This document shows positions 1 through 64,000 of a stretch of DNA of 64,000 bases, piece by piece. The notes under the pieces were generated by a model. It ran no database searches and had not been told where the DNA came from. It saw only the letters and a program-made list of their open reading frames with translations. This DNA comes from a bacterium (lineage in GTDB: Bacteria > UBA8248): assembly GCA_965204535.1 (NCBI GenBank), contig CBDBEV010000001.1, forward strand, positions 2,816,001 through 2,880,000, written 5' to 3'. Made by a program: the position numbers and the translations under genes. Every line of letters begins with the position of its first letter. Positions within the stretch are counted from its first letter, which is position 1.

Positions 1-4
1 CCCC

Positions 5-727
5 ATGCGCGTCCTAGTGGCGTACGACAAGAACCCCGGGTGCGGCCTCAAGGTGTTCTGCGAGGTCGTCTGCCGCGACCCGTTTTTTCTCATCGGGCGC
101 GAGCCGAACGCAGGGTTCCGGATGAGCGACCTGGTGGGTCCCAGAATCGCCACGGTGAGCGAGGTGCCTACCCCCTGGATGTGTCTCCAGCACGACCTGC
201 GCCTGGCGGGGCTGGAGCCGCAAGGCCTGAACAGGGTCTCCGACCGGACGATGGGCGAGAACGCAGACGCCCTCCGGGCGGGTGATGTGGACGTCATCCA
301 GGTGTTTCAGCCCTTTGCGGAGGAGTTGATCCGGGAAGGCGCGGGCCACCTCTGGTATCAGGCGGCGGATCGTGGGCTTACGACCTATACGGCGTTCTAC
401 GCGCCCGGAAGTTTCTTGAGAGAAAATCCCGAGTCCGCCCTCGGCATGACGCGTGCCACGGCGCGGGCCGAGCGCTGGCTCGCGGAGAACGACGCCGAGG
501 TGGTCGCCCGCCTCGTGAAGCCCTGGTTCGAGGAGATGGACTTCGAGCTTCTGACTCAGGCCATCGCGCGCTACAAGAGTATCGGCCTCTGGAACCGGAA
601 TCCCCACCTCGCGCAAGCGAGCTTCGAGTGGCTGCGGGCCGCGTGCCTGAGCGGCGGGCTGATCACCACGGGCGTCTCCTACGAGCAGGCGGTGGACATG
701 AGTTTCGTGGAACAAGCGATGGGGTAG
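5..727 (+). CDS. ABC transporter substrate-binding protein, NMT1/THI5/SsuA-like (probably 5'-truncated by window edge)
   Basis: Periplasmic-binding-protein motifs (RDPFFLIGR, GDVDVIQVFQPF, YTAFYA..FLRENPE); no signal peptide visible, so likely partial. Confidence 0.75.
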   Translation: MRVLVAYDKNPGCGLKVFCEVVCRDPFFLIGREPNAGFRMSDLVGPRIATVSEVPTPWMCLQHDLRLAGLEPQGLNRVSDRTMGENADALRAGDVDVIQVFQPFAEELIREGAGHLWYQAADRGLTTYTAFYAPGSFLRENPESALGMTRATARAERWLAENDAEVVARLVKPWFEEMDFELLTQAIARYKSIGLWNRNPHLAQASFEWLRAACLSGGLITTGVSYEQAVDMSFVEQAMG

Positions 728-752
728 GAATCGTCCGTTGCGCTTCGGTTCT

Positions 753-780
753 GTAGGGACAGGTCGCGACCTGTCCCTAC
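753..780. repeat. GTAG-family REP-like perfect palindrome
   Basis: GTAGGGACAGGTCGCGACCTGTCCCTAC; near-identical copies at 9827-9854 and 15362-15389, variants at about 6051 and 23517-23563. Confidence 0.85.
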
Positions 781-885
781 CTCCTGACGGATTCCCTTCC
801 CAAACCAACCGACCTTCTTTGCGCTCCCCCGAAACTCTCTGGCATGATGGCGAATACTCTACCCTCCTAAACAAGGAGCCCCCCC

Positions 886-2652
886 ATGGCGTTTCGCCAC
901 ACCACGCCCGAAGGACGCGAATACATCTCCCACAGGCCGCAGGTTTCCGCGCGCGAGGCGATGGTCGCCTCCGGCCATCACTACGCGAGCCAGGCGGGCC
1001 TGAGGATCCTGGAGAAGGGAGGCAACGCGATAGACGCCGGCGTCGCCGCCGGTATCTGCCTGAGCGTCCTTCACTCCGACATGGTGTCGTTCCTGGGCGT
1101 CGCGCCCACGATGATCTACCTGGCGAAAGAGCGTCGCGTCCTCACGATCAGCGGTCTGGGGCGCTGGCCCAAGGCGGCCTCTATCGAGTGGTTTGAGAAA
1201 AACTGCAACGGCGAGATTCCCGCAGGCGTCCGGCGCGCCGTCACGCCCGCGGCGATAGACGCCTGGCTCACGGCGCTTGCTCGCTACGGCACGATGACCT
1301 TCGCCGAGGTGGCCGGGGACGCCGTCTCCCTGGCCGAAGATGGCTTTCCCATGCACCATTTCATGTACGACCACATCAAGGGGGCGGAAGCGGACTACTA
1401 CCGCTGGGAATCGACGCGGCCCGTCTATTTCCCCGGCGGCGAACTCATCCCCGTGGGCGGGCGGGTGCGGATTCCCGATCTGGCCGAGACGATGCGGCGC
1501 ATGGTGCGCGCGGAGCAAAGAGCGGGCGGCGGTCGCGCCGGGGGCGTGCGCGCGGCGCGCGATGAGGTCTACACCGGCGAGACGGCCCGGCTGATGATCG
1601 ACTTCATTCAGCGAGAGGGCGGGCTGATGACCCTGAACGATCTGGCCGATTTCCATGTGCTCGAAGAAGAACCGGTCGCGACGGAATACCTGGGGCACGA
1701 GGTCTACGCCTGCGGCCCCTGGTGCCAGGGGCCGACGTTGCTGGAGGCGATGAACATTCTCGCCAATTTTGACCTCTTGGCTCTCGGCCACAATTCCGCA
1801 GGCTACCTCCATGCCCTCATGAGTGCGCTCAACCTCGCCTTCGCGGACAGGGAAGCCTTCATCGGGGATCCCGAGTTCGTGGATGTGCCCATAGACGGGC
1901 TTCTCTCCAAAGAATACGCCGCGAAGCAGGCGGAACGCGTCGATATGGACAGCGCTTTCGCCGACATGCCCGAACCCGGAGACCCCTGGGCGCATCAGGG
2001 GGGCGCTCATCCGTGGCGCTATGACGGCGCGCACAGGGTTCCGCAAGCTTCAGGGGCCGAGTACCAGCACGACACCTCCTACTGCACGGCGGTCGATTCG
2101 GAGGGAAACGCCTTTTCCTGCACGCCTTCCGACCCAGCGAACTCAATGCCCTTCGTCCCCGGCGTCGGCGCGACCGTCTCGGGGCGCGGCTCCCAAAGCT
2201 GGCTCGACCCGGCGCACCCGAGCTCTCTCGCGCCCTGGAAGCGGCCGAGGCTCACGCCGAACCCCGCCCTCACGCTAAAAGACGGCGCGTTCTACATGAC
2301 GCTGGGCACCCCGGGCGGCGACGTCCAGCCCCAGGCCATGCTGCAGGTGTTCCTGAACCACGTCCTGTTCAATATGCTGCCGCAAATGGCGATCGAAGCG
2401 CCGAGGGTCGCCACCGCCAATTTCCCCAATTCCTTCTGGCCGCACGCCTACGAGCCCGCGAGCGCGCGGGCGGAGGCGCGGCTTTTGAGCGACGCCGGCC
2501 CCGCGCTCAACGGGATGGGCTACAAGATGGGTTCGTGGCCCGATTTCAGCTGGCCGCCCGGCAGCGTCTGCGCGATCGTGAAAGACCCCGAGACGGGTTT
2601 CCTGCTCGCAGGAGCCGACCCGAGGCGCGAATCCTACGCGGCGGGGTGGTAG
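886..2652 (+). CDS. ggt: Gamma-glutamyltransferase family protein
   Basis: GGNAIDAGVAA, autoproteolytic HDTSY threonine, KRPRLTPNP, GTPGGDVQPQ, C-terminal GADPRR. Confidence 0.93.
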   Translation: MAFRHTTPEGREYISHRPQVSAREAMVASGHHYASQAGLRILEKGGNAIDAGVAAGICLSVLHSDMVSFLGVAPTMIYLAKERRVLTISGLGRWPKAASIEWFEKNCNGEIPAGVRRAVTPAAIDAWLTALARYGTMTFAEVAGDAVSLAEDGFPMHHFMYDHIKGAEADYYRWESTRPVYFPGGELIPVGGRVRIPDLAETMRRMVRAEQRAGGGRAGGVRAARDEVYTGETARLMIDFIQREGGLMTLNDLADFHVLEEEPVATEYLGHEVYACGPWCQGPTLLEAMNILANFDLLALGHNSAGYLHALMSALNLAFADREAFIGDPEFVDVPIDGLLSKEYAAKQAERVDMDSAFADMPEPGDPWAHQGGAHPWRYDGAHRVPQASGAEYQHDTSYCTAVDSEGNAFSCTPSDPANSMPFVPGVGATVSGRGSQSWLDPAHPSSLAPWKRPRLTPNPALTLKDGAFYMTLGTPGGDVQPQAMLQVFLNHVLFNMLPQMAIEAPRVATANFPNSFWPHAYEPASARAEARLLSDAGPALNGMGYKMGSWPDFSWPPGSVCAIVKDPETGFLLAGADPRRESYAAGW

Positions 2653-2753
2653 GGAGGGGCGACCCATGAGGAAAAAGGCGGTTTCCTTGTTCCCCGCCTT
2701 CAAGCCGTGTTATGTAACACACTTGTAGGGCCCGAAACGGGAGGGATACTCCA

Positions 2754-3038
2754 ATGGAAGTGAAGGAAGCCGTGCAAACGGCGAAAGAATACATTGTCGA
2801 TCTCTTCGGTGATGAGGCTATCACGGGTATCGGCCTGGAAGAGGTTGATCTCGACATGGGGTCAAGTGATTGGAAGATAACCATCGGTTTTTACCGCCCG
2901 CTGTCTCAGCGGGCCGCCATGACCACCGTGTTCGGTAAACAGCACGAAGCCCGCTCCTATAAAGTTGTAAGTATCAACAAGCAAAGCGGTCGAGTGTCGT
3001 CAGTCACAGACCGCGTTCTGCCTGCCGTTTCTGAATAA
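2754..3038 (+). CDS. Small hypothetical protein upstream of PIN-domain gene (putative partner/antitoxin)
   Basis: 94 aa ORF with GGAG RBS, lower GC than flanks, ends 4 bp before PIN gene. Confidence 0.65.
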   Translation: MEVKEAVQTAKEYIVDLFGDEAITGIGLEEVDLDMGSSDWKITIGFYRPLSQRAAMTTVFGKQHEARSYKVVSINKQSGRVSSVTDRVLPAVSE

Positions 3039-3042
3039 TTCG

Positions 3043-3504
3043 ATGCGCCCAGCTGGGTACTTCATCGATGCGAATCTTCTTGTCTTGCTTATCGTGGGCC
3101 GAGTGGGAGAGGAGTTCATCTCCAAACATAGTCGACTACAACAATTCGTAGTCGAAGATTACCGAATTTTGCGTAACCTGCTCGACCTTGTTGAGCAAGT
3201 GTTCGTTACCCCGAACACGCTTACCGAGACGTCCAACCTGCTTGCTCAGCACGGAGAACCCGAGCGTTCCCGCTTTTTCAATCAGCTTCAGGCTACCATT
3301 CAGGATAGCAAGGAAATACAAGTCGTCAGCAAGGTGGCTTCGCAAAACAGGGAGTTCAGGCGCCTCGGTCTGACAGATGCCGTGCTCCTGGAAGTCGCCA
3401 CTGTTGAGACGCCTTTGCTTACCGTGGACCTCGACCTTTACCTTGCGGCATTAACGAAAGACCTGGATACGGCTGTGAACTTCAGGCATATCCAAAACAT
3501 GTGA
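3043..3504 (+). CDS. PIN-domain protein (VapC-like fold)
   Basis: FIDANLL, TPNTLTE, LGLTDA, LLTVDLDL acidic PIN motifs. Confidence 0.8.
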   Translation: MRPAGYFIDANLLVLLIVGRVGEEFISKHSRLQQFVVEDYRILRNLLDLVEQVFVTPNTLTETSNLLAQHGEPERSRFFNQLQATIQDSKEIQVVSKVASQNREFRRLGLTDAVLLEVATVETPLLTVDLDLYLAALTKDLDTAVNFRHIQNM

Positions 3505-3558
3505 TTGGGCGTCCATCCTGTTTTTGCGGAGAATGCGGGCGTGGAGACGGAGGAGGCG

Positions 3559-3990
3559 ATGATGACTTCACCCGAAGCCGGGCGCACCGAATCCCCCGCC
3601 GCATCCGGGCAGGACGACTTTCTGCTCTATGACGGCGAGTGCCCGTTCTGCCGCTTCTACGCGCGGAAATCCGGTTTCAAGACGCCGGACGGTCGGCCCT
3701 TGAAGCTCATCGACGCGAACCGCGCGCCCGAACTCCTCGCCGCGTTGCGCGCGCAGGGCTGCGAGGCAGATGAGGGGATGGTGCTCGTCACAGGAGGCCG
3801 GCGCTATCAGGGGGCCGAGGCGATGACGGCGCTCGAGGCGATGACGAGCGGCGCCGGCTGGTGGGGCAGGCTCTCCAAATGGTTCGCCTCGGATCCCGCG
3901 CGCGCCCGCGCGTTCTATCCCTGGTTCCGAAGATTGCGCCGCGCGGCGCTGTGGGCGAGGGGGCGGCCCTCCCTCCCTGGACGAGACTGA
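3559..3990 (+). CDS. DCC family thiol-disulfide oxidoreductase (DUF393)
   Basis: LLYDGECPFC motif; GGAGG RBS before ATG 3559. Confidence 0.85.
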   Translation: MMTSPEAGRTESPAASGQDDFLLYDGECPFCRFYARKSGFKTPDGRPLKLIDANRAPELLAALRAQGCEADEGMVLVTGGRRYQGAEAMTALEAMTSGAGWWGRLSKWFASDPARARAFYPWFRRLRRAALWARGRPSLPGRD

Positions 3991-4072
3991 TCCCCCAATC
4001 GTTCGCAGTCCCCCGCTCGAAACCTATCCCTCATCACCCGGCTTTACGACGCATTCGCCCGCAGACAGGGAA

Positions 4073-5200
4073 TCAGGGAGCGCTGCCGAGACAGGGAGAA
4101 ACCTCGCGGATGAAGCGCTCGGCCACGGCGCGCCAACTGTAAGCGGCTGCGCGCTCGATTCCGCGCCGGCCGAGTCGTTCGCGGGTATCCCGGTTTTTCA
4201 GGAGATGGATGAGCGCATCGGCCAGGGCGGCCTCATCCACCGGCGGCGGGAGCAGGACGCCCGCGTCACCCACGATCTCGGGCGCCGCCGCCACGTCGAG
4301 CGCCACCACGGGCAGGCCCGCCGCCATGGCTTCGAGATATGCGATGCCGAAACCCTCCTGGAGCGAGGGCAGGCAGAAAACGTCCGCCGCCGCGTATTCA
4401 CGGCGCACGGCCTCATCGCCGGGCACCTCGCCCAGGAGCGTCACGGCGTTCTCGATGCCCAGTCTGCCCACCTGTTTTTCAAGGCGCTTCAAAGACGGCC
4501 CGCCGCCCACGACGCGCAACTTCGCATCGGGCACGGCGGCGAGCACCCCCGGCATGGCCCCGATGAGGCTCCCCGTGTTCTTCCTGGGGTATTGCCGCGC
4601 CACGGAGAGGATCGTGCGGCCCGCGGGGCGCCTCGTCTCGCGCACGCGCTCCCAATGGGCCGGATGAACGCCGTTGCCCACGACGCCGACTTTCTCCGGC
4701 GGCAGCCCATACGCCTCGCAGGCCACGCCCCGGCTGTATTCGCTGGTGACGATGACCCTGTCGGCGCGATGCGCGTTGGCGCGTTCGAGATGGGAGAGGG
4801 CGCGCAGGTACTGGCGCGGCGCGCCGCGTTCGAACCGCATCTCGTCAGCCGAGATGCCGTGCAGATAGACGATGAAGGGGATTTCCATGTTCAGATCGAA
4901 GCCGTCGATGTCGAAGCCCACGATGAGGTCGAAGCCATCGGGCGATATCCGGTCCCCGAGCTCCAGGTTATACAGCAGTCTCTGGAGCAGGAGGCTCGAT
5001 GCGCGCTCGTTCGGGCCGATGATCTCCACCGCATGCCCGTTTGCTTCCAGCCCGCCCGCCAGGCCCGTGATGGCCGCCGCCGTGCCCGAGCCCTTCGCGA
5101 CCTCGAGGGTCCAGGAGTTCAAAAAGGCGATCCGCAAACCGTTCCTCTCCCGACAGACAAAAGAGGGCGCAATCCCGCGCCCTCTTCCATACGGCTTCAT
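4073..5200 (-). CDS. Glycosyltransferase family 4
   Basis: DVFCLPSLQEGFGIAYLEAMAAGLPVV GT-B signature. Confidence 0.9.
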   Translation of the reverse strand: MKPYGRGRGIAPSFVCRERNGLRIAFLNSWTLEVAKGSGTAAAITGLAGGLEANGHAVEIIGPNERASSLLLQRLLYNLELGDRISPDGFDLIVGFDIDGFDLNMEIPFIVYLHGISADEMRFERGAPRQYLRALSHLERANAHRADRVIVTSEYSRGVACEAYGLPPEKVGVVGNGVHPAHWERVRETRRPAGRTILSVARQYPRKNTGSLIGAMPGVLAAVPDAKLRVVGGGPSLKRLEKQVGRLGIENAVTLLGEVPGDEAVRREYAAADVFCLPSLQEGFGIAYLEAMAAGLPVVALDVAAAPEIVGDAGVLLPPPVDEAALADALIHLLKNRDTRERLGRRGIERAAAYSWRAVAERFIREVSPCLGSAP

Positions 5201-5216
5201 GAGGGGGATGCGCCCC

Positions 5217-5549
5217 TTACAGCGCCTGGTCCGACTTGGCCGCGAAGACGAAATCGCTCTCCGTCAAGCCGTCTATCTTGTGCGTCCACACGGTGACCTT
5301 CACCTTCCCCCACGCCAGGTAGATGTCGGGGTGATGCCCCTGCTCCTCGGCCATCTCGCCCACCCGGTTCGTGAAGTCGAGCGCCGCCCGGAAATCGGAA
5401 AAGCCGTATTCCTTCTCCAGATGGTGCCCGTCCACCACGCGCCAATCGCCGCCCAGCTGCTCCTGTAAGGCGGAGAGGGCCTCTCCCTCAAGCGGGGGCA
5501 CGCCGCCTTTGCAAGGCACGCATTCCTTGGCCGCAAGCTCGCTGCTCAT
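5217..5549 (-). CDS. phhB: Pterin-4-alpha-carbinolamine dehydratase
   Basis: CVPC N-terminus, AEEQGHHPDI, WTHKIDGLTESDF. Confidence 0.93.
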   Translation of the reverse strand: MSSELAAKECVPCKGGVPPLEGEALSALQEQLGGDWRVVDGHHLEKEYGFSDFRAALDFTNRVGEMAEEQGHHPDIYLAWGKVKVTVWTHKIDGLTESDFVFAAKSDQAL

Positions 5550-6477
5550 GGGTTTCCTGCTCCTCTATAGGGATGAAGATACAACCTGTCGATACGCCTC
5601 GAAAGGACGGCTCATCATCGCGTTTTTCGCGGGAAGCCGCAAGGCCGCGTCACCCGCTCTTGAGGGCGGGCCGCGCCCCGCAGGGGTCAAAGCCGATTGA
5701 TGAATGAGGCTTTGCCGACCGGGGATGCGAGAGCGCCGGGAACGAAGCCGGGCCTCCCGTCAATCCCTTGCGCAAATGCGGGCTGTTGCGGGCAAATGCG
5801 CGGGTTCCCAAAACTTTTTTTTTGCCGCCGTATCTGAGTGCGCGGCGCTAAGATTTGTGTGATAACCCTTTTGATTACAATCATTTATCTGGACGTTATT
5901 TTTCAGCAATTTATCGAAAAACCCCGTGAATTTATCGAATTTTACGGGAAATATCATTATTTTCATTTCCATGTCGTTCCCGTATCCATTCTCGTGACCC
6001 CTCCCCCCGCGATAATCGAACCGGAGTGGGGGGAGCAGGTTTACGCCTTCGTAGGGACAGCTCGCGAGCTGCCCGCGTTCTTCCGAAGACGGGAGGGCCG
6101 TTCCGGCGAAGTATGGGTTATCGCGCGCGATCGAAGACTTTTCGGAAGGGTTCGCCGTCTCCACCCTCGCCCCGGCGCCTGATTCCATGAGAACGCCTCC
6201 CTCTCCGTGCGGTGATCAATCCCGATTGGTGAATCAGGGATTGCTGTTTCTCCGCTTCGCGCGCACGATACCGCAGTCCGTGGTTTCAGGAATTACGGCA
6301 AATGCGGGGAAATGCGGGGCGGAGCCGGCCCCGCGCCGCGCCTCTCGCCCTGAAAGGACAGCCCCTCCTCGGGGCTGTCCAACCCCCCCTACCCCCCCTT
6401 GACGGGGCTGTTGAAAAACCCCTGGTTTTGTGATCGTATGGATGTATTCCCCCTCGCCCGAGATGGGAGTTCCGGAG

Positions 6478-7248
6478 ATGTTGGACCGCAAGAGGCGCGA
6501 GCAGATGGACTTGTTCGTGGCCGGCCCGCTGGAGAAGTTGATTCCCGAAGATCACATATTGCGCCAGGTGGACCGCGTACTGGATTTGAGTTGGCTTCGC
6601 GAGGAAGTGGCGGCGTGCTATTGCGCGGACAACGGTCGACCGGGGATCGACCCGGAAGTGGTGATCCGGTTGATGCTGGCGGGCCTGCTGCTGGGCTACG
6701 CGGAGGACCGCCGCCTGCTGCGCGAGGCGCAGGCGCATCTGGCGGTCCGGTGGTTCATCGGGTACAGGCTGGACGAGGATTTGCCGGATCATTCGAGCCT
6801 GACGCGTATCCGCCAGCGGTGGGGGGAGGCGCGGTTCAAGGAGATATTGCGCCGCACGGTTCAGGCGTGCCTGGACGCGAAGGTGGCGAAGGGAGAAGTG
6901 GTTCACATGGACGCGTCTTTGATACGTGCGGACGTGAGCTGGGAGAGTCTGGCGGAGCGCCACGCGGAGAAGGTGGTGCGGGAGAACGACTCGGCGGATG
7001 AGACGGGGAAGAAGGGCGGTGGCGGGGGTTCGGGTCCGGTGAGCCGAACGGACCCGGACGCTCGCCTGGCGCGCAAGAGCGCTCGGGCGGGGTTCGAGCC
7101 GAGCTACAAGCACCACGCGGTGGTGGACGACGAGCGTGGGGTGGTTCTCGACGTAGAGGTGACGGAGGGGACGTTGAACGAGCGGGAGATGATGGAGCCG
7201 CAGTTGGATGCGGTTTGCGAGCTCACGGGTCGCGCGCCCGCGGTGGTG
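6478..7248 (+). pseudogene. IS1182 transposase N-terminal part (split)
   Basis: GRPGIDPE, LPDHSSLTRIR and HMDAS motifs; matches 42071 transposase up to ...GRAPAVV, then breaks at the inner IS. Confidence 0.88.
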
Positions 7249-9030
7249 GAGACTGTGAAAGTATTCCCACGATTCTGGTGGGTGACGCTGGCGAGCGATG
7301 CCCGGGTTGTCTGTACATGCTATCTTTACCGGTGAGTGAGATAACCACATAAAGGGTCACCACCATGTCCGAGAGACGTTATCAGGAGGTGCAGTCCCGA
7401 AGCCAGATGATGCTGCTTCCGCCGTGTCTGGACGACTACGTGTCCGAGCACAATGCGGTGCGCGCGATCGATGCGTTCGTCGGCACGCTGGACCTGGAGG
7501 CGCTGGGGTTCGCGCATGCCGAAGCGAACTGCGGCGCCGGTCAGCCGGCTTTCGACCCGGCGCTGCTGCTGAAGCTGTATCTGTACGGCTACCAGCACCG
7601 GGTACGGAGTTCGCGCCGTCTCGAAGCGGAGACGCGGCGCAATCTGGAAGTGATCTGGCTGTGCCAGGGTGCGACGCCGAGCTACAAGACGATTGCGGAT
7701 TTTCGCAAGAACAATGTGGCTGCGCTGCAGGAGGCCAACCGGGAGTTCGTGCTGCTGTGCCGCGAACTCTCGCTGCTGGGCGGCAGCCGGGTGGCGGTCG
7801 ACGGGACTTTTTTGAAGGCCGATGCGAACCTGGACAGCTTCCAAACCAAGCGGTCCCTGGCAAGGGACCTGAGGCGTTTGGAGAAGAGGATTGCGGCGTA
7901 TCACCGGCAGTTGGACGAGGCGGATGCGCGCGGGGAGGAGTGTGGGGACGGTTCGGAGGATCCGGACCTGCCGGTGAAGCTCAAGGCCTTGATCGAGAGG
8001 CAACAAAAGAAGAAGGCACTGCAAGAGCATTTGCAGGAAAGCGGAGAGCGTCAGGTATCGGGGGTCGATGCAGATGCTCGACTTCTGAGGAACGGCGATA
8101 TAATGGTGGGCGGATACAACTGCCAGATCGCGGTGGACGACAAGCACAAGCTGATTGTCGCGGAGGATGTGGTGCAGGACGGCAATGACTCCGCTCAGTT
8201 GGAGCCGATGATGACGAAAGCCGGCGAAGCCATGGGCAGCGAACGCCTGGTCGGCCTGGCGGATTCGGGCTACTTCAACGGCGCACAGTTGAAGAGTTGC
8301 GAAGACAAGGGAATGGAGGTGTATGTTCCGATACCGAACCAGACGGCCCGCAAGGGCAAGGACGGACGATTCGGCAGCGATGAATTCCGTTACGATGCGC
8401 AGGATGACACGTATGTCTGTCCGGCCGGAGAGCGTCTGGTTCGAGGCGGCACGACCACCGTCAGGGGCAGGCTGTATTACTTTTATCGCGGGACGGCGGC
8501 GGTTTGCCGGGACTGTTCGTTGTCGGGCCGATGCCTGACAAAGTCGAGATCGACGCGCAGGATACAACGCTGGGAGCATGAGGACGTGGTGGACCGGCAT
8601 CGCAAGAAGATGAACGCCCGTGTGCCATTGATGCGCGGGCGAAGCACACTCGTCGAACATCCATTCGGTACGATCAAGCGCTGGGCGGGGATGGATCATT
8701 TTGTGATGCGCGGACTCGGCAAATGCCGCGGCGAATTCAGCCTGATGACGCTGGGTTACAACTTCAAGCGGGTCATGCGTGTGCTGGGCGGAGCTGCATT
8801 TGTGGAGCATTGTCTGCAAAAACAGCGGTTGGGGACGAATGGCGTGTGAACTTGAAGCCGATTCTTCGAGGACTTGACCGCGACCCCGAGCTGACCGGCC
8901 GCCGAGACGTTTCTCTCCCGGCTCTGCGGTGTTGTTGCTCCCGAAGTTGAAGACAGTGTCCGGCCATCGGGCTGCAAGCGTAAGCGAGCCCTGTTCCGGA
9001 GACTGTGAAATCCAATACTCTCACAGTCTC
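7249..9030 (+). mobile_element. Second IS1182-family element nested in copy A
   Basis: 17-bp TIRs GAGACTGTGAAAGTATT / AATACTCTCACAGTCTC (1 mismatch); 10-bp TSD CGCGGTGGTG at 7239-7248 and 9031-9040. Confidence 0.93.
7365..8849 (+). CDS. IS1182-family DDE transposase (intact)
   Basis: LLKLYLYGY..SSRRLE, AVDGT, LADSGY, CPAG/C..C..C zinc motif, VEHPFGTIK. Confidence 0.93.
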   Translation: MSERRYQEVQSRSQMMLLPPCLDDYVSEHNAVRAIDAFVGTLDLEALGFAHAEANCGAGQPAFDPALLLKLYLYGYQHRVRSSRRLEAETRRNLEVIWLCQGATPSYKTIADFRKNNVAALQEANREFVLLCRELSLLGGSRVAVDGTFLKADANLDSFQTKRSLARDLRRLEKRIAAYHRQLDEADARGEECGDGSEDPDLPVKLKALIERQQKKKALQEHLQESGERQVSGVDADARLLRNGDIMVGGYNCQIAVDDKHKLIVAEDVVQDGNDSAQLEPMMTKAGEAMGSERLVGLADSGYFNGAQLKSCEDKGMEVYVPIPNQTARKGKDGRFGSDEFRYDAQDDTYVCPAGERLVRGGTTTVRGRLYYFYRGTAAVCRDCSLSGRCLTKSRSTRRIQRWEHEDVVDRHRKKMNARVPLMRGRSTLVEHPFGTIKRWAGMDHFVMRGLGKCRGEFSLMTLGYNFKRVMRVLGGAAFVEHCLQKQRLGTNGV

Positions 9031-9040
9031 CGCGGTGGTG

Positions 9041-9667
9041 ACGGCGGATTCGGGCTATGCGTATTCGAAGGTGTATGCGGGATTGGAGCGGCGGGGGGTG
9101 GACGCGGTGATACCGGCGAAGAAGGAGCCTTCCCAGAGCCGTGTTCCGCTGCAGTTGTTCCGCTACGACGAGCGGCACAAGGTGGTGAAGTGTCCGGGGG
9201 GCCAGACGCTGCGCCCCCGGAAGGAGACGGAGCGGGGGCGCTACTATGGTTCGAGGACGCGCGATTGCGCGGGGTGCGCGCTGAGGTCGGATTGTCTGCC
9301 CAAGTCGCACACGAGCAGGACGGTTCTGATTCCGCATGAATATCCGGCGCTGTTGCGCGCGCGCCGCCGGCACGCGCGCCGGGGGGAGGAGGAGGGCCGG
9401 CTGTGGCGCCGCCACATGGGGCGCTCGGAGGGCTACCACGGCGAGGCGAAGAGTCGGCACGGACTGGGGCGGGCGGTACGCCGGGGTCTTGCGAACGTGA
9501 AGATCCAGGCCTACCTGACGGCGACTGCGGTGAACCTCAAGCGGCTCGCCGCCGCTGTTGCGGCGGGTTTATTCGCCCACTGGAGGGTCTGCGCCGCCCG
9601 GAAACGCCGAATGCGCGCATATCGCGGCCTCACGCGCCGATTGGGCTTCCTCTCCGCCGCCGCGTGA
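9041..9667 (+). pseudogene. IS1182 transposase C-terminal part (split)
   Basis: Resumes TADSGYAY...NLKRLAA exactly where the N-terminal part broke off. Confidence 0.88.
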
Positions 9668-9778
9668 GCCGCCATACCCCCTGCTTCAAAACAGGGTTTT
9701 TCAACAGCCCCTTGACAGGGGGGTATGAAAAGGCGGCGCCCGCCACCGAGATGAACACAAATTCACTCCCCCCTTGAG

Positions 9779-10032
9779 GGGGTTGTTGAAAAAGTCCGAG
9801 GAGTGAGTGTTCGACGTGAGGGGGGTGTAGGGATAGGTCGCGACCTGTCCCTACGGACGAATACGGCCGGGGAGGGTCTGGTCGTCCTTTCACCTCGATC
9901 CGCAATGTTCCCGTAGGGGCGGCCCCCTGTGGCCGCCCTGCCCCGTGGCTACGCTTCGCAGGGACAGGCACGGGGGCCTGTCCCTACAAACCCTTTACTT
10001 GCAGGGTGCTGTGCGGACTTTTTCAACAGCCT
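9779..10032. mobile_element. Non-autonomous IS1182-end MITE carrying GTAG REPs
   Basis: Ends GGGGTTGTTGAAAAAGTCC / GGACTTTTTCAACAGCC; contains GTAG palindromes at 9827-9854 and 9913-9987. Confidence 0.75.
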
Positions 10033-10281
10033 CCAAGGCGGGAGTGAATCCTTTTTTTGCGGGGGTTGCTTTTTTTACCCCCCTGTCAAGGGGGGTAGGG
10101 GGGGTTGGTTTTCAAACCGGCGGGCGGCCTCATTCGCCGTAGCGAAGCCTCGCCATCGCGCCTGCGCTGCGTGAACCTCCATGCCGCCGATCCCGAAACG
10201 GGGTTTTTCAACAACCTCGTCAAGGGGGTTAGGGGGTTGAACCCGACCGGGGAGGGAGGGTTCGCGGCAAGCGCAGTTCGA

Positions 10282-10548
10282 CTACCTGGTTCGCTCGATG
10301 AGTTCGCGCAAAGAGGCCATCGCCTCCTCGTGCCTGTGTTTGGAATCTTCCTCCCTGCGGCGAGACTCGGCCATGGCCTCGTCGTGCTTGGCCATCGCCT
10401 CACGGTGCTTGCGCTCCGAATCGTCGGCGCGCATGGCGGCGTTCCTGTCCATCGTGCGGATGCCGTGGTAGATGAGGCCGAGGCCGGCGTAGGCGGCTGC
10501 GAGGTTCAGGTAGGCGGCGATGAGGTTGAGGTATTCGGACGACGTCAT
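10282..10548 (-). CDS. Small membrane-anchored H-x-x-x-M repeat protein (paralog 1)
   Basis: N-terminal hydrophobic helix ending GLIYHGIRTM, HREAMAK/HDEAMA/HEEAMA repeats, C-terminal LRELIERT. Confidence 0.7.
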   Translation of the reverse strand: MTSSEYLNLIAAYLNLAAAYAGLGLIYHGIRTMDRNAAMRADDSERKHREAMAKHDEAMAESRRREEDSKHRHEEAMASLRELIERTR

Positions 10549-10692
10549 GGGTTTTCCCCGGAGTGGGCCACATGGAACTCTCGCGTATATTCAGTATAAA
10601 AAGAGGTTCCGCCCATCGTCAAACCCCGCGGGGCGGGGACCCGGGCCCACTCGCTCTCGCCCTGAAAGGACAGCCCCTCCTCGGGGCTGTCC

Positions 10693-11190
10693 AACCCCCC
10701 CTACCCCCCCTTGACAGGGGGGTATGAAAAGGCGGCGCCCGCCACCGAGATGAACGCAAATTCACTCCCCCCTTGAGGGGGAGTCAGTGAGCTAGGGGCG
10801 TAAGCCCCGCAAGCGAACTGGTGGGGGGAGTTTTTTCTGTGGCATGTCCCCCCACCGAATCGGCCTTCGCCAAGGCTCGGCCTCTTCGTCGGGCTTTCCC
10901 CTCGGGAAGCCCGACCCTCAAGGGGCTGTTGAATAACCCCTCGTCGAGCGGAATTGATTGCCGGAATGACAATCAAAAGCACATTCACCCGTAGGGGCGG
11001 CCCCCTGTGGCCGCCCTGCCCCGTGGCTACGCTTCGCAGGGACAGGCACGGGGGCCTGTCCCTACAAACCCTTTACTTGCAGGGTGCTGTGCGGACTTTT
11101 TCAACAGACCCTCAAGGGGGGAGTTGATCTTTTTTGGCGGGGGTTGCTTTTTCATACCCCCCTGTCAAGGGGGGGTAGGGGGGGTTGGTT
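10693..11190. repeat. Nested composite palindromic repeat (C-rich IR pair > ACTCCCCCCTTGAGG element > MITE > GTAG REP pair)
   Basis: Outer AACCCCCCCTACCCCCCCTTGACAGGGGGG ... CCCCCCTGTCAAGGGGGGGTAGGGGGGGTT; inner MITE 10922-11110 with TSD CTCAA. Confidence 0.82.
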
Positions 11191-11209
11191 TTCGAGCTGG
11201 CGGGCGGCC

Positions 11210-12271
11210 TCATTCGCCGTAGCGAAGCCTCGCCATCGCGCCCTGTTTCGCGAGCTGGCCCTGCGCGTAGCGCCCCGGCATGGTCGGCGACTGCCAGCGC
11301 CCGGCGATTTGCATCTCGACCAGCGACGCCCCCGCCGTGGCCAGGCTCTGCGCGCTGCCCACGCGCAGGCTGTGCCCGCTGATGCGCCCCTCCACGCCCG
11401 CGTCCCGGGCGCGCTGGATGATGATGCGCCGGATGCTCCTCTCCGTCAGGCGGCCTTCCCGCAGCCGGCCCCCCTTGAACAGCGGCCGGAACAGCGGCCC
11501 CTTCGTCAGGCCTGCCTCCAGAAGCCAGGACCGGACGCGCGCCACCGTCGGCTCGCCCAGAAACTGCACGACGCCCTCGCCCTCCTGGTCCGTCTTCGAG
11601 CGGCGGATCAGCACCGTCTGCTCGTCGAGGTCCACGTCCTCGATGTCGAGCGCCTCGACCTCCGACACCCGGAGCAGGGCGTCGCTCGCCACCGCCACGA
11701 TCGCCGCGTCGCGCAGGCCCCCCAGGGTCCCCGTCCCCTCGGCCAGCGCCGCCGCGCGGTCCGCCTGCTCCCAGCGCACCCCCACCACCTGGCCGCGGCC
11801 GCGCTCTGCGGCCAGGCGCCTGAAGCCGGCCAGCACCCGCTCCGAGGCCGCCCCCGCCGGAGAGGGCCGGCCGTTCAGCTTCGCCCGGAAGCGAAGCGCC
11901 GCGACCGCCATCGCGGCCACGGCCGCCGAGTGCCCCTGTTCGTAGAGATCCCCCAGGTACGCCGCTATCCCGGCGTCGGTCTCGGGGTTTCCCGAGCGCT
12001 CGAACCTCCGCAGGGCCGTCTCGTACACTCGCCGCGTGTTCTTAGACATCGACGCCTTCGCCAGGTCGGCGGCCGCACGGGCCGGTCGGGCCGGCCTTCT
12101 CGTCAAAGCGATGTCCTGTTCTGGGTCGGGCGGTGTTGCCCCAGTCGTCATGGCGAGAAGCCAACCTTCTAGGTCAGCGGCCGTTTCCATTCCCTGAGGC
12201 CGTCCGAGCGCCTCGTTACGCTCAAGGGCCTCGTCAAATACCGAGTATAGACGACGGCGGGAAATTTCCAA
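11210..12271 (-). CDS. Cre-like tyrosine site-specific recombinase (true start may be a downstream ATG, about 12191 or 12152)
   Basis: Catalytic set R (LLRVSE), K (RSKTDQ), HxxR (SGHSLRVG), W (GRW), Y (GRY); C-terminal GAMARL resembles Cre GAMVRL. Confidence 0.9.
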   Translation of the reverse strand: MEISRRRLYSVFDEALERNEALGRPQGMETAADLEGWLLAMTTGATPPDPEQDIALTRRPARPARAAADLAKASMSKNTRRVYETALRRFERSGNPETDAGIAAYLGDLYEQGHSAAVAAMAVAALRFRAKLNGRPSPAGAASERVLAGFRRLAAERGRGQVVGVRWEQADRAAALAEGTGTLGGLRDAAIVAVASDALLRVSEVEALDIEDVDLDEQTVLIRRSKTDQEGEGVVQFLGEPTVARVRSWLLEAGLTKGPLFRPLFKGGRLREGRLTERSIRRIIIQRARDAGVEGRISGHSLRVGSAQSLATAGASLVEMQIAGRWQSPTMPGRYAQGQLAKQGAMARLRYGE

Positions 12272-12320
12272 GTAAAAAAACCGTTTTGGGGGGCAGAAAC
12301 CCGGACGAAACGGCGGGTTT

Positions 12321-12354
12321 CTGAAGTCCGATAATTACTATTATCAGAAAATAT
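12321..12354 (+). promoter_or_regulatory. Putative lox-like recombination site A (13-8-13 bp)
   Basis: CTGAAGTCCGATA-ATTACTAT-TATCAGAAAATAT; inner arms TCCGATA/TATCAGA quasi-palindromic. Confidence 0.7.
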
Positions 12355-12377
12355 AACACCTCTCACGGCCATGTCAA
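12350..12377 (-). promoter_or_regulatory. Sigma70-type promoter inside the putative invertible segment, currently facing the recombinase
   Basis: Minus strand TTGACA-16 bp-TATATT with extended -10 TGn. Confidence 0.72.
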
Positions 12378-12499
12378 GCGCAATTCCGGGGTCCCCGGAG
12401 GGGTTTCGGGCGCTGTTTTGCGCCTTTTTTCGCTTATATTTCGCTTATTTTCGTCTCAAATGCGCCCCGAATCCGGTTTTTCGGCGGAAAACGGGGGTT

Positions 12500-12533
12500 C
12501 TGGGGGCCGTTAATAGTAATTAGCGGTCACCAG
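12500..12533 (-). promoter_or_regulatory. Putative lox-like recombination site B (13-8-13 bp), inverted relative to site A
   Basis: CTGGGGGCCGTTA-ATAGTAAT-TAGCGGTCACCAG; arms 10/13 palindromic; spacer is the exact reverse complement of the site A spacer. Confidence 0.75.
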
Positions 12534-12757
12534 GCCGGGAACGGTGGGACATACCGCAGGGATTCACCTCTCGCGGAACGACTCACCACCGGCCCGGACC
12601 ATGAAAGGGTTCAAGTCCGCCGCGTTTCAGGCGGCCGAAAATACGAATCACCAGTTTGTGAAGGCCCGAAATGAAAGCTCACGAAAGGAGGTTAATCGGA
12701 GAAAGCCGGAAATTCACGGAAAATCCCTTTTTCTATGTATTCAGGAGGACTCACTAA

Positions 12758-14791
12758 ATGACGTTCAGAGAGAAACCGATAAACAAGCTTTACGCTTTCG
12801 CGCTGGCGGCGCTCTTCGCGCTGACGCTGGCGGGCTGCGGCGGTGGCGGCGGCGGGACGACTGCCACGCCGGACTCGGAGCCGCCACCGATGCCGACGGC
12901 TTACGAGCAGGCGGTTGCGGCAATCGCGGCAGCCGAAACGGCGGAAGCGGCACAGGCGGCCTACGATGCGGTGGACCAGGCTGCTATTACTGGCGCAGAG
13001 TCGCAGAAGCTGCAGGCAGCGCTTGACGACAAACTGGATATGCTGGCGACAGCGATGCGCGCGGCAGACCAGAAAAAAGCGCTGAGTACGGCAGCCGGGG
13101 AGATAGATACCTCCGACCTGTCCACTCAGGAAGCGGTTGACGCCGCACGGACCGCCATCGCAGGGCTTCGGCAGGCGCTGGCCGACGCGGAAGACGTGAG
13201 CGATGAAGACAAGGCGATGTACATGTCGCAACTCGACGACGCCGTGGCTGCCGTGGACGAGGCGCAGGGCGGGATCGACACCGACGAGCGCCGGACGAAC
13301 CAGACGGCGGCATTGACGAGCGCTTCCGGGACCCTCCAGGCGGCCCTCGCGGCGCTTTCCGGCTCGACGCCAACGCAGGCGCAGCTCGACGCCGCCACCG
13401 CCGCTCTCGCCGCTCTGAACATGGCGATTGCGGATGGCGCAGACTTGACCGACGCGGAAAAGGCTGCGTATGTGCGAGAGGCGGCCAATGCGGCGGCGCC
13501 GATCCAAACGGCGCAAGCCGCCTTCGATAAGGCCAAGGACGCTGCCGACGACCAGATGAAGAAGGACATGGCCGCCAGCGGCAAAGCGTTGCACAAGGCG
13601 TTGACGACCGATCCGCTGGATTTCCTGGACGACGATGTCGCAGTATCCCTTGCGGCTAGCGGACTTATGGTGAACCCGAATGGAACTGCCGACGATACCG
13701 ATGGGCTAGCCTCCGTCCCCTTGAAGGCCAGCGGTTCGGCCGGATCGTTGGACGGCTGGAGCGGGATGAACTATGCCCATATGGATTCGGGCACGAAGGT
13801 CGCCAACTCTGCCGTGGTTTACACGAATCAAGGTGCGCCGACGACGGAGACCTTCGCTAGTGAATACGGGACCGGTGGTGATTCAGTGACCGAGGGTACC
13901 TACACCCCGGACAACCGTCGTCTGGCGATTGACGTATCGGCGACCGCCAATAGCAAAAAAATGAAGAGTTCGAGGTTCCCGACGGTTGGAAGCCAAAATT
14001 TCCCACCTGCGCAGTCGGGAGGCAGCGAAGTGTCGTTCTCGGGCACATATGACGGAGCGTCCGGCACATACCTGTGCACTACGGCCAATGCTGCCAATGG
14101 TTGCGCTGCCACGTATACCCCTACCGGAGGAATAACGCTCACCGGGACCTGGATATTCACCCACGCGGTCGGTGCGATGGTGTCGAGGGCAGACGGCGAC
14201 TACCTGTATTTCGGTTGGTGGTTGCGCAAGGACAAGGACGACATGCCGACGCATGCCAGCGCGTTCTCCGGTGTGGCGGGAACGGTAGCGGCCCCGACCG
14301 TCAGTTACACTACCCTTGCAGGCTCCGCGACCTATGTCGGCAAGGCGGTCGGAAAGTTCGCTCTGAGCAACCCGCTCGACGGCACGGGCAACGCCGGCCA
14401 CTTCACGGCGGACGCTACCCTGACCGCCAAGTTTGGGGCGAACGAGGCGCCCACCAACGGTGGTGTTACCGGAGTGATCGAAAACTTCATGGCCAACGGT
14501 GCCTCCGTGCCGTGGAGCGTGAAGTTGAATCGCGCTGCATGGGGTGACACCGGCTCGTTCGCCCCCGCGGATGATGCTACCACCACAACTGTTGACGAGT
14601 CGGTGACCGCCGGCACAGTTTGGTCAATCGACGGCAACGCGGCGCCGGCGTCCGGCATCTGGAGCGGTCAGATGTATGACGAGAAAGCCAGGGACGGAAG
14701 TGACGTTCCGACCACGGCCATCGGCACGTTCCAGTCCGAGTTCAGCAGCATCGGCCGCATGGTCGGCGCCTTCGGCGCGAACAAGCAGTAG
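12758..14791 (+). CDS. Large surface lipoprotein; Ala-rich helical N-half, TbpB/HpuA-like (Slam-substrate-like) beta-barrel C-terminus
   Basis: GGAGG RBS; lipobox LAGC followed by Gly run; YLYFGWW, SATYVGKAVGK, FTADATLTAKF, terminal VGAFGANKQ. Confidence 0.8.
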   Translation: MTFREKPINKLYAFALAALFALTLAGCGGGGGGTTATPDSEPPPMPTAYEQAVAAIAAAETAEAAQAAYDAVDQAAITGAESQKLQAALDDKLDMLATAMRAADQKKALSTAAGEIDTSDLSTQEAVDAARTAIAGLRQALADAEDVSDEDKAMYMSQLDDAVAAVDEAQGGIDTDERRTNQTAALTSASGTLQAALAALSGSTPTQAQLDAATAALAALNMAIADGADLTDAEKAAYVREAANAAAPIQTAQAAFDKAKDAADDQMKKDMAASGKALHKALTTDPLDFLDDDVAVSLAASGLMVNPNGTADDTDGLASVPLKASGSAGSLDGWSGMNYAHMDSGTKVANSAVVYTNQGAPTTETFASEYGTGGDSVTEGTYTPDNRRLAIDVSATANSKKMKSSRFPTVGSQNFPPAQSGGSEVSFSGTYDGASGTYLCTTANAANGCAATYTPTGGITLTGTWIFTHAVGAMVSRADGDYLYFGWWLRKDKDDMPTHASAFSGVAGTVAAPTVSYTTLAGSATYVGKAVGKFALSNPLDGTGNAGHFTADATLTAKFGANEAPTNGGVTGVIENFMANGASVPWSVKLNRAAWGDTGSFAPADDATTTTVDESVTAGTVWSIDGNAAPASGIWSGQMYDEKARDGSDVPTTAIGTFQSEFSSIGRMVGAFGANKQ

Positions 14792-15440
14792 CAGCGAAGA
14801 GCAGGACGCCTATGGCTTCGGGGCTTCACGGCCCCGGAGCCGGGGCGATATGAGGAGAGCGAAAAAGGGGGTTGCCCGTTGGTTGCTTCCCTCGTGATGG
14901 AGCAAACTGTACCGCTCCTGGTTGTGAGTTTGAGTCCTCGAGCCGGGAGGGGGAACAACGGGCGGCCCCTGTTTTCGTCATGCACACAGGCCGGCGCCCC
15001 GCTCGGCCGGGCCTCGGACCTCAGGGATTGTGTCGCAGCAACTCCCGCCTTCCGCCGGCCCTTCGCGGGGTGTCGGCCTTTTTTTTCTTGAGCGGATGCG
15101 CCCGCATCCCTGCCCTGAAAGGACAGCCCCTCCTCGGGGCTGTCCTGCCCCCCCTACCCCCCTTGACGGGGTTGTTGAAAAACCCTCCGGTGGGGAAGGA
15201 ATCCCGATCATCGAATTGTTCACCGTAGCAAGGACAGGCCCCGGCGCCTGTCCGAGGCCCCCGTGCCTGTCCGTGGCCCTCGCGCCCTTGCTGTATCCGG
15301 GTGAATACGACCGACGGGCGGCCACGGGGGGCCGCCCCTACAACTGCGGCGCGTAATCGCTGTAGGGACAGGTCGCGACCTGTCCCTACGGGGTGTCGCT
15401 TCCTCGGTCGGTTCGATTGCCCTCTCACTTGTTGAAAGGC

Positions 15441-15962
15441 AACCCCCCCCTACCCCCCCTTGACAGGGGGGTAAGAAAAAGCAAGATCTCAAAAAAGGAT
15501 CAACTCCCCCCTTGAGGGTCTGGCTTCCCGAGGGGAAAGCCCGACAGAAGCCGAGCGGTTTGTGCGAAGGCTGATGCGGTGGGGGGACATGCCACAGAAA
15601 AACTCCCCCCACCGAATCGCTTGCGGGCTTACGCCCTTAGCTCTTCGTCTGGCTTTCCCCTCGGGAAGCCAGACCCTCAAGGGGCTGTTGAAAAAGCCCT
15701 GATGAACGCGGGTTTTGCGCGACCGAGGAGGGGCGGTTTTGTAGGGGCCGCATACATGCGGCCCTTGTAGTGGGCAAAAAAAAATCAGGGTCGCATATAT
15801 GCGACCCCTACATACAAACAAATTTTCCTCTCGGGGGTTTTTCAACAACCCCCTCAAGGGGGGAGTGAATTTTCTCTCTCGTCGGTCTGTTATATACGAC
15901 AAATCCAGAGTTCCAGGCTTTTTCATACCCCCCTGTCAAGGGGGGGTAGGGGGGGTTGGTTT
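15441..15962. repeat. Nested composite palindromic repeat (four levels)
   Basis: Outer C-rich IR pair; ACTCCCCCCTTGAGG element about 15503-15868; MITE 15681-15852 with TSD CTCAA; GTAGGGGCCGCATA...CCCCTAC pair 15741-15811. Confidence 0.82.
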
Positions 15963-16040
15963 TGGGGCGAGACGACCGGTGCGGGGGACGCAAAAGAACC
16001 TCATCCCGAGTAGGCCCGAAGGGCCGTATCGAGGGGGCCG

Positions 16041-16604
16041 CTACTCGGGGTGAGGGGTATCGGGCGGCGCGGCGGTGCGGCGGATGAGTTCCTTGAGCGC
16101 CTCCATGTTCTCATGGTGCTGTTCGCTTTGCTCCCCGCGCAGCGCCTTGAGCGCCTCCATGTTCTCGCGGTGCTGATCTTTGTGCTCCTCGCGCTGGGCG
16201 GCGAACGCTTCCATGGTCGCGATGTGCTGAGCTTTTTGATCCTCGCGCTCGGCTGCGAGCGCGTTCATGGTCGCGCGGTGTTGATCTTTGTGCTCTTCGC
16301 GCTGTGCGGCGAGCGCGCTCATGGCTTCGCGGTGCCGGGTGTCGAGCGCCTCCATGTTTTCGCGGTGCGTGCGCTCCATCGCCTCCATGGTTTCGCGGTG
16401 CTGGGCGTCGCGGTGGCGCGCGGCCTGGCGCATGAAGTAGAGGCCGTAGGCGATCAGGGAGCACTGCGCGGCCCCGACGAGCGCGGCGACCCACACCGAG
16501 GCCTGCTGCGCCGCGAGGGACGCTTTCTGGATGGCCAGGGATGCTTCCTGCAGCGCGAGTGTGGATTCCTGGATGGCGAGGCTTGCGGCTTCGTATTCCG
16601 TCAT
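16041..16604 (-). CDS. Membrane-anchored H-x-x-x-M repeat coiled-coil protein (paralog 2)
   Basis: AQCSLIAYGLYFM helix, seven HxxxM modules, C-terminal LKELIRRT. Confidence 0.75.
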   Translation of the reverse strand: MTEYEAASLAIQESTLALQEASLAIQKASLAAQQASVWVAALVGAAQCSLIAYGLYFMRQAARHRDAQHRETMEAMERTHRENMEALDTRHREAMSALAAQREEHKDQHRATMNALAAEREDQKAQHIATMEAFAAQREEHKDQHRENMEALKALRGEQSEQHHENMEALKELIRRTAAPPDTPHPE

Positions 16605-16721
16605 TCGGTTTTCCCCCACGTTAGTGGGTCCTCATAGGCGTTACTCTAATGCGCCGCCGCGCGTTTTGTCAAGATGAATGCCGGGCGGTGGGGGAGCGAG
16701 ACCGAACGGGGAGAAGAGCGT

Positions 16722-16897
16722 TTCACTCCCCCCTTGAGGGTCTGGCTTCCCGAGGGGAAAGCCAGACGAAGAAGCCGAGCGATTTTTGCGAAGGCTGAAT
16801 CGGTGGGGGGACGATTCTAAAGTAAAAGCTCCCCCCACCGAATCGCTTTCGGGCTTACGCCCTCAGCTCTTCGACTCCCCCTCAAGGGGGGAGTGAA
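16722..16897. repeat. ACTCCCCCCTTGAGG...CCTCAAGGGGGGAGT multi-hairpin repeat
   Basis: Terminal IR plus internal GGTGGGGGGA/CCCCCCACC IR; homologous copies near 10762, 15503, 19665 and at 19815-19970. Confidence 0.8.
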
Positions 16898-17148
16898 ATA
16901 CCTTGGGGGTCATTGCTGACTGATGAAGGAAGAACCAACGCAAGGGGGTTTTTCTTCCACCCCCTCGTTGGCGGGCGTCGCCTTTTCATACCCCCCTGAC
17001 AAGGGGGGGCAGGGGGGGTTGGTTTTGGGGCGAGGGAGATGTAGTGACAGTCCCTCCTCGGGGCTGTCCGAGGCCCCCGTGCCTGTCCGAAAAAAGACAA
17101 CCGCAGAGGGCAGGACAACGCCCGTCATTTTTCTCTGCTATTCATCCC

Positions 17149-18993
17149 TCAAAACACCATCCTTAGGGCGAGCGAGAGGTGGTGGCTGCGGCGCGAGTCT
17201 TCGCCGAAGCGTCCGGAGTAGCTCAGGAGGCCGCTCGCGCGCTCGCCGAGTTTCGCGCTCAGCCCAAAGTCTGCGCTCACGGTGCTGACCGAGGGCGTGA
17301 AGCCCGGAAGCGTGAAGCGTCCGGGCATGGTGTTCGAACCCGCCGAGACGAGGACGGGGTCGTCCTCGAGTTCGCGCTCATAACCGATGCGGGCGTAGGG
17401 GCGGAACCCGCCGACGCTCCAGTCGAAGCCGTAGCCGCCGCGCATGACGAGCGAGTTGCGCGAGAAGTCCGAAAAATTCATCGCGGCCGAAGAATTTCCG
17501 TTCTCCCGGTAGCCCTTGACCTCCTGGTTGAGCAGCGAGAGACCGAAGAACGGGCCGTGCCGGAGAGTCTCCGAAGCGCCCAGCGTACACGTCAGGTCGA
17601 GTTCGCCCCCGAACTGGGCGGCATCGGTGGAGCCGCGCTCGGTGCGCACCGCCGCGCCCAGGGCGATGGAGCGCTCGACGTCCACCGAGGTCTGCCCCAG
17701 GGTCAGGGCGACGCTCACCTGGAGGCCGCCGCTGCGCCACGCGCCGTGCAGCGAGCCGAGCACCGCGTCGCCTTCGAGGTTCGCGCCCGCGAGTTCGTTC
17801 TCATGAAGGGCGATGCTGAGCGCGGCGCCCCAGGAGAGGTCGGGACCTGCGCGGTGGCCCGCGCCCAGGGTGAGCGCCGTCATGTCGGATTCGATATCCC
17901 CGAGGCGCGCGAAGGCGCCCGCGTCGCTCATGCCGAACCCGCCCCGCGCATAGCCGCGCCAGCTCCCGACGGGCAGCGCGAAATCCGCGGCCCGCTCCGC
18001 CGAGATGACGCCGTGGTGCGCCTCCGCCGCCTCGACGCCCGCCTCGCCCGCGAGCGAAACCTGGAGCGGGGCCGCGAGCGCGGCGGTGACGAGGTTCGCG
18101 AGCATCGCGTGGACGGCGCCGCCCGGGTGGCTGCGGTCCGCGAACAGATGCGTTTCGCCTGCGCCCGGCGCGTAGGTGACGGGAAAAGGAGAACCCTCGG
18201 GCCCGCACTGGATGGAGAGGGCGCTGTCTGCGTTCGGCGCCCCGCAGGCCGTCCCCGTGACGCTGGTGAAGCCGTACCTCCCGGGATTCGCGGCGATTTC
18301 GCCCAGCAACGCATGGGCGTTGACGGAGATGACGCCCTCCTCACGCTCGCGAATGCCGGCATGGAGTTTCTCGTTGTATTGGCCGACCAGCGCGGAAAGC
18401 CCCGCCTGAACGGCGGGACCCAGGGTGACGGCGTAGGGCGCCTGGCCGGCGTCGGGCATGTTGAAGACCACGACGCGGCGGGCGCCCGCCGCGCGGAGTC
18501 GCCCAATCTGCGCGGCGTTCACGTCCGCAGCCGCAAGGATGTGGGCCAGCGCGTTGGGGGAGTCGTTTTGCGCGGCGTCCGAGATGTCGTTCGAGCCGCC
18601 GAAGACGGCGTAGAGCGCGTTCGGGTCGAGGCTTCCGCCGCTGGCGGCGAGATGCATGCCAATCTGCTCCGTCACCGTCGGCACGTCGGGCTGATCGCAG
18701 GGCGTGGCCGGGTTCATGCACGCCCCGGCGAAGGCGTAGTTCGGCCCGCCGGCGAGCGAGTTGCGTCCCGATGCGCCGAAGGCCCCCGCGACGAGCTCGG
18801 CCCAGACGGGGTCGGGGTTCGTGGTGAAGCTCGTGCCCGCGGGGAGCCCCTGCGTCTGGCCCACGTTGCCCGAGTCGCTCAGGCTGTCGCCGAACACGAC
18901 GAAGTCGGAGAAACTCTGGGCCGGGGCGCTCCCGGCGAACCCCAGGGTGAGAGCGAAAACGATGACGAGGAGCAGACGAAAACGATGCGGCAT
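17149..18993 (-). CDS. GDSL lipase/esterase autotransporter (EstA-like)
   Basis: Signal peptide, VFGDSLSDSG, NYAFAGA, GGSND, DRSHP; C-terminal beta-barrel ending in F. Confidence 0.9.
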   Translation of the reverse strand: MPHRFRLLLVIVFALTLGFAGSAPAQSFSDFVVFGDSLSDSGNVGQTQGLPAGTSFTTNPDPVWAELVAGAFGASGRNSLAGGPNYAFAGACMNPATPCDQPDVPTVTEQIGMHLAASGGSLDPNALYAVFGGSNDISDAAQNDSPNALAHILAAADVNAAQIGRLRAAGARRVVVFNMPDAGQAPYAVTLGPAVQAGLSALVGQYNEKLHAGIREREEGVISVNAHALLGEIAANPGRYGFTSVTGTACGAPNADSALSIQCGPEGSPFPVTYAPGAGETHLFADRSHPGGAVHAMLANLVTAALAAPLQVSLAGEAGVEAAEAHHGVISAERAADFALPVGSWRGYARGGFGMSDAGAFARLGDIESDMTALTLGAGHRAGPDLSWGAALSIALHENELAGANLEGDAVLGSLHGAWRSGGLQVSVALTLGQTSVDVERSIALGAAVRTERGSTDAAQFGGELDLTCTLGASETLRHGPFFGLSLLNQEVKGYRENGNSSAAMNFSDFSRNSLVMRGGYGFDWSVGGFRPYARIGYERELEDDPVLVSAGSNTMPGRFTLPGFTPSVSTVSADFGLSAKLGERASGLLSYSGRFGEDSRRSHHLSLALRMVF

Positions 18994-19230
18994 GCGAAGG
19001 ACTCCTTTTTCGGGAGAGAATTTACGTCGATAGCGAAAAGACCCGCGCGTCGAATGAGGGCAAGATAGCAAATTCACGGCGCCTGCGGCAATCAAAAACG
19101 CGCCGCTCGCAAACGCTTTGCGCATCGGGAAGGGCTCTCCTGCGGCGTTTCGCGGGATTCGGGCCTGCGGGAGTGAAACCGCCGCGAATCGTGGTATAAT
19201 GCCGTATCCGTTTCGGTTACGTCCTTAAAA

Positions 19231-19506
19231 ATGGAGTGCGGCATGGCGGACGGGTTGTCCGGTTTCAGGGAGCGAATCGACGCGTGCGATGCGCAGATCG
19301 TCCGCCTCGTCAACGATCGGCTCAAAATCTGCCTCGAAGTCGGTGAATACAAGAGCGCGCGCGGCATCGCCGTCAAGGACGAAGCGCGCGAGGGCGAGGT
19401 GCTCGCCAGGGTGCTGGACGGCAACGAGGGTCCGTGCCCGCCCGATGTCCTCAGGCGGATCTACCGCATCCTGATCGACACCGCCGTCCGCCTCGAGGAG
19501 AAATGA
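19231..19506 (+). CDS. Chorismate mutase type II (AroQ-like)
   Basis: FRERIDACDAQIVRLVNDR...VGEYK...DEAREGEVL. Confidence 0.85.
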   Translation: MECGMADGLSGFRERIDACDAQIVRLVNDRLKICLEVGEYKSARGIAVKDEAREGEVLARVLDGNEGPCPPDVLRRIYRILIDTAVRLEEK

Positions 19507-19603
19507 TTTCACAGGGGGCTTTTTCAACGGTCCCCTTGCCGGTCGGTCGGGATTCCACCGCAGGGACAGGCCCCTGTGCCTGTCCGTATGGACTCGAAAA
19601 GCA

Positions 19604-19970
19604 ACCCCCCCTACCCCCCCTTGTCAGGGGGGTATAAAAAGGCAACCCCCCGCAAAAAAAGATCAACTCCCCCCTTGAGGGTCTGGCTTCCCGAGGGGAA
19701 AGCCCGACGGTGAGGTGAGGGGGTTTTTGTTTTTCCTTGCCCCCCTGACAAGGGGGGGTAGGGGGGGTTGCTTCCAAACAGGGAATGGATTTCTCGATTG
19801 ACGTAGACTTATGAATCAACTCCCCCCTTGAGGGGGAGTCGGCAAGACGAGGGCGAAGCCCGAAGTCGCGCCGGTGGGGGGAGATGCCACAGAATAAATC
19901 TCCCCCCACCGATTCAGCCTTCGCACAAATCGCTCGGCTTCATCGACTCCCCCTCAAGGGGGGAGTTGAT
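19604..19970. repeat. Cluster of C-rich IR pair and ACTCCCCCCTTGAGG repeats
   Basis: AACCCCCCCTACCCCCCTTGTCAGGGGGG ... CCCCCCTGACAAGGGGGGGTAGGGGGGGTT (19604-19769); intact element 19815-19970. Confidence 0.8.
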
Positions 19971-20175
19971 TTGAAATTCTTGAGGAGTGAAGTCTCCCTC
20001 TCCCCGATCGGCTACATACGCCGAATCACGAAATCAGGCCTTTCTCAACAACCCCTCGCGCCCCGGATGCGCCGCGCTTCCGCCCGTCGCGCATTTTCGC
20101 GCGAACCCTGATACAATGGCTGCTGCAATATCCATCGCCCGCCACGAGAGATCATCGCCCCGGGAGAATCCCCGC

Positions 20176-21672
20176 ATGGAACTCTGGCACGCCGCCTTGG
20201 GAGCCGCCGCTCTCGCCTTGTGCTTCTGGATCGCCGTGAGGACGCGGATATCCGCCCTGTCCACGATGCTGCGCAGCGCCGAGACGGAAAAGGCGGACGC
20301 GAAGGCGGCCCACGCCGCCGCGCAGGAGGAGAACGCGGGTTTGCGGTCGGACGTGGCGCGCCTGGAATCCGACCTGGCGCACGAGCGGAAATCGGCGCAG
20401 GAGAAGATCGACCTGCTTCGCCGCGCGACCGAAGAGATGCGCGAGAGCTTCGGCGCGCTGAGCGCCGACGCGCTCAAGAGCAACAACGCCTCGTTCCTCG
20501 ACCTGGCCAAGTCGACCCTCGAGAAGTTCCAGAGCGAGGCCAGGGGCGACCTCGAAGCGCGCCAGAAGGCGGTGGAGACCCTCGTCGCTCCCATCCGGGA
20601 GTCGCTCGACAAGGTGGGCACGCAGGTCGAGGACCTCGAACGGGCCAGGCGGGAGGCCTACGGCTCGCTCACCGAGCAGGTCAAATCCCTCGCGAGCAGC
20701 CAGAAGGAGCTTCAATCGGAGACGGGGAATCTCGTGAAGGCCCTGCGCGCGCCCAACGTGCGCGGCCGCTGGGGGGAGATGCAGCTCAGGCGCGTGGTGG
20801 AGATGGCCGGCATGGTGGCGCACTGCGACTTCGTGGAGCAGCAGACGCTCGAGGGCGAGGAGGCGCGCCTGCGCCCCGACCTCATCGTGAAGCTGCCCGG
20901 CGGGAAGAACGTGGTGGTCGACGCCAAGGCGCCGCTCGAAGCCTACCTCAACTCGCTCGAGGCGGAGGACGAGGAGGCGCGCCGCGCCTTTCTGGGAGAG
21001 CACGCGCGCCAGATTCGCGACCACATGAACCGCCTGAGTTCGAAGGCGTATTGGGATCAGTGCGAGTCCACGCCCGAGTTCGTGGCGATGTTCCTGCCCG
21101 GCGAGAGCTTCTTCAGCGCGGCGCTCGAACAGGACCCCGGCCTGATAGAGGAGGGCGTGAGCCGCCAGGTGATACTGGCGACGCCCACGACGCTCATCGC
21201 CCTCTTGCGCGCCGTGGCCTACGGCTGGCGGCAGGAGAAGGTGGCCGAGAGCGCCCAGACGATGAGCGCGCTCGGCCAGGAGCTTTACGGGCGCATCAAG
21301 ACGTTCTCTAGACACTTCGAGGCCATGGGCCGGGGGCTGGACAGGGCGGTCGAGGCGTACAACAAGGCGGTGGGCTCGTATGAGTCGCGCGTGCTGGTGT
21401 CGGCGAGAAAGTTCCGGGAACTGGGCGCCGTATCGGAAAGCGAAGGCGAGCTCGAACAGATATCGCCCCTGGAGAGAACCCCGCGCGCGATTCAGGCGCG
21501 CGAGACGGACGAGGAGGGCGGCGTTCCCGTCTTCTCCGGAGACGACCCCCCGGAGGCGGTGGAAGCCGCCGGGGCGAAAGAAGGGGAAGCGGACGAGCGG
21601 GGGTCATCTCCCGATGAGACGCCCCGCGCCGAGGATGAAAGCGACGCGAACGTCCTGAAAATCAGTCCCTGA
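20176..21672 (+). CDS. rmuC: DNA recombination protein RmuC
   Basis: N-terminal TM plus coiled coil, [32 protein letters not shown]. Confidence 0.93.
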
Positions 21673-21690
21673 TTCGCTTCACCGAGTCAC

Positions 21691-22164
21691 CTACAGACGC
21701 CTCAGCCAGGGGTGTTTTCGCCGCATCCCGTCCTGGAACCAGCGCGGGTACTCCGGCCAGCGGGCCTCGATGTGGTCGAGATCGTCCGCGTCGGGGTCGA
21801 GGTCGTTGAGCAGGAGCGTGGGGGGAAGCCGCAAGGGGAGCGTGACGACCTCGCCCCTGAGCGCGAGGATTTTCCGGGCCTCGACGAGGCGGACCCGGGC
21901 GTCTTCCGCCTCCTCTACCGCGTGAAAGCCCTTGACCACCTGGTGGAGATAGGCGCTGAAGGCTTCGAGGTTTTTCGGGAATTCCTCGAGAGGCTCCGGG
22001 CTTTCGTGCTCGAAGTGGAGGTGTCCCTCGCGGATTTTTTCCGCGATCTCCCAGATGGGCATCTGCGCGGTGAGGGGCAGGTATTCGTCCACGATGCAGT
22101 CGGCGAGGTTGTATTTGTCCATCCCCTCAAGTATGAGGTCGAAATAGTAACGGTGCCGGCGCAA
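21691..22164 (-). CDS. Hypothetical protein
   Basis: 157 aa ORF with coding-like composition and GGAGGG upstream; no family recognised. Confidence 0.55.
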   Translation of the reverse strand: MRRHRYYFDLILEGMDKYNLADCIVDEYLPLTAQMPIWEIAEKIREGHLHFEHESPEPLEEFPKNLEAFSAYLHQVVKGFHAVEEAEDARVRLVEARKILALRGEVVTLPLRLPPTLLLNDLDPDADDLDHIEARWPEYPRWFQDGMRRKHPWLRRL

Positions 22165-22332
22165 GCGGAGTCCCTCCCCTCTCGATTATCCGGTCCGAGG
22201 GTGTGTTTCGCGCTGGATTTTGTCAAGAGATGGGTTCATAATCCCCCGAAAGCCAGGGCGGGGGAGTTTCCGGCCGCGCCCGCTTCGCATATACGGTGTT
22301 CGATGAGCAAAGCAATGAAGGAGAAACGAAGA

Positions 22333-22626
22333 ATGCGCAAGACCCTCGGCATGGGATTGGCGCTTCTCGCCGCCTTTCTCGTTTTGAGCGGGTGCGGCGA
22401 CATGGTGCCGCGCGGCGTGGAGGTGATCACCGATCCTCCGGGCGCCACGGTGAAGCTCGGCAAGGAGAAGATAGGCGAATCGCCGGTCCTCATCCCCTGG
22501 AAGAAGATAAAGGATCATTACGCGGATACGTTCACGGTCGAGATCGTCAAGGAAGGGTATCGCCCCCATCATCTGGTGGCCGCGCAGTACGGGGGGACGA
22601 TACGGGTGGCCCTCCAGAAGAAATAG
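22333..22626 (+). CDS. PEGA-domain lipoprotein
   Basis: Lipobox LSGC; VITDPPGATV..GESP..KEGY PEGA pattern. Confidence 0.75.
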   Translation: MRKTLGMGLALLAAFLVLSGCGDMVPRGVEVITDPPGATVKLGKEKIGESPVLIPWKKIKDHYADTFTVEIVKEGYRPHHLVAAQYGGTIRVALQKK

Positions 22627-22674
22627 TGTAGACTCTCCTTATTCTGTTTCCCGGCGCCAAAGAGGCAAGACGGT

Positions 22675-23340
22675 TTGGTACGCACACATGGCATGGGTTT
22701 GCTCGCCGAGTTGTTCGACTTCGCAGAAGGCGGGGAAGACGAGGCGCGCGCGTGGCTCGACGAGGTTCGCTTGTCACGGATGCTCGAAGTTCCCGGCATG
22801 GGCGGAGGCGCAAGCTATGAGGCGGTAGACGGCGCGCCGCGCTTTCTGAACCTCGTGGAAGCGGAGAACGTCCACGCCTTCTACGGCGAGGAGTTCACCG
22901 CGCTTCTGGACTCGGCCGGGATGCGCCCTCCCGTCGCGCCCGAGGCCCACATTCGCCTCGTGTGCGCGCAGGTCTATCCCGGTCTGCCGGCCCGGCCGCC
23001 CGAATTCCCCTCGGTGGACGCGGCGGGTCTCGCTCCCGTCGTTCAGTTCGGCAGGATCAACGTGCCCGAGGAGCATCTCGCCGATTTCAACGGCTGGTAC
23101 GCCTGCGACCGCGGCCCCCTCTGCGAGAAGGTGCCGGGGGTGAGGCGCCTGCGTCGCTACAACACCGTCGAGGGGCCGAGGCTCATGATCGTCCTCTACG
23201 AGATGGAAGGCGAATCCGTGCGCGAGACGCCCGAGTGGAAACACATGAACGCTTCGGAGTGGACGGCGCGCGTACGGAGCTACTACCGCCAGGAGCCCGG
23301 CTCTCCCGGCGTCTACAAGCGCAGGGGCTACGCCCGTTAG
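22675..23340 (+). CDS. Tandem dimeric alpha/beta-barrel (EthD/DUF4286-like) protein
   Basis: Two repeats of W..(D/E)...VPG...R/SY...GPR...LYE. Confidence 0.6.
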   Translation: MVRTHGMGLLAELFDFAEGGEDEARAWLDEVRLSRMLEVPGMGGGASYEAVDGAPRFLNLVEAENVHAFYGEEFTALLDSAGMRPPVAPEAHIRLVCAQVYPGLPARPPEFPSVDAAGLAPVVQFGRINVPEEHLADFNGWYACDRGPLCEKVPGVRRLRRYNTVEGPRLMIVLYEMEGESVRETPEWKHMNASEWTARVRSYYRQEPGSPGVYKRRGYAR

Positions 23341-23564
23341 GGGCGATTCGCGCCGCCGTTATTTCCGCAGCAACCGCTTTTTCCTTTTTCATTAAGCCAT
23401 CGCTCCCCCCTCTATAAGGGTCAAACCCGATCGGAGAGGGACGTTCCGACTGCCGGGGAAGAGAATATCGTTCAATATCTCATCCCGCAGCCGCGCGCAG
23501 GGGTATCGAGTCCACTGTAGGGACAGGCCCCCGTGCCTGTCCGAAGTCGCGACCTGTCCCTACG

Positions 23565-23785
23565 GGGAGTGTTGAAAAAGTCCCTGAGAGGGGAATGGTA
23601 ACTTCTTGAAAAGCAACCCCCCCTACCCCCCCTTGTCAGGGGGGCAAGAAAAAGCAAAAGCCCCTCAACCGGCGGGGGCATATCGCCTTTTTTACCCCCC
23701 TGACAAGGGGGGGTAGGGGGGGTTGCCTTTCTATCCGAGAGGGGCTTCTCCTCTACCCCTGAAATGTGGGCTATTCAGCAACCCC
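23565..23785. mobile_element. IS1182-end MITE carrying a C-rich IR pair, inserted at the end of a GTAG REP
   Basis: Ends GGGAGTGTTGAAAAAG / CTATTCAGCAACCCC; TSD CTACG 23560-23564 and 23786-23790. Confidence 0.7.
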
Positions 23786-23822
23786 CTACGGGTGCGGCGG
23801 CCGGGATGATGCGTCGCTCCCC

Positions 23823-24605
23823 CTACCTCGGGAAGCGGCTGAAGTCGGGCGGCCTTTTCTCCTTGAACGCGTTCATCCCCTCGACGGATTGCTCGTTGTT
23901 CCACACGGCGTTGAGCAGTTCGCTGCCGTGCATCCAGGAGGGGTAGTGGAGGTCGCCCAGGAAGTTCAGGTTCGTCTTCATGTAGCGCAGCGTGGCCGGG
24001 GCGTGGGAGTTGATGGTGGCGCACCACTCCTCGGTCGTCTTCTCCAGTTCGTCATCCGGCACGACTTCGTTGATGAGGCCGACTTCCTTGGCCTCCTGCG
24101 CGGGGTAGCGCTTGGCCAGGAACAGCATCTCGCGCGCCCTGCGGTCGCCCATCAGAAGCGGGAGGTACTGCGTGGCGCCCACCACGGGCAGCGCGCCCAC
24201 GCGCGCGCCCGATTGCCCGAACGTCGCGTTCTCGCTCGCGATGCAGAGGTCGCAGTAGAGCTGCCACTCGTTGCCGCCGCCGATGCACCAGCCGCGCACC
24301 ATGGCGATGGTGGGCTTGCCCGAGTTCCTGAGCGTCATGCACAGGCGCCGCATCTTGTTGTTCCAGACGTGGCCCGTCTGGTAGTTCAGCCCCAGCATCA
24401 TGTCCATGTCGCCGCCCGAGGAGAAGTTCCCGTTCAGGCCGTACAGGACGCCCACGCCGATGTCGGGGTCCTCATCGAGCTGCGTGAAGGCTTCGATGAC
24501 TTCGTTGATCATCTGGAAATTCATCGCGTTCAGCGTTTTGGGGCGGTTGAGCCCCACCCAGAGGGTTCTGTCTTTCACCTCTACGACGGTTACTCTGTCC
24601 GACAT
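23823..24605 (-). CDS. Enoyl-CoA hydratase/isomerase family protein (MenB/BadI-like)
   Basis: LNRPKTLNAM, FSSGGD, GWCIGGGNE, FGQSGARVG, AFKEKRPPDF. Confidence 0.88.
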   Translation of the reverse strand: MSDRVTVVEVKDRTLWVGLNRPKTLNAMNFQMINEVIEAFTQLDEDPDIGVGVLYGLNGNFSSGGDMDMMLGLNYQTGHVWNNKMRRLCMTLRNSGKPTIAMVRGWCIGGGNEWQLYCDLCIASENATFGQSGARVGALPVVGATQYLPLLMGDRRAREMLFLAKRYPAQEAKEVGLINEVVPDDELEKTTEEWCATINSHAPATLRYMKTNLNFLGDLHYPSWMHGSELLNAVWNNEQSVEGMNAFKEKRPPDFSRFPR

Positions 24606-24747
24606 GTTCAAACTCTCCTTCTCGTCTTCGCCCGCCGCGCCGGGCGGACGCCTTGTTGAATGGAATGAATGGAATTGTCCTTGTGGTCTTTCACCAGAGG
24701 CCGCATTCTCACACACGACGCGTCGTTTTGCCAGACCGCCGCGAGAT

Positions 24748-25584
24748 CTACCAGAGCCACTCGCTCGCCCCCTTGTAGAGAAGCTGCAGGGAGACGAGCG
24801 TCATCAGCACCGCCAGGATGCGCGTGAGGGTCAGGGATTTCACCCGGTGCGAGATCGCGGCGCCCGCCTGCGCGCCCACGATGATCCCCATCGCGAGGGG
24901 AAGAATCACGCTCTTCATCGCGTGGAGGTTGCCGAGGATGAAATGAAACGCGACGGCGAGTGCGGTGGTGAAGAGAAGCTCGCACTGCGAGGTGGCGGTG
25001 GCGATGTGGGGCGGAATCCGGAGAATCCGTATCATCAGCGGCACGTGCATGGGGCCGCCCCCGATGCCCAGAAAGGTCGCCAGAAAACCCACGATGGAGC
25101 TCAGGAAGGCCCCGAGCCGGAAGCGGAAGGCGTATTCATAGACTTTGCCCTGGCTGTCCACGATGCGCCGGTGCGCGAGCGCGCCGATGCCGCCCGGGCT
25201 CTCGCGCGTCGCCTCGAAGGGAGGCGGCGGGTTGATGATGGAGATGCACAGGATCAGCAGGGCCAGACCCAGCAGGAAGTCGAACGGCCCCCGCGCGACC
25301 TCGCTCGTGGCGAAGACGCCGATTACCGCCCCGACCGAGCCGGCCAGGGCGAAAGAGACGCTCGTCTTGATGTCGATCCGTCTTTGGCGGTAATAGGCGA
25401 CCGAGCCCGAGAGGGCGTTCAGGCAGACCACGCTGAGCGAGGTGGCGGCGATGACTTCCGAGGGCTGGTCGGTGAAGATCAGCAGGAGCAGGGGCGTCAG
25501 GATGAAGCCGCCGCCCGCGCCGACCAGCGTGCCCAGCAGGCCAACGCCCAAGCCCATCGCCAGGAACTGAATGAAAAAAAGCAT
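24748..25584 (-). CDS. Sulfite exporter TauE/SafE family membrane protein
   Basis: Duplicated G(A/I)GGG..P motif, ATS, multiple TM helices. Confidence 0.88.
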   Translation of the reverse strand: MLFFIQFLAMGLGVGLLGTLVGAGGGFILTPLLLLIFTDQPSEVIAATSLSVVCLNALSGSVAYYRQRRIDIKTSVSFALAGSVGAVIGVFATSEVARGPFDFLLGLALLILCISIINPPPPFEATRESPGGIGALAHRRIVDSQGKVYEYAFRFRLGAFLSSIVGFLATFLGIGGGPMHVPLMIRILRIPPHIATATSQCELLFTTALAVAFHFILGNLHAMKSVILPLAMGIIVGAQAGAAISHRVKSLTLTRILAVLMTLVSLQLLYKGASEWLW

Positions 25585-25824
25585 GAAAAACCTTTCTTCG
25601 GGTGCCAGATCGTCGTCGGGGCGCTTCGGGAGGCTTCGGGAGGCGATGCGTCTTTGGGACTCGCTTGTCCTGCCTTGCGCTGATGGGGCCAGAGTCTATT
25701 ACAGGATACGGGCGAAAGACAATTTCATGCGGCGAATATCTCCTTGCGCTCGGGTTTCACTCCCGCATCGTCGGACGAGTAAAATCACAATCATGGAAGA
25801 ATGGTTTCGCCATAAATCCCTTCA

Positions 25825-26107
25825 GGGGTTGTTGAAAAACCCCGCAAAGGATGGTTTGACCCGACCAATCAGAGAGGGCGTGCCGACTCCGCTTTTGTTC
25901 GTCATTCCGGCGCATGCCGGAATCCAGGCGGACGGGAATGGAAGAAGGCGAAAATGCGGCGTCCGATACGGATGGCTGGTTTCCCTCGACCCCAGGTATT
26001 CGCATCGGCTCTGGATTCCGGCATGCGCCGGAATGACGAGCAAGGCGAGAACCATTCCCTCATCTCCATATGACAAATCGCGAAAATCAGGACTTTTTCA
26101 ACACTCC
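25825..26107. mobile_element. IS1182-end MITE carrying a GTCATTCCGGC inverted-repeat pair
   Basis: Ends GGGGTTGTTGAAAAA / GGACTTTTTCAACACTCC; cargo GTCATTCCGGCGCATGCCGGAATCCAG (25901-25927) and its inverse (26011-26037). Confidence 0.72.
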
Positions 26108-26148
26108 TTCTTCGGTCGTGTTTGACCCCTGAGCAACCCGCCGCTCCG

Positions 26149-26285
26149 CCTCACCCTGAGTAGCGGCGAAGCCGTGTATCGAAGGGCGAGATTCGCGCTC
26201 GCCGCAGAAATGCGCCTTTTAACCCTCCCTCCACGGTCGGCTCAAACCTTCGATACGGCGCTCACGCGCCTACTCAGGATGAGGT
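26149..26285. repeat. CCTCACCCTGAG...CTCAGGATGAGG inverted-repeat pair (REP-like family)
   Basis: CCTCACCCTGAGTAG...GTATCGAAGG / CCTTCGATAC...CTACTCAGGATGAGG; related copies near 15999-16055 and 52989-53005. Confidence 0.72.
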
Positions 26286-26598
26286 TTTGTGGCCGCCTGC
26301 GCGGTATGAAAGAGGACCGCTGTAGCAGGGCGGTCTCCAATGATCGCCCTGACCCCCCGTGGCCGCCCGCATCGGATATGTCCATCCGCGTGGTTGCGCT
26401 TCATGAGGACAGGCACAGGGGCCTGTCCCTACGGCCCCCTCCCTGGTCGGCTCCATACTCCGAATCACGAAATCAGGCTTTTTCAACAACCCCCTCAAGG
26501 GGGAGTGAGAGAGACCCTGACAGTTTCGCAAAACCTGCCCTTCGGGGTAGAATGGATTGTTCGGGATAAATAACCACCTTCTTCGGGAGGATGTGAGA

Positions 26599-27678
26599 AT
26601 GATCGTTCCACTCGATACGCCGGTGGCGACGCGGGCCGAGAATTTCAGGAAAGTCCTCGATTTCGATGAATCGGCCGCCTACCGCGCGCTCCAGGAAACC
26701 AAGAAGGAATACCCCGAAGCGGAAGTCCCGCCGCTTCGCAGCCCCAGGCTCAAGAGAGAGGACAGGAGCCTCGTGGCCATGGTGCGCGGGGAGACGCGCG
26801 ATGAGGCCATACGCCTGGCGGTGGAGAAACTGGGCGGGGTCCGGCATATCATCGATTCGCCAGCACCCGCGCTCCTGAAACCCAATTTCAACTCCGCCGA
26901 TCCGTTCCCGGCCTCGACGCATCCCGATACGCTCGAGACCGTCGTCGCGCTGCTGAAAGAGGCGGGTTGTGAGGAGCTGGCCGTGGGCGAGATGGGCGGC
27001 CTGCTCTCCCTGCCCGCGCGGGGGAATTTCGAGCGCTGGGGGATGAACGATTTCCAGGAGCGAACGGGCGTTGGCCTCCTGCGCTTCGACGAGGAGCCCT
27101 GGGTGAAGGCCCGGGTTCCTGGGGCGATCCGCTGGGGCGGCTGGGTGCACTGCATCGAGCGCCTGATGACGCCCGGCCAGCACGTCGTCAACCTGCCCAC
27201 CATGAAGAGCCACGGCGGCGGGCCGCGCTTCAGCCTCTCGCTCAAGAACGTCTACGGGTTCGTGCACCCGAGGGACCGCGTCCGGGCGCATTTCGTATCC
27301 CAGATGGCGGAGATGATCATGGAGACGAACCTGTTGTATTCGCCCTCGCTGATCGTGCTCGACGGGACGAAGTGCTGGATTTCGGGCGGCCCCTACACCG
27401 GCGAGGAGCGTGCGCCGAACGTGATCATCGCAGGGGACGACAGAATCGCCGTGGACGTCGTAGGGGCGTCCGTCGTGCGGGCCATGGGCTCCGAACTCCT
27501 GCGCGATTATCCCGTCTGGTCGCACCGGCAGATCAGGCGCGCGGTCGAACTCGGGCTCGGTGCGAGCGGGCCTGGAGAAGTCGAAATCCTCGCCGAGGAC
27601 ACGACGGGCGCCGCCGATTTCACGGAGCTTTCCGATCAGGTGCATGCGTTCGCCGGGGAGCCGGATCCGGGAAGTTAA
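26599..27678 (+). CDS. DUF362 domain protein
   Basis: LLKPNFN, STHPD, NLPTMKSH, SLSLKN, LIVLDG, AVDVVG. Confidence 0.85.
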   Translation: MIVPLDTPVATRAENFRKVLDFDESAAYRALQETKKEYPEAEVPPLRSPRLKREDRSLVAMVRGETRDEAIRLAVEKLGGVRHIIDSPAPALLKPNFNSADPFPASTHPDTLETVVALLKEAGCEELAVGEMGGLLSLPARGNFERWGMNDFQERTGVGLLRFDEEPWVKARVPGAIRWGGWVHCIERLMTPGQHVVNLPTMKSHGGGPRFSLSLKNVYGFVHPRDRVRAHFVSQMAEMIMETNLLYSPSLIVLDGTKCWISGGPYTGEERAPNVIIAGDDRIAVDVVGASVVRAMGSELLRDYPVWSHRQIRRAVELGLGASGPGEVEILAEDTTGAADFTELSDQVHAFAGEPDPGS

Positions 27679-27775
27679 GGAAGTTTTATCCTGCTCCTTC
27701 CCGCGTTGACGCGGAAGCGCGGTTTCCGCTACATTCCTTCGCACCCCTCGGGGAGTCAGGAAATTCCACCTGTAT

Positions 27776-27851
27776 GGGGCTGTAGCTCAGCTGGGAGAGC
27801 GCATGACTGGCAGTCATGAGGTCAGGGGTTCGATCCCCCTCAGCTCCACCA
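27776..27851 (+). tRNA. tRNA-Ala (GGC)
   Basis: GGGGCTG...CAGCTCCACCA acceptor stem with G3:U70, anticodon arm CATGA-CTGGCAG-TCATG, GGTTCGA T-loop, 76 nt with CCA. Confidence 0.97.
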
Positions 27852-27987
27852 AATAAATCAATGACATAGAGGATTTTGCTGTCAGGCGAATTTCTCGACG
27901 TCCGTTTTTATGCCTGTTACATCAATAGACAGCGACAGTTTGGCGATTGGCGCCGGGATTCCTGCGAGGATCTAATTGTCCCGGTTC

Positions 27988-28288
27988 AAGGTTGTTGCAA
28001 AAGCCCCTGAGAGGGTAATGGCGACCTCCTTGAAAGGGAAATCCCATAAAACCAACCCCCCCCTACCCCCCCTTGTCAGGGGTCAAACGCGAGTGATGAA
28101 CGAGCGTTTGCATGAGCCATTGACGAGAAACACAACGTCTTGCAAAACCTCCCTCTTCGGTCGGTTTTGACCCCTGACAAGGGGGGGTAGGGGGGGTTGG
28201 TTTTCGACGAGGGAGGTCAGGGGTTCGCGCGAAAGCGGTCTTCCCGCTAAAGGCAATACCCCACGACAAGGACTTTTTCAACAACCCC
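27988..28288. mobile_element. IS1182-end MITE carrying a C-rich IR pair
   Basis: Ends AAGGTTGTTGCAAAAG / GGACTTTTTCAACAACCCC; TSD GGTTC 27983-27987 and 28289-28293. Confidence 0.75.
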
Positions 28289-28306
28289 GGTTCGCGGGAG
28301 TTTGCC

Positions 28307-29386
28307 TCAGACGAGCGTCACGCCGGATTCCGGGTCGAAAGCGTGGACGCGCGCCGGGTCGGGGCGGAGGCGGACGCGCTCGCCCTGGCTCATCCGGACG
28401 CTGGACTCCACCCGCGCGGTGAGGGAGGCGCCCCCCACGTTCAGGTCGAGGAAGATGTCCGAACCCACCGGCTCGATGATCTCGACCGCCCCCTCAATCT
28501 CGCCCTCCGCGCCCAAGCGCATGTCTTCTGGCCGAATGCCGAATACGATCTCACCGCCCCCGCGCCCCTGGAGTCCGCCCGCGCGCTCCGCCGGCAGGGG
28601 AACCCGGAAGCCTTCGCCTTCGAGGAACGTCCGCCCCGCCTCGAAACGCACCGTGGCGGAGAGGAAGTTCATCGAGGGGCTCCCGATGAAGCCCGCCACG
28701 AACTGGTTCGCCGGGTTCTGGTATACCTCCATCGGGGGGCCGACCTGCTGGATGACCCCCTCGTGCATGACCACGATCCTGTCCCCCATGGTCATGGCCT
28801 CGACCTGATCGTGGGTGACGTAGATCGAGGTGGCGGCGAGGTGCTGGTGGAGCTTGAGGAGTTCCACCCGGGTCTGGACCCGCAGCTTGGCGTCGAGGTT
28901 CGAGAGCGGCTCGTCGAAGAGGAAGACGCGCGGGTCGCGGACGATGGCGCGCCCGAGTGCGACTCGCTGGCGCTGGCCGCCGGAGAGTTTGCCCGGGTAG
29001 CGCCCGAGCAGGGTTTCGATGCCCAGGATGCCGGCGGCGCTCTTGACCCTGCGGTCGATCTCCTCCTTGGCGACCTTGCGCATCTTGAGGCCGAAGGCCA
29101 TGTTCTTGTAGACGCTCATGTGGGGGTAGAGCGCGTAGTTCTGGAACACCATGGCGATGTCGCGATCGCGCGGGTGCACGTCGTTCAGCACGCGGTCGTC
29201 GAGCAGGATGCGCCCGCTCGTGATCTCCTCGAGACCCGCGATCATCCGCAGCGTGGTGGTCTTGCCGCACCCCGATGGCCCCAGCAGCACGACGAACTCC
29301 CCGTCGTGGATCGTGAGGTTCACCTCCCGGACCGCTATCACCTCGCCGAAATCCTTGGTGAGGTCTTCGAGTAAAACTTCCCCCAT
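28307..29386 (-). CDS. Carbohydrate ABC transporter ATP-binding protein (MalK/UgpC-like)
   Basis: GPSGCGKT, LSGGQRQR, FDEPLSNLD, YVTHDQ, TOBE tail. Confidence 0.93.
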   Translation of the reverse strand: MGEVLLEDLTKDFGEVIAVREVNLTIHDGEFVVLLGPSGCGKTTTLRMIAGLEEITSGRILLDDRVLNDVHPRDRDIAMVFQNYALYPHMSVYKNMAFGLKMRKVAKEEIDRRVKSAAGILGIETLLGRYPGKLSGGQRQRVALGRAIVRDPRVFLFDEPLSNLDAKLRVQTRVELLKLHQHLAATSIYVTHDQVEAMTMGDRIVVMHEGVIQQVGPPMEVYQNPANQFVAGFIGSPSMNFLSATVRFEAGRTFLEGEGFRVPLPAERAGGLQGRGGGEIVFGIRPEDMRLGAEGEIEGAVEIIEPVGSDIFLDLNVGGASLTARVESSVRMSQGERVRLRPDPARVHAFDPESGVTLV

Positions 29387-29518
29387 CTCAGTTTCCCCTA
29401 TCTGCGAGAAGCACGATGGACACTGGCGTGGAACCTTCCCCCCTCCATAGGGCCGGAAGGCGGGTCTTCAAGGGCTTGATGGCTGAAAACAAGTTTAGCA
29501 AAAGCGCTTTCATGCTCC

Positions 29519-30352
29519 TCACTCCTTCAGCCCCGTGAGCGTAATCCCTCGGACGAAGGCGCGCTGGAAGAACAGGAAGATGAATGCCGCCGGGATCATC
29601 CCCAACACCGCGAGCGCCATAATCTCATGGTAGGCGGCCGAATCGATGCCCTCCAGCTGGGCCAGGCCGAGCGGGAAGGTCTTCAAATGGTCGCTCGTCG
29701 CCACGATGAACGGCCAGAGGAACTGATCCCAGTTGTCACGAAAGGCGAGCAGCGCCAGCGCGCCCAGCGCGGGCTTGCAGTTGGGAAGAATGATGCGCCA
29801 GAAGATGCCGAACTCGCTGCATCCGTCCATCCGCGCCGCCTCGATGAGGGAGTCCGGTATATCCCTGATGGACTGGCGCATGAGGAAGACGCCGAAAGCG
29901 TCCACCGCCAATGGAGCAATCAGCCCGCCATAGGTGTTGACGAGACCCAGTTCCCGCACCACCAGGAAAGTAGGCACCAGCACGATCTCCAGCGGAAGCA
30001 TCAGGGTGCTCAGTATGAAGCGGAAGCACAACTCCCGGTGGGGAAAGCGGAACTTGGCCAGCCCGTAGCCCGCCAGGGTGCAGAAAACGAGGTTCCCCCC
30101 CATGACCGCGAAAGCCACGACGAAGCTGTTATAGAAATAGACCCCGAAAGCCCCTTTGGAAAGAGCGTTGGGGTAGTTCTCCCACCGGATCACCTTCGGG
30201 ATCCATTGAATGGGGAGATCGAATACCTCGATTCCCGTCTTGAGAGAGGAGGAGACCATCCAGAAGTAGGGAAGCAGCATCACCACGACTCCGGCGACAG
30301 TGAACAGGGAGATGAGCGCGCCTCCCAAGCGGAGCATCGTCTTTCGGCTCAT
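29519..30352 (-). CDS. Carbohydrate ABC transporter permease (MalG-like)
   Basis: EAARMDG EAA loop; TM helices. Confidence 0.92.
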   Translation of the reverse strand: MSRKTMLRLGGALISLFTVAGVVVMLLPYFWMVSSSLKTGIEVFDLPIQWIPKVIRWENYPNALSKGAFGVYFYNSFVVAFAVMGGNLVFCTLAGYGLAKFRFPHRELCFRFILSTLMLPLEIVLVPTFLVVRELGLVNTYGGLIAPLAVDAFGVFLMRQSIRDIPDSLIEAARMDGCSEFGIFWRIILPNCKPALGALALLAFRDNWDQFLWPFIVATSDHLKTFPLGLAQLEGIDSAAYHEIMALAVLGMIPAAFIFLFFQRAFVRGITLTGLKE

Positions 30353-31290
30353 TCCACCCCTCCCCGGCGCAAGAGCCGCAACTGAATCAGGGTCAGGCCG
30401 AATAGAAAGACGAAGAGCACCGTCGAAGCCGCGGCGGCCTCTCCCATCCGGAAGAAGGCGAATCCCGTTTCATAGATGAAGTAGGGAAGCACCCGGGTTG
30501 TCCCGTTGGGACCGCCTTCGGTCATGACCAGAGGGTTCAGGAACACCTTTACGGCCGAGAGAAGAGACAACACCATGACGAAGAGTATTGTGGGCAGAAG
30601 CAGGGGGATCGTCACGTAAATGAAGCGCTGGAACACGCCAGCGCCGTCGATGACGGCCGCCTCATGATATTCCTTCGGGATGGCCTGGAGGCCCGCCAGG
30701 TAAATCACGCCGAAGAGCGGGATGCCCCGCCAGATGCCGATGGCGATGAGGGCGGGCAGCGCCGACTCCTCCATCGAGAGCCAGTTGATGCGGCCGACTC
30801 CGAAAGTCTCCAGAATCGTGTTCACCAGGCCGTAGGGGTGGTACATGAACTTCCAAACCATGGCCACCACGATTTGCGACATCGCGATGGGGAAGAAGTA
30901 CGCCAGACGGATGACCGAACGCCCCGGCATCCTTCGGTTCAGGAGGAGGGCCAGGGCCAGCGCGAAGAACCACTCCGGGATGGAGACGCCGAACATGTAC
31001 TTCACCGAAACCCAGAAGGACTGGTGGAAGAGCGGGTTTTCCCAGAGGAGGTTGTAATTCTCAAGCCCCGTGAATACGGGCGGGCTCATGAGGTCGTAGC
31101 GGTAGAAACTCAGCCGGAAGGCCTGCAACATGGGGTAGAACTTGAAGATTACGAGATGAATGAGCGCAGGAAGAACGAAGAGAAACCCCGCCCAGCGGAG
31201 GTGGCTGTGGAGGGAGCGTTTCCCCCCGCCAGCCACCATCCGCCGCATGATCGAAGGTAAAGCCCGGCCGGCTCCGATCTCGCGACCCAT
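30349..31290 (-). CDS. Carbohydrate ABC transporter permease (MalF-like)
   Basis: LAGLQAIP..EAAVIDGA motif. Confidence 0.92.
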   Translation of the reverse strand: MGREIGAGRALPSIMRRMVAGGGKRSLHSHLRWAGFLFVLPALIHLVIFKFYPMLQAFRLSFYRYDLMSPPVFTGLENYNLLWENPLFHQSFWVSVKYMFGVSIPEWFFALALALLLNRRMPGRSVIRLAYFFPIAMSQIVVAMVWKFMYHPYGLVNTILETFGVGRINWLSMEESALPALIAIGIWRGIPLFGVIYLAGLQAIPKEYHEAAVIDGAGVFQRFIYVTIPLLLPTILFVMVLSLLSAVKVFLNPLVMTEGGPNGTTRVLPYFIYETGFAFFRMGEAAAASTVLFVFLFGLTLIQLRLLRRGGVE

Positions 31291-31301
31291 CGATTCTCCG
31301 C

Positions 31302-32585
31302 CTACTTCTTGGCCAGCGCCGCGTCGATCTCCTTACACGCCCTGTCGAGCGACTTCTTGGGGTCGTCCTTTCTCAAGACCACGCGCTCCATCGCACGGTG
31401 AATGGCCTGGTTGATCTCGATGATCTTGGCGGAGCGCTGGACATAGCGTCCGTTCGAGATGTCATTTACGAACACGTCCAGGTAGCGCGTCTTTCGCGCC
31501 TCTTCCATCCCGGGAAGGTTCAAGAAACCTTTGTCGGGATGGGGATAGGCCGTCCGCTCGTACCACGTCTTGGGGTCCTTGACGACGTATTTGATCACGT
31601 CATGCACTATCTTCTGCTTCGCCTCGGAAATATGGGGATTCACCGCGAGGGCGAAGCCGTAAATCGGCGTCACGGGCTTTTTGGGGTCCACCTGCGGGAA
31701 GGGCACCACCTTCACGTACTTCATCACCTTGGGGCCGAATTGCGCCACGCTCCCCGCGTGGGTGATGAACATGGAGACGCGCCCCTTGGGCAAATCGTCC
31801 GCCGGGAGGGCGTTGGTGCCCAGGCTGATGGTGGGGTCCGAGGCCTTGTAGTGGTGCGCAATCCTGGCCCGGACGTTCATGGCCTTCACGCCCGCCTCGC
31901 TGTTGGCCGTGCACTTCTTCCCGGAGGCGTCGAGGACTTCTCCCCCGTATTGCCGAATCGTCGTGTTGAAGTACCACATCGTCCAGGTGGAGGAGTGCAT
32001 GGCGAAATCGAAGCCCTCGCGCACCATCCTGGTGCCCCTCATTTTCACCAGCTTTTTCCCGATGCGGCCAACGTCTTCCCAGGTGCGCGGGTAATCCTTG
32101 TCCGGGTCCAGGCCTACTTCCCGGAAGTGGTTCTTGTTGATGTAGAGGCTGAATACCGAAGAGATGGGAGGGACGGCGTAGAGCTTCCCCTTGTGGATAT
32201 AGCCGTCCAGAGCCCCCGGCAGGTAGGCCTTCTTCATGTCCTCGAGGTCCTTGAAGCCGAGCCACTCGGGGCGAATGGGCGAGAGTACGTTCTTTGTGGT
32301 GAAGCCGGGCAGAAGGGTGTCGATGACCGTAAACATGTCGGCCGCCGAGCGCGTGGAAAGCGCGGCCGTGAGTTTCTGGAAGTAGGGGGTCATCGCGAAG
32401 AAATCATACTGCACGGGAGACTTGGGGTTCATCTTGTTCCACTCCGCCACCAACTGTTTGGAGTAGTTGTTGTGCGGCGGGTTGCTGTGTTCCCACCAGG
32501 TGATCCTTTGCTGGGCAAAAGCTGGATTCCAGAGAAGCGCTGTTACCATACCGACCAGTAGCTGAGTCATGAGAAACCTTTGCAT
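31302..32585 (-). CDS. Carbohydrate ABC transporter substrate-binding protein
   Basis: Signal peptide ending AFA, GKLYAVP, LYINK, PRTWED; adjacent permeases. Confidence 0.88.
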   Translation of the reverse strand: MQRFLMTQLLVGMVTALLWNPAFAQQRITWWEHSNPPHNNYSKQLVAEWNKMNPKSPVQYDFFAMTPYFQKLTAALSTRSAADMFTVIDTLLPGFTTKNVLSPIRPEWLGFKDLEDMKKAYLPGALDGYIHKGKLYAVPPISSVFSLYINKNHFREVGLDPDKDYPRTWEDVGRIGKKLVKMRGTRMVREGFDFAMHSSTWTMWYFNTTIRQYGGEVLDASGKKCTANSEAGVKAMNVRARIAHHYKASDPTISLGTNALPADDLPKGRVSMFITHAGSVAQFGPKVMKYVKVVPFPQVDPKKPVTPIYGFALAVNPHISEAKQKIVHDVIKYVVKDPKTWYERTAYPHPDKGFLNLPGMEEARKTRYLDVFVNDISNGRYVQRSAKIIEINQAIHRAMERVVLRKDDPKKSLDRACKEIDAALAKK

Positions 32586-33303
32586 GGTTTTGCCTCCTTT
32601 CCGGTCCGCCTGTTTTAGCCAGCGGTTCTATTGAGAATTCCGGGCGCACCCCGAGCATGGAGTGTACCGGGATCGAATGGGTACTACAGGAACACGTCGC
32701 GCCATTGCACGCCACTTGATTATTTCATTTTGGAACTTGAATGGAAGCATATTAGCATCTGGCCGTTCCAAATCAAAATTCCTTTGATGAGGTACCGGGT
32801 TTTCCTTCGCCATGCGCTGGTCCGGCGCGACGCTTGCGCCGATATGGATGATGGCGGAGCGCGTCCACTTGCGCCCTTGGTCATCAGGGCGACTGTCAGG
32901 ATATGGAAGACCGCGCAGACGGTGTGCGCGGGCGAAGTTCAGGAAGAGGGGAGGTGCGTTTTAGCTGTGGGGGCGTAATTCAGTTCGCGTTGCCGTCACC
33001 GGAGCCGCCACCGAAACAGACCGCCGTCAGCGTAAGTAAGAGGAGGATCAGCATGAAGCGTTTCATGCGGACCTTCATAAAACATGCGCCAAGAGGTGTC
33101 AAAGAAAACATGCGCCGGGAGATGCCAACGCTTCGAGCCGCGCGCTCCCCGCCGGGCGAGGCCAAATCCCGGCGGTTGACGCCTCGTATCCTTGAGTTTT
33201 TGCGGGCGAAAGCCAAAAATGTTACTAATGTATTCAATCTGACAATTTGCTCGTTCTGATTTGCGAGAACATCTTTTCCATTGGTAGGTAAGGATTTCAT
33301 TCT

Positions 33304-34272
33304 ATGAATCATGCAGGAGGTTTTCATTTCGGCTATCTGCTGCCCACGCGCGGCGTCGTCGTGGCGGCGGCGGGCGAGGCGCCGGAAACAGACCCCATTT
33401 TTTCTTTGGCGAAAAAGGCCGAGAATCTTGGTCTCGATTCCGTCTGGCTCGGCGACAGCGTGCTGGCCAAGCCGCGCATGGAGAGCTTCACCACCTGGGC
33501 GGCGGTTCTCGCCTCCACCGAGCGCGTTCAGGTGGGCACGGCGGTGATGCTCGCGGCGCTCAGACACCCGGTGATGCTCGCCCAGTCGATGAGCACGCTC
33601 GACTGCATGTTCCCCGGTCGCGTTCTGCCCGGCCTGGGCGTGGGGCGCACCGACCTCAAGTTCGAGTTCGAGACCATCGGCGTTCCCATCAACGAGCGCG
33701 CGCGCCGGTTTTCCGAGACAGTCGAAATACTCAAGCTCCTCATGCGGGAATCCCGGGCAAATTATGCGGGCAAACATTTCGCCTTCGAGGGCGTGGCGCT
33801 CGAGCCGAGGCCCAAAACCCCCGGCGGCCCCCCGGTCTGGCTATCGAGCAACCTGGTGGATTCAGGCCTTAAGCGCGTGGCGCGCTTCGCCGACGGCTGG
33901 ATAACGAACTCGATCACGGCGGACCTCTACCGGCAGTGCTGGGAGAAGATTCTCTCGTATTCCGACGAGTTTGGCCGCACCGAAGAAATCGAAAAAATTC
34001 CCCAGTGCCTCTACGTCACGATGAACATCAATCCCGACGGCGCGAAGGCGGAAGCCCAGTGCGGAGAATTTCTCTCCAAGTACTACCACAAGACCTTCGA
34101 TGAGGTGCGGGAGCAACTCCTCGTCATCGCCGGGGACGGCGACCGCGTGGAGGAGCAGCTCAGGGAATACGCGGCGGAAGGAGCGCGCGTCTTCGTCGTT
34201 CGCTTCGCGGGCGGCGTCCAGGAAGAACAACTCGAGAATTTCGTCTCAGAACTCCTGCCGAGGTTCGAGTAG
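33304..34272 (+). CDS. LLM-class flavin-dependent oxidoreductase
   Basis: AENLGLDSVW, VGTAV..LRHPV, GLGVG, RVARFADGW. Confidence 0.88.
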   Translation: MNHAGGFHFGYLLPTRGVVVAAAGEAPETDPIFSLAKKAENLGLDSVWLGDSVLAKPRMESFTTWAAVLASTERVQVGTAVMLAALRHPVMLAQSMSTLDCMFPGRVLPGLGVGRTDLKFEFETIGVPINERARRFSETVEILKLLMRESRANYAGKHFAFEGVALEPRPKTPGGPPVWLSSNLVDSGLKRVARFADGWITNSITADLYRQCWEKILSYSDEFGRTEEIEKIPQCLYVTMNINPDGAKAEAQCGEFLSKYYHKTFDEVREQLLVIAGDGDRVEEQLREYAAEGARVFVVRFAGGVQEEQLENFVSELLPRFE

Positions 34273-35457
34273 ATGGTCATCGAGAACGGCACGGGCGCTT
34301 CCATAGAAGAGATCAAGGGGAGAATTTCGGATGCGCGCGGCCTCATGGGCGAGGCGGAACTCGACGTCCTCCTCGTCATCGGGCGTTCTTTTTATGACCG
34401 CATGGGGAGCCTGACCTACCTCACCAACCATTTCCCGCCGTTTCCGCCGGGCGCGTTCAGCGATACCGTGCGCGGCATGGGCCACGGCGTGCTCGTCCTG
34501 CCGATTGAGGAGGAGCCGCTTCTCTTCGTGGATCACAGAAACTATCGCGCAGAGATGGTGCACGTCGAGAACGTCCGGGTGGAGGCGAACATCTCCGCCG
34601 GCCTGGTGGGTCAACTGGAGCGACTGGGAGCCGGAAGCGCGCGGGTGGGTATCGCCGGTGAGGACATCATGCCGGCCACGATGTACATCGACTTGACCAC
34701 GGCACTCCCCGAGGCGCAATTCTCGAACGCGAACGCCCTGGTGGAGCAACTCCGCGCCAGGAAGAGCGAAACCGAGGTCGCTTACCTGAAGCGCGCGGCG
34801 GAGATCGTCGAGGCGGGCTATGCCGCCATTTTCGATGCGGTTCGCCCCGGCGTGAGCGAGAGCGATCTGTGCGCCGAGGGCCATGCGGCGGGGATGCGCG
34901 CGGGGGCCGATTTCGTGCGCTACGTCCGCGTCCACAGCGGCCCGTGGGCAAGCTGGGGTTCGCGCTGGCCGCAGGCGACGCAGAGGAAGCTGGAGGCGGG
35001 CGACCTGATCCGCTTCGACTACGTGGGCGCGGTGGAAGGCTACGGGTTCGACGTCAACCGCACTGCCGTGGTCCCCGGCAAGAAACTCGAAAAAAACGTG
35101 GAGGAGATGCTGGAGTTGACGGTCGCGACCTCGGAGGCGTCGATGGACGCGGTTCGCGCGGGTGCCAGGGCTTCGGACGTTCATGCGGCGGCGAGCCGGT
35201 TCCTGGACGAGAACGCGAACGGAGCGGGGCAGTATCTCTTCCCGATGGCGGGGCACGGCATTGGACTAGAGACTGTGGAGGCGCCCATCATCCGGCCGGA
35301 TAACGAGATGGTGCTGGAACGCAACATGGTGCTCTGCGTGGAGCCGCAGTTCGTGCTGCCCGAGGTGGGGGGTACGAACATCGAGCAGATGGTGCTCGTG
35401 ACGGATGATGGATGCGAACTCCTCACGACGACCACCACGCGCCCGTGGGCGGAATAA
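34273..35457 (+). CDS. M24 family (Xaa-Pro peptidase/creatinase-like) protein
   Basis: RARKS..EV, D-Y..GY..DVNRT, GHGIGL, VEP, IEQMVLVT. Confidence 0.88.
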   Translation: MVIENGTGASIEEIKGRISDARGLMGEAELDVLLVIGRSFYDRMGSLTYLTNHFPPFPPGAFSDTVRGMGHGVLVLPIEEEPLLFVDHRNYRAEMVHVENVRVEANISAGLVGQLERLGAGSARVGIAGEDIMPATMYIDLTTALPEAQFSNANALVEQLRARKSETEVAYLKRAAEIVEAGYAAIFDAVRPGVSESDLCAEGHAAGMRAGADFVRYVRVHSGPWASWGSRWPQATQRKLEAGDLIRFDYVGAVEGYGFDVNRTAVVPGKKLEKNVEEMLELTVATSEASMDAVRAGARASDVHAAASRFLDENANGAGQYLFPMAGHGIGLETVEAPIIRPDNEMVLERNMVLCVEPQFVLPEVGGTNIEQMVLVTDDGCELLTTTTTRPWAE

Positions 35458-35608
35458 CATGGGCGCTGCATGTCCGGGAATGATACTGCCGGATAAGCGA
35501 GAATGAGTTTCGATACGCTCGTAATATGCTTGTAATTTTCATGTGAGACGCTTTTTGTGCATCCGACGTTATTTCGTGGAATGGCGTTATAAAAGGGACG
35601 GAATTTCC

Positions 35609-37480
35609 ATGAAGCGATTCCTGAATCCGGTCGCGCTGCTGGCCATCGTCTGGTCGGTCATCCAGTTGTATTGGGCTTTTTTCGGGATGCTTCACGTCTT
35701 TACCTCCAGGCCGCTTCACCTGAGCTTCGCGCTGGGCATCGTCTTTCTCACCAAACCGTTTCGCAAGGAAGGCCGCGTCGGCCCCGTCGATTACGTTTTG
35801 ACCGTCATCGCCATGTGTATCGCGGTGCTCTATCTGTGGGAGTGGAACTTCCTGAACGAGCGCATCCGCGACGTGGACGAAGTGCCCACGCGCTATGTCT
35901 ACTTAGGCCTTGCATACATCCTCCTGACCGTCGAGGCGTCGCGTCGCTATCTCGGCTGGGGCGTCACCTCGGTCGCCGTCGTGGCGCTGGCCTATAATTT
36001 TCTCGGCCACCTGATCCCGGGCGCACTCGGGCATCGCTTCATCCTGCTGACCGAGTTCATCGAGTTCCAGATCCTGGGCGTCGAGGGCCTGCTGGGCGTT
36101 CCGCTGGGCGTGAGCGCGGAGGTGGTGTTTTATTTCGTGCTCTTCTCGGCGGCGCTCGAAGTCTCGGGCGGCGGGCGCATGTTCATCGATCTGGCCATCC
36201 GGCTCACCGGCTCGTTCCGGGGCGGTCCGGCCAAGGCGGCGATCGTGAGCAGCAGCCTCATGGGCACCATCAGCGGGAGCGCGACGGCGAACGTCGTGGG
36301 AACCGGCATCTTCACCATCCCGCTGATGAAGCGCCTGGGCTTCGCTCCCCATTACGCGGGCGCGGTGGAGGCGGTGGCTTCCACGGGCGGGCAGCTCATG
36401 CCGCCCATCATGGGGGCCGGGGCCTTCATCCTGGCCGACATGACGGGCACCCCGTATTTGAGGGTGGCGGGCGCGGCGGCCATTCCGGCCATCATCTACT
36501 ACGTCTCGCTGTTCTTCATGGTCGACCTCGAGGCGAAGAAGCTGAACCTGAAGGGTCTGAGCAAAGAGGAGATGCCGGAACTCAAGAGCATCCTCCTGGA
36601 GCGCGGTCTCCTGCTCTTTCCGATCATCCTGCTCCTGGGCTACATGATCGCCGGTTTCACTTTGATGTGGTCGGCCACCTCGGCGGCCATCGGCGTGGTG
36701 GTGCTCAGTTGGGTGCGCAGTGGGACCCGCATGGGGTTCGAGAAGATAATCGAAGCGCTCGAGAAGGCCGGGCGGATGACGGTCCCCGTCGCGGTTCCCT
36801 GCGCCATCGCCGGCGTCGTGGTCGGCGTGGTGGACGATACGGGCATCGGCCTCAAGTTCTCGGGCCTCATCGTCAACATCTCGGGCGGAATGATCCTGCC
36901 CGCGCTGGGGCTGACGCTCATCGGCTGCGTCATCATGGGTATGGGCATGCCGACTGCCGCCGCCTACATCATGGCGGGAACGCTTCTGGGTCCGGCGCTT
37001 TTCAAGCTCGGCCTCCCCGTTCTGGCGGCGCACATGTTCATCTACTATTTCGCCATTCTCTCGATGCTGACGCCGCCGGTGGCGCTTTCGGCCTACGTCG
37101 CCTCGGGCGTGGCCGAGTCGGATTTGACCGCCACGGGCTGGAAGGCGTTTCAGCTCTCTTTGGCGGGATTTCTTATTCCCTTCGCGTTCGTATATAATCC
37201 GTCCATGCTGTTTATCGGTCCGCTCGGTGAGACGCTCTGGGTAACGATCACCTGCATCATCGGTGTGGCGGCCCTAGCGGCGGCGATCACCGGGCACGTA
37301 TCGCTCCCCCTGGCGGGCTGGGAGCGGGCTGTTTTCTTCATCTGTTGTCTGGGGCTGATCGTTCCCGAGAAGATGACGGACGTCATCGGCTCCGTTTTGC
37401 TGGTCATCGTTTTCTGGCGCCATATGACGCGCGCCAGGAAAAGCGCCCTCGCCGTGGATTCGGCGGGTCCTGTGTCTTAG
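35609..37480 (+). CDS. TRAP transporter fused 4TM/12TM permease
   Basis: GGPAKAA, SGSATANV, ASTGGQLMPPIMGA, GMGMPT, TPPVAL. Confidence 0.92.
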   Translation: MKRFLNPVALLAIVWSVIQLYWAFFGMLHVFTSRPLHLSFALGIVFLTKPFRKEGRVGPVDYVLTVIAMCIAVLYLWEWNFLNERIRDVDEVPTRYVYLGLAYILLTVEASRRYLGWGVTSVAVVALAYNFLGHLIPGALGHRFILLTEFIEFQILGVEGLLGVPLGVSAEVVFYFVLFSAALEVSGGGRMFIDLAIRLTGSFRGGPAKAAIVSSSLMGTISGSATANVVGTGIFTIPLMKRLGFAPHYAGAVEAVASTGGQLMPPIMGAGAFILADMTGTPYLRVAGAAAIPAIIYYVSLFFMVDLEAKKLNLKGLSKEEMPELKSILLERGLLLFPIILLLGYMIAGFTLMWSATSAAIGVVVLSWVRSGTRMGFEKIIEALEKAGRMTVPVAVPCAIAGVVVGVVDDTGIGLKFSGLIVNISGGMILPALGLTLIGCVIMGMGMPTAAAYIMAGTLLGPALFKLGLPVLAAHMFIYYFAILSMLTPPVALSAYVASGVAESDLTATGWKAFQLSLAGFLIPFAFVYNPSMLFIGPLGETLWVTITCIIGVAALAAAITGHVSLPLAGWERAVFFICCLGLIVPEKMTDVIGSVLLVIVFWRHMTRARKSALAVDSAGPVS

Positions 37481-37540
37481 CGAAAAACGCATCATAGACG
37501 GAAGCATATTCGTGTTATTTCCAACAGAGGAGTTTTCGAC

Positions 37541-38515
37541 ATGAAGCGCAAATCCTGGAAAATGGTTCTTGTTCTCGCGGTGGTCATCGGCGCCTTCGTG
37601 GCCGTTCAGGCCGAGGCGGCCCGCCTCACGATGGGAAGCTGGAAAAAGGGCAGCGGCTGGCACGTGTACTCGGCCACCATGGCGAACATCGTGAACAACG
37701 CGAAAGTGGGCGTTCAGATAGACGCCCTCTCCAAAGGCGGCGGCGTGGGGAACCCCAAGCTCGTCGGCACCGGCAAGTTCAGTATGGGGCTCACCTTCAG
37801 CGTGGCGGCGGCCTGGGCGTATCAGGGCAAGGTGGCCTACAAAAAGCCCTACAAGAACCTGCGCGGGCTGGTTGGCGGCCTGGACCAGTACTTCCTGGGC
37901 ATCGTTACCACGAACCCCAAGGTGAACGGCATTCTCGACCTCAAGAAAGTGCCCGTGAACTACGTGACGGTTCCGCGCGGCGGGCTGGGCCAGTGGGCCA
38001 CGCGCGCCATGCTCGGAGCGCACGGCATCACCTATGAGGGCATCAAGAAGATGGGTGGTTCGGTGACGCACACCGGCTTCGGCGCCATCAAGAGCCGGAT
38101 GAAGGACGGCCAGGCCGACATGCTGAGCCACACCGTGAACGCGGGCCACCCGGCGCTCACCTCGATAGCGATCCAGAAGAAGCTGAAGTTCTTGGGTATC
38201 GCCGATGAGTTCCGCAACAAGCTTCTGGGAATCGGCTTCCTGAAAGCCACCATGCCGGCCAAGACGTTCCCGGGACAGGACAAGCCCAAGAACACGTTCG
38301 GCTTCACCACCGCGGTCCTCGCCTCCACCGCCCTGAGCAACAAGGATGCGTACAATATCGTGAAGTCCCTGCTCGACAACGTGAAGGACCTGCGGGCGGG
38401 ACACAAGGGCCTCAGGAACTTCGACCCGGCCAAGACGGGTTGCAAGGAAGCGCAGATGGGCATTCCGTTCCACGACGGCGCGGCCCGCTATTGCAAGGAG
38501 AAGGGCTGGAATTAG
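37541..38515 (+). CDS. TAXI-family TRAP substrate-binding protein
   Basis: Signal peptide, GGGVGN, IPFHDGAARY motif; next to fused TRAP permease. Confidence 0.88.
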   Translation: MKRKSWKMVLVLAVVIGAFVAVQAEAARLTMGSWKKGSGWHVYSATMANIVNNAKVGVQIDALSKGGGVGNPKLVGTGKFSMGLTFSVAAAWAYQGKVAYKKPYKNLRGLVGGLDQYFLGIVTTNPKVNGILDLKKVPVNYVTVPRGGLGQWATRAMLGAHGITYEGIKKMGGSVTHTGFGAIKSRMKDGQADMLSHTVNAGHPALTSIAIQKKLKFLGIADEFRNKLLGIGFLKATMPAKTFPGQDKPKNTFGFTTAVLASTALSNKDAYNIVKSLLDNVKDLRAGHKGLRNFDPAKTGCKEAQMGIPFHDGAARYCKEKGWN

Positions 38516-38675
38516 TTGATGGTTCAAGCGGCGGGGAGGTGCGCCGCCGCCAGAAAAAGCAGGAACGAGAACCGCTATCGGTTCATGAATCGAGGTTCGA
38601 CTCCCGCCGTTCGTCCGGGGATGGGCGGCGGGAGCTTCCATTTCAAAAACCGTTTGCTTCAACAAGGGGAAAGCC

Positions 38676-39470
38676 ATGCCGTACCGCTTTGTCGATCTCT
38701 CGCTCACCGTCGACCCGGAGGACACCTACGTTCAGTTTCCGCGCGATGAGATTTACGACAAGCCGGCGCCAGGCACGACCATCACCCCCATCGCGACGCT
38801 GGACGTGGACCACATCTGCAACTTCGGCTTCACCACCACCACGCAGAGCTACACGCACTACGACGCGCCCTATCACTTTTTCCACGACGGGCTGAAGAAC
38901 GACGAGTTGCCGCTCGATCACGTATGCGGCGACGCCTGCGTGCTCAAGGTGCCGGGCAAGGGCAATTCCGAGTCCGTGACGGCCGAGGACCTGGAAGCCA
39001 CGGGCGTCGAAGTGCGCCCCGGCGACATCGCCATCGTCAGCACGGAGTGGACCGACCGCATGTGGGGCTCGCGCGATTTCTGGGAGCACATGGTCTATCT
39101 CTCGACCGACGCGGCCGACTGGCTCATCGACAAGGGCATCAAGGCGCTCGTCCAGGATTTCATGACGTGCGACTCGCCGCTCCATCCCCCCGAGGAGCGC
39201 AAGTGGCCGGCGCCGAACTGGAGCCCCAACCACATCAAGTTCCTGGAGCGCGGGATATGCCTCATCGAGTGGTGCACGAACATGGGCGCCATCCGCAAAG
39301 AGCGCGTCCTGCTGGTGACGGGCGCGGTGAAGCTCAAGGACACCGAGGGCGCGCCCGCGCGCGTCATCGCGGTCGAGTTCTGGGACGAGGAGCCGCCCCG
39401 CGACGGCGCTCCTCCCCCCCTGCCGCCCCTCGAGAATCCCTATACGGATCGCGGCTCCTGGGCCGAATAA
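38676..39470 (+). CDS. Cyclase family (KynB-like) metal-dependent hydrolase
   Basis: VDLS, THYDAPYH, GAPARVIA. Confidence 0.85.
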   Translation: MPYRFVDLSLTVDPEDTYVQFPRDEIYDKPAPGTTITPIATLDVDHICNFGFTTTTQSYTHYDAPYHFFHDGLKNDELPLDHVCGDACVLKVPGKGNSESVTAEDLEATGVEVRPGDIAIVSTEWTDRMWGSRDFWEHMVYLSTDAADWLIDKGIKALVQDFMTCDSPLHPPEERKWPAPNWSPNHIKFLERGICLIEWCTNMGAIRKERVLLVTGAVKLKDTEGAPARVIAVEFWDEEPPRDGAPPPLPPLENPYTDRGSWAE

Positions 39471-39480
39471 GGCGCGCGAT

Positions 39481-40863
39481 ATGGTGGATCAAAGCCTGCG
39501 CGGCTTCCTGGAGATGGTGGAGCGAGACCACCCCGAAGAACTCGTGCGCATCGCAGAACCCGTCGGGAGGGAGGACATCACGCCCACGGTGTTCGAGTTC
39601 GAGCGCGCGGGCAGATACCCCGTCATCATCTTCGAGCGCGTGGAGGGCTTCGAGGGTTCGGTCGTCACCAACATCGCGGGCAACCGGAACCTCCTGGCGG
39701 CGTGTCTCGACGTGGCGCCGGGCGATCTGCCGACGGCCTACAAGGACCGCTGCCAGAATTACCTGCCCGTGGAGGTGGTCGAGGACGCCCCCTGGCGCGA
39801 AGTCGTCATCGAAGAAGACGAGGTGGATCTCAACAAGCTGCCCATCCCCTTCCATTTTCCCGTGGATGCGGCCCCCTACATCACGGCGGGCCAGATCGTG
39901 GCGCGAGACCCCGAGACGGGCGTGGACACGACGGGCTTCCATCGACTGCAGCTCAAGGGAAAGAACAGGTTGGGCGTCTCCCTGCATTCGCGTCGGCGGA
40001 TGTACCATTTTCACAAAAAGGCCGAAGACGCCGGCGAGCCCCTGCCGGCGGCGGTCGTCATCGGGGTTCACCCCGTCCACTACATGGGTTCGATGGCCTA
40101 TCACTACCCGCCGGGAGTGCGGAAGTACGAGATCATCGGCGCCCTGTTCGGCGAGTCGTATCGCGTCGCCCGGTGCGGCACGGCGGACCTGGAAGCGCCC
40201 GAGGGGGCGGAGATCGTGCTCGAAGGAGAGATTCTGAACGAGGTGCGCGAGGAGGAGGGCCCCTTCGGCGAGTTCACCGGCTATGCGTCCTACCGCAGCA
40301 CGCAGAACGTGTTCGTCGTCAAGCGCGTGCAGATGAGGGGCGACGCCATGCTCCACAGCGTGGCCTCGGGCATGTCGGCCGATCACATTCTCATCTCATG
40401 CGTGAGCCGCGAGGCCGAGATCCTGAACACGCTCAGGCGCAACCTGCCGGGCGTCACCGCCGTGCACGTGCCCTCGAACACGGCGGGCGCGCTTCTGGCC
40501 ATCGTCCAGATGAAAAAGACGGCAGAGGGCCAGCCGCAACAGGCCATCATGGCGGCGCTCGGAACCGAGTTTTACTGCAAGTGCGTGGTCGTGGTCGATG
40601 AGGACGTGGACATCTTCAATCTCTCCGACGTTGCCTGGGCGGTCATCACGAGGACGCGCGCGGATAAGGACATCAACTTCATCCACGGGGCGATGGGCGC
40701 CATCCTGGACCCGACTTCGGACCCCGAGACGCACACCCTCACGAAGGTGGGGGTCGACGCCACCAAACCCGCCGGGCGCGACTTTGCGGAACGGCTGCAT
40801 ATTCCAGACGAGCAGCGCGAGCGCGTGCGCGGGATTCTCGCGAGCGCGGGCATCCACCTTTAG
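39481..40863 (+). CDS. UbiD-family (prFMN-dependent) decarboxylase
   Basis: EIVLEG, EGPFGEFTGY, VVVDEDVDI, KVGVDATKP. Confidence 0.92.
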   Translation: MVDQSLRGFLEMVERDHPEELVRIAEPVGREDITPTVFEFERAGRYPVIIFERVEGFEGSVVTNIAGNRNLLAACLDVAPGDLPTAYKDRCQNYLPVEVVEDAPWREVVIEEDEVDLNKLPIPFHFPVDAAPYITAGQIVARDPETGVDTTGFHRLQLKGKNRLGVSLHSRRRMYHFHKKAEDAGEPLPAAVVIGVHPVHYMGSMAYHYPPGVRKYEIIGALFGESYRVARCGTADLEAPEGAEIVLEGEILNEVREEEGPFGEFTGYASYRSTQNVFVVKRVQMRGDAMLHSVASGMSADHILISCVSREAEILNTLRRNLPGVTAVHVPSNTAGALLAIVQMKKTAEGQPQQAIMAALGTEFYCKCVVVVDEDVDIFNLSDVAWAVITRTRADKDINFIHGAMGAILDPTSDPETHTLTKVGVDATKPAGRDFAERLHIPDEQRERVRGILASAGIHL

Positions 40864-40871
40864 GCCTTGAT

Positions 40872-41834
40872 GTGGCGGATAGAAAAGTAAAACTGGGCGT
40901 GCTTCTCCCCACGCGCGGGGTGCTGCTCTGGAACACAGGTGTCCCGGAGGTGGGATCCGTCATCGACCTGGCCGTGCGTGCGGAGGAACTCGGCTACGAT
41001 TCCGTGTTCGTGGGGGATTCCGTTCTCGCCAAACCGAGACTCGAGGCGCTCAGCGTGCTCTCCGCCGTGGCGGTGAGAACCGAGCGCGTGAAGCTCGGCA
41101 CCGCCGTCTTTCTGCCCTGCCTCAGAGACCCCGTATTCCTCGCCTATCAGGTCGCGACGCTCGACGTCATCTCGGGCGGGCGCGTGATTCTCGGCGTCGG
41201 CATCGGTCCGCCGAAGCCCCAGGAGTGCGTGCATGAGTTCGAGACCTTGGGCGTGCCGTTCAGAAAGCGCATGTTCTACATGCAGGAGCACATGACGCTC
41301 ATGCGCAGGCTCTGGACGGAGGAGGACGTGACCTTTGAGGGCAGGTATTACCAGGTGGAAAACGTCACCTTGGCGCACAAGCCCATCCAGAAGACCGTGC
41401 CCATGTGGGTAGCCTCAGCCACAGTGGACACCGCGTGGCAGAGGGTGGCCAGATTTGGGGACGGCTGGTTCCCCAACCGCGTGACGCCCGAGGAGTTCCG
41501 CGACACCTGGGGGAAAATCGTCCGCTTGGCCTCTGAGAACGGGCGCGACCCCGGCACGCCCGCGTGGTACATGACCACCTGCATCGACGACGACAAGGAA
41601 TCCGCCATGAAAAACGGCGAGGAATTTTTGCTCGATTACTACTACACCCCGTTCTGGGGCGATTCCATCGAGAAATGGGGCACGTACGGCCCCGCGGAAG
41701 ACCTGATAGAGCGCATCAACGCCTTCATCGAGGCAGGGGCTGCGCATATCTCCCTGCGCTTCACCCACCGGGATCAGATGGGCCAGTTGGAGCGATTCAC
41801 AGAGGAGGTGCTCCCGCACCTGAATCTGGAGTAA
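40872..41834 (+). CDS. LLM-class flavin-dependent oxidoreductase
   Basis: Paralog of the 33304 protein (LLPTRG, GDSVLAKPR, GTAV). Confidence 0.88.
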   Translation: MADRKVKLGVLLPTRGVLLWNTGVPEVGSVIDLAVRAEELGYDSVFVGDSVLAKPRLEALSVLSAVAVRTERVKLGTAVFLPCLRDPVFLAYQVATLDVISGGRVILGVGIGPPKPQECVHEFETLGVPFRKRMFYMQEHMTLMRRLWTEEDVTFEGRYYQVENVTLAHKPIQKTVPMWVASATVDTAWQRVARFGDGWFPNRVTPEEFRDTWGKIVRLASENGRDPGTPAWYMTTCIDDDKESAMKNGEEFLLDYYYTPFWGDSIEKWGTYGPAEDLIERINAFIEAGAAHISLRFTHRDQMGQLERFTEEVLPHLNLE

Positions 41835-41996
41835 GAAGGTTTTTCGCCGATCTTTGTCGTCTATCCTGCTCCGGAAAAAATTCAGGGGCAGTCAATTCCG
41901 GGTGAACACAAGGGTTTGCCAATACATGAGAGGGTAATGGCAACCCCCTTGAAAGCGAAATCCCATAACATCACCCCCCCCTACCCCCCCCTTAAC

Positions 41997-43508
41997 GGGG
42001 CTGTTGAAAAACCCCTGGTTTTGTGATCGTATGGATGTATCCCCCCTCGCCCGAGATGGGAGATTCCCCGATGTTGGACCGCAAGAGGCGCGGGCAGATG
42101 GAATTGTTCGTGGCCGGTTCGCTGGAGCAGTTGATTCCCGAAGATTACATATTGTTCCGGGTGAACCGCGTACTGGATTTGAGTTGGCTTCGCGAGGAGG
42201 TGGCGGAGTGCTATTGCGCGGACAACGGTCGACCGGGGATCGACCCGGAAGTGGTGGTGCGGTTGATGCTGGCGGGTCTTCTGCTGGGCCACGTTCACGA
42301 CCGGCATCTGCTTCGCGAGGCGCAGGTGAACCTGGCGATCCGGTGGTTCATCGGTTACGAGCTGCACGAGGAGTTGCCGGATCATTCGAGCCTGACGCGG
42401 ATTCGCCAGCGGTGGGGGGAGGCGCGGTTCAAGGAGATATTGCGCCGCACGGTTCAGGCGTGCCTGGAGGCGCAGGTGGCGAAGGGGGAAGTGGTTCACA
42501 TGGACGCGTCTTTGATACGTGCGGACGTGAGTTGGGAGAGTCTGGCGGCGCGCCACGCGGAGAAGGTGGTGCGGGAGAACGACTCGGCGGATGAGGCGGG
42601 GAAGAAGGGCGGGGGTTCGGGGCCTGTGAGCCGAACGGACCCCGACGCGCGCCTGGCGCGCAAGAGCGCTCGGGCGGGGTTCGAGCCGAGCTACAAGCAC
42701 CACGCGGTGGTGGACGACGAGCGTGGCGTTGTCCTCGACGTAGAGGTGACGGCGGGGACGTTGAACGAGCGGGAGATGATGGAGCCGCAGTTGGATGCGG
42801 TTTGCGAGCTCACGGGTCGCGCGCCCGCGGTGGTGACGGCGGATAGTGGTTATGCGTATTCGAAGGTGTATGCGGGATTGGAGCGGCGTGGCGTCGCCGC
42901 GGTGATACCGGCGAAGAAGGAGCCTTCCCAGAGCCGTGTTCCGCTGCAGTTGTTCCGCTACGACGAGCGGCGCAAGGTGGTGAAGTGTCCGGGCGGCAAG
43001 ACGCTGCGCCCCCGGAAGGAAACGGAGCGGGGGCGCTACTATGGTTCGAGGACGCGCGATTGCGCGGGCTGCGCGCTGAGGTCGGATTGTCTTCCCAAGT
43101 CGCACACGAGCAGGACGGTGCTGATTCCGCATGAATATCCGGCGCTGTTGCGCGCGCGCCGCCGCCACGCGCGCCGGGGGGAGGAGGAGGGCCGGCTGTG
43201 GCGCCGCCACATGGGGCGCTCGGAGGGCTACCACGGCGAAGCGAAGAGTCGGCACGGACTGGGGCGGGCGGTGCGCCGGGGCCTTGCGAACATGAGGATC
43301 CAGGCCTACCTGACGGCGACTGCGGTGAACCTCAAGCGGCTGGCCGCCGCTTTTGCGGCGGGTATATTCGCTCTGTGGAGGGCCTGGGCCGCCCGGAGAC
43401 GCCGAATGCGCGCATATCGCGGCCTCACGCGCCGATTGGGCTTCCTCTCCGCCGCCGCGTGAGCCGCCATTCAGCCCGCTCCCGAAACAGGGTTTTTCAA
43501 CAGGCCCC
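41997..43508 (+). mobile_element. IS1182-family element copy B (intact)
   Basis: TIRs GGGGCTGTTGAAAAA / TTTTTCAACAGGCCC(C); TSD (C)TTAAC; inserted in the C-rich palindrome. Confidence 0.93.
42071..43462 (+). CDS. IS1182-family DDE transposase (intact)
   Basis: Uninterrupted counterpart of 6478-7248 plus 9041-9667; HMDAS, TADSGY, EGYHGEAK. Confidence 0.92.
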   Translation: MLDRKRRGQMELFVAGSLEQLIPEDYILFRVNRVLDLSWLREEVAECYCADNGRPGIDPEVVVRLMLAGLLLGHVHDRHLLREAQVNLAIRWFIGYELHEELPDHSSLTRIRQRWGEARFKEILRRTVQACLEAQVAKGEVVHMDASLIRADVSWESLAARHAEKVVRENDSADEAGKKGGGSGPVSRTDPDARLARKSARAGFEPSYKHHAVVDDERGVVLDVEVTAGTLNEREMMEPQLDAVCELTGRAPAVVTADSGYAYSKVYAGLERRGVAAVIPAKKEPSQSRVPLQLFRYDERRKVVKCPGGKTLRPRKETERGRYYGSRTRDCAGCALRSDCLPKSHTSRTVLIPHEYPALLRARRRHARRGEEEGRLWRRHMGRSEGYHGEAKSRHGLGRAVRRGLANMRIQAYLTATAVNLKRLAAAFAAGIFALWRAWAARRRRMRAYRGLTRRLGFLSAAA

Positions 43509-43695
43509 TTAACAGGGGGGTATAAAAAGGCAACACCCGCCGCCGATGGAGGAGCTTTTGTTTTTTCTTACCCCCCTGTTAAGGGGGGGGTAGGGGGGGG
43601 TGGTTTCGAAGAGGGAGGTCGGGGGTTCGCGCGAAAGCGGCCTTCCCGCTAAAGGTAATGTCCCCCAACGAGGACTTTTTCAACAGCCCCTTTGC

Positions 43696-43886
43696 GGGTT
43701 GTTGAAAAGGCCTGTTTCGAGACTGGGCGGATACTTGGGTCCACCCCCGAGCGTCGTTTTGGTCGTAAGCCTGATGTAGGGGCCGCATATATGCGGCCCA
43801 TGACGGGCGGCGAAAAAAGGCCGGGACGCATATATGCGTCCCCTACAGACCAAACCTGACCGAAGGGGGCTTTTTCAACAATCCCC
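43696..43886. mobile_element. IS1182-end MITE carrying a GTAG REP pair
   Basis: Ends GGGTTGTTGAAAAGG / GGCTTTTTCAACAATCCC; cargo GTAGGGGCCGCATATATGCGG...GCGTCCCCTAC. Confidence 0.68.
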
Positions 43887-44048
43887 CTTTGAGGGAGGGG
43901 GAGTCATTTCATAAGCGTATGTCGATTGCGAATTCTGTTTTTGGGGGATTTTTCAAAGCTCCCGGAAGAGGGGGGTGTTCTGCGCCCAGGCGGACTCTAG
44001 GCGTGAGCCGGTCCGCGCCAGAAATGGGAAGCCGGATTCGAGAAGGGC

Positions 44049-44678
44049 CTAGAGCGGCCTCAAAACCGCGCGGGCGGGCGCGCCGTCGCGCCCCGGGAAC
44101 AGGGCGGGCAGGGCGATGAGTTCGTAATCCCCCTCGGGCGCATCGCTCAGGTTCAGCCCTTCGAGCAGCACGACGCCCAGCGGCATCAGCAGCGAGTGGA
44201 CGGGCACGTTGGGGTCGGGCGCGTCCACGCCGAGATAGTCCACGCCCAGCAGTTCCATCCCGTGGTCGTAGAGAAGCTGCCCGGCTTCTGCCGTCATGTG
44301 GCAGTAGTCGGGGCTGTAGGGTTTCGTCCACCACTGATCTTCCGAGTTCCGCGTCTTGATCAAGAAGCGCGTGGCGCCTTCGAGGTTCTTGGTCGCCAGT
44401 TCTTCCGCCGTGATGCACTCGTGGTTTTCGACCGCTATCACCCGGGCGGGACCCATGAGAGTCTCGAGGTTCAGCGTCTCGATGCCGCCCGCATCGTGCA
44501 GGTAGTGCATGGGCGCGTCGAGATGCGTGCCGGCGTGCACGCCGAATGTGACTTCGGTGAGGCAGACGTCGTCGCCTGCGTCAAAGGATTTGTGAAAGCG
44601 CATCGAAAGCCCGGGATTTCCGGGGTAGATGGGCATTTCGCCTTCCACTACGGGGACGGATATGTCGATGATGGCCAT
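44049..44678 (-). CDS. Cyclase family protein (kynurenine formamidase KynB-like)
   Basis: IIDIS, HAGTHLDAPMH, GVDYLG, DGAPARAVL. Confidence 0.88.
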   Translation of the reverse strand: MAIIDISVPVVEGEMPIYPGNPGLSMRFHKSFDAGDDVCLTEVTFGVHAGTHLDAPMHYLHDAGGIETLNLETLMGPARVIAVENHECITAEELATKNLEGATRFLIKTRNSEDQWWTKPYSPDYCHMTAEAGQLLYDHGMELLGVDYLGVDAPDPNVPVHSLLMPLGVVLLEGLNLSDAPEGDYELIALPALFPGRDGAPARAVLRPL

Positions 44679-45088
44679 GGCTCTCCTCCGGCGGGATGGG
44701 GTGGGACAGGCGGGAGCAGATTACCAGAAAGCGGCGGCAGGTGTCCAAACGGGGGATTTCGAGAGGAGAGGACAAAGGGGAGGGTAACGAACGGAAAACG
44801 AGGTCCTTTTGAATCGTATAAAGATAGTTGATTGTGTGTGGTAATCTTATACGTGCGAAGCAGACGTATCCTGGAGAAATTCTTGACGAAGCGAAAACGG
44901 GAAGGAAGACGCGATGGGCACCCATCCTGTGAAAAACCGGCGCAAGGATAAACAGGCGAGCGAAACGGAAGAAACCGCCGAGGATGCGATTGATTTCGAG
45001 ATAGCGGCGAAACGATGGCGCGATCTCAAGGAAGGCCGCGACTCGCTCGTTACGGATGAAGGACGGGTGGTCGTATCTTGGTTCTTCC

Positions 45089-45352
45089 CTACATCGCCGT
45101 AGGTCTTGGCGGCGGCCATTCATCAGGGGCCAGGAGTTTGCCGAATCCATAGTCCATGGATTTCTCGATTCTATCGAATCCATCATCCATCTTTTTATCG
45201 ATGGTCTCGAATCGGTCGTCGACGTTTTTGAGATTCTGATTCATTTCATATCGCATCTCATTCATTGATTCCTGGGCGCCTGCAATCGTTTCCCGCATTT
45301 CATCAAGCGATTCCTGAATGCCGGCGAAGGCTTGCCTCGTTTCATCGTCCAT
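45089..45352 (-). CDS. Small coiled-coil hypothetical protein
   Basis: Repeats such as RFETIDKKMDD/GFDRIEKSMDY; AT-richer composition. Confidence 0.5.
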   Translation of the reverse strand: MDDETRQAFAGIQESLDEMRETIAGAQESMNEMRYEMNQNLKNVDDRFETIDKKMDDGFDRIEKSMDYGFGKLLAPDEWPPPRPTAM

Positions 45353-45565
45353 GGACATTCCCCTGATAAGTGTATCAGCGGCGGGCGTGATAGCCAGACG
45401 CCTGCCATGGTCGCTCTGCACTTGGGCGGTGAAGATATATTCCACTGGCAATCAGGGTGATGTCAAATGGTATCGCCGTATGTTCGCCTCTATTGCCCAT
45501 TTTTTTTCGGAAGACGAACCGGACGGCGATCACTCAAGCGCAGTCCAAGGGCGCTCGGTAAACCC

Positions 45566-46666
45566 CTACTCGTGCACGACCACGCTGCGGGCCACCTCGC
45601 CGTTCAGGAGCGCATCGTACGCCTCGTTGATCTGCTCGATGGGCCACTCCTTGGTGAGCAGGTCGTCGAGGTTGAGCTTTCCGGCCATGTAGAGGTCGAT
45701 GAGCCGGGGCACGAAGATGCGCGGGTTGGAGGAGCCGTAGAGGGAGCCGATGAGGCGCTTTTCCTCCGTCACCAGGGAGACGGGGGGTATCGAGACCCTC
45801 GATTTCACGTCCGCGATGCCCACGATGACCGCCGTGCCGCCCGTGCGCACGCTCTCGAACGCGGTGGACATCACTTCGGGCACGCCGATGAGTTCGAAGG
45901 CGTAGTGCGCGCCCTTGCCGTCGGTGAGCGCGCGGATGGCCTCCACCGCGTCCTCATCGGAGGAGTTCACCGTGTGCGTCGCGCCGAATTTTTTCGCCAT
46001 ATCGAGCTTGTTCTGCATCAGGTCGACCGCGATGATGGGCTCCGCCCCGATCAAGGCCGCCCCCTGCACCGCGTTCAGCCCCACGCCGCCCGCACCGAAC
46101 ACGGCCACGCTCTCGCCCGGACGCACCTGCGCGCCGTTTACCACCGCGCCCACGCCCGTGATGACGGCGCAGCTCACCACCGCCGCTTTTTCGAGCGACA
46201 TGTCTTCCCGAATCTTCATGACCGATTTCTCGGACATCACCGAATGGGAACTGAACGTGGAGACGCCCAGGAAGTGGTGCACCCTCTCGCCGTTGATGGA
46301 AAAGCGCGTCGTTCCGTCCGAGAGCGTGCCGTCGGCGCGCATGCGGATGCCCTCGCCGCAGATGGCGGGCCGGCCCGCGAGGCAGAGTTCGCACGCGCCG
46401 CAGCTGTAGCGCCAGACGGTGACCACGTGGTCGCCCGGCTTCACCGACGTCACGCCGGGTCCCACCTCTTCCACGACGCCAGCACCCTCGTGGCCCATGA
46501 TGATGGGCGTGGGGACCGGGAACAGGCCCACCATGGCGTGGTGGTCGCTGTGGCAGACGCCGCCCGCGCGGTAGTGCACGAGCACCTCGCCTTCTTTGGG
46601 CGGTTCCACCTCGATGGGTTCGATGGTCATCGGTTTGCCGACTTCGTGGAAGATGGCTGCTTTCAT
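45566..46666 (-). CDS. Zn-dependent alcohol dehydrogenase (class III-like MDR)
   Basis: GVCHSD, GHEGAG, CGACELC..C, GAGGVG. Confidence 0.92.
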
Positions 46667-46828
46667 GGGGTGCTCCTCGGTCGATGGGGATGCGCGAGGC
46701 TCATTGAACCCGGCGATATCGAGTGGGTTTTCGTATTTTTACCCGAAAAAGGCGCGAATTGCACACGCCGGGTTCCCTTCGGGCGTTGCAAGTCGGGGCG
46801 CATCCGTATATGCTCTTTGGAGGAAGTC

Positions 46829-46912
46829 CCTGCTAGGGGTGTATGTACTGAGAGCCTGGAATCGCGGGCAACCCTTGGAACCTGCACTGGGTAATTCCAG
46901 CGAAGGGAAGCG
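46829..46912 (+). ncRNA. TPP riboswitch
   Basis: GGGGTG..CTGAGA..ACCCTT.GAACCTG..GGTAAT.CCAGCGAAGGGAA upstream of thiS-thiG. Confidence 0.9.
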
Positions 46913-46936
46913 GGCCGAAGAATCCGGGTGTTTCTG

Positions 46937-46966
46937 GCCGCTCCCGAATCGCGGGGCGGCTTTTTT
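46937..46966 (+). terminator. Intrinsic terminator (riboswitch expression platform)
   Basis: GCCGCTCC...GGGGCGGC hairpin followed by T6, between aptamer and thiS. Confidence 0.7.
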
Positions 46967-46994
46967 GATGGGAAGTTTCCGGGGAGATCAATTC

Positions 46995-47195
46995 TTGCGT
47001 GTCCGCGTGAACGGAGAGGACAGGGAACTGGAAGAGGGTGTGAGCGTCGCCGCTCTTCTCGATTCGATGTCGCTCGAAGTGAACGGCATCGCCGTGGCGC
47101 TCAACATGGAGATCGTCCGCCGGGGCGAATACGGGGACACGCATTTATCCGATGGGGATGAGGTCGAGATCGTCCGCGCCGTGGGCGGGGGCTGA
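46995..47195 (+). CDS. thiS: Sulfur carrier protein ThiS
   Basis: VNGE..AVALN..IV..GDEVEIVRAVGGG; TTG start after GGGGAG. Confidence 0.92.
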   Translation: MRVRVNGEDRELEEGVSVAALLDSMSLEVNGIAVALNMEIVRRGEYGDTHLSDGDEVEIVRAVGGG

Positions 47196-47246
47196 GCATA
47201 CGTGAAAACGGGCGCGGCCACCGAGCCTGCGCCGGGAGGGGGTGTG

Positions 47247-48020
47247 ATGAGCACGTACGAGATTGGGGGCAGGACGTTCACTTCCCGCCTTTTGGTGGGT
47301 TCCGGCAAATATCCGAGTTTCGCCGTGATGCGCGATTCGCTCGAAGCGAGCGGGACGGAAATCGTCACCGTCGCGGTGCGCCGCGTGGACCTGGAAGACG
47401 ATTCGTCCGAGGGCTTCTGGGCGCATTTCGATAAGGACAGGTATACGATGCTGCCCAACACGGCGGGCTGTTACGACGTGAAGAGCGCGGTGACGACGGC
47501 GCGGCTCGCGCGCGAGGCCACGGGCTCGGACTTCGTGAAGGTCGAGGTCATCGGCGATGAGGACACGCTCTTCCCGGACAACGAGGGCCTGCTGGAGGCG
47601 TGCCGGATCCTGCTGGATGACGGCTTCATCGTGCTGCCCTACTGCATCGACGATCCCGTCATCTGCAAGAAGCTGGAGCAACTGGGTTGCCACGCCGTCA
47701 TGCCGCTGGCAGCACCCATCGGCTCGGGCCTGGGGATACGGAATCCCTATAACCTCAGGATCATCCTGGAGCAGGTGTCGGTTCCCGTCATCGTGGACGC
47801 GGGCGTGGGCACGGCTTCTGACGCCGCGGTGGCGATGGAGCTCGGCGCCGCCGCCGTCCTGATGCAGACGGCCATCGCGGGGGCCGACGATCCGGTGAAG
47901 ATGGCGCGCGCCATGAACCTCGCCGTCGAGGCGGGCAGGCTCGCGCACGAGGCCGGGCGCATCCCCATGAAGCTCTACGCCACAGCGTCGAGTCCGCTGG
48001 CCGGCGTCATCGGCTCTTAG
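47247..48020 (+). CDS. thiG: Thiazole synthase
   Basis: [41 protein letters not shown]. Confidence 0.96.
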
Positions 48021-48039
48021 GGCTGATACCGGCGAGATT

Positions 48040-48666
48040 TTGGAATCATCATCGCTCGACCCGCTCTACCTCATCACGGACAGGAACGCTCCCCCATCGG
48101 GCGATCTCCCGGGCGCGCTGGAGGCGGCCCTAAGAGGCGGGGTGCGCTTCGTCCAATACCGGGAAAAGGATCTGCCCTATACGGAAAGGTTTAGCCTGGG
48201 GCGGGAGGTCGCCGCCCTCACGAATGAACACGGCACGCGCCTGATCGTGAACGGCGACCCGGAACTCGCAGCCGCCCTGGGCGCGGACGGCGTACACCTC
48301 GGTAAGGGCACGTTAAGCGTTTCGGCGGTGCGCGCGGGCGGGTATCGAGGCCTGATCGGCTATTCCGCCCATTCAGGAGAAGAAGCGGCGGGCGCGTTCG
48401 CCGAGGGCGCGGATTTCGCCACGCTCAGCCCCGTATTCCCCACCAACAGCAAATTCTCATCCGGCCCCCTCATGGGGATTGATAAATTTGAGCGTGAAGT
48501 TACTCTCGCGGGCGGCCCCGTCTACGCCCTGGGCGGCGTGGGGGCGGAGAACGCGGCAACGTGTCTCGCAAGAGGCGCGCGCGGCGTCGCCCTCATCGGC
48601 GCGATTCTTGCGGCGGACGACCCCGCCAGTGCGGCGCGGGAGGTGCGCGCGGCGCTTGCGAATTGA
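48040..48666 (+). CDS. thiE: Thiamine-phosphate synthase / TenI family protein
   Basis: YLITD, VQYREK, GVHLG, SAHS, SPVFPT, ALGG. Confidence 0.75.
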   Translation: MESSSLDPLYLITDRNAPPSGDLPGALEAALRGGVRFVQYREKDLPYTERFSLGREVAALTNEHGTRLIVNGDPELAAALGADGVHLGKGTLSVSAVRAGGYRGLIGYSAHSGEEAAGAFAEGADFATLSPVFPTNSKFSSGPLMGIDKFEREVTLAGGPVYALGGVGAENAATCLARGARGVALIGAILAADDPASAAREVRAALAN

Positions 48667-48821
48667 TTCGTCCTGCCCGTATCCGCGCACACCTACTTGA
48701 GAAATCCGCGCGAATATCCAACAATAGCGGAAAATCGCCAAGGATATAAAATTTCTTGGTTGTTGTTTTTGGACTATTTATTCTTGTCCTCTATTTTTAG
48801 GGGTAGACCCGGAAATAGTGC

Positions 48822-49646
48822 TTGGAAAGAAATGAAAATGCAATGATTTTGTATGAACAGATCGAATTGCTACGCATCCATATTTCCGAACTGGAACAAG
48901 TTGAATATATCGGCACCCCTTTATTGGGCGGTGGGACAATGGACGCTTACACATTCAAGAAATATGTTTTGGTAGCAAGAGACATTCTGGCTTTCCTGAG
49001 TTTTGCGGATCCAGATGGGTCTATATTTCCGGAAATCAAGAGAGAAATTCGCTCCATTGAAGAAGATAAAGATATTTCATTGAAGCGCCTCCTAGGGATG
49101 ATTGTTCACTTGAGCTACCTAGACCTCAATAATGACACTCCCCCAGAAACTTGCATCCTAGACGTAATAAACGACAGGGGGGAAAGGCATCGTGTTAAGT
49201 TGGGTGATTTTACATCAGCCTTAAATACACTTCTCTTGAAACCTCATCAGGTAGGTATTGCAGTGTGTTGCTTTACAGATAGGCACATCAAAAAAATGGA
49301 GTCGTGCGGGAAGGATAAAATCCCAGAGATGTTCTTGAAACATTGGAATACGGCTACCTCCTGCAATTTCGATTGGTTACTCGCCAAATTTTGCAAAGAT
49401 TTTTCATTGGAACAAGCAATCTTGAAGGAAATTTTTCAGTTTTCCATGATTGCAGAAACCCCGGATTGCGTTGATCCCAGAAGCTACATTTTTCATATGA
49501 ATCCTACGAGATTAGACCTAGGGAAAATGAGCACCTCGCTTACTTGGAGCGACAGAAAAGAGAGAAAGATAAAAATAGAGTCGGTTGGTGTTCGAAAGTT
49601 GATTTCTGTTATTCGAGGACACTTGGAATTGTATAATGTGGCTTAA
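48822..49646 (+). CDS. AT-rich hypothetical protein
   Basis: 274 aa uninterrupted ORF in low-GC island; no motif recognised. Confidence 0.6.
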   Translation: MERNENAMILYEQIELLRIHISELEQVEYIGTPLLGGGTMDAYTFKKYVLVARDILAFLSFADPDGSIFPEIKREIRSIEEDKDISLKRLLGMIVHLSYLDLNNDTPPETCILDVINDRGERHRVKLGDFTSALNTLLLKPHQVGIAVCCFTDRHIKKMESCGKDKIPEMFLKHWNTATSCNFDWLLAKFCKDFSLEQAILKEIFQFSMIAETPDCVDPRSYIFHMNPTRLDLGKMSTSLTWSDRKERKIKIESVGVRKLISVIRGHLELYNVA

Positions 49647-49700
49647 ATTCAAACTGAGCCACTACCAAATTTTCACATGACCGAGCCGGGAGGTACTCTC

Positions 49701-51656
<1,956 letters not shown>

Positions 51657-51768
51657 GGGACGTCGGGCAAATAGGTCGGAAGTTTTATTGGTAGGGGACG
51701 CATATTATGCGTCCCTTACTTGTATTGAGGTAGACACGATTACATTTTTTGAGGAGGTATCTTGAAGA

Positions 51769-52929
51769 ATGAGCTTAGAAGAAGTCTTGAAAAAGGCGGT
51801 CGAGCGCGTCCACGGAAGTGATTTGAAAGACGAAGAGGACAGCAAGCAGATTATAGAATCGATTTTGAGCAAATTAGGTTGGGATATTCATCATAAGAAT
51901 GATGTGGAGAAGGAGTACGTCACGAAACGCAATACAGAAAAGAGGGGTAAGGATTCCAGCGTAGATTACGCGCTAAAAAGTAGTTACCAAGCCCCGGAAG
52001 TTTTTATCGAAGCCAAAAAAATTGGCAAAGCCGATGACAAGGCAGAGGAACAATTATTTGAATATGCCGCGAATGAAAAAGTTCTGTTCCTCGTTTTGAC
52101 AGATGGACAGACTTGGACATTTTACGCAGGCGACAAAATAGGCAGGCGAGATGATAAGCCTGTTGATAGGCTGATCTGTCGAGTGAAATTGGACAGCAAT
52201 GAACAGGAGCAAATCAAGGAATATGCCTCTAGTCTAAGTGCATATTTACGCAAGGATCGTATCGTTACTAAAAAAACTGCTGAAAATAAGGCAAAAAAGC
52301 AATACGACAATAACATGAATCTCAAAAGGGCATGTGAGGCTATTCCGGTCGCTTGGCAACAGCTTGCGGAAACTTCGAATACAACCCTTTGTAATTTGCT
52401 TGCTAAAGGAGTAAAGAACCAATGTGGAACCAAGCCGAAACTTGAGGATATAGAGGCGTTCTTGAAGGGCCTTCGTCCCGGTTCCGCACCAACGACCCCT
52501 CATCGTCGGGCGAGTCAGTCAGCTACTACCTTGCCATTCCAGTCGTCGAAATCAGCCTCCATCCCATCACAATCAGCGGTCGGCAAGAAATCCAAACTCG
52601 TTGGTTTTTCCCTTGACAAAGAATCTTTTAATACCAGTTCTGCGAAAGAAACGCTGGCTGAAATACTAAAAAAGTTGCAAGACCGTGATCCCGGCTTCAT
52701 GGACCGCCTTGCGAAGGAAACAGTAGGAAGGAAACGGAGGTTAGTGGCGAGAGACCGCAATGACCTTTATGACGACCCCAAGTTCGTAAAGCAATCATCA
52801 CTGGATTTGCAGAATGGATGGTGGCTAGGGCACCATCTCAGCACAGCGCAAGTCCAACGATACATAAAAACCGCCTGCGAAGTCGCGGGCGTGAAATACG
52901 GAACCCAGTTGACTCTGATTGAGCGCTAA
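51769..52929 (+). CDS. PD-(D/E)xK nuclease (HsdR-N-like) fused to a C-terminal putative DNA-binding domain
   Basis: ILSKLGWD, VDYAL..FIEAKK, QLFEYA, VLTDGQTW; AT-rich. Confidence 0.72.
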   Translation: MSLEEVLKKAVERVHGSDLKDEEDSKQIIESILSKLGWDIHHKNDVEKEYVTKRNTEKRGKDSSVDYALKSSYQAPEVFIEAKKIGKADDKAEEQLFEYAANEKVLFLVLTDGQTWTFYAGDKIGRRDDKPVDRLICRVKLDSNEQEQIKEYASSLSAYLRKDRIVTKKTAENKAKKQYDNNMNLKRACEAIPVAWQQLAETSNTTLCNLLAKGVKNQCGTKPKLEDIEAFLKGLRPGSAPTTPHRRASQSATTLPFQSSKSASIPSQSAVGKKSKLVGFSLDKESFNTSSAKETLAEILKKLQDRDPGFMDRLAKETVGRKRRLVARDRNDLYDDPKFVKQSSLDLQNGWWLGHHLSTAQVQRYIKTACEVAGVKYGTQLTLIER

Positions 52930-53178
52930 CTCCCAAGTATCCTGAAAAGCATTGGAAACAATTAAGAATGTTTTATACGCGGCTTCGCCGCTACTCAGGG
53001 TGAGGCGGAGTGCCGGGCCGCGTGGTTTTCGAGGGGAGACGCTCTCCCGTCCACCGGGAGAGGGTTCCTCCGGGATTCCCGGCGATTTGGCGGCGCGCGC
53101 GGGGACATGGTATCGTGGCTGTGCGCGAGGACTTCAAAGACCCATCTGAATCTTCATTCTGAGAGATGGGGGCGAGAG

Positions 53179-53448
53179 ATGACGGATTACCAGTTCTACA
53201 TGTTGTTGGCCACGGCCGCCGGTCCCTTGGTGGCGCTCGGCGTCGGCGGCGCGCAATGCCTGCTGATCTTCAGCGGACTCCGGCAGATGCGGGCGGCCTC
53301 GCGCGCGCGGGAACAGCTGCACGCAGAAACCATGGCGGCCATGGAATCGCGGCACGAGGAAACCATGGCGGCTTTGGAGAAGCAGCATGCCGAAAACATG
53401 GCTGTGCTGAAAGAACTCATCCGCCGCACCGGAAACGGGGCCGAATGA
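53179..53448 (+). CDS. Membrane-anchored H-x-x-x-M repeat protein (paralog 3)
   Basis: AQCLLIFSGLRQM, HAETMAA/HEETMAA/HAENMAV, LKELIRRT. Confidence 0.72.
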   Translation: MTDYQFYMLLATAAGPLVALGVGGAQCLLIFSGLRQMRAASRAREQLHAETMAAMESRHEETMAALEKQHAENMAVLKELIRRTGNGAE

Positions 53449-53520
53449 GCGTGGTTCATGGCGGGCCGCGAGGACTTCAAAGACCCATCTGATTCTTCAT
53501 TCGGAGAGATGGGGCGAGAG

Positions 53521-53811
53521 ATGACGGATTACCAGTTCTACATGTTGCTGGCCACGGCCGCCGGTCCCGTCGTGGAACTCGCCGTCGGCGGCGCGCAATG
53601 CCTGCTGATCTTCAGCGGACTCCGGCAGATGCGGGAGGACTCGCGCGAGTACGAGAAGTTACGCGAAGCGAGAATGGCGGGCATGGAATCACGGCGCGCC
53701 GAAACGATGGCGGCTCACGCGGAAACGATGGCGGCTATAGAAAGGCAACATGCCGAAAACATGGCTGCGCTGAAAGAACTCATCCGCCGCACCGGAAACG
53801 GGATCGAGTAA
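53521..53811 (+). CDS. Membrane-anchored H-x-x-x-M repeat protein (paralog 4, tandem duplicate of paralog 3)
   Basis: Near-identical N- and C-termini to 53179 gene. Confidence 0.72.
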   Translation: MTDYQFYMLLATAAGPVVELAVGGAQCLLIFSGLRQMREDSREYEKLREARMAGMESRRAETMAAHAETMAAIERQHAENMAALKELIRRTGNGIE

Positions 53812-53861
53812 TCGATCCGCAAGGGGAAGTGATTTCGAAGCGTATTACCTCACACGTCTCC

Positions 53862-55577
53862 TCACCCCGCCTTGCCGAGCATCTCTCTCGCGTGCTCTCG
53901 GGCGGCGTCGGTGATTTCGAGGCCCGTTCCCATGCGGGCGATCTCCTCCACGCGCTCATCGTCATCCAGAACCTCTACGCGCGTCTGCGTGCGCTCCCCG
54001 GCGACGTGTTTTTCCACCCGGAAATGGCGATCACCCAGGCTCGCGACCTGCGGCAGGTGGGTGACGACGAGCACCTGATGGCTCGCCGATACCCCTTTCA
54101 GTTTTCTGCCCACGACCTCGGCCACCGCCCCGCCGATCCCTGCATCCACCTCGTCGAAGATGAGGGTGGGGATCAAGTCGGCGCGCCTTAAGACGGATTC
54201 CAGGGCCAGCATCAGCCGCGATAGTTCACCGCCCGAGGCGACGCGGCTTAAAGAGCGCGGCGGCTCGCCGGGGTTGGGTGAGAAGTGAAACTGCGCGCGG
54301 TCGACGCCGTCGGCGCGAACGGCCACGGGGCGTCCTTCCACGTGGATGAAGCCCTCGGGGTCTTCCTGATGCGTGATGAGCGTCTGGAATTTCGCGCCCG
54401 TGAGGCCCAGTTCACCCAACGCCTCTTCCATGCGGGCATCGAGGCTTTCTGCGGCGCCTGCTCTTTTCTCGGAAAGAGCGAGGGCGGCTTTTGCGAGTTC
54501 GGCCCTGATCGAGTCGCGCTCCTCCACGAGGCGCGCCTCGGTCCCCTCCTCATCCGAAATTGCGGCGAGGCTGCTCCGGCACTCCTCGAGATACGCGAGG
54601 CATTCCGCCTCGTCGCTCCCGTATTTCCTGATCATCTCTCTTATCAGCGCGCGTCTGGCTTCCAGGGCTTCGAGGCGTTCGGGGTCGTGCTCGATTCCAT
54701 CTGTGTAATCGCGGAGCGAATCGGCAAGGTTCTCAAGCTGCGCTTGTGCGGATGCGGCTTCCTCCGCAAGGGAAGCCAGTGAATTATCGAGTTCACTCAT
54801 GCCTTCGAGTTCGCGCAGGATTTCTCCCGTTTTTTCGACGACCGACCCTTCCGCCTCATGGAGCCGCTCATAAAGCGACGCCGCGCCTTCTATCAGGCGG
54901 CCCGCGTTCCTGAGCCTCGGCAGTTCGGTCTCAATCTCCGAGAGTTCACCTGCGCGCAGGGCTGCTTTTTCCAGTTCCTCCACCTGGAAGCGCAGGAGGT
55001 CCGCCCTCTGGGCGCGTTCGCGCACGCCTTCGCGGTGCGCGTTCAGTTTTTCCTCTGCAGTTTTCAGTTCGCGCACCATCTCGCCCAGGGCGGCTCTTTC
55101 TCCGCTAGTGTCCGCAAAGTCGTCCAGCAGCCCCAGGTGGGATACGGGGCGCAGGAGGCTTTGGTGCGCGTGCTGGCCGTGGATGTTCACGAGGCGCTCG
55201 CCCACCCGGGAGAGCAGCGAGGCCGTGCCGAGGACACCGTTTAAGTAGATACGGCTTCTTCCCGCCTCCGCCACCCGGCGCCGCACGATGAGTTCACCGC
55301 CATCTTCCATTTCCACGCCCGCTTCTTCGAGCAGGGAGCGGGCCGAAATACCGCCTGCGGTATCGGGTATCTCGAAGAGCGATTCGACGACGGCCTCTTT
55401 TGCGCCCCCCCGAACGAGGTCGCCCCCTGCGCGGGCGCCCAGGGTGAGGTTCAGGGCGTCGAAGATGATGGATTTCCCGGCGCCCGTCTCGCCCGTCAGG
55501 ACGTTCAGGCCAGAGCCGAAGGCGATTTCCAGGTCGTCGATGATGGCGAAATTCGTGATCTTGAGGAGGCGGAGCAT
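53862..55577 (-). CDS. recN: DNA repair protein RecN
   Basis: LTGETGAGKS, IHGQH, ASGGELSR, FDEVDAG, THLPQVA. Confidence 0.96.
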   Translation of the reverse strand: MLRLLKITNFAIIDDLEIAFGSGLNVLTGETGAGKSIIFDALNLTLGARAGGDLVRGGAKEAVVESLFEIPDTAGGISARSLLEEAGVEMEDGGELIVRRRVAEAGRSRIYLNGVLGTASLLSRVGERLVNIHGQHAHQSLLRPVSHLGLLDDFADTSGERAALGEMVRELKTAEEKLNAHREGVRERAQRADLLRFQVEELEKAALRAGELSEIETELPRLRNAGRLIEGAASLYERLHEAEGSVVEKTGEILRELEGMSELDNSLASLAEEAASAQAQLENLADSLRDYTDGIEHDPERLEALEARRALIREMIRKYGSDEAECLAYLEECRSSLAAISDEEGTEARLVEERDSIRAELAKAALALSEKRAGAAESLDARMEEALGELGLTGAKFQTLITHQEDPEGFIHVEGRPVAVRADGVDRAQFHFSPNPGEPPRSLSRVASGGELSRLMLALESVLRRADLIPTLIFDEVDAGIGGAVAEVVGRKLKGVSASHQVLVVTHLPQVASLGDRHFRVEKHVAGERTQTRVEVLDDDERVEEIARMGTGLEITDAAREHAREMLGKAG

Positions 55578-55582
55578 GGGAG

Positions 55583-56488
55583 TTACATCTTCCGCCCGCC
55601 GCGCGGGTGGGTCTCCCACAAGAGCTTTTCTCTCAAGGTCTGAAAAAAATCCGCACCCCTGGGCCGGATGATCCGCACGGGGGTGCGGCTTTTCCGGATT
55701 TTCACCGAATCGCCCGCTTCGAGTTCGCAACCCGGGAAGCCGTCGAGCGTGAGGAGAACCTCTCGTCCTTCCGCTTCGGTATCCGGGAAGATCGTGATTT
55801 CAAGCTCCGTCTCGGCGGGAACGACGATGGGCCGGTTGCTGAGCGTGTGCGGGCATATCGGGTTGATGAGCATCACGTTCAGATCGGGCAGCACGAGCGG
55901 CCCGCCCGCGGAGAGGGAGTAGGCCGTGGAGCCCGTGGGTGTGGCGACGATGAGGCCGTCCGCGCGGAAATAGCCCAGATGCCTGCCTTCCATCTGAACC
56001 TCGTATTCGACCATGCGCGCCAGAGGCCCGGTGGTGAGCACGATATCGTTCAGCGTATCGGACAGCGCAGGCGCCGCGCCCCCGTTGATTTGAACCTCCG
56101 CGCCGAGGCGCATGCGCGATTCGATGGAAAATTCTTTTTTTATCAGTATCCGCTCGAGCGCCGGGTAGAGTTCGGCCTGGGGGATGTCCGCCAGAAAGCC
56201 CAGGTGCCCGGTGTTGATGCCCAAAAGGAGCGGGGATTCCGCCCCGATGTTGTGCGCGGTGCGCAGCATGGAGCCGTCGCCGCCGAAGACGATGACCAGG
56301 TCGGCGCGCTTGACGACCTCCTCGCGCGCGGCGCCCGTTTCCTCTCCCGCCATCCGGGCCGTGTCCAGATCGAGATGGACCTCGAAGCCTCTCTCCTTCA
56401 GCCAGGCGGTAAGGCCGGTGAAATCGAGCGGGCTTTTTTGCGCCTCCGCCCATGCGGTCAGTGCGATGCGCTCAATGTTCGTCGCCAC
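55583..56488 (-). CDS. nadK: NAD kinase
   Basis: GGDGSML, GHLGFL, LND, DGLIVATPTGSTAYSLSAGG. Confidence 0.95.
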   Translation of the reverse strand: MATNIERIALTAWAEAQKSPLDFTGLTAWLKERGFEVHLDLDTARMAGEETGAAREEVVKRADLVIVFGGDGSMLRTAHNIGAESPLLLGINTGHLGFLADIPQAELYPALERILIKKEFSIESRMRLGAEVQINGGAAPALSDTLNDIVLTTGPLARMVEYEVQMEGRHLGYFRADGLIVATPTGSTAYSLSAGGPLVLPDLNVMLINPICPHTLSNRPIVVPAETELEITIFPDTEAEGREVLLTLDGFPGCELEAGDSVKIRKSRTPVRIIRPRGADFFQTLREKLLWETHPRGGRKM

Positions 56489-56627
56489 GTGATGAATCTC
56501 CCGAATCAGCCTCGGTGGCAAGGTATCCCAGGGTCTGCGCCCCGGCAACCGCATGCCGAAAACGAGCACGGCGGAACTAATACCCTTAGTCTAACTATTT
56601 ATATGATGAATCTTCGTTGGACAATGA

Positions 56628-57497
56628 TTAGTTTCGCGGTGCTATATGCTTGGGCGGCGTTTTGCCGTTTATCCAGTCGACGATAGCGGCCACGGTTTCA
56701 CGTTCCACCCCAAAGAAGCCATGCTGACTTCTGGCTTGGCACGGTCGGCTTTTGGGTTCACGTCCTCCGCTCACTGTAACAAAATGCTTGCGCGGATTGT
56801 CGGGCAGTTCATAGAAAATTCCTTGAGCGGCGTCGTCGTAAGACGTTGCTCGGCATCCATCGTCGATGTGATGAACAACCAGCGTCGGTCGTTTGATCCG
56901 GCTTGCATCATGGACGACTTCGTTCATGCTCGCAGTCAATATATAGCCTTTGACGTTTGGATGCTCCATGACGGTTGCTAGGTATCCTACGGAAAGCGTG
57001 CCCCTGCTGGTTCCTGCCAGATAGACGCCGCACGACTTTTCCTTTTTCGTGAGAAAATCCACTGCCGCGCGTATATCCTCGTGATGTTCTTTCGAAGTAC
57101 GGTAGGAATCGCTCAACATTTTCTTGTCCGATGGAAAGTCAAGCAGAACGGTAATGAGCCCCTCTCTGGCGAAAAGCGGCGAACTTCTGATGAGAAAGTT
57201 TCCTCCCAGCCTCAAGCGCCCGCCCTTACGTTTCGTAATCCGCGCCGTTTTTCCGCCGATGAACAACATCACCGCCAAACATCCCGTCTTTTCTCTTTTG
57301 GCAACCAGAAACCTTTGCTTGACTCCCGGGCGAGTGGGTATCTTGATGGCTTCCCACAGCAGCGTAGCGTCGGGGTCCCTGAAATCGGCATGGGGAATGA
57401 CGTGTAGGTACTTACGCTCAATCATGTCCGCATGTCCGAATGGAACACCAAAAAAGATGAACAGAAATACCGCCGTAATAATTCGTTTGAAGTGCAT
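56628..57497 (-). CDS. Exported alpha/beta hydrolase-fold protein
   Basis: Signal peptide, GTSRG nucleophile elbow, VHH.DDGC, HGF. Confidence 0.75.
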   Translation of the reverse strand: MHFKRIITAVFLFIFFGVPFGHADMIERKYLHVIPHADFRDPDATLLWEAIKIPTRPGVKQRFLVAKREKTGCLAVMLFIGGKTARITKRKGGRLRLGGNFLIRSSPLFAREGLITVLLDFPSDKKMLSDSYRTSKEHHEDIRAAVDFLTKKEKSCGVYLAGTSRGTLSVGYLATVMEHPNVKGYILTASMNEVVHDASRIKRPTLVVHHIDDGCRATSYDDAAQGIFYELPDNPRKHFVTVSGGREPKSRPCQARSQHGFFGVERETVAAIVDWINGKTPPKHIAPRN

Positions 57498-57614
57498 TTC
57501 AGACCTTTCTCTGTTTCGATGTTTTGTCAAATGTTATCTACCTGGGGAAGCGGAAATATGCGTGATTATATATTTCCCAGAAGCCATTGCTTGATACAAA
57601 CACATCCCCGCCGT

Positions 57615-58532
57615 TCACCCGCGCGCCTGCAACGCGGCGTCTTTTCTTCGCTGGGGCAGACGCCGCCAGTAGCGGCAGGCATCCTGCAGGGGGCAGCCCG
57701 CGCAGAGTTTGATGTCTCTTTTGCTCGGACAATGCTTCAAGATGCCCATCCGCGAGATGGCGAAATCGTAGCGCACCGGGTCGTCGGGGTCGATGCGCTT
57801 CAGGTTTCTCGTGATCTCGAGCGCCATCTTGAGGTCGGGCGTTTTCCTGTCGGTGAGGCCCAGCAGGCGCCCGATGCGTGCGATGTGGGTGTCGAGCGGT
57901 ATGATGAGCTGATGGGTTTTCGGCGTCTTCCAGAGGCCCAGGTCCAGGCCGTCGTCGGGCCGCACCATCCACCTGAGAAACAGGTGGAGACGCTTGCACG
58001 CGCTGCCGCTCGCGGGATCGGGCAGGAGATAGTGAATGCCGCGCTCGATTTTCGCGTCCGCGGGCGCCGCCGGGAGGGAGCGGAACAGGCGCTCCCTGAA
58101 TCTTTTGAGCGCCCCCTGGAGCGTCTCCTCCTCGGCGCAATAGCCTTTGAGGAAAAGCGCTTCGAGCGATCCCTCGTTCCTGAGCGCGGCCCCGATCGCC
58201 TGGGCGAAAACGCCGATGGCCTCGGGACCCACCCAGCGGTGGTAGAGACCTTCGAAGAGGCGGGCGCTCTCCTCGGGAAGATGGCTGCGCAGCGCGTCGG
58301 CGGGCCGGGGGCCGAGGCGCTCCATGATGCGCTTTACGCTCATCCGTATCGCGGCGGCGTTGCCGAAGGCCAGGGATGCGCTCAGAAACGCCGCGACCTC
58401 GCGATCCCGCGCGCCCCGGTAGGCGTGCGCAAGGCCGAGCGGGTCGGTGGCCAGATAGCCGTCGTGATAGGCGTGGGCGAGCGCGTCCAGCTTCTCCTTG
58501 AGAAGCGGCACGTCTCCCGCCCTGAGAGGCAC
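57615..58532 (-). CDS. TIGR02757/DUF2400 family protein
   Basis: DREVAA..LAFG, SACKRLHLFLRWMVR, IPLDTH, DPVRYDFA. Confidence 0.88.
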   Translation of the reverse strand: MPLRAGDVPLLKEKLDALAHAYHDGYLATDPLGLAHAYRGARDREVAAFLSASLAFGNAAAIRMSVKRIMERLGPRPADALRSHLPEESARLFEGLYHRWVGPEAIGVFAQAIGAALRNEGSLEALFLKGYCAEEETLQGALKRFRERLFRSLPAAPADAKIERGIHYLLPDPASGSACKRLHLFLRWMVRPDDGLDLGLWKTPKTHQLIIPLDTHIARIGRLLGLTDRKTPDLKMALEITRNLKRIDPDDPVRYDFAISRMGILKHCPSKRDIKLCAGCPLQDACRYWRRLPQRRKDAALQARG

Positions 58533-58981
58533 TAGAACGCGCCCTTGGAATCCAGCAGCAGGGTGACGGGGCCGTCGTTCACGAGTTCGACTTCCATCAT
58601 CGCGCCGAAGCGGCCCGTCGCGACGCGAACCCCGAGATTTTCGACCCGCGCGACGAATCGCTCATACAGAGGCTCCGCCTGCTCGGGCGGGGCCGCGGCG
58701 ATGAAGGCGGGACGCCTTCCCTTTCGGCAATCGCCGTGCAGGGTGAACTGGCTGACGACGAGCATCGCTCCGTCCGCGTCGAGAAGCGAGAGGTTCATTT
58801 TCTGCGCCTCATCGGGGAATATCCTCAAGTTGGTGGTTTTATCGGCGAGGAAATCGACGTCTTTTTCAGTATCCTCGCGTCCGACCCCCAGGAAAACGAG
58901 GAGTCCGCCCCGGATTTCTCCAACGATCTCGGAATCCACACGGACACAGGCCTTGCTCACGCGCTGAACGACGGCTCTCAT
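58532..58981 (-). CDS. dtd: D-aminoacyl-tRNA deacylase
   Basis: [19 protein letters not shown]. Confidence 0.96.
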
Positions 58982-59258
58982 ATTCGTTTGTCCCGCGGGG
59001 TCATTTTATTATCTCCGGGCCAGCGCTATCCCTGTTCCACCGTATGCCGGCGATGGGTCCAGAATATACGGCGAGTCTCTTGAAATTCAACGCCTTGAAA
59101 CATCGCCCCGCCCGCGCGGCGTTTTCAAGTTCCCTTTGTCGTTTTCCTTGGTTGAAATGCGGGGAGCAATGTGCGAGAAATCATTTGCGAATTTTTCGCA
59201 CCATTCATTCACATATAGCGAATGCGGCATCATATCCTAGCCACAATCGGGGCGGCCA

Positions 59259-59861
59259 TTGTCCAGCGCGGAAAAATTGTCCAGAAAAAAAGTGTTCACC
59301 ACGTTCGAAGTCGCGGAAATTTGCGACGTCACGCCGGTCACGATTCAAAACTGGATAGACAAGGGCTGGCTGCTCGCATACCGAACGCCGGGAGGCCATA
59401 GAAGGGTGAGGAAAGAGGCGCTTCTCTCTTTCCTGGAATCACGCGACATGCCCCATCCCTTTCGGGAAAAGGGGGGTGTTCCCCGGGTGCTCATCGTGAA
59501 TGGCGATCAGGGCCTTGCCGACTCTCTCAAAGAAGCGCTCTCGTTGGATGAGCCGGGCTATGAAATTCAGGTGGCGCACGACGGGTTCCGGGCCGGTGTC
59601 CTCTATTCCAGTTCGCATCCGGATGTGGTGATACTCGATCTGAATCATTCCAGCGTGGATGGTTACGAGGTGTGCCGCCAGATAAAACAGAGCGAGGCCG
59701 GCGGCGAAACGTGCGTCGTGGCGCTCGGCGGCGTCGATGGGGACGAACGCAGGCGCATTCTCGATATGGGCGCGGCGCATTGCCTCCCCAAGCCGGTGGA
59801 CTCCGTGGGTCTCAGGAATCTGGTGAAAGAGGCCGTCCTGAATCGCTGGAGGTCCCCTTAG
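59259..59861 (+). CDS. Response regulator with N-terminal MerR/excisionase-like HTH
   Basis: TTFEVAEIC..TPGGHRR HTH; receiver VILD..DGYEV..KP. Confidence 0.85.
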   Translation: MSSAEKLSRKKVFTTFEVAEICDVTPVTIQNWIDKGWLLAYRTPGGHRRVRKEALLSFLESRDMPHPFREKGGVPRVLIVNGDQGLADSLKEALSLDEPGYEIQVAHDGFRAGVLYSSSHPDVVILDLNHSSVDGYEVCRQIKQSEAGGETCVVALGGVDGDERRRILDMGAAHCLPKPVDSVGLRNLVKEAVLNRWRSP

Positions 59862-59953
59862 GCGCGTTCGGCATCGGGAGCCAAATCGGCGCAGCCCCGT
59901 GATTTTCATGGCGTGGGCTTGTGGTAACGCCCGTGTCGGGCTGAAATGTGTTG

Positions 59954-60841
59954 CTAGTTCTCCTCGGGCGCATCCTCATCGGCGCCCCGGTTTCTCAGAA
60001 AACGCTCCAGTTCCCTGGCCAGCTCATCTCCCGAGGGAAGCTCGCCCGGCTGGGTTTCTTCATCGAAGCCGTCGTCTCTGAGTTTTAGCTGTTCCACGTA
60101 GTCTCTCACCGATTTGTTCTTGTCGAGCGCCTCGTCGACTTTCTCTTCGAATTCATGCGCGCCCGCCTCGAGCTCGGAGAGATTGAGGGGGTAGGAGAGA
60201 AACTCGCTGAGCCGCTCCACGAGGGCGAGCGCCGCCTTCGGGTTGGGCGTCACGTTCACGTAGTGGGGCACGTTCGCCCATACGCTGACGGCGGGGAGGT
60301 TTTCGTCGCGGAACAGGTTGTTCAGCACGCCGACGATTCCGGTGGGTCCCTCATAGCGCGAGGGTTTGAGGCCCAGTTGAGAGGCGAGATCGGGGTTCGT
60401 GGAGGTGCCGGTAATCCGGACCCTGCTTCGGTGGTAGACGTCGGCGAGCAGGGCGCCCACCGTCACGGCCATCCGCACCCGGCATTCGCGCACCATGGAC
60501 AATATGATTTTCGAAAAGCGCTCCCATTGCAGATGAGGCTCCACGCCCAGGAACACCACCACATCGTGTTCGAGGTTCGGCGTCTCGCATGCGTAGAACG
60601 TGTTCGAGGGCCAGGTGATTTTCCGGCGGCTGTCCTCATCGAGGCTGACGTGGGGCCGCATGTCCTGAAAATTGTAGAACGGGTCGGAATCGATCCGGGC
60701 GAATTCCGACCCCCCCATTTTCTCGGTGATGAAACTGGCGGCGGTCGTGGCGGCGCTGCTGGCGTCGTTCCAGCCCGCGAAAGCCATGAGTAAAGCGGGG
60801 TCTCTGAGCTTCGGCGTTTCCTTGATGTCGAGATGTTCCAT
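59954..60841 (-). CDS. PAC2 family (proteasome assembly chaperone-like) protein
   Basis: AFAGWNDA, GVEPHLQW, YEGPTGI, WANVPHY. Confidence 0.88.
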   Translation of the reverse strand: MEHLDIKETPKLRDPALLMAFAGWNDASSAATTAASFITEKMGGSEFARIDSDPFYNFQDMRPHVSLDEDSRRKITWPSNTFYACETPNLEHDVVVFLGVEPHLQWERFSKIILSMVRECRVRMAVTVGALLADVYHRSRVRITGTSTNPDLASQLGLKPSRYEGPTGIVGVLNNLFRDENLPAVSVWANVPHYVNVTPNPKAALALVERLSEFLSYPLNLSELEAGAHEFEEKVDEALDKNKSVRDYVEQLKLRDDGFDEETQPGELPSGDELARELERFLRNRGADEDAPEEN

Positions 60842-61118
60842 TTGTTTGTCCCCCCAGTCCGCCTTATGAATCCAAGAACAAAGACTTTATCGGTTCAAGG
60901 AGAAAAGAAAGAAAACCATTGTATGAGGTCTCGGGAGGGGATTCAATCCTTTATTTCGGGGATTCTCGTGCGGCGTTTGATGGAGGCGCGCCGGTGGGAT
61001 ATAAATTTTCAGCCCGTGAGCCTGCGGCGTTTTCCGGCGGGGGGAGGCGATCTTCCTTCTTCCGGGGCGGAGATGTAGAGGAGCGGGCCGAATGCGGGTG
61101 GAACGTGAGGGATCGGTT

Positions 61119-61901
61119 ATGAACGCCCCTGAATCGTCGGATATGAAGGATAAGGTCGTCCTGGTGACCGGCGGCTCGCGCGGCATCGGCGCGGCCATTG
61201 CGAGGCGATTCGCGCGCGAGGGCGCGCATCTGGCCTTGAACCACAGGGACGGGAAGGGGAGGTCCGTCCAGATGGCGGACGAACTTTGCCGCGAGTTTGA
61301 GGCCGCCGGAGGACGGGCGGTCGCCATCCCTGCGGACATTTCGAAAAAAGACGCCGTAAAGGCCATGTTCGCGCAGGTGGAAGAGGAGTTCGGGCGACTC
61401 GACGTGCTCGTCCTGAACGCGGCGCGCGCGCCCTTCAAGCCGTGGGAGAAGCTCCTGGAGCGCGACCTCAAGCTCTTGGTGGAGACGAATTTTCTGGGCA
61501 ACGTCTTCTGCCTGCAGGGGGCGCTTCCGTTGCTCTCGCGCCGGGGCGGGACCGTCGTGTTCATATCGAGTCTGGGGGGCCGCTTTTATCACCCCGAATA
61601 CCCCCTGGGGCCCATGAAGGCGGCCATGGAGGCGGCGGTCACGCATTGGGCGGAAAGTTTCGAGGAGAGAGGCGTATCGGTCAACGCCGTCTGCGCGGGG
61701 CTGGTGAAGACCGATTCGTTCAAGACGCTGCGCATGGTTCAGCCGGAGCTGGAAGAGCTGCCCGAGCGTTATTTCGTGACGCCGGAAGAAGTGGCGGAAT
61801 CGGTCTATTTTCTCGCGGGCGCCGGCGCGGCTTCCATACGCGGGCAGACCCTCGTGGTCGACAGGGGACTCAGCAACCGCCTGAACCGCCCCCCGGGGTG
61901 A
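61119..61901 (+). CDS. SDR oxidoreductase (FabL/FabG-like)
   Basis: TGGSRGIG, LVLNAA, Y.....MKAAME (FabL-type spacing), GQTLVVD. Confidence 0.85.
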   Translation: MNAPESSDMKDKVVLVTGGSRGIGAAIARRFAREGAHLALNHRDGKGRSVQMADELCREFEAAGGRAVAIPADISKKDAVKAMFAQVEEEFGRLDVLVLNAARAPFKPWEKLLERDLKLLVETNFLGNVFCLQGALPLLSRRGGTVVFISSLGGRFYHPEYPLGPMKAAMEAAVTHWAESFEERGVSVNAVCAGLVKTDSFKTLRMVQPELEELPERYFVTPEEVAESVYFLAGAGAASIRGQTLVVDRGLSNRLNRPPG

Positions 61902-62036
61902 TGGAGCGGGGGAGATTCCTCGGAGAAGGTTGATTTTCGTTCCCCTCCTTGGTTGTATACGCTTGGATGCGTGGGGGAGGTTTGCATGCGTCCCTACACG
62001 AGGACGGGCCGCGCTTGATCGTTACAGAGGACTGCT

Positions 62037-62600
62037 ATGTCGCAAAACCTGGTATCAGACGATACGATTTTGGAAGAGGTGAAAAAGGCGATCGCCCACA
62101 CCACGGGAATCGACGAGGAAACCATCGAGCCGGACAGCTCCCTGGTGGACGACCTGGGCGTCTTGTCGCTCGATTTTCTGGACGTGAACTTTCGCCTCGA
62201 GCAGGTGTTCGGCATCAAGATGGCGCGCAATTTCGTTCTGGAACACGTGGAGGAGATGTTCGGCGAAGGCGTGGCCATCAACGAGGAGAGCGAGGTGACG
62301 GAAACAGGTGTCGAGGTCTTGAAGCTGCGCTTGAACGAAGCCGCTGCGGATCTCGAGCCCGGCATCCCCGTGGATGAGCTGCCGGCCCTCGTTACGCCGA
62401 AGACGCTGGCGGGCGCGGTGCGCGACGTACTGAACTGCCTGCCCGAGAAGAGCCCGGCGGGGGCGGACTGGAAGGCCGAGGATGGAACGCGCATCGTATG
62501 CGCGCAGACGAACGAACCCGCCGCTTTGCCCGGCGGCGATGAAGTGGTCCAGAACTGGCTGAACCGGGTGCAGGAAGAAAGGGGCCTCTTCTCCTCCTGA
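62037..62600 (+). CDS. Acyl carrier protein with C-terminal extension
   Basis: LVDDLGVLSLDFLDVNFRLEQVFGI ACP helix II region; 187 aa total. Confidence 0.78.
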   Translation: MSQNLVSDDTILEEVKKAIAHTTGIDEETIEPDSSLVDDLGVLSLDFLDVNFRLEQVFGIKMARNFVLEHVEEMFGEGVAINEESEVTETGVEVLKLRLNEAAADLEPGIPVDELPALVTPKTLAGAVRDVLNCLPEKSPAGADWKAEDGTRIVCAQTNEPAALPGGDEVVQNWLNRVQEERGLFSS

Positions 62601-62644
62601 GGCCGCAGGCTTCATTCAAGCCGTTTTACCGGGAGAACATGTGA

Positions 62645-63955
62645 ATGGCCGGTAACGACAGGCGGGTCGTGATCACCGGATACGGGGCGATGACGCCCCT
62701 GGGCAAGGACGTCGCCTCCACGTTCGACGCCGCTCGTGAGGGACGCTCGGGAATCGACGTGGTCCGCCGCTTCGACCCCGAAAAGCTACCCTGCCGCATT
62801 GCCGGCGAGGTGGACGACGAGTGGATAGCCTCGCAGGAGAACGGTGCTGCGCGCAGGCTCGATAAATTCTCCACCCGGGGCGTGCGGATGATGCGCGTGG
62901 CCGTATCCCAGGCGGCGCAGACGGCGCGCTTGGGCGAAGTTCCCGAGAGAAAGCGAGTCGGCGTCGCGCTCGGCTCCCACGGCGATCACCCCCATGTCGA
63001 AGAGTTGCTCCGCATCTTCCCCTACTGGAAGCCGGAAGGCAGCGATCCCTTACAGGGCGGGTGGGACATCGAAGGCCTCAAAAGCCGCGGCGCCTATGAT
63101 CTGATGACGTTTTTCAGAAGAAAGTCCGACGTGGCGACTTCGGTCGTCGCCTTGGATTTCGACTGCCGGGGTCCCATGGTCTCCATCTGCTCGGCTTGTG
63201 CGGCGGGGGCGCAGGCGATCGGCGAGTCGGTGCGCCTCATCCGCGACGCGAAGGCGGACGTTATGGTGGCGGGCGGCTGCGAGGCGCCCATCACATACGT
63301 GGGGTTTCTCGGGTTCGTCCTGCTCACCGCGCTGGTGGAGAGATACGAAACCCCGCAGAGCGCGTCCCGTCCCTTCGACAGGAGGCGGAACGGCTTCGTG
63401 ATGTCCGAAGGCGCGGGCGCGATGATACTCGAGAGCTACGAACACGCGCGTGCACGGGGCGCCGAGGTCCTCGGCGAAGTGCTCGGCTACGGCGATTCAT
63501 CGGATGCGTTTCGCATCACCGACATGCACCCTAAGGGTCTCGGCGCGGTGTTCGCCATGAAAAAGGCGATCGAGGATGCGCGAATCACGCCCGATCAAGT
63601 CGAATACGTCAACGCGCACGGCACCTCGACGCCCAAGAACGATTCCACCGAAACCAGGGCCATCAAGGAGGTGTTCGGCGCCCACGCGGAGAAGATGCCC
63701 GTCAGTTCCAACAAGTCCATGATCGGCCACACCATCGGCGCGGCGGGAGCCGTCGAAGCGATTCTGGCCGTGGAGGGGATGCGCCGCTCGGAGATTCTGC
63801 CGACCATCAACTACCAGAACCGCGATCCGAAGTGCGACCTCGACTACGTGCCCAACGAGACGAGGACGCAGGCCCATCGCGTGGCTCTCTCCAACAGCTT
63901 CGGTTTCGGCGGGCAGAACGCCTGCCTTTGCCTGGGTGGTCCCGAGATCGCGTGA
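62645..63955 (+). CDS. fabF: Beta-ketoacyl-ACP synthase II family
   Basis: VVITG, SACAAG, NAHGTST, KSMIGH, SNSFGFGG (Cys-His-His triad). Confidence 0.9.
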   Translation: MAGNDRRVVITGYGAMTPLGKDVASTFDAAREGRSGIDVVRRFDPEKLPCRIAGEVDDEWIASQENGAARRLDKFSTRGVRMMRVAVSQAAQTARLGEVPERKRVGVALGSHGDHPHVEELLRIFPYWKPEGSDPLQGGWDIEGLKSRGAYDLMTFFRRKSDVATSVVALDFDCRGPMVSICSACAAGAQAIGESVRLIRDAKADVMVAGGCEAPITYVGFLGFVLLTALVERYETPQSASRPFDRRRNGFVMSEGAGAMILESYEHARARGAEVLGEVLGYGDSSDAFRITDMHPKGLGAVFAMKKAIEDARITPDQVEYVNAHGTSTPKNDSTETRAIKEVFGAHAEKMPVSSNKSMIGHTIGAAGAVEAILAVEGMRRSEILPTINYQNRDPKCDLDYVPNETRTQAHRVALSNSFGFGGQNACLCLGGPEIA

Positions 63956-64000
63956 ATTTTCCGTCCATTCCGATCACCGGCGTCGGCCTCGTAACGGCGG
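63952..64000 (+). CDS. Start of a second ketosynthase/chain-length-factor-like gene (truncated)
   Basis: GTG overlapping fabF stop; MNFPSIPITGVGLVTA resembles KS N-terminus. Confidence 0.55.
   Translation, partial: MNFPSIPITGVGLVTA

Follow-up and report, generated by a model that had tools for sequence, protein, structure and literature searches.

How is a surface lipoprotein gene controlled that stands back to back with a gene for a Cre-like recombinase, when two inverted sites enclosing a promoter lie between them? This question is raised by a locus within the window, i.e. the whole stretch of 64,000 nucleotides of bacterial DNA that was analysed (Table 1). Our answer is that the 185-bp segment is probably an invertible promoter, which would be flipped by a tyrosine recombinase of the Cre type and thereby toggle the lipoprotein between OFF, the assembled state, and ON. 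Such an on/off role is likely because the genome contains 17 paralogous switches, of which this segment is one, and such segments are found in both orientations. The first-pass annotation had recognized a switch at this place, which stands, but it overlooked that the switch belongs to a family.

Table 1. Features of the switch locus (positions refer to the window; a dot means that no strand is assigned)
Feature	Position	Strand	Remarks
Cre-like tyrosine recombinase	11210..12190	-	326 aa from ATG 12190; R174, K199, H273, R276, W299, Y308 intact
Predicted fixed recombinase promoter	12244..12271	-	TTGGAA-16-TATACT; 9/12 consensus; outside the invertible segment
Terminator-like hairpin, then U7	12274..12313	-	faces the OFF-oriented promoter; -13.0 kcal/mol
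Recombination site A	12321..12354	.	spacer 12334-12341; putative 6-bp crossover core 12335-12340
Invertible segment (predicted)	12335..12519	.	185 bp, outer core edge to outer core edge; OFF for the lipoprotein as assembled
Predicted invertible sigma-70-type promoter	12350..12377	-	TTGACA-16-TATATT, extended -10 (TG preceding); 11/12 consensus; predicted start near 12343, within the inner arm of site A
Recombination site B	12500..12533	.	spacer 12513-12520; core 12514-12519
Conserved 224-nt leader	12534..12757	+	AGGAGG ribosome site 12743-12748; start-less GAAAGGAGG at 12683-12691
Surface lipoprotein	12758..14791	+	677 aa; lipobox LAGC, Cys27; alanine-rich stalk; C-terminal handle-plus-barrel of TbpB/fHbp/HpuA type

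The recombinase and its sites

The recombinase matches Pfam PF00589 (E 1e-16), and its best matches in the PDB are Cre structures (residues 75-322, E 4e-13; profile E 4e-22), whereas Xer-like entries match much more weakly (3e-7, profile 3e-12). The alignment with Cre begins at about Cre residue 70 and reaches into the N-terminal domain, with both domains covered. The six residues listed in Table 1 align to residues of Cre and are invariant in 9/9 aligned homologues, L047 and L064 having been omitted from this alignment. With Cre as best structural-database match and an intact catalytic set, the earlier assignment to the Cre type appears well founded. Translation probably starts at ATG 12190 rather than at TTG 12271 of the 353-aa open reading frame, because this TTG coincides with the -35 hexamer of the second promoter.

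Sites A and B were found letter by letter as given in the first-pass annotation, each of the two 8-bp spacers is the exact reverse complement of the other, and the consensus CTGnnGnCCGnTA given there fits three of the four arms. Both were also recovered by an inverted-repeat search. The start codon of the recombinase is 131 bp away from site A and 310 bp away from site B, and the two sites lie about 179 bp from each other in inverted orientation. The proposed 13-8-13 architecture holds insofar as the sites are palindromic around a putative central strand-exchange region, but not with regard to fully conserved arms of 13 bp. Good conservation within the family is limited to the inner ~7 bp of each arm, in addition to invariant spacer ends, so that "13-bp arms" is an analogy with Cre. 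A genome-wide search for the core pattern C[CT]GNTAA-N6-TTANC[AG]G gave 33 occurrences compared to 0.56 expected from base composition, an expectation that is post hoc because the pattern was derived from the same sites. Of these occurrences, 32 lie at switch ends.

A family of switches with matching spacers

For the comparison, 63 loci were taken in, of which four gave no call (L117, L119, L124, L125) and L123 was removed owing to a mis-called distal site. The counts for the 58 switches are not independent, because the 12 genomes are kin. Within this genome the two spacers of a switch match in 17/17 cases, with 13 distinct spacers, compared to a mean of 1.5 and a maximum of 11 in 100,000 shufflings. 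Over all 12 genomes they match in 57/58 switches and vary between switches, the exception being L082 of G002 with a 1-bp core mismatch. Hence, the paired sites with matched spacers that had been anticipated at homologous loci are present. At core positions 2-7, i.e. within the central 6 bp, the two ends agree in 347/348 bases compared to 215.6 expected, whereas the variable arm positions adjoining the spacer match at about chance level or below (3 vs 12.2, 29 vs 29.0, 26 vs 24.6 and 14 vs 13.8, each of 58). Such a restriction of the matching to 6 bp in the centre is the mark of a tyrosine-recombinase crossover.

Across the switches compared, 24 natural cores occur. Identical spacers are shared by 4/136 pairs of switches in this genome and by 12/120 in G002; selection for unique spacers was not detected, since identical pairs were no fewer than by chance (P 0.16 and 0.20, respectively). 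A metagenome scan with an 18-base arm motif revealed the inner segment in 0/91 loci. Against so strict a restriction, two columns of the outer arms matched above chance as well (31 vs 19 and 23 vs 15).

Evidence for inversion

Among the 58 switches, 51 are OFF and seven are reversed, the latter with their arms exchanged at the spacer; five switches of undetermined state were entered as OFF, and L116 was scored ON from its recombinase side. This genome has 2/17 segments reversed relative to their flanks. In one orthologous pair sharing both flanks, C2:2207k of G000 is OFF and L079 of G002 is ON, and flipping the segment in silico raises their identity from 68.7% to 89.0% over 319 bp. Furthermore, one core base has been altered at both ends together in four orthologous pairs. 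Both orientations thus appear among paralogues, among orthologues and in one sequencing run, as an invertible promoter would predict, though not for this copy within one population.

An inverted junction of the kind that the first-pass annotation had predicted in reads was found for a sister switch and not for this copy. Run X4 contains an opposite-strand joint at the spacers (12336/12513) with the flank of the sister switch, represented by one contig with 31 letters on its short side. Over 11900-13300, no strand-switch joint appeared in runs X1, X2, X3 and X9, and a further junction search in X1, X2 and X3 gave no inverted junction of this copy. In X1, which may be the source sample, this copy looks mostly OFF, because both OFF junction contigs (depth 26.6 and 27.7) match the depth of the lipoprotein contig (24.7).

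One alternative is that the switch family is real, while this copy or even the present-day system flips rarely and is effectively fixed OFF. The predominance of OFF switches, the OFF state also of the orthologue L078, the missing ON junction in the runs searched and the core mismatch of L082 would fit such a situation. However, enzyme, sites and promoter of this copy are intact, and contigs drop rare variants. Moreover, its core differs from that of L078 by one base at both ends, which requires recombination since the lineages split. Hence, we regard effective fixation as rather unlikely. Generally, a switch that is reversed in another genome testifies to inversion in the past and not to its present rate.

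Promoters, terminator and leader

The promoters and the terminator are pattern predictions. In the invertible segment the minus-strand promoter was found as previously described; the pattern scan gave three promoter-like sites compared to 0.3 expected. The motif TTGACAT, which itself served as search anchor, is equidistant from the site in 59/63 loci examined. In the assembled orientation the predicted promoter points away from the lipoprotein gene, consistent with the OFF state assigned before. The first-pass annotation missed the second, fixed promoter of the recombinase, the motif of which was found in 26/58 switches, namely those having the same recombinase 5' end. The hairpin with its U7 tract lies ~50 nt out from the OFF-facing promoter, and the fixed promoter comes next. 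Loci with the fixed promoter have the T-run in 26/26 cases and a hairpin of -12 or better in 20/26. When a longer RNA was folded, an alternative hairpin was preferred (z -2.2). The hairpin at this locus escaped the pattern scan.

These elements bear on the proposal of a self-limiting switch, in which the OFF-facing promoter is the main promoter of the recombinase and a flip to ON cuts the recombinase supply. A strong predicted promoter indeed aims at the recombinase as assembled, and read-through is possible because the weak hairpin of this copy faces a competing fold. In addition, a 344-aa recombinase subtype (C2:567k and C2:1583k, 2/8 intact copies) has neither the T-run nor this fixed promoter. 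But in the subtype found here the fixed promoter motif follows the T-run at all loci, mostly behind a strong hairpin. Moreover, the genome contains eight intact paralogous recombinases, 72-100% identical and with one common site core, and therefore a single locus cannot limit the enzyme pool. The recombinase is absent at seven of the 17 switches and present as a fragment at two, i.e. 9/17 are without an intact enzyme, and the orphan switch L079 is nevertheless ON in G002. The loop is not supported and appears improbable, because hairpin and fixed promoter intervene and up to eight paralogues could act in trans.

The leader showed no consensus promoter on the plus strand at thresholds of 9/12 or 8/12. 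The GAAAGGAGG motif is present in 46/58 leaders, with a start codon next to it in one; a leader peptide was rejected because the leader carries 1-bp indels. Rfam gave a single chance-level match over 12100-12800 (PrrF, 16.5 bits vs 90).

The lipoprotein and other downstream genes

No sequence match of the lipoprotein was found in Pfam, NCBIfam or PDB. Its structure model reached a pLDDT of 84, compared to only 31 for a single-sequence fold, and Foldseek matched it to fHbp, HpuA, hemophilin and TbpB (E 7e-5 to 5e-4) with TM-scores of only 0.3-0.45. The domain TbpB_B_D matches weakly in 5/32 lipoprotein homologues and is absent from the protein itself; in the Atlas, unnamed clusters were followed by TbpB_B_D in 11-94% of members at 0.89-0.92, which is a lead only. 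The same lipoprotein family lies downstream of 13/17 switches, and the remaining surface proteins carry Calx-beta, cadherin-like, fn3 or collagen domains.

Could the sites chiefly serve to move or swap surface-gene cassettes between switches of the same core, with promoter flipping as a by-product? At given positions, G000 and G002 differ in whether a cassette is present, the body of the lipoprotein is unlike that of its orthologue despite flanks of 94% identity, one site stands alone at C2:561247, and the break of contig C1 falls within a spacer. However, site pairs throughout the family are inverted, 158-180 bp apart and arranged around a conserved promoter, the cassettes have no site at their far end, and the gene swap at this locus starts ~340 bp beyond site B, downstream of the signal peptide, which makes swapping as the chief function distinctly improbable. 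Excision of C1 as a circle, by way of a site with a shared spacer, is unsupported, its ends adjoining each other in G002.

Finally, it is highly improbable that the palindromes are merely repressor operators (Fur-like GATAAT boxes or autoregulatory sites) in DNA that does not invert, since the GATAAT..ATTATC in site A, although overlapping the promoter and accompanied by a TbpB/HpuA-like fold of the gene product, has its hexamers 4 bp apart instead of the 1 or 7 bp of Fur boxes, and since neither the core matching per switch nor the reversed copies with exchanged arms would be explained; the Fur-box reading was rejected on these grounds. The OFF/ON pair of orthologues and the joint in X4 already contradict DNA that does not invert.

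Proposed mechanism and implications

For promoter inversion by the Cre-type enzyme, the explanation that we prefer, four recombinase monomers would bind the four arms, cleave behind the first base of the spacer and swap overhangs of 6 nt. Strand exchange would work only with matching cores, and the cores would therefore stay matched while mutating. In the OFF state the invertible promoter would fire into the terminator, and in the ON state it would read via the leader into the lipoprotein gene. The recombinase would be driven from its own fixed promoter, and the eight intact paralogues could also serve the nine switches without intact enzyme in trans. Most switches would be kept apart by their differing cores, which would permit combinatorial surface variation.

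More tentatively, and with somewhat less than even confidence, we propose that a Cre-clade resolvase was domesticated in sponge-associated bacteria of several phyla to give a genome-wide bank of 16-17 promoter switches, whose drifting 6-bp cores represent natural heterospecific lox variants. Asymmetric arms may bias these switches to OFF, and occasional same-core recombination may reshuffle cassettes within a combinatorial surface code. If this is true, one new enzyme comes with a ready library of lox sites that are orthogonal to each other. The system offers a candidate recombinase together with 24 cores that are paired in nature, and it suggests that adhesins and TbpB-like lipoproteins undergo combinatorial phase variation on a large scale in an uncultured lineage that probably lives in sponges. 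In it, nature would employ a Cre-clade enzyme as promoter invertase. A literature search, which covered few subscription papers, found neither such a use, nor a description of this system, nor phase variation in this lineage; the supplement of the DeepInverton paper contained no match, and the full inverton tables may lie outside that supplement. Furthermore, the 58 switches give evolutionary support to the rule of matching spacers, which for RecV had been no more than a proposal, with the crossover mapped to 6 bp.

Comparison with known systems

The kind of system is already known: promoter inversion by tyrosine recombinases with per-switch spacers has been described, as the "spacer code" of RecV in C. 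difficile and the mpl promoters of M. penetrans illustrate, a precedent overlooked in the first-pass annotation. In E. coli, FimB/FimE also act by promoter inversion of surface structures; the enzyme described here scores far below the cut-offs of these NCBIfam DNA-invertase models (NF007371, 24 vs 222 bits; NF007370, 14 vs 221 bits). Mpi of Bacteroides fragilis likewise inverts promoters of surface structures, at at least 13 scattered regions, but is a serine recombinase (PMC5903667), unlike the tyrosine recombinase found here.

RecV serves several dispersed switches of surface phenotypes with ~13-bp arms and a 6-bp spacer (PMC12282940, PMC5903667); the former proposes a "spacer code", i.e. 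spacers are the same within and different between switches, and describes RecV without N-terminal DNA-binding domain. Shared features are one type of tyrosine recombinase for dispersed switches, identical spacers within a switch, spacers that vary between switches, and surface proteins as targets. In contrast to RecV so described, the present enzyme aligns with Cre into the N-terminal domain, and 17 paralogous copies of one promoter cassette coexist with up to eight enzyme copies and cores that are not unique per switch. The mpl lipoproteins of Mycoplasma penetrans, which according to a review undergo promoter inversions by a tyrosine recombinase (PMC8593674), are similar as a paralogous surface-lipoprotein family with, here predicted, promoter inversion; host and lipoprotein fold are unrelated.

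With the Slam-dependent proteins TbpB, fHbp, HpuA and hemophilin, the modelled lipoprotein has in common the lipobox, the C-terminal barrel fold, at modest TM-scores, and a genomic Slam homologue (C2:795k). It differs by its long alanine-rich stalk, an identity of 10-18% and a multigene family under predicted invertible promoters.

With the Cre/loxP-type pairs (PMC10250229), the present system shares the R-K-H-R-W-Y set, a palindrome of 34 bp less than 1 kb away from the gene, GATA adjoining the spacer and a T in position 7 of the arm. Lox9, the validated site of the Cre-type YR9 (PMC10250229), has the same GTCCGATA-A-N6-T-TATCGGAC core, comprising inner arms and A/T spacer ends, YR9 having been compared by eye. 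Cre itself resolves P1 dimers (PMC8138268); a role in replicon-dimer resolution does not fit inverted pairs ~179 bp apart at 17 chromosomal places. Unlike Cre/loxP, the present system has two inverted asymmetric sites with degenerate outer arms, which enclose a promoter.

The predicted promoter switch and its recombinase

On re-reading of the sequence, sites A and B with their reverse-complement spacers lie where the first-pass annotation had placed them, as does the predicted minus-strand promoter inside the segment, which matches 11 of 12 consensus bases. A promoter scan revealed a second predicted promoter (TTGGAA-16-TATACT) outside the sites, and pattern scans of the plus strand of the lipoprotein leader found no promoter, so that expression of the lipoprotein would require the flip.

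The domain search assigned the recombinase to the tyrosine recombinases. Its label as Cre-like agrees with the sequence comparisons, because Cre is the top match among solved structures (E 4e-13 for the single sequence, E 4e-22 for the profile), with Xer-like proteins far behind. The enzyme fails the FimB/FimE-type models in the family-model search. Residues R174, K199, H273, R276, W299 and Y308 are invariant across 9 aligned homologues. The longest open reading frame opens at the TTG of the second promoter's -35 box; the conserved ATG at 12190 is the more likely start, since it persists even in paralogues that carry in-frame deletions downstream of it. Compared by eye, the validated lox9 site, the target of YR9, agrees with the sites found here in its inner arms and in the A and T that end the spacer, and its recombination by YR9 is weak, at 16% (Jelicic et al. 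2023, PMC10250229). The two features which that paper describes as shared among its sites, GATA next to the spacer and a T in arm position 7, both occur in site A.

Features of the window
Feature	Position	Strand	Remark
Nested transposase genes, several	6430-9667		upstream of recombinase; PF13751 for 9005-9667
Small membrane-anchored coiled-coil-like ORFs, two, related	10282-10548, 16041-16619	-	flank cassette
Recombinase	11210-12190	-	
Second predicted promoter	12271-12244	-	outside sites
Site A	12321-12354		13-8-13
Site B	12500-12533		13-8-13
Leader	12534-12757	+	
Start-less Shine-Dalgarno-like motif	12683-12691		in leader
Lipoprotein	12758-14791	+	
GDSL lipase autotransporter	17149-19125	-	domain search; syntenic in related genome G002

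A family of switches with matched spacers

The inner segment occurs in 17 copies in this genome (G000); among 23 genomes of the genus, 12 contain it. Eight of the G000 switches lie beside an intact recombinase, two beside fragments and seven have none; a member of the present lipoprotein family is found downstream at 13, and one faces a Calx-beta/cadherin-like protein. Spacers match within all 17 switches, although there are 13 different spacers, and shuffling the partners gave a mean of 1.5 matches and a maximum of 11 in 100,000 shuffles. From 63 loci examined, four yielded no assignment and one was excluded because its distal site had been mis-called; among the remaining 58 switches, which are not independent events because the genomes are kin, matched pairs were present in 57. 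The exception, L082 in G002, differs by one core base and may be locked or slow to switch.

The spacer ends (positions 1 and 8) never vary, while the core (positions 2-7) varies among switches and matches within them at 347 of 348 bases versus 215.6 expected. At variable arm positions two to five bases away, matching does not exceed chance; it does so in two outer-arm columns, probably due to lineage. A general homogenisation of the inverted repeat would not be expected to end at the core edges, but an exchange of 6-nt overhangs, a mechanism proposed for RecV (PMC12282940), would be. Spacers differ in 132 of 136 switch pairs of G000, but identical pairs are not depleted relative to random expectation; hence, insulation looks like drift rather than a selected code.

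A perfect Shine-Dalgarno-like motif (GAAAGGAGG or AGAGGAGG) is found in 46 of the 58 leaders, and a start codon follows it in one of these. The start-less motif is reminiscent of the mRNA-stabilising STAB-SD of Bacillus cry3A.

Orientation and evidence of flipping

The OFF state prevails (51 of 58 switches); seven switches, two of them in G000, are reversed, with the arms exchanged at the spacer. The G000 switch at C2:2207k is OFF and its G002 orthologue L079 is ON, the opposite-strand alignment is limited to the 206-bp segment, and flipping this segment in silico raises the identity from 68.7% to 89.0%. In this and three more orthologous pairs, including the window locus and L078, one core base has changed at both ends.

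The first-pass annotation had suggested searching reads for inverted junctions. In run X4, a single contig links 12336 and 12513 on opposite strands, but the flank at its free end belongs to a sister switch, so that it is not the present copy. No such joint was listed for runs X1, X2, X3 and X9. The OFF junctions in X1 have the same depth as the gene. A crude score of the fit to the arm consensus rates the weaker site higher in the ON than in the OFF arrangement for 32 switches, the same for 23 and lower for three, which would favour ON-to-OFF inversion. Both ends of contig C1 (C1:1-4, C1:1593650-1593653) fall inside the spacer of one switch and overlap by 4 bases, which hints at read heterogeneity there and proves nothing. 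In G002 the flanks of this switch adjoin and the whole cassette is missing.

Is the switch self-limiting?

The proposal that flipping cuts recombinase expression is unlikely to hold. A predicted hairpin with U7 lies about 50 nt beyond site A on the minus strand, followed by a predicted fixed promoter of the recombinase. This promoter motif is present at 26 of 58 switches, always preceded by a T-run and in 20 of the 26 by a hairpin with a folding energy of at most -12 kcal/mol; the hairpin at the present locus (-13) competes with another fold, so some read-through is possible. Moreover, the genome has eight intact recombinases that are closely related and share one site core, so that a loop at one locus could not limit the enzyme supply. 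The idea may still apply to a 344-aa recombinase subtype, which lacks both the hairpin/T-run and the fixed promoter.

Distribution and origin

Recombinase relatives occur in records whose titles name Nitrospinota (75-79% identity), Binatia, Dehalococcoidia, Latescibacterota and Poribacteria, among others. Of the runs for which a habitat is given, the top-ranking one (X3) is a sponge metagenome. Paired sites lie upstream at 14 of the 26 loci scanned, including one Dehalococcoidia and three Latescibacterota records, the latter with three different matched cores ahead of a TonB-dependent receptor. Five more loci (L043, L048, L050, L054, L069) carry a single site, as is usual for lox elements; at the Poribacteria loci no site was seen. 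We infer that the switch may have arisen from such a single-site element.

In Latescibacterota loci L056, L057, L059 and L073, the paired sites are about 290 bp apart, with a promoter toward the TonB-dependent receptor and one good arm in the promoter-side site; in L073 the region is interrupted by an ORF resembling a transposase. The L040 and L042 switches precede a probably Tat-exported PAP2/vanadium-haloperoxidase-like gene, not an adhesin.

The lipoprotein and neighbouring genes

A lipobox is present in the lipoprotein, whose modelled C-terminal fold resembles fHbp, HpuA and TbpB (TM 0.3-0.45); the orthologue has a different body in its place. The single Slam homologue of the genome (C2:795287-796156) adjoins a lipoprotein paralogue (C2:793641-794372). 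An isolated site accompanied by a shortened piece of the leader (L121, C2:561247) is separated from the ON switch at C2:567k by 6 kb that include two near-identical 901-aa lipoprotein genes. Behind many of the recombinase genes lies a convergent 239-aa HTH_17 gene (C2:567k-574k; L122, L084, L090, L091), and at C2:567k the next ORFs resemble, by eye, F-type conjugation genes, suggesting carriage on an integrative element. The nested transposase genes are missing at L078, and ORFs similar to the coiled-coil-like pair occur near other switches.

Comparison with known systems

Taken together, this is, as judged from sequence and with predicted promoters, a real invertible-promoter system. Our literature search found no paper on it or on a Cre-clade phase-variation invertase, and the text and supplement of DeepInverton (PMC11602134), as far as accessible, do not name these taxa. 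A lipoprotein family of M. penetrans is under promoter inversion by a tyrosine recombinase (PMC8593674), RecV and Mpi each control several switches (PMC5903667), a spacer code has been proposed for RecV (PMC12282940) and Cre tolerates many matched spacers (PMC11260471). Tyrosine-recombinase promoter inversion, multi-switch control and a spacer code have thus been described already, and the present system appears as a variant of them.
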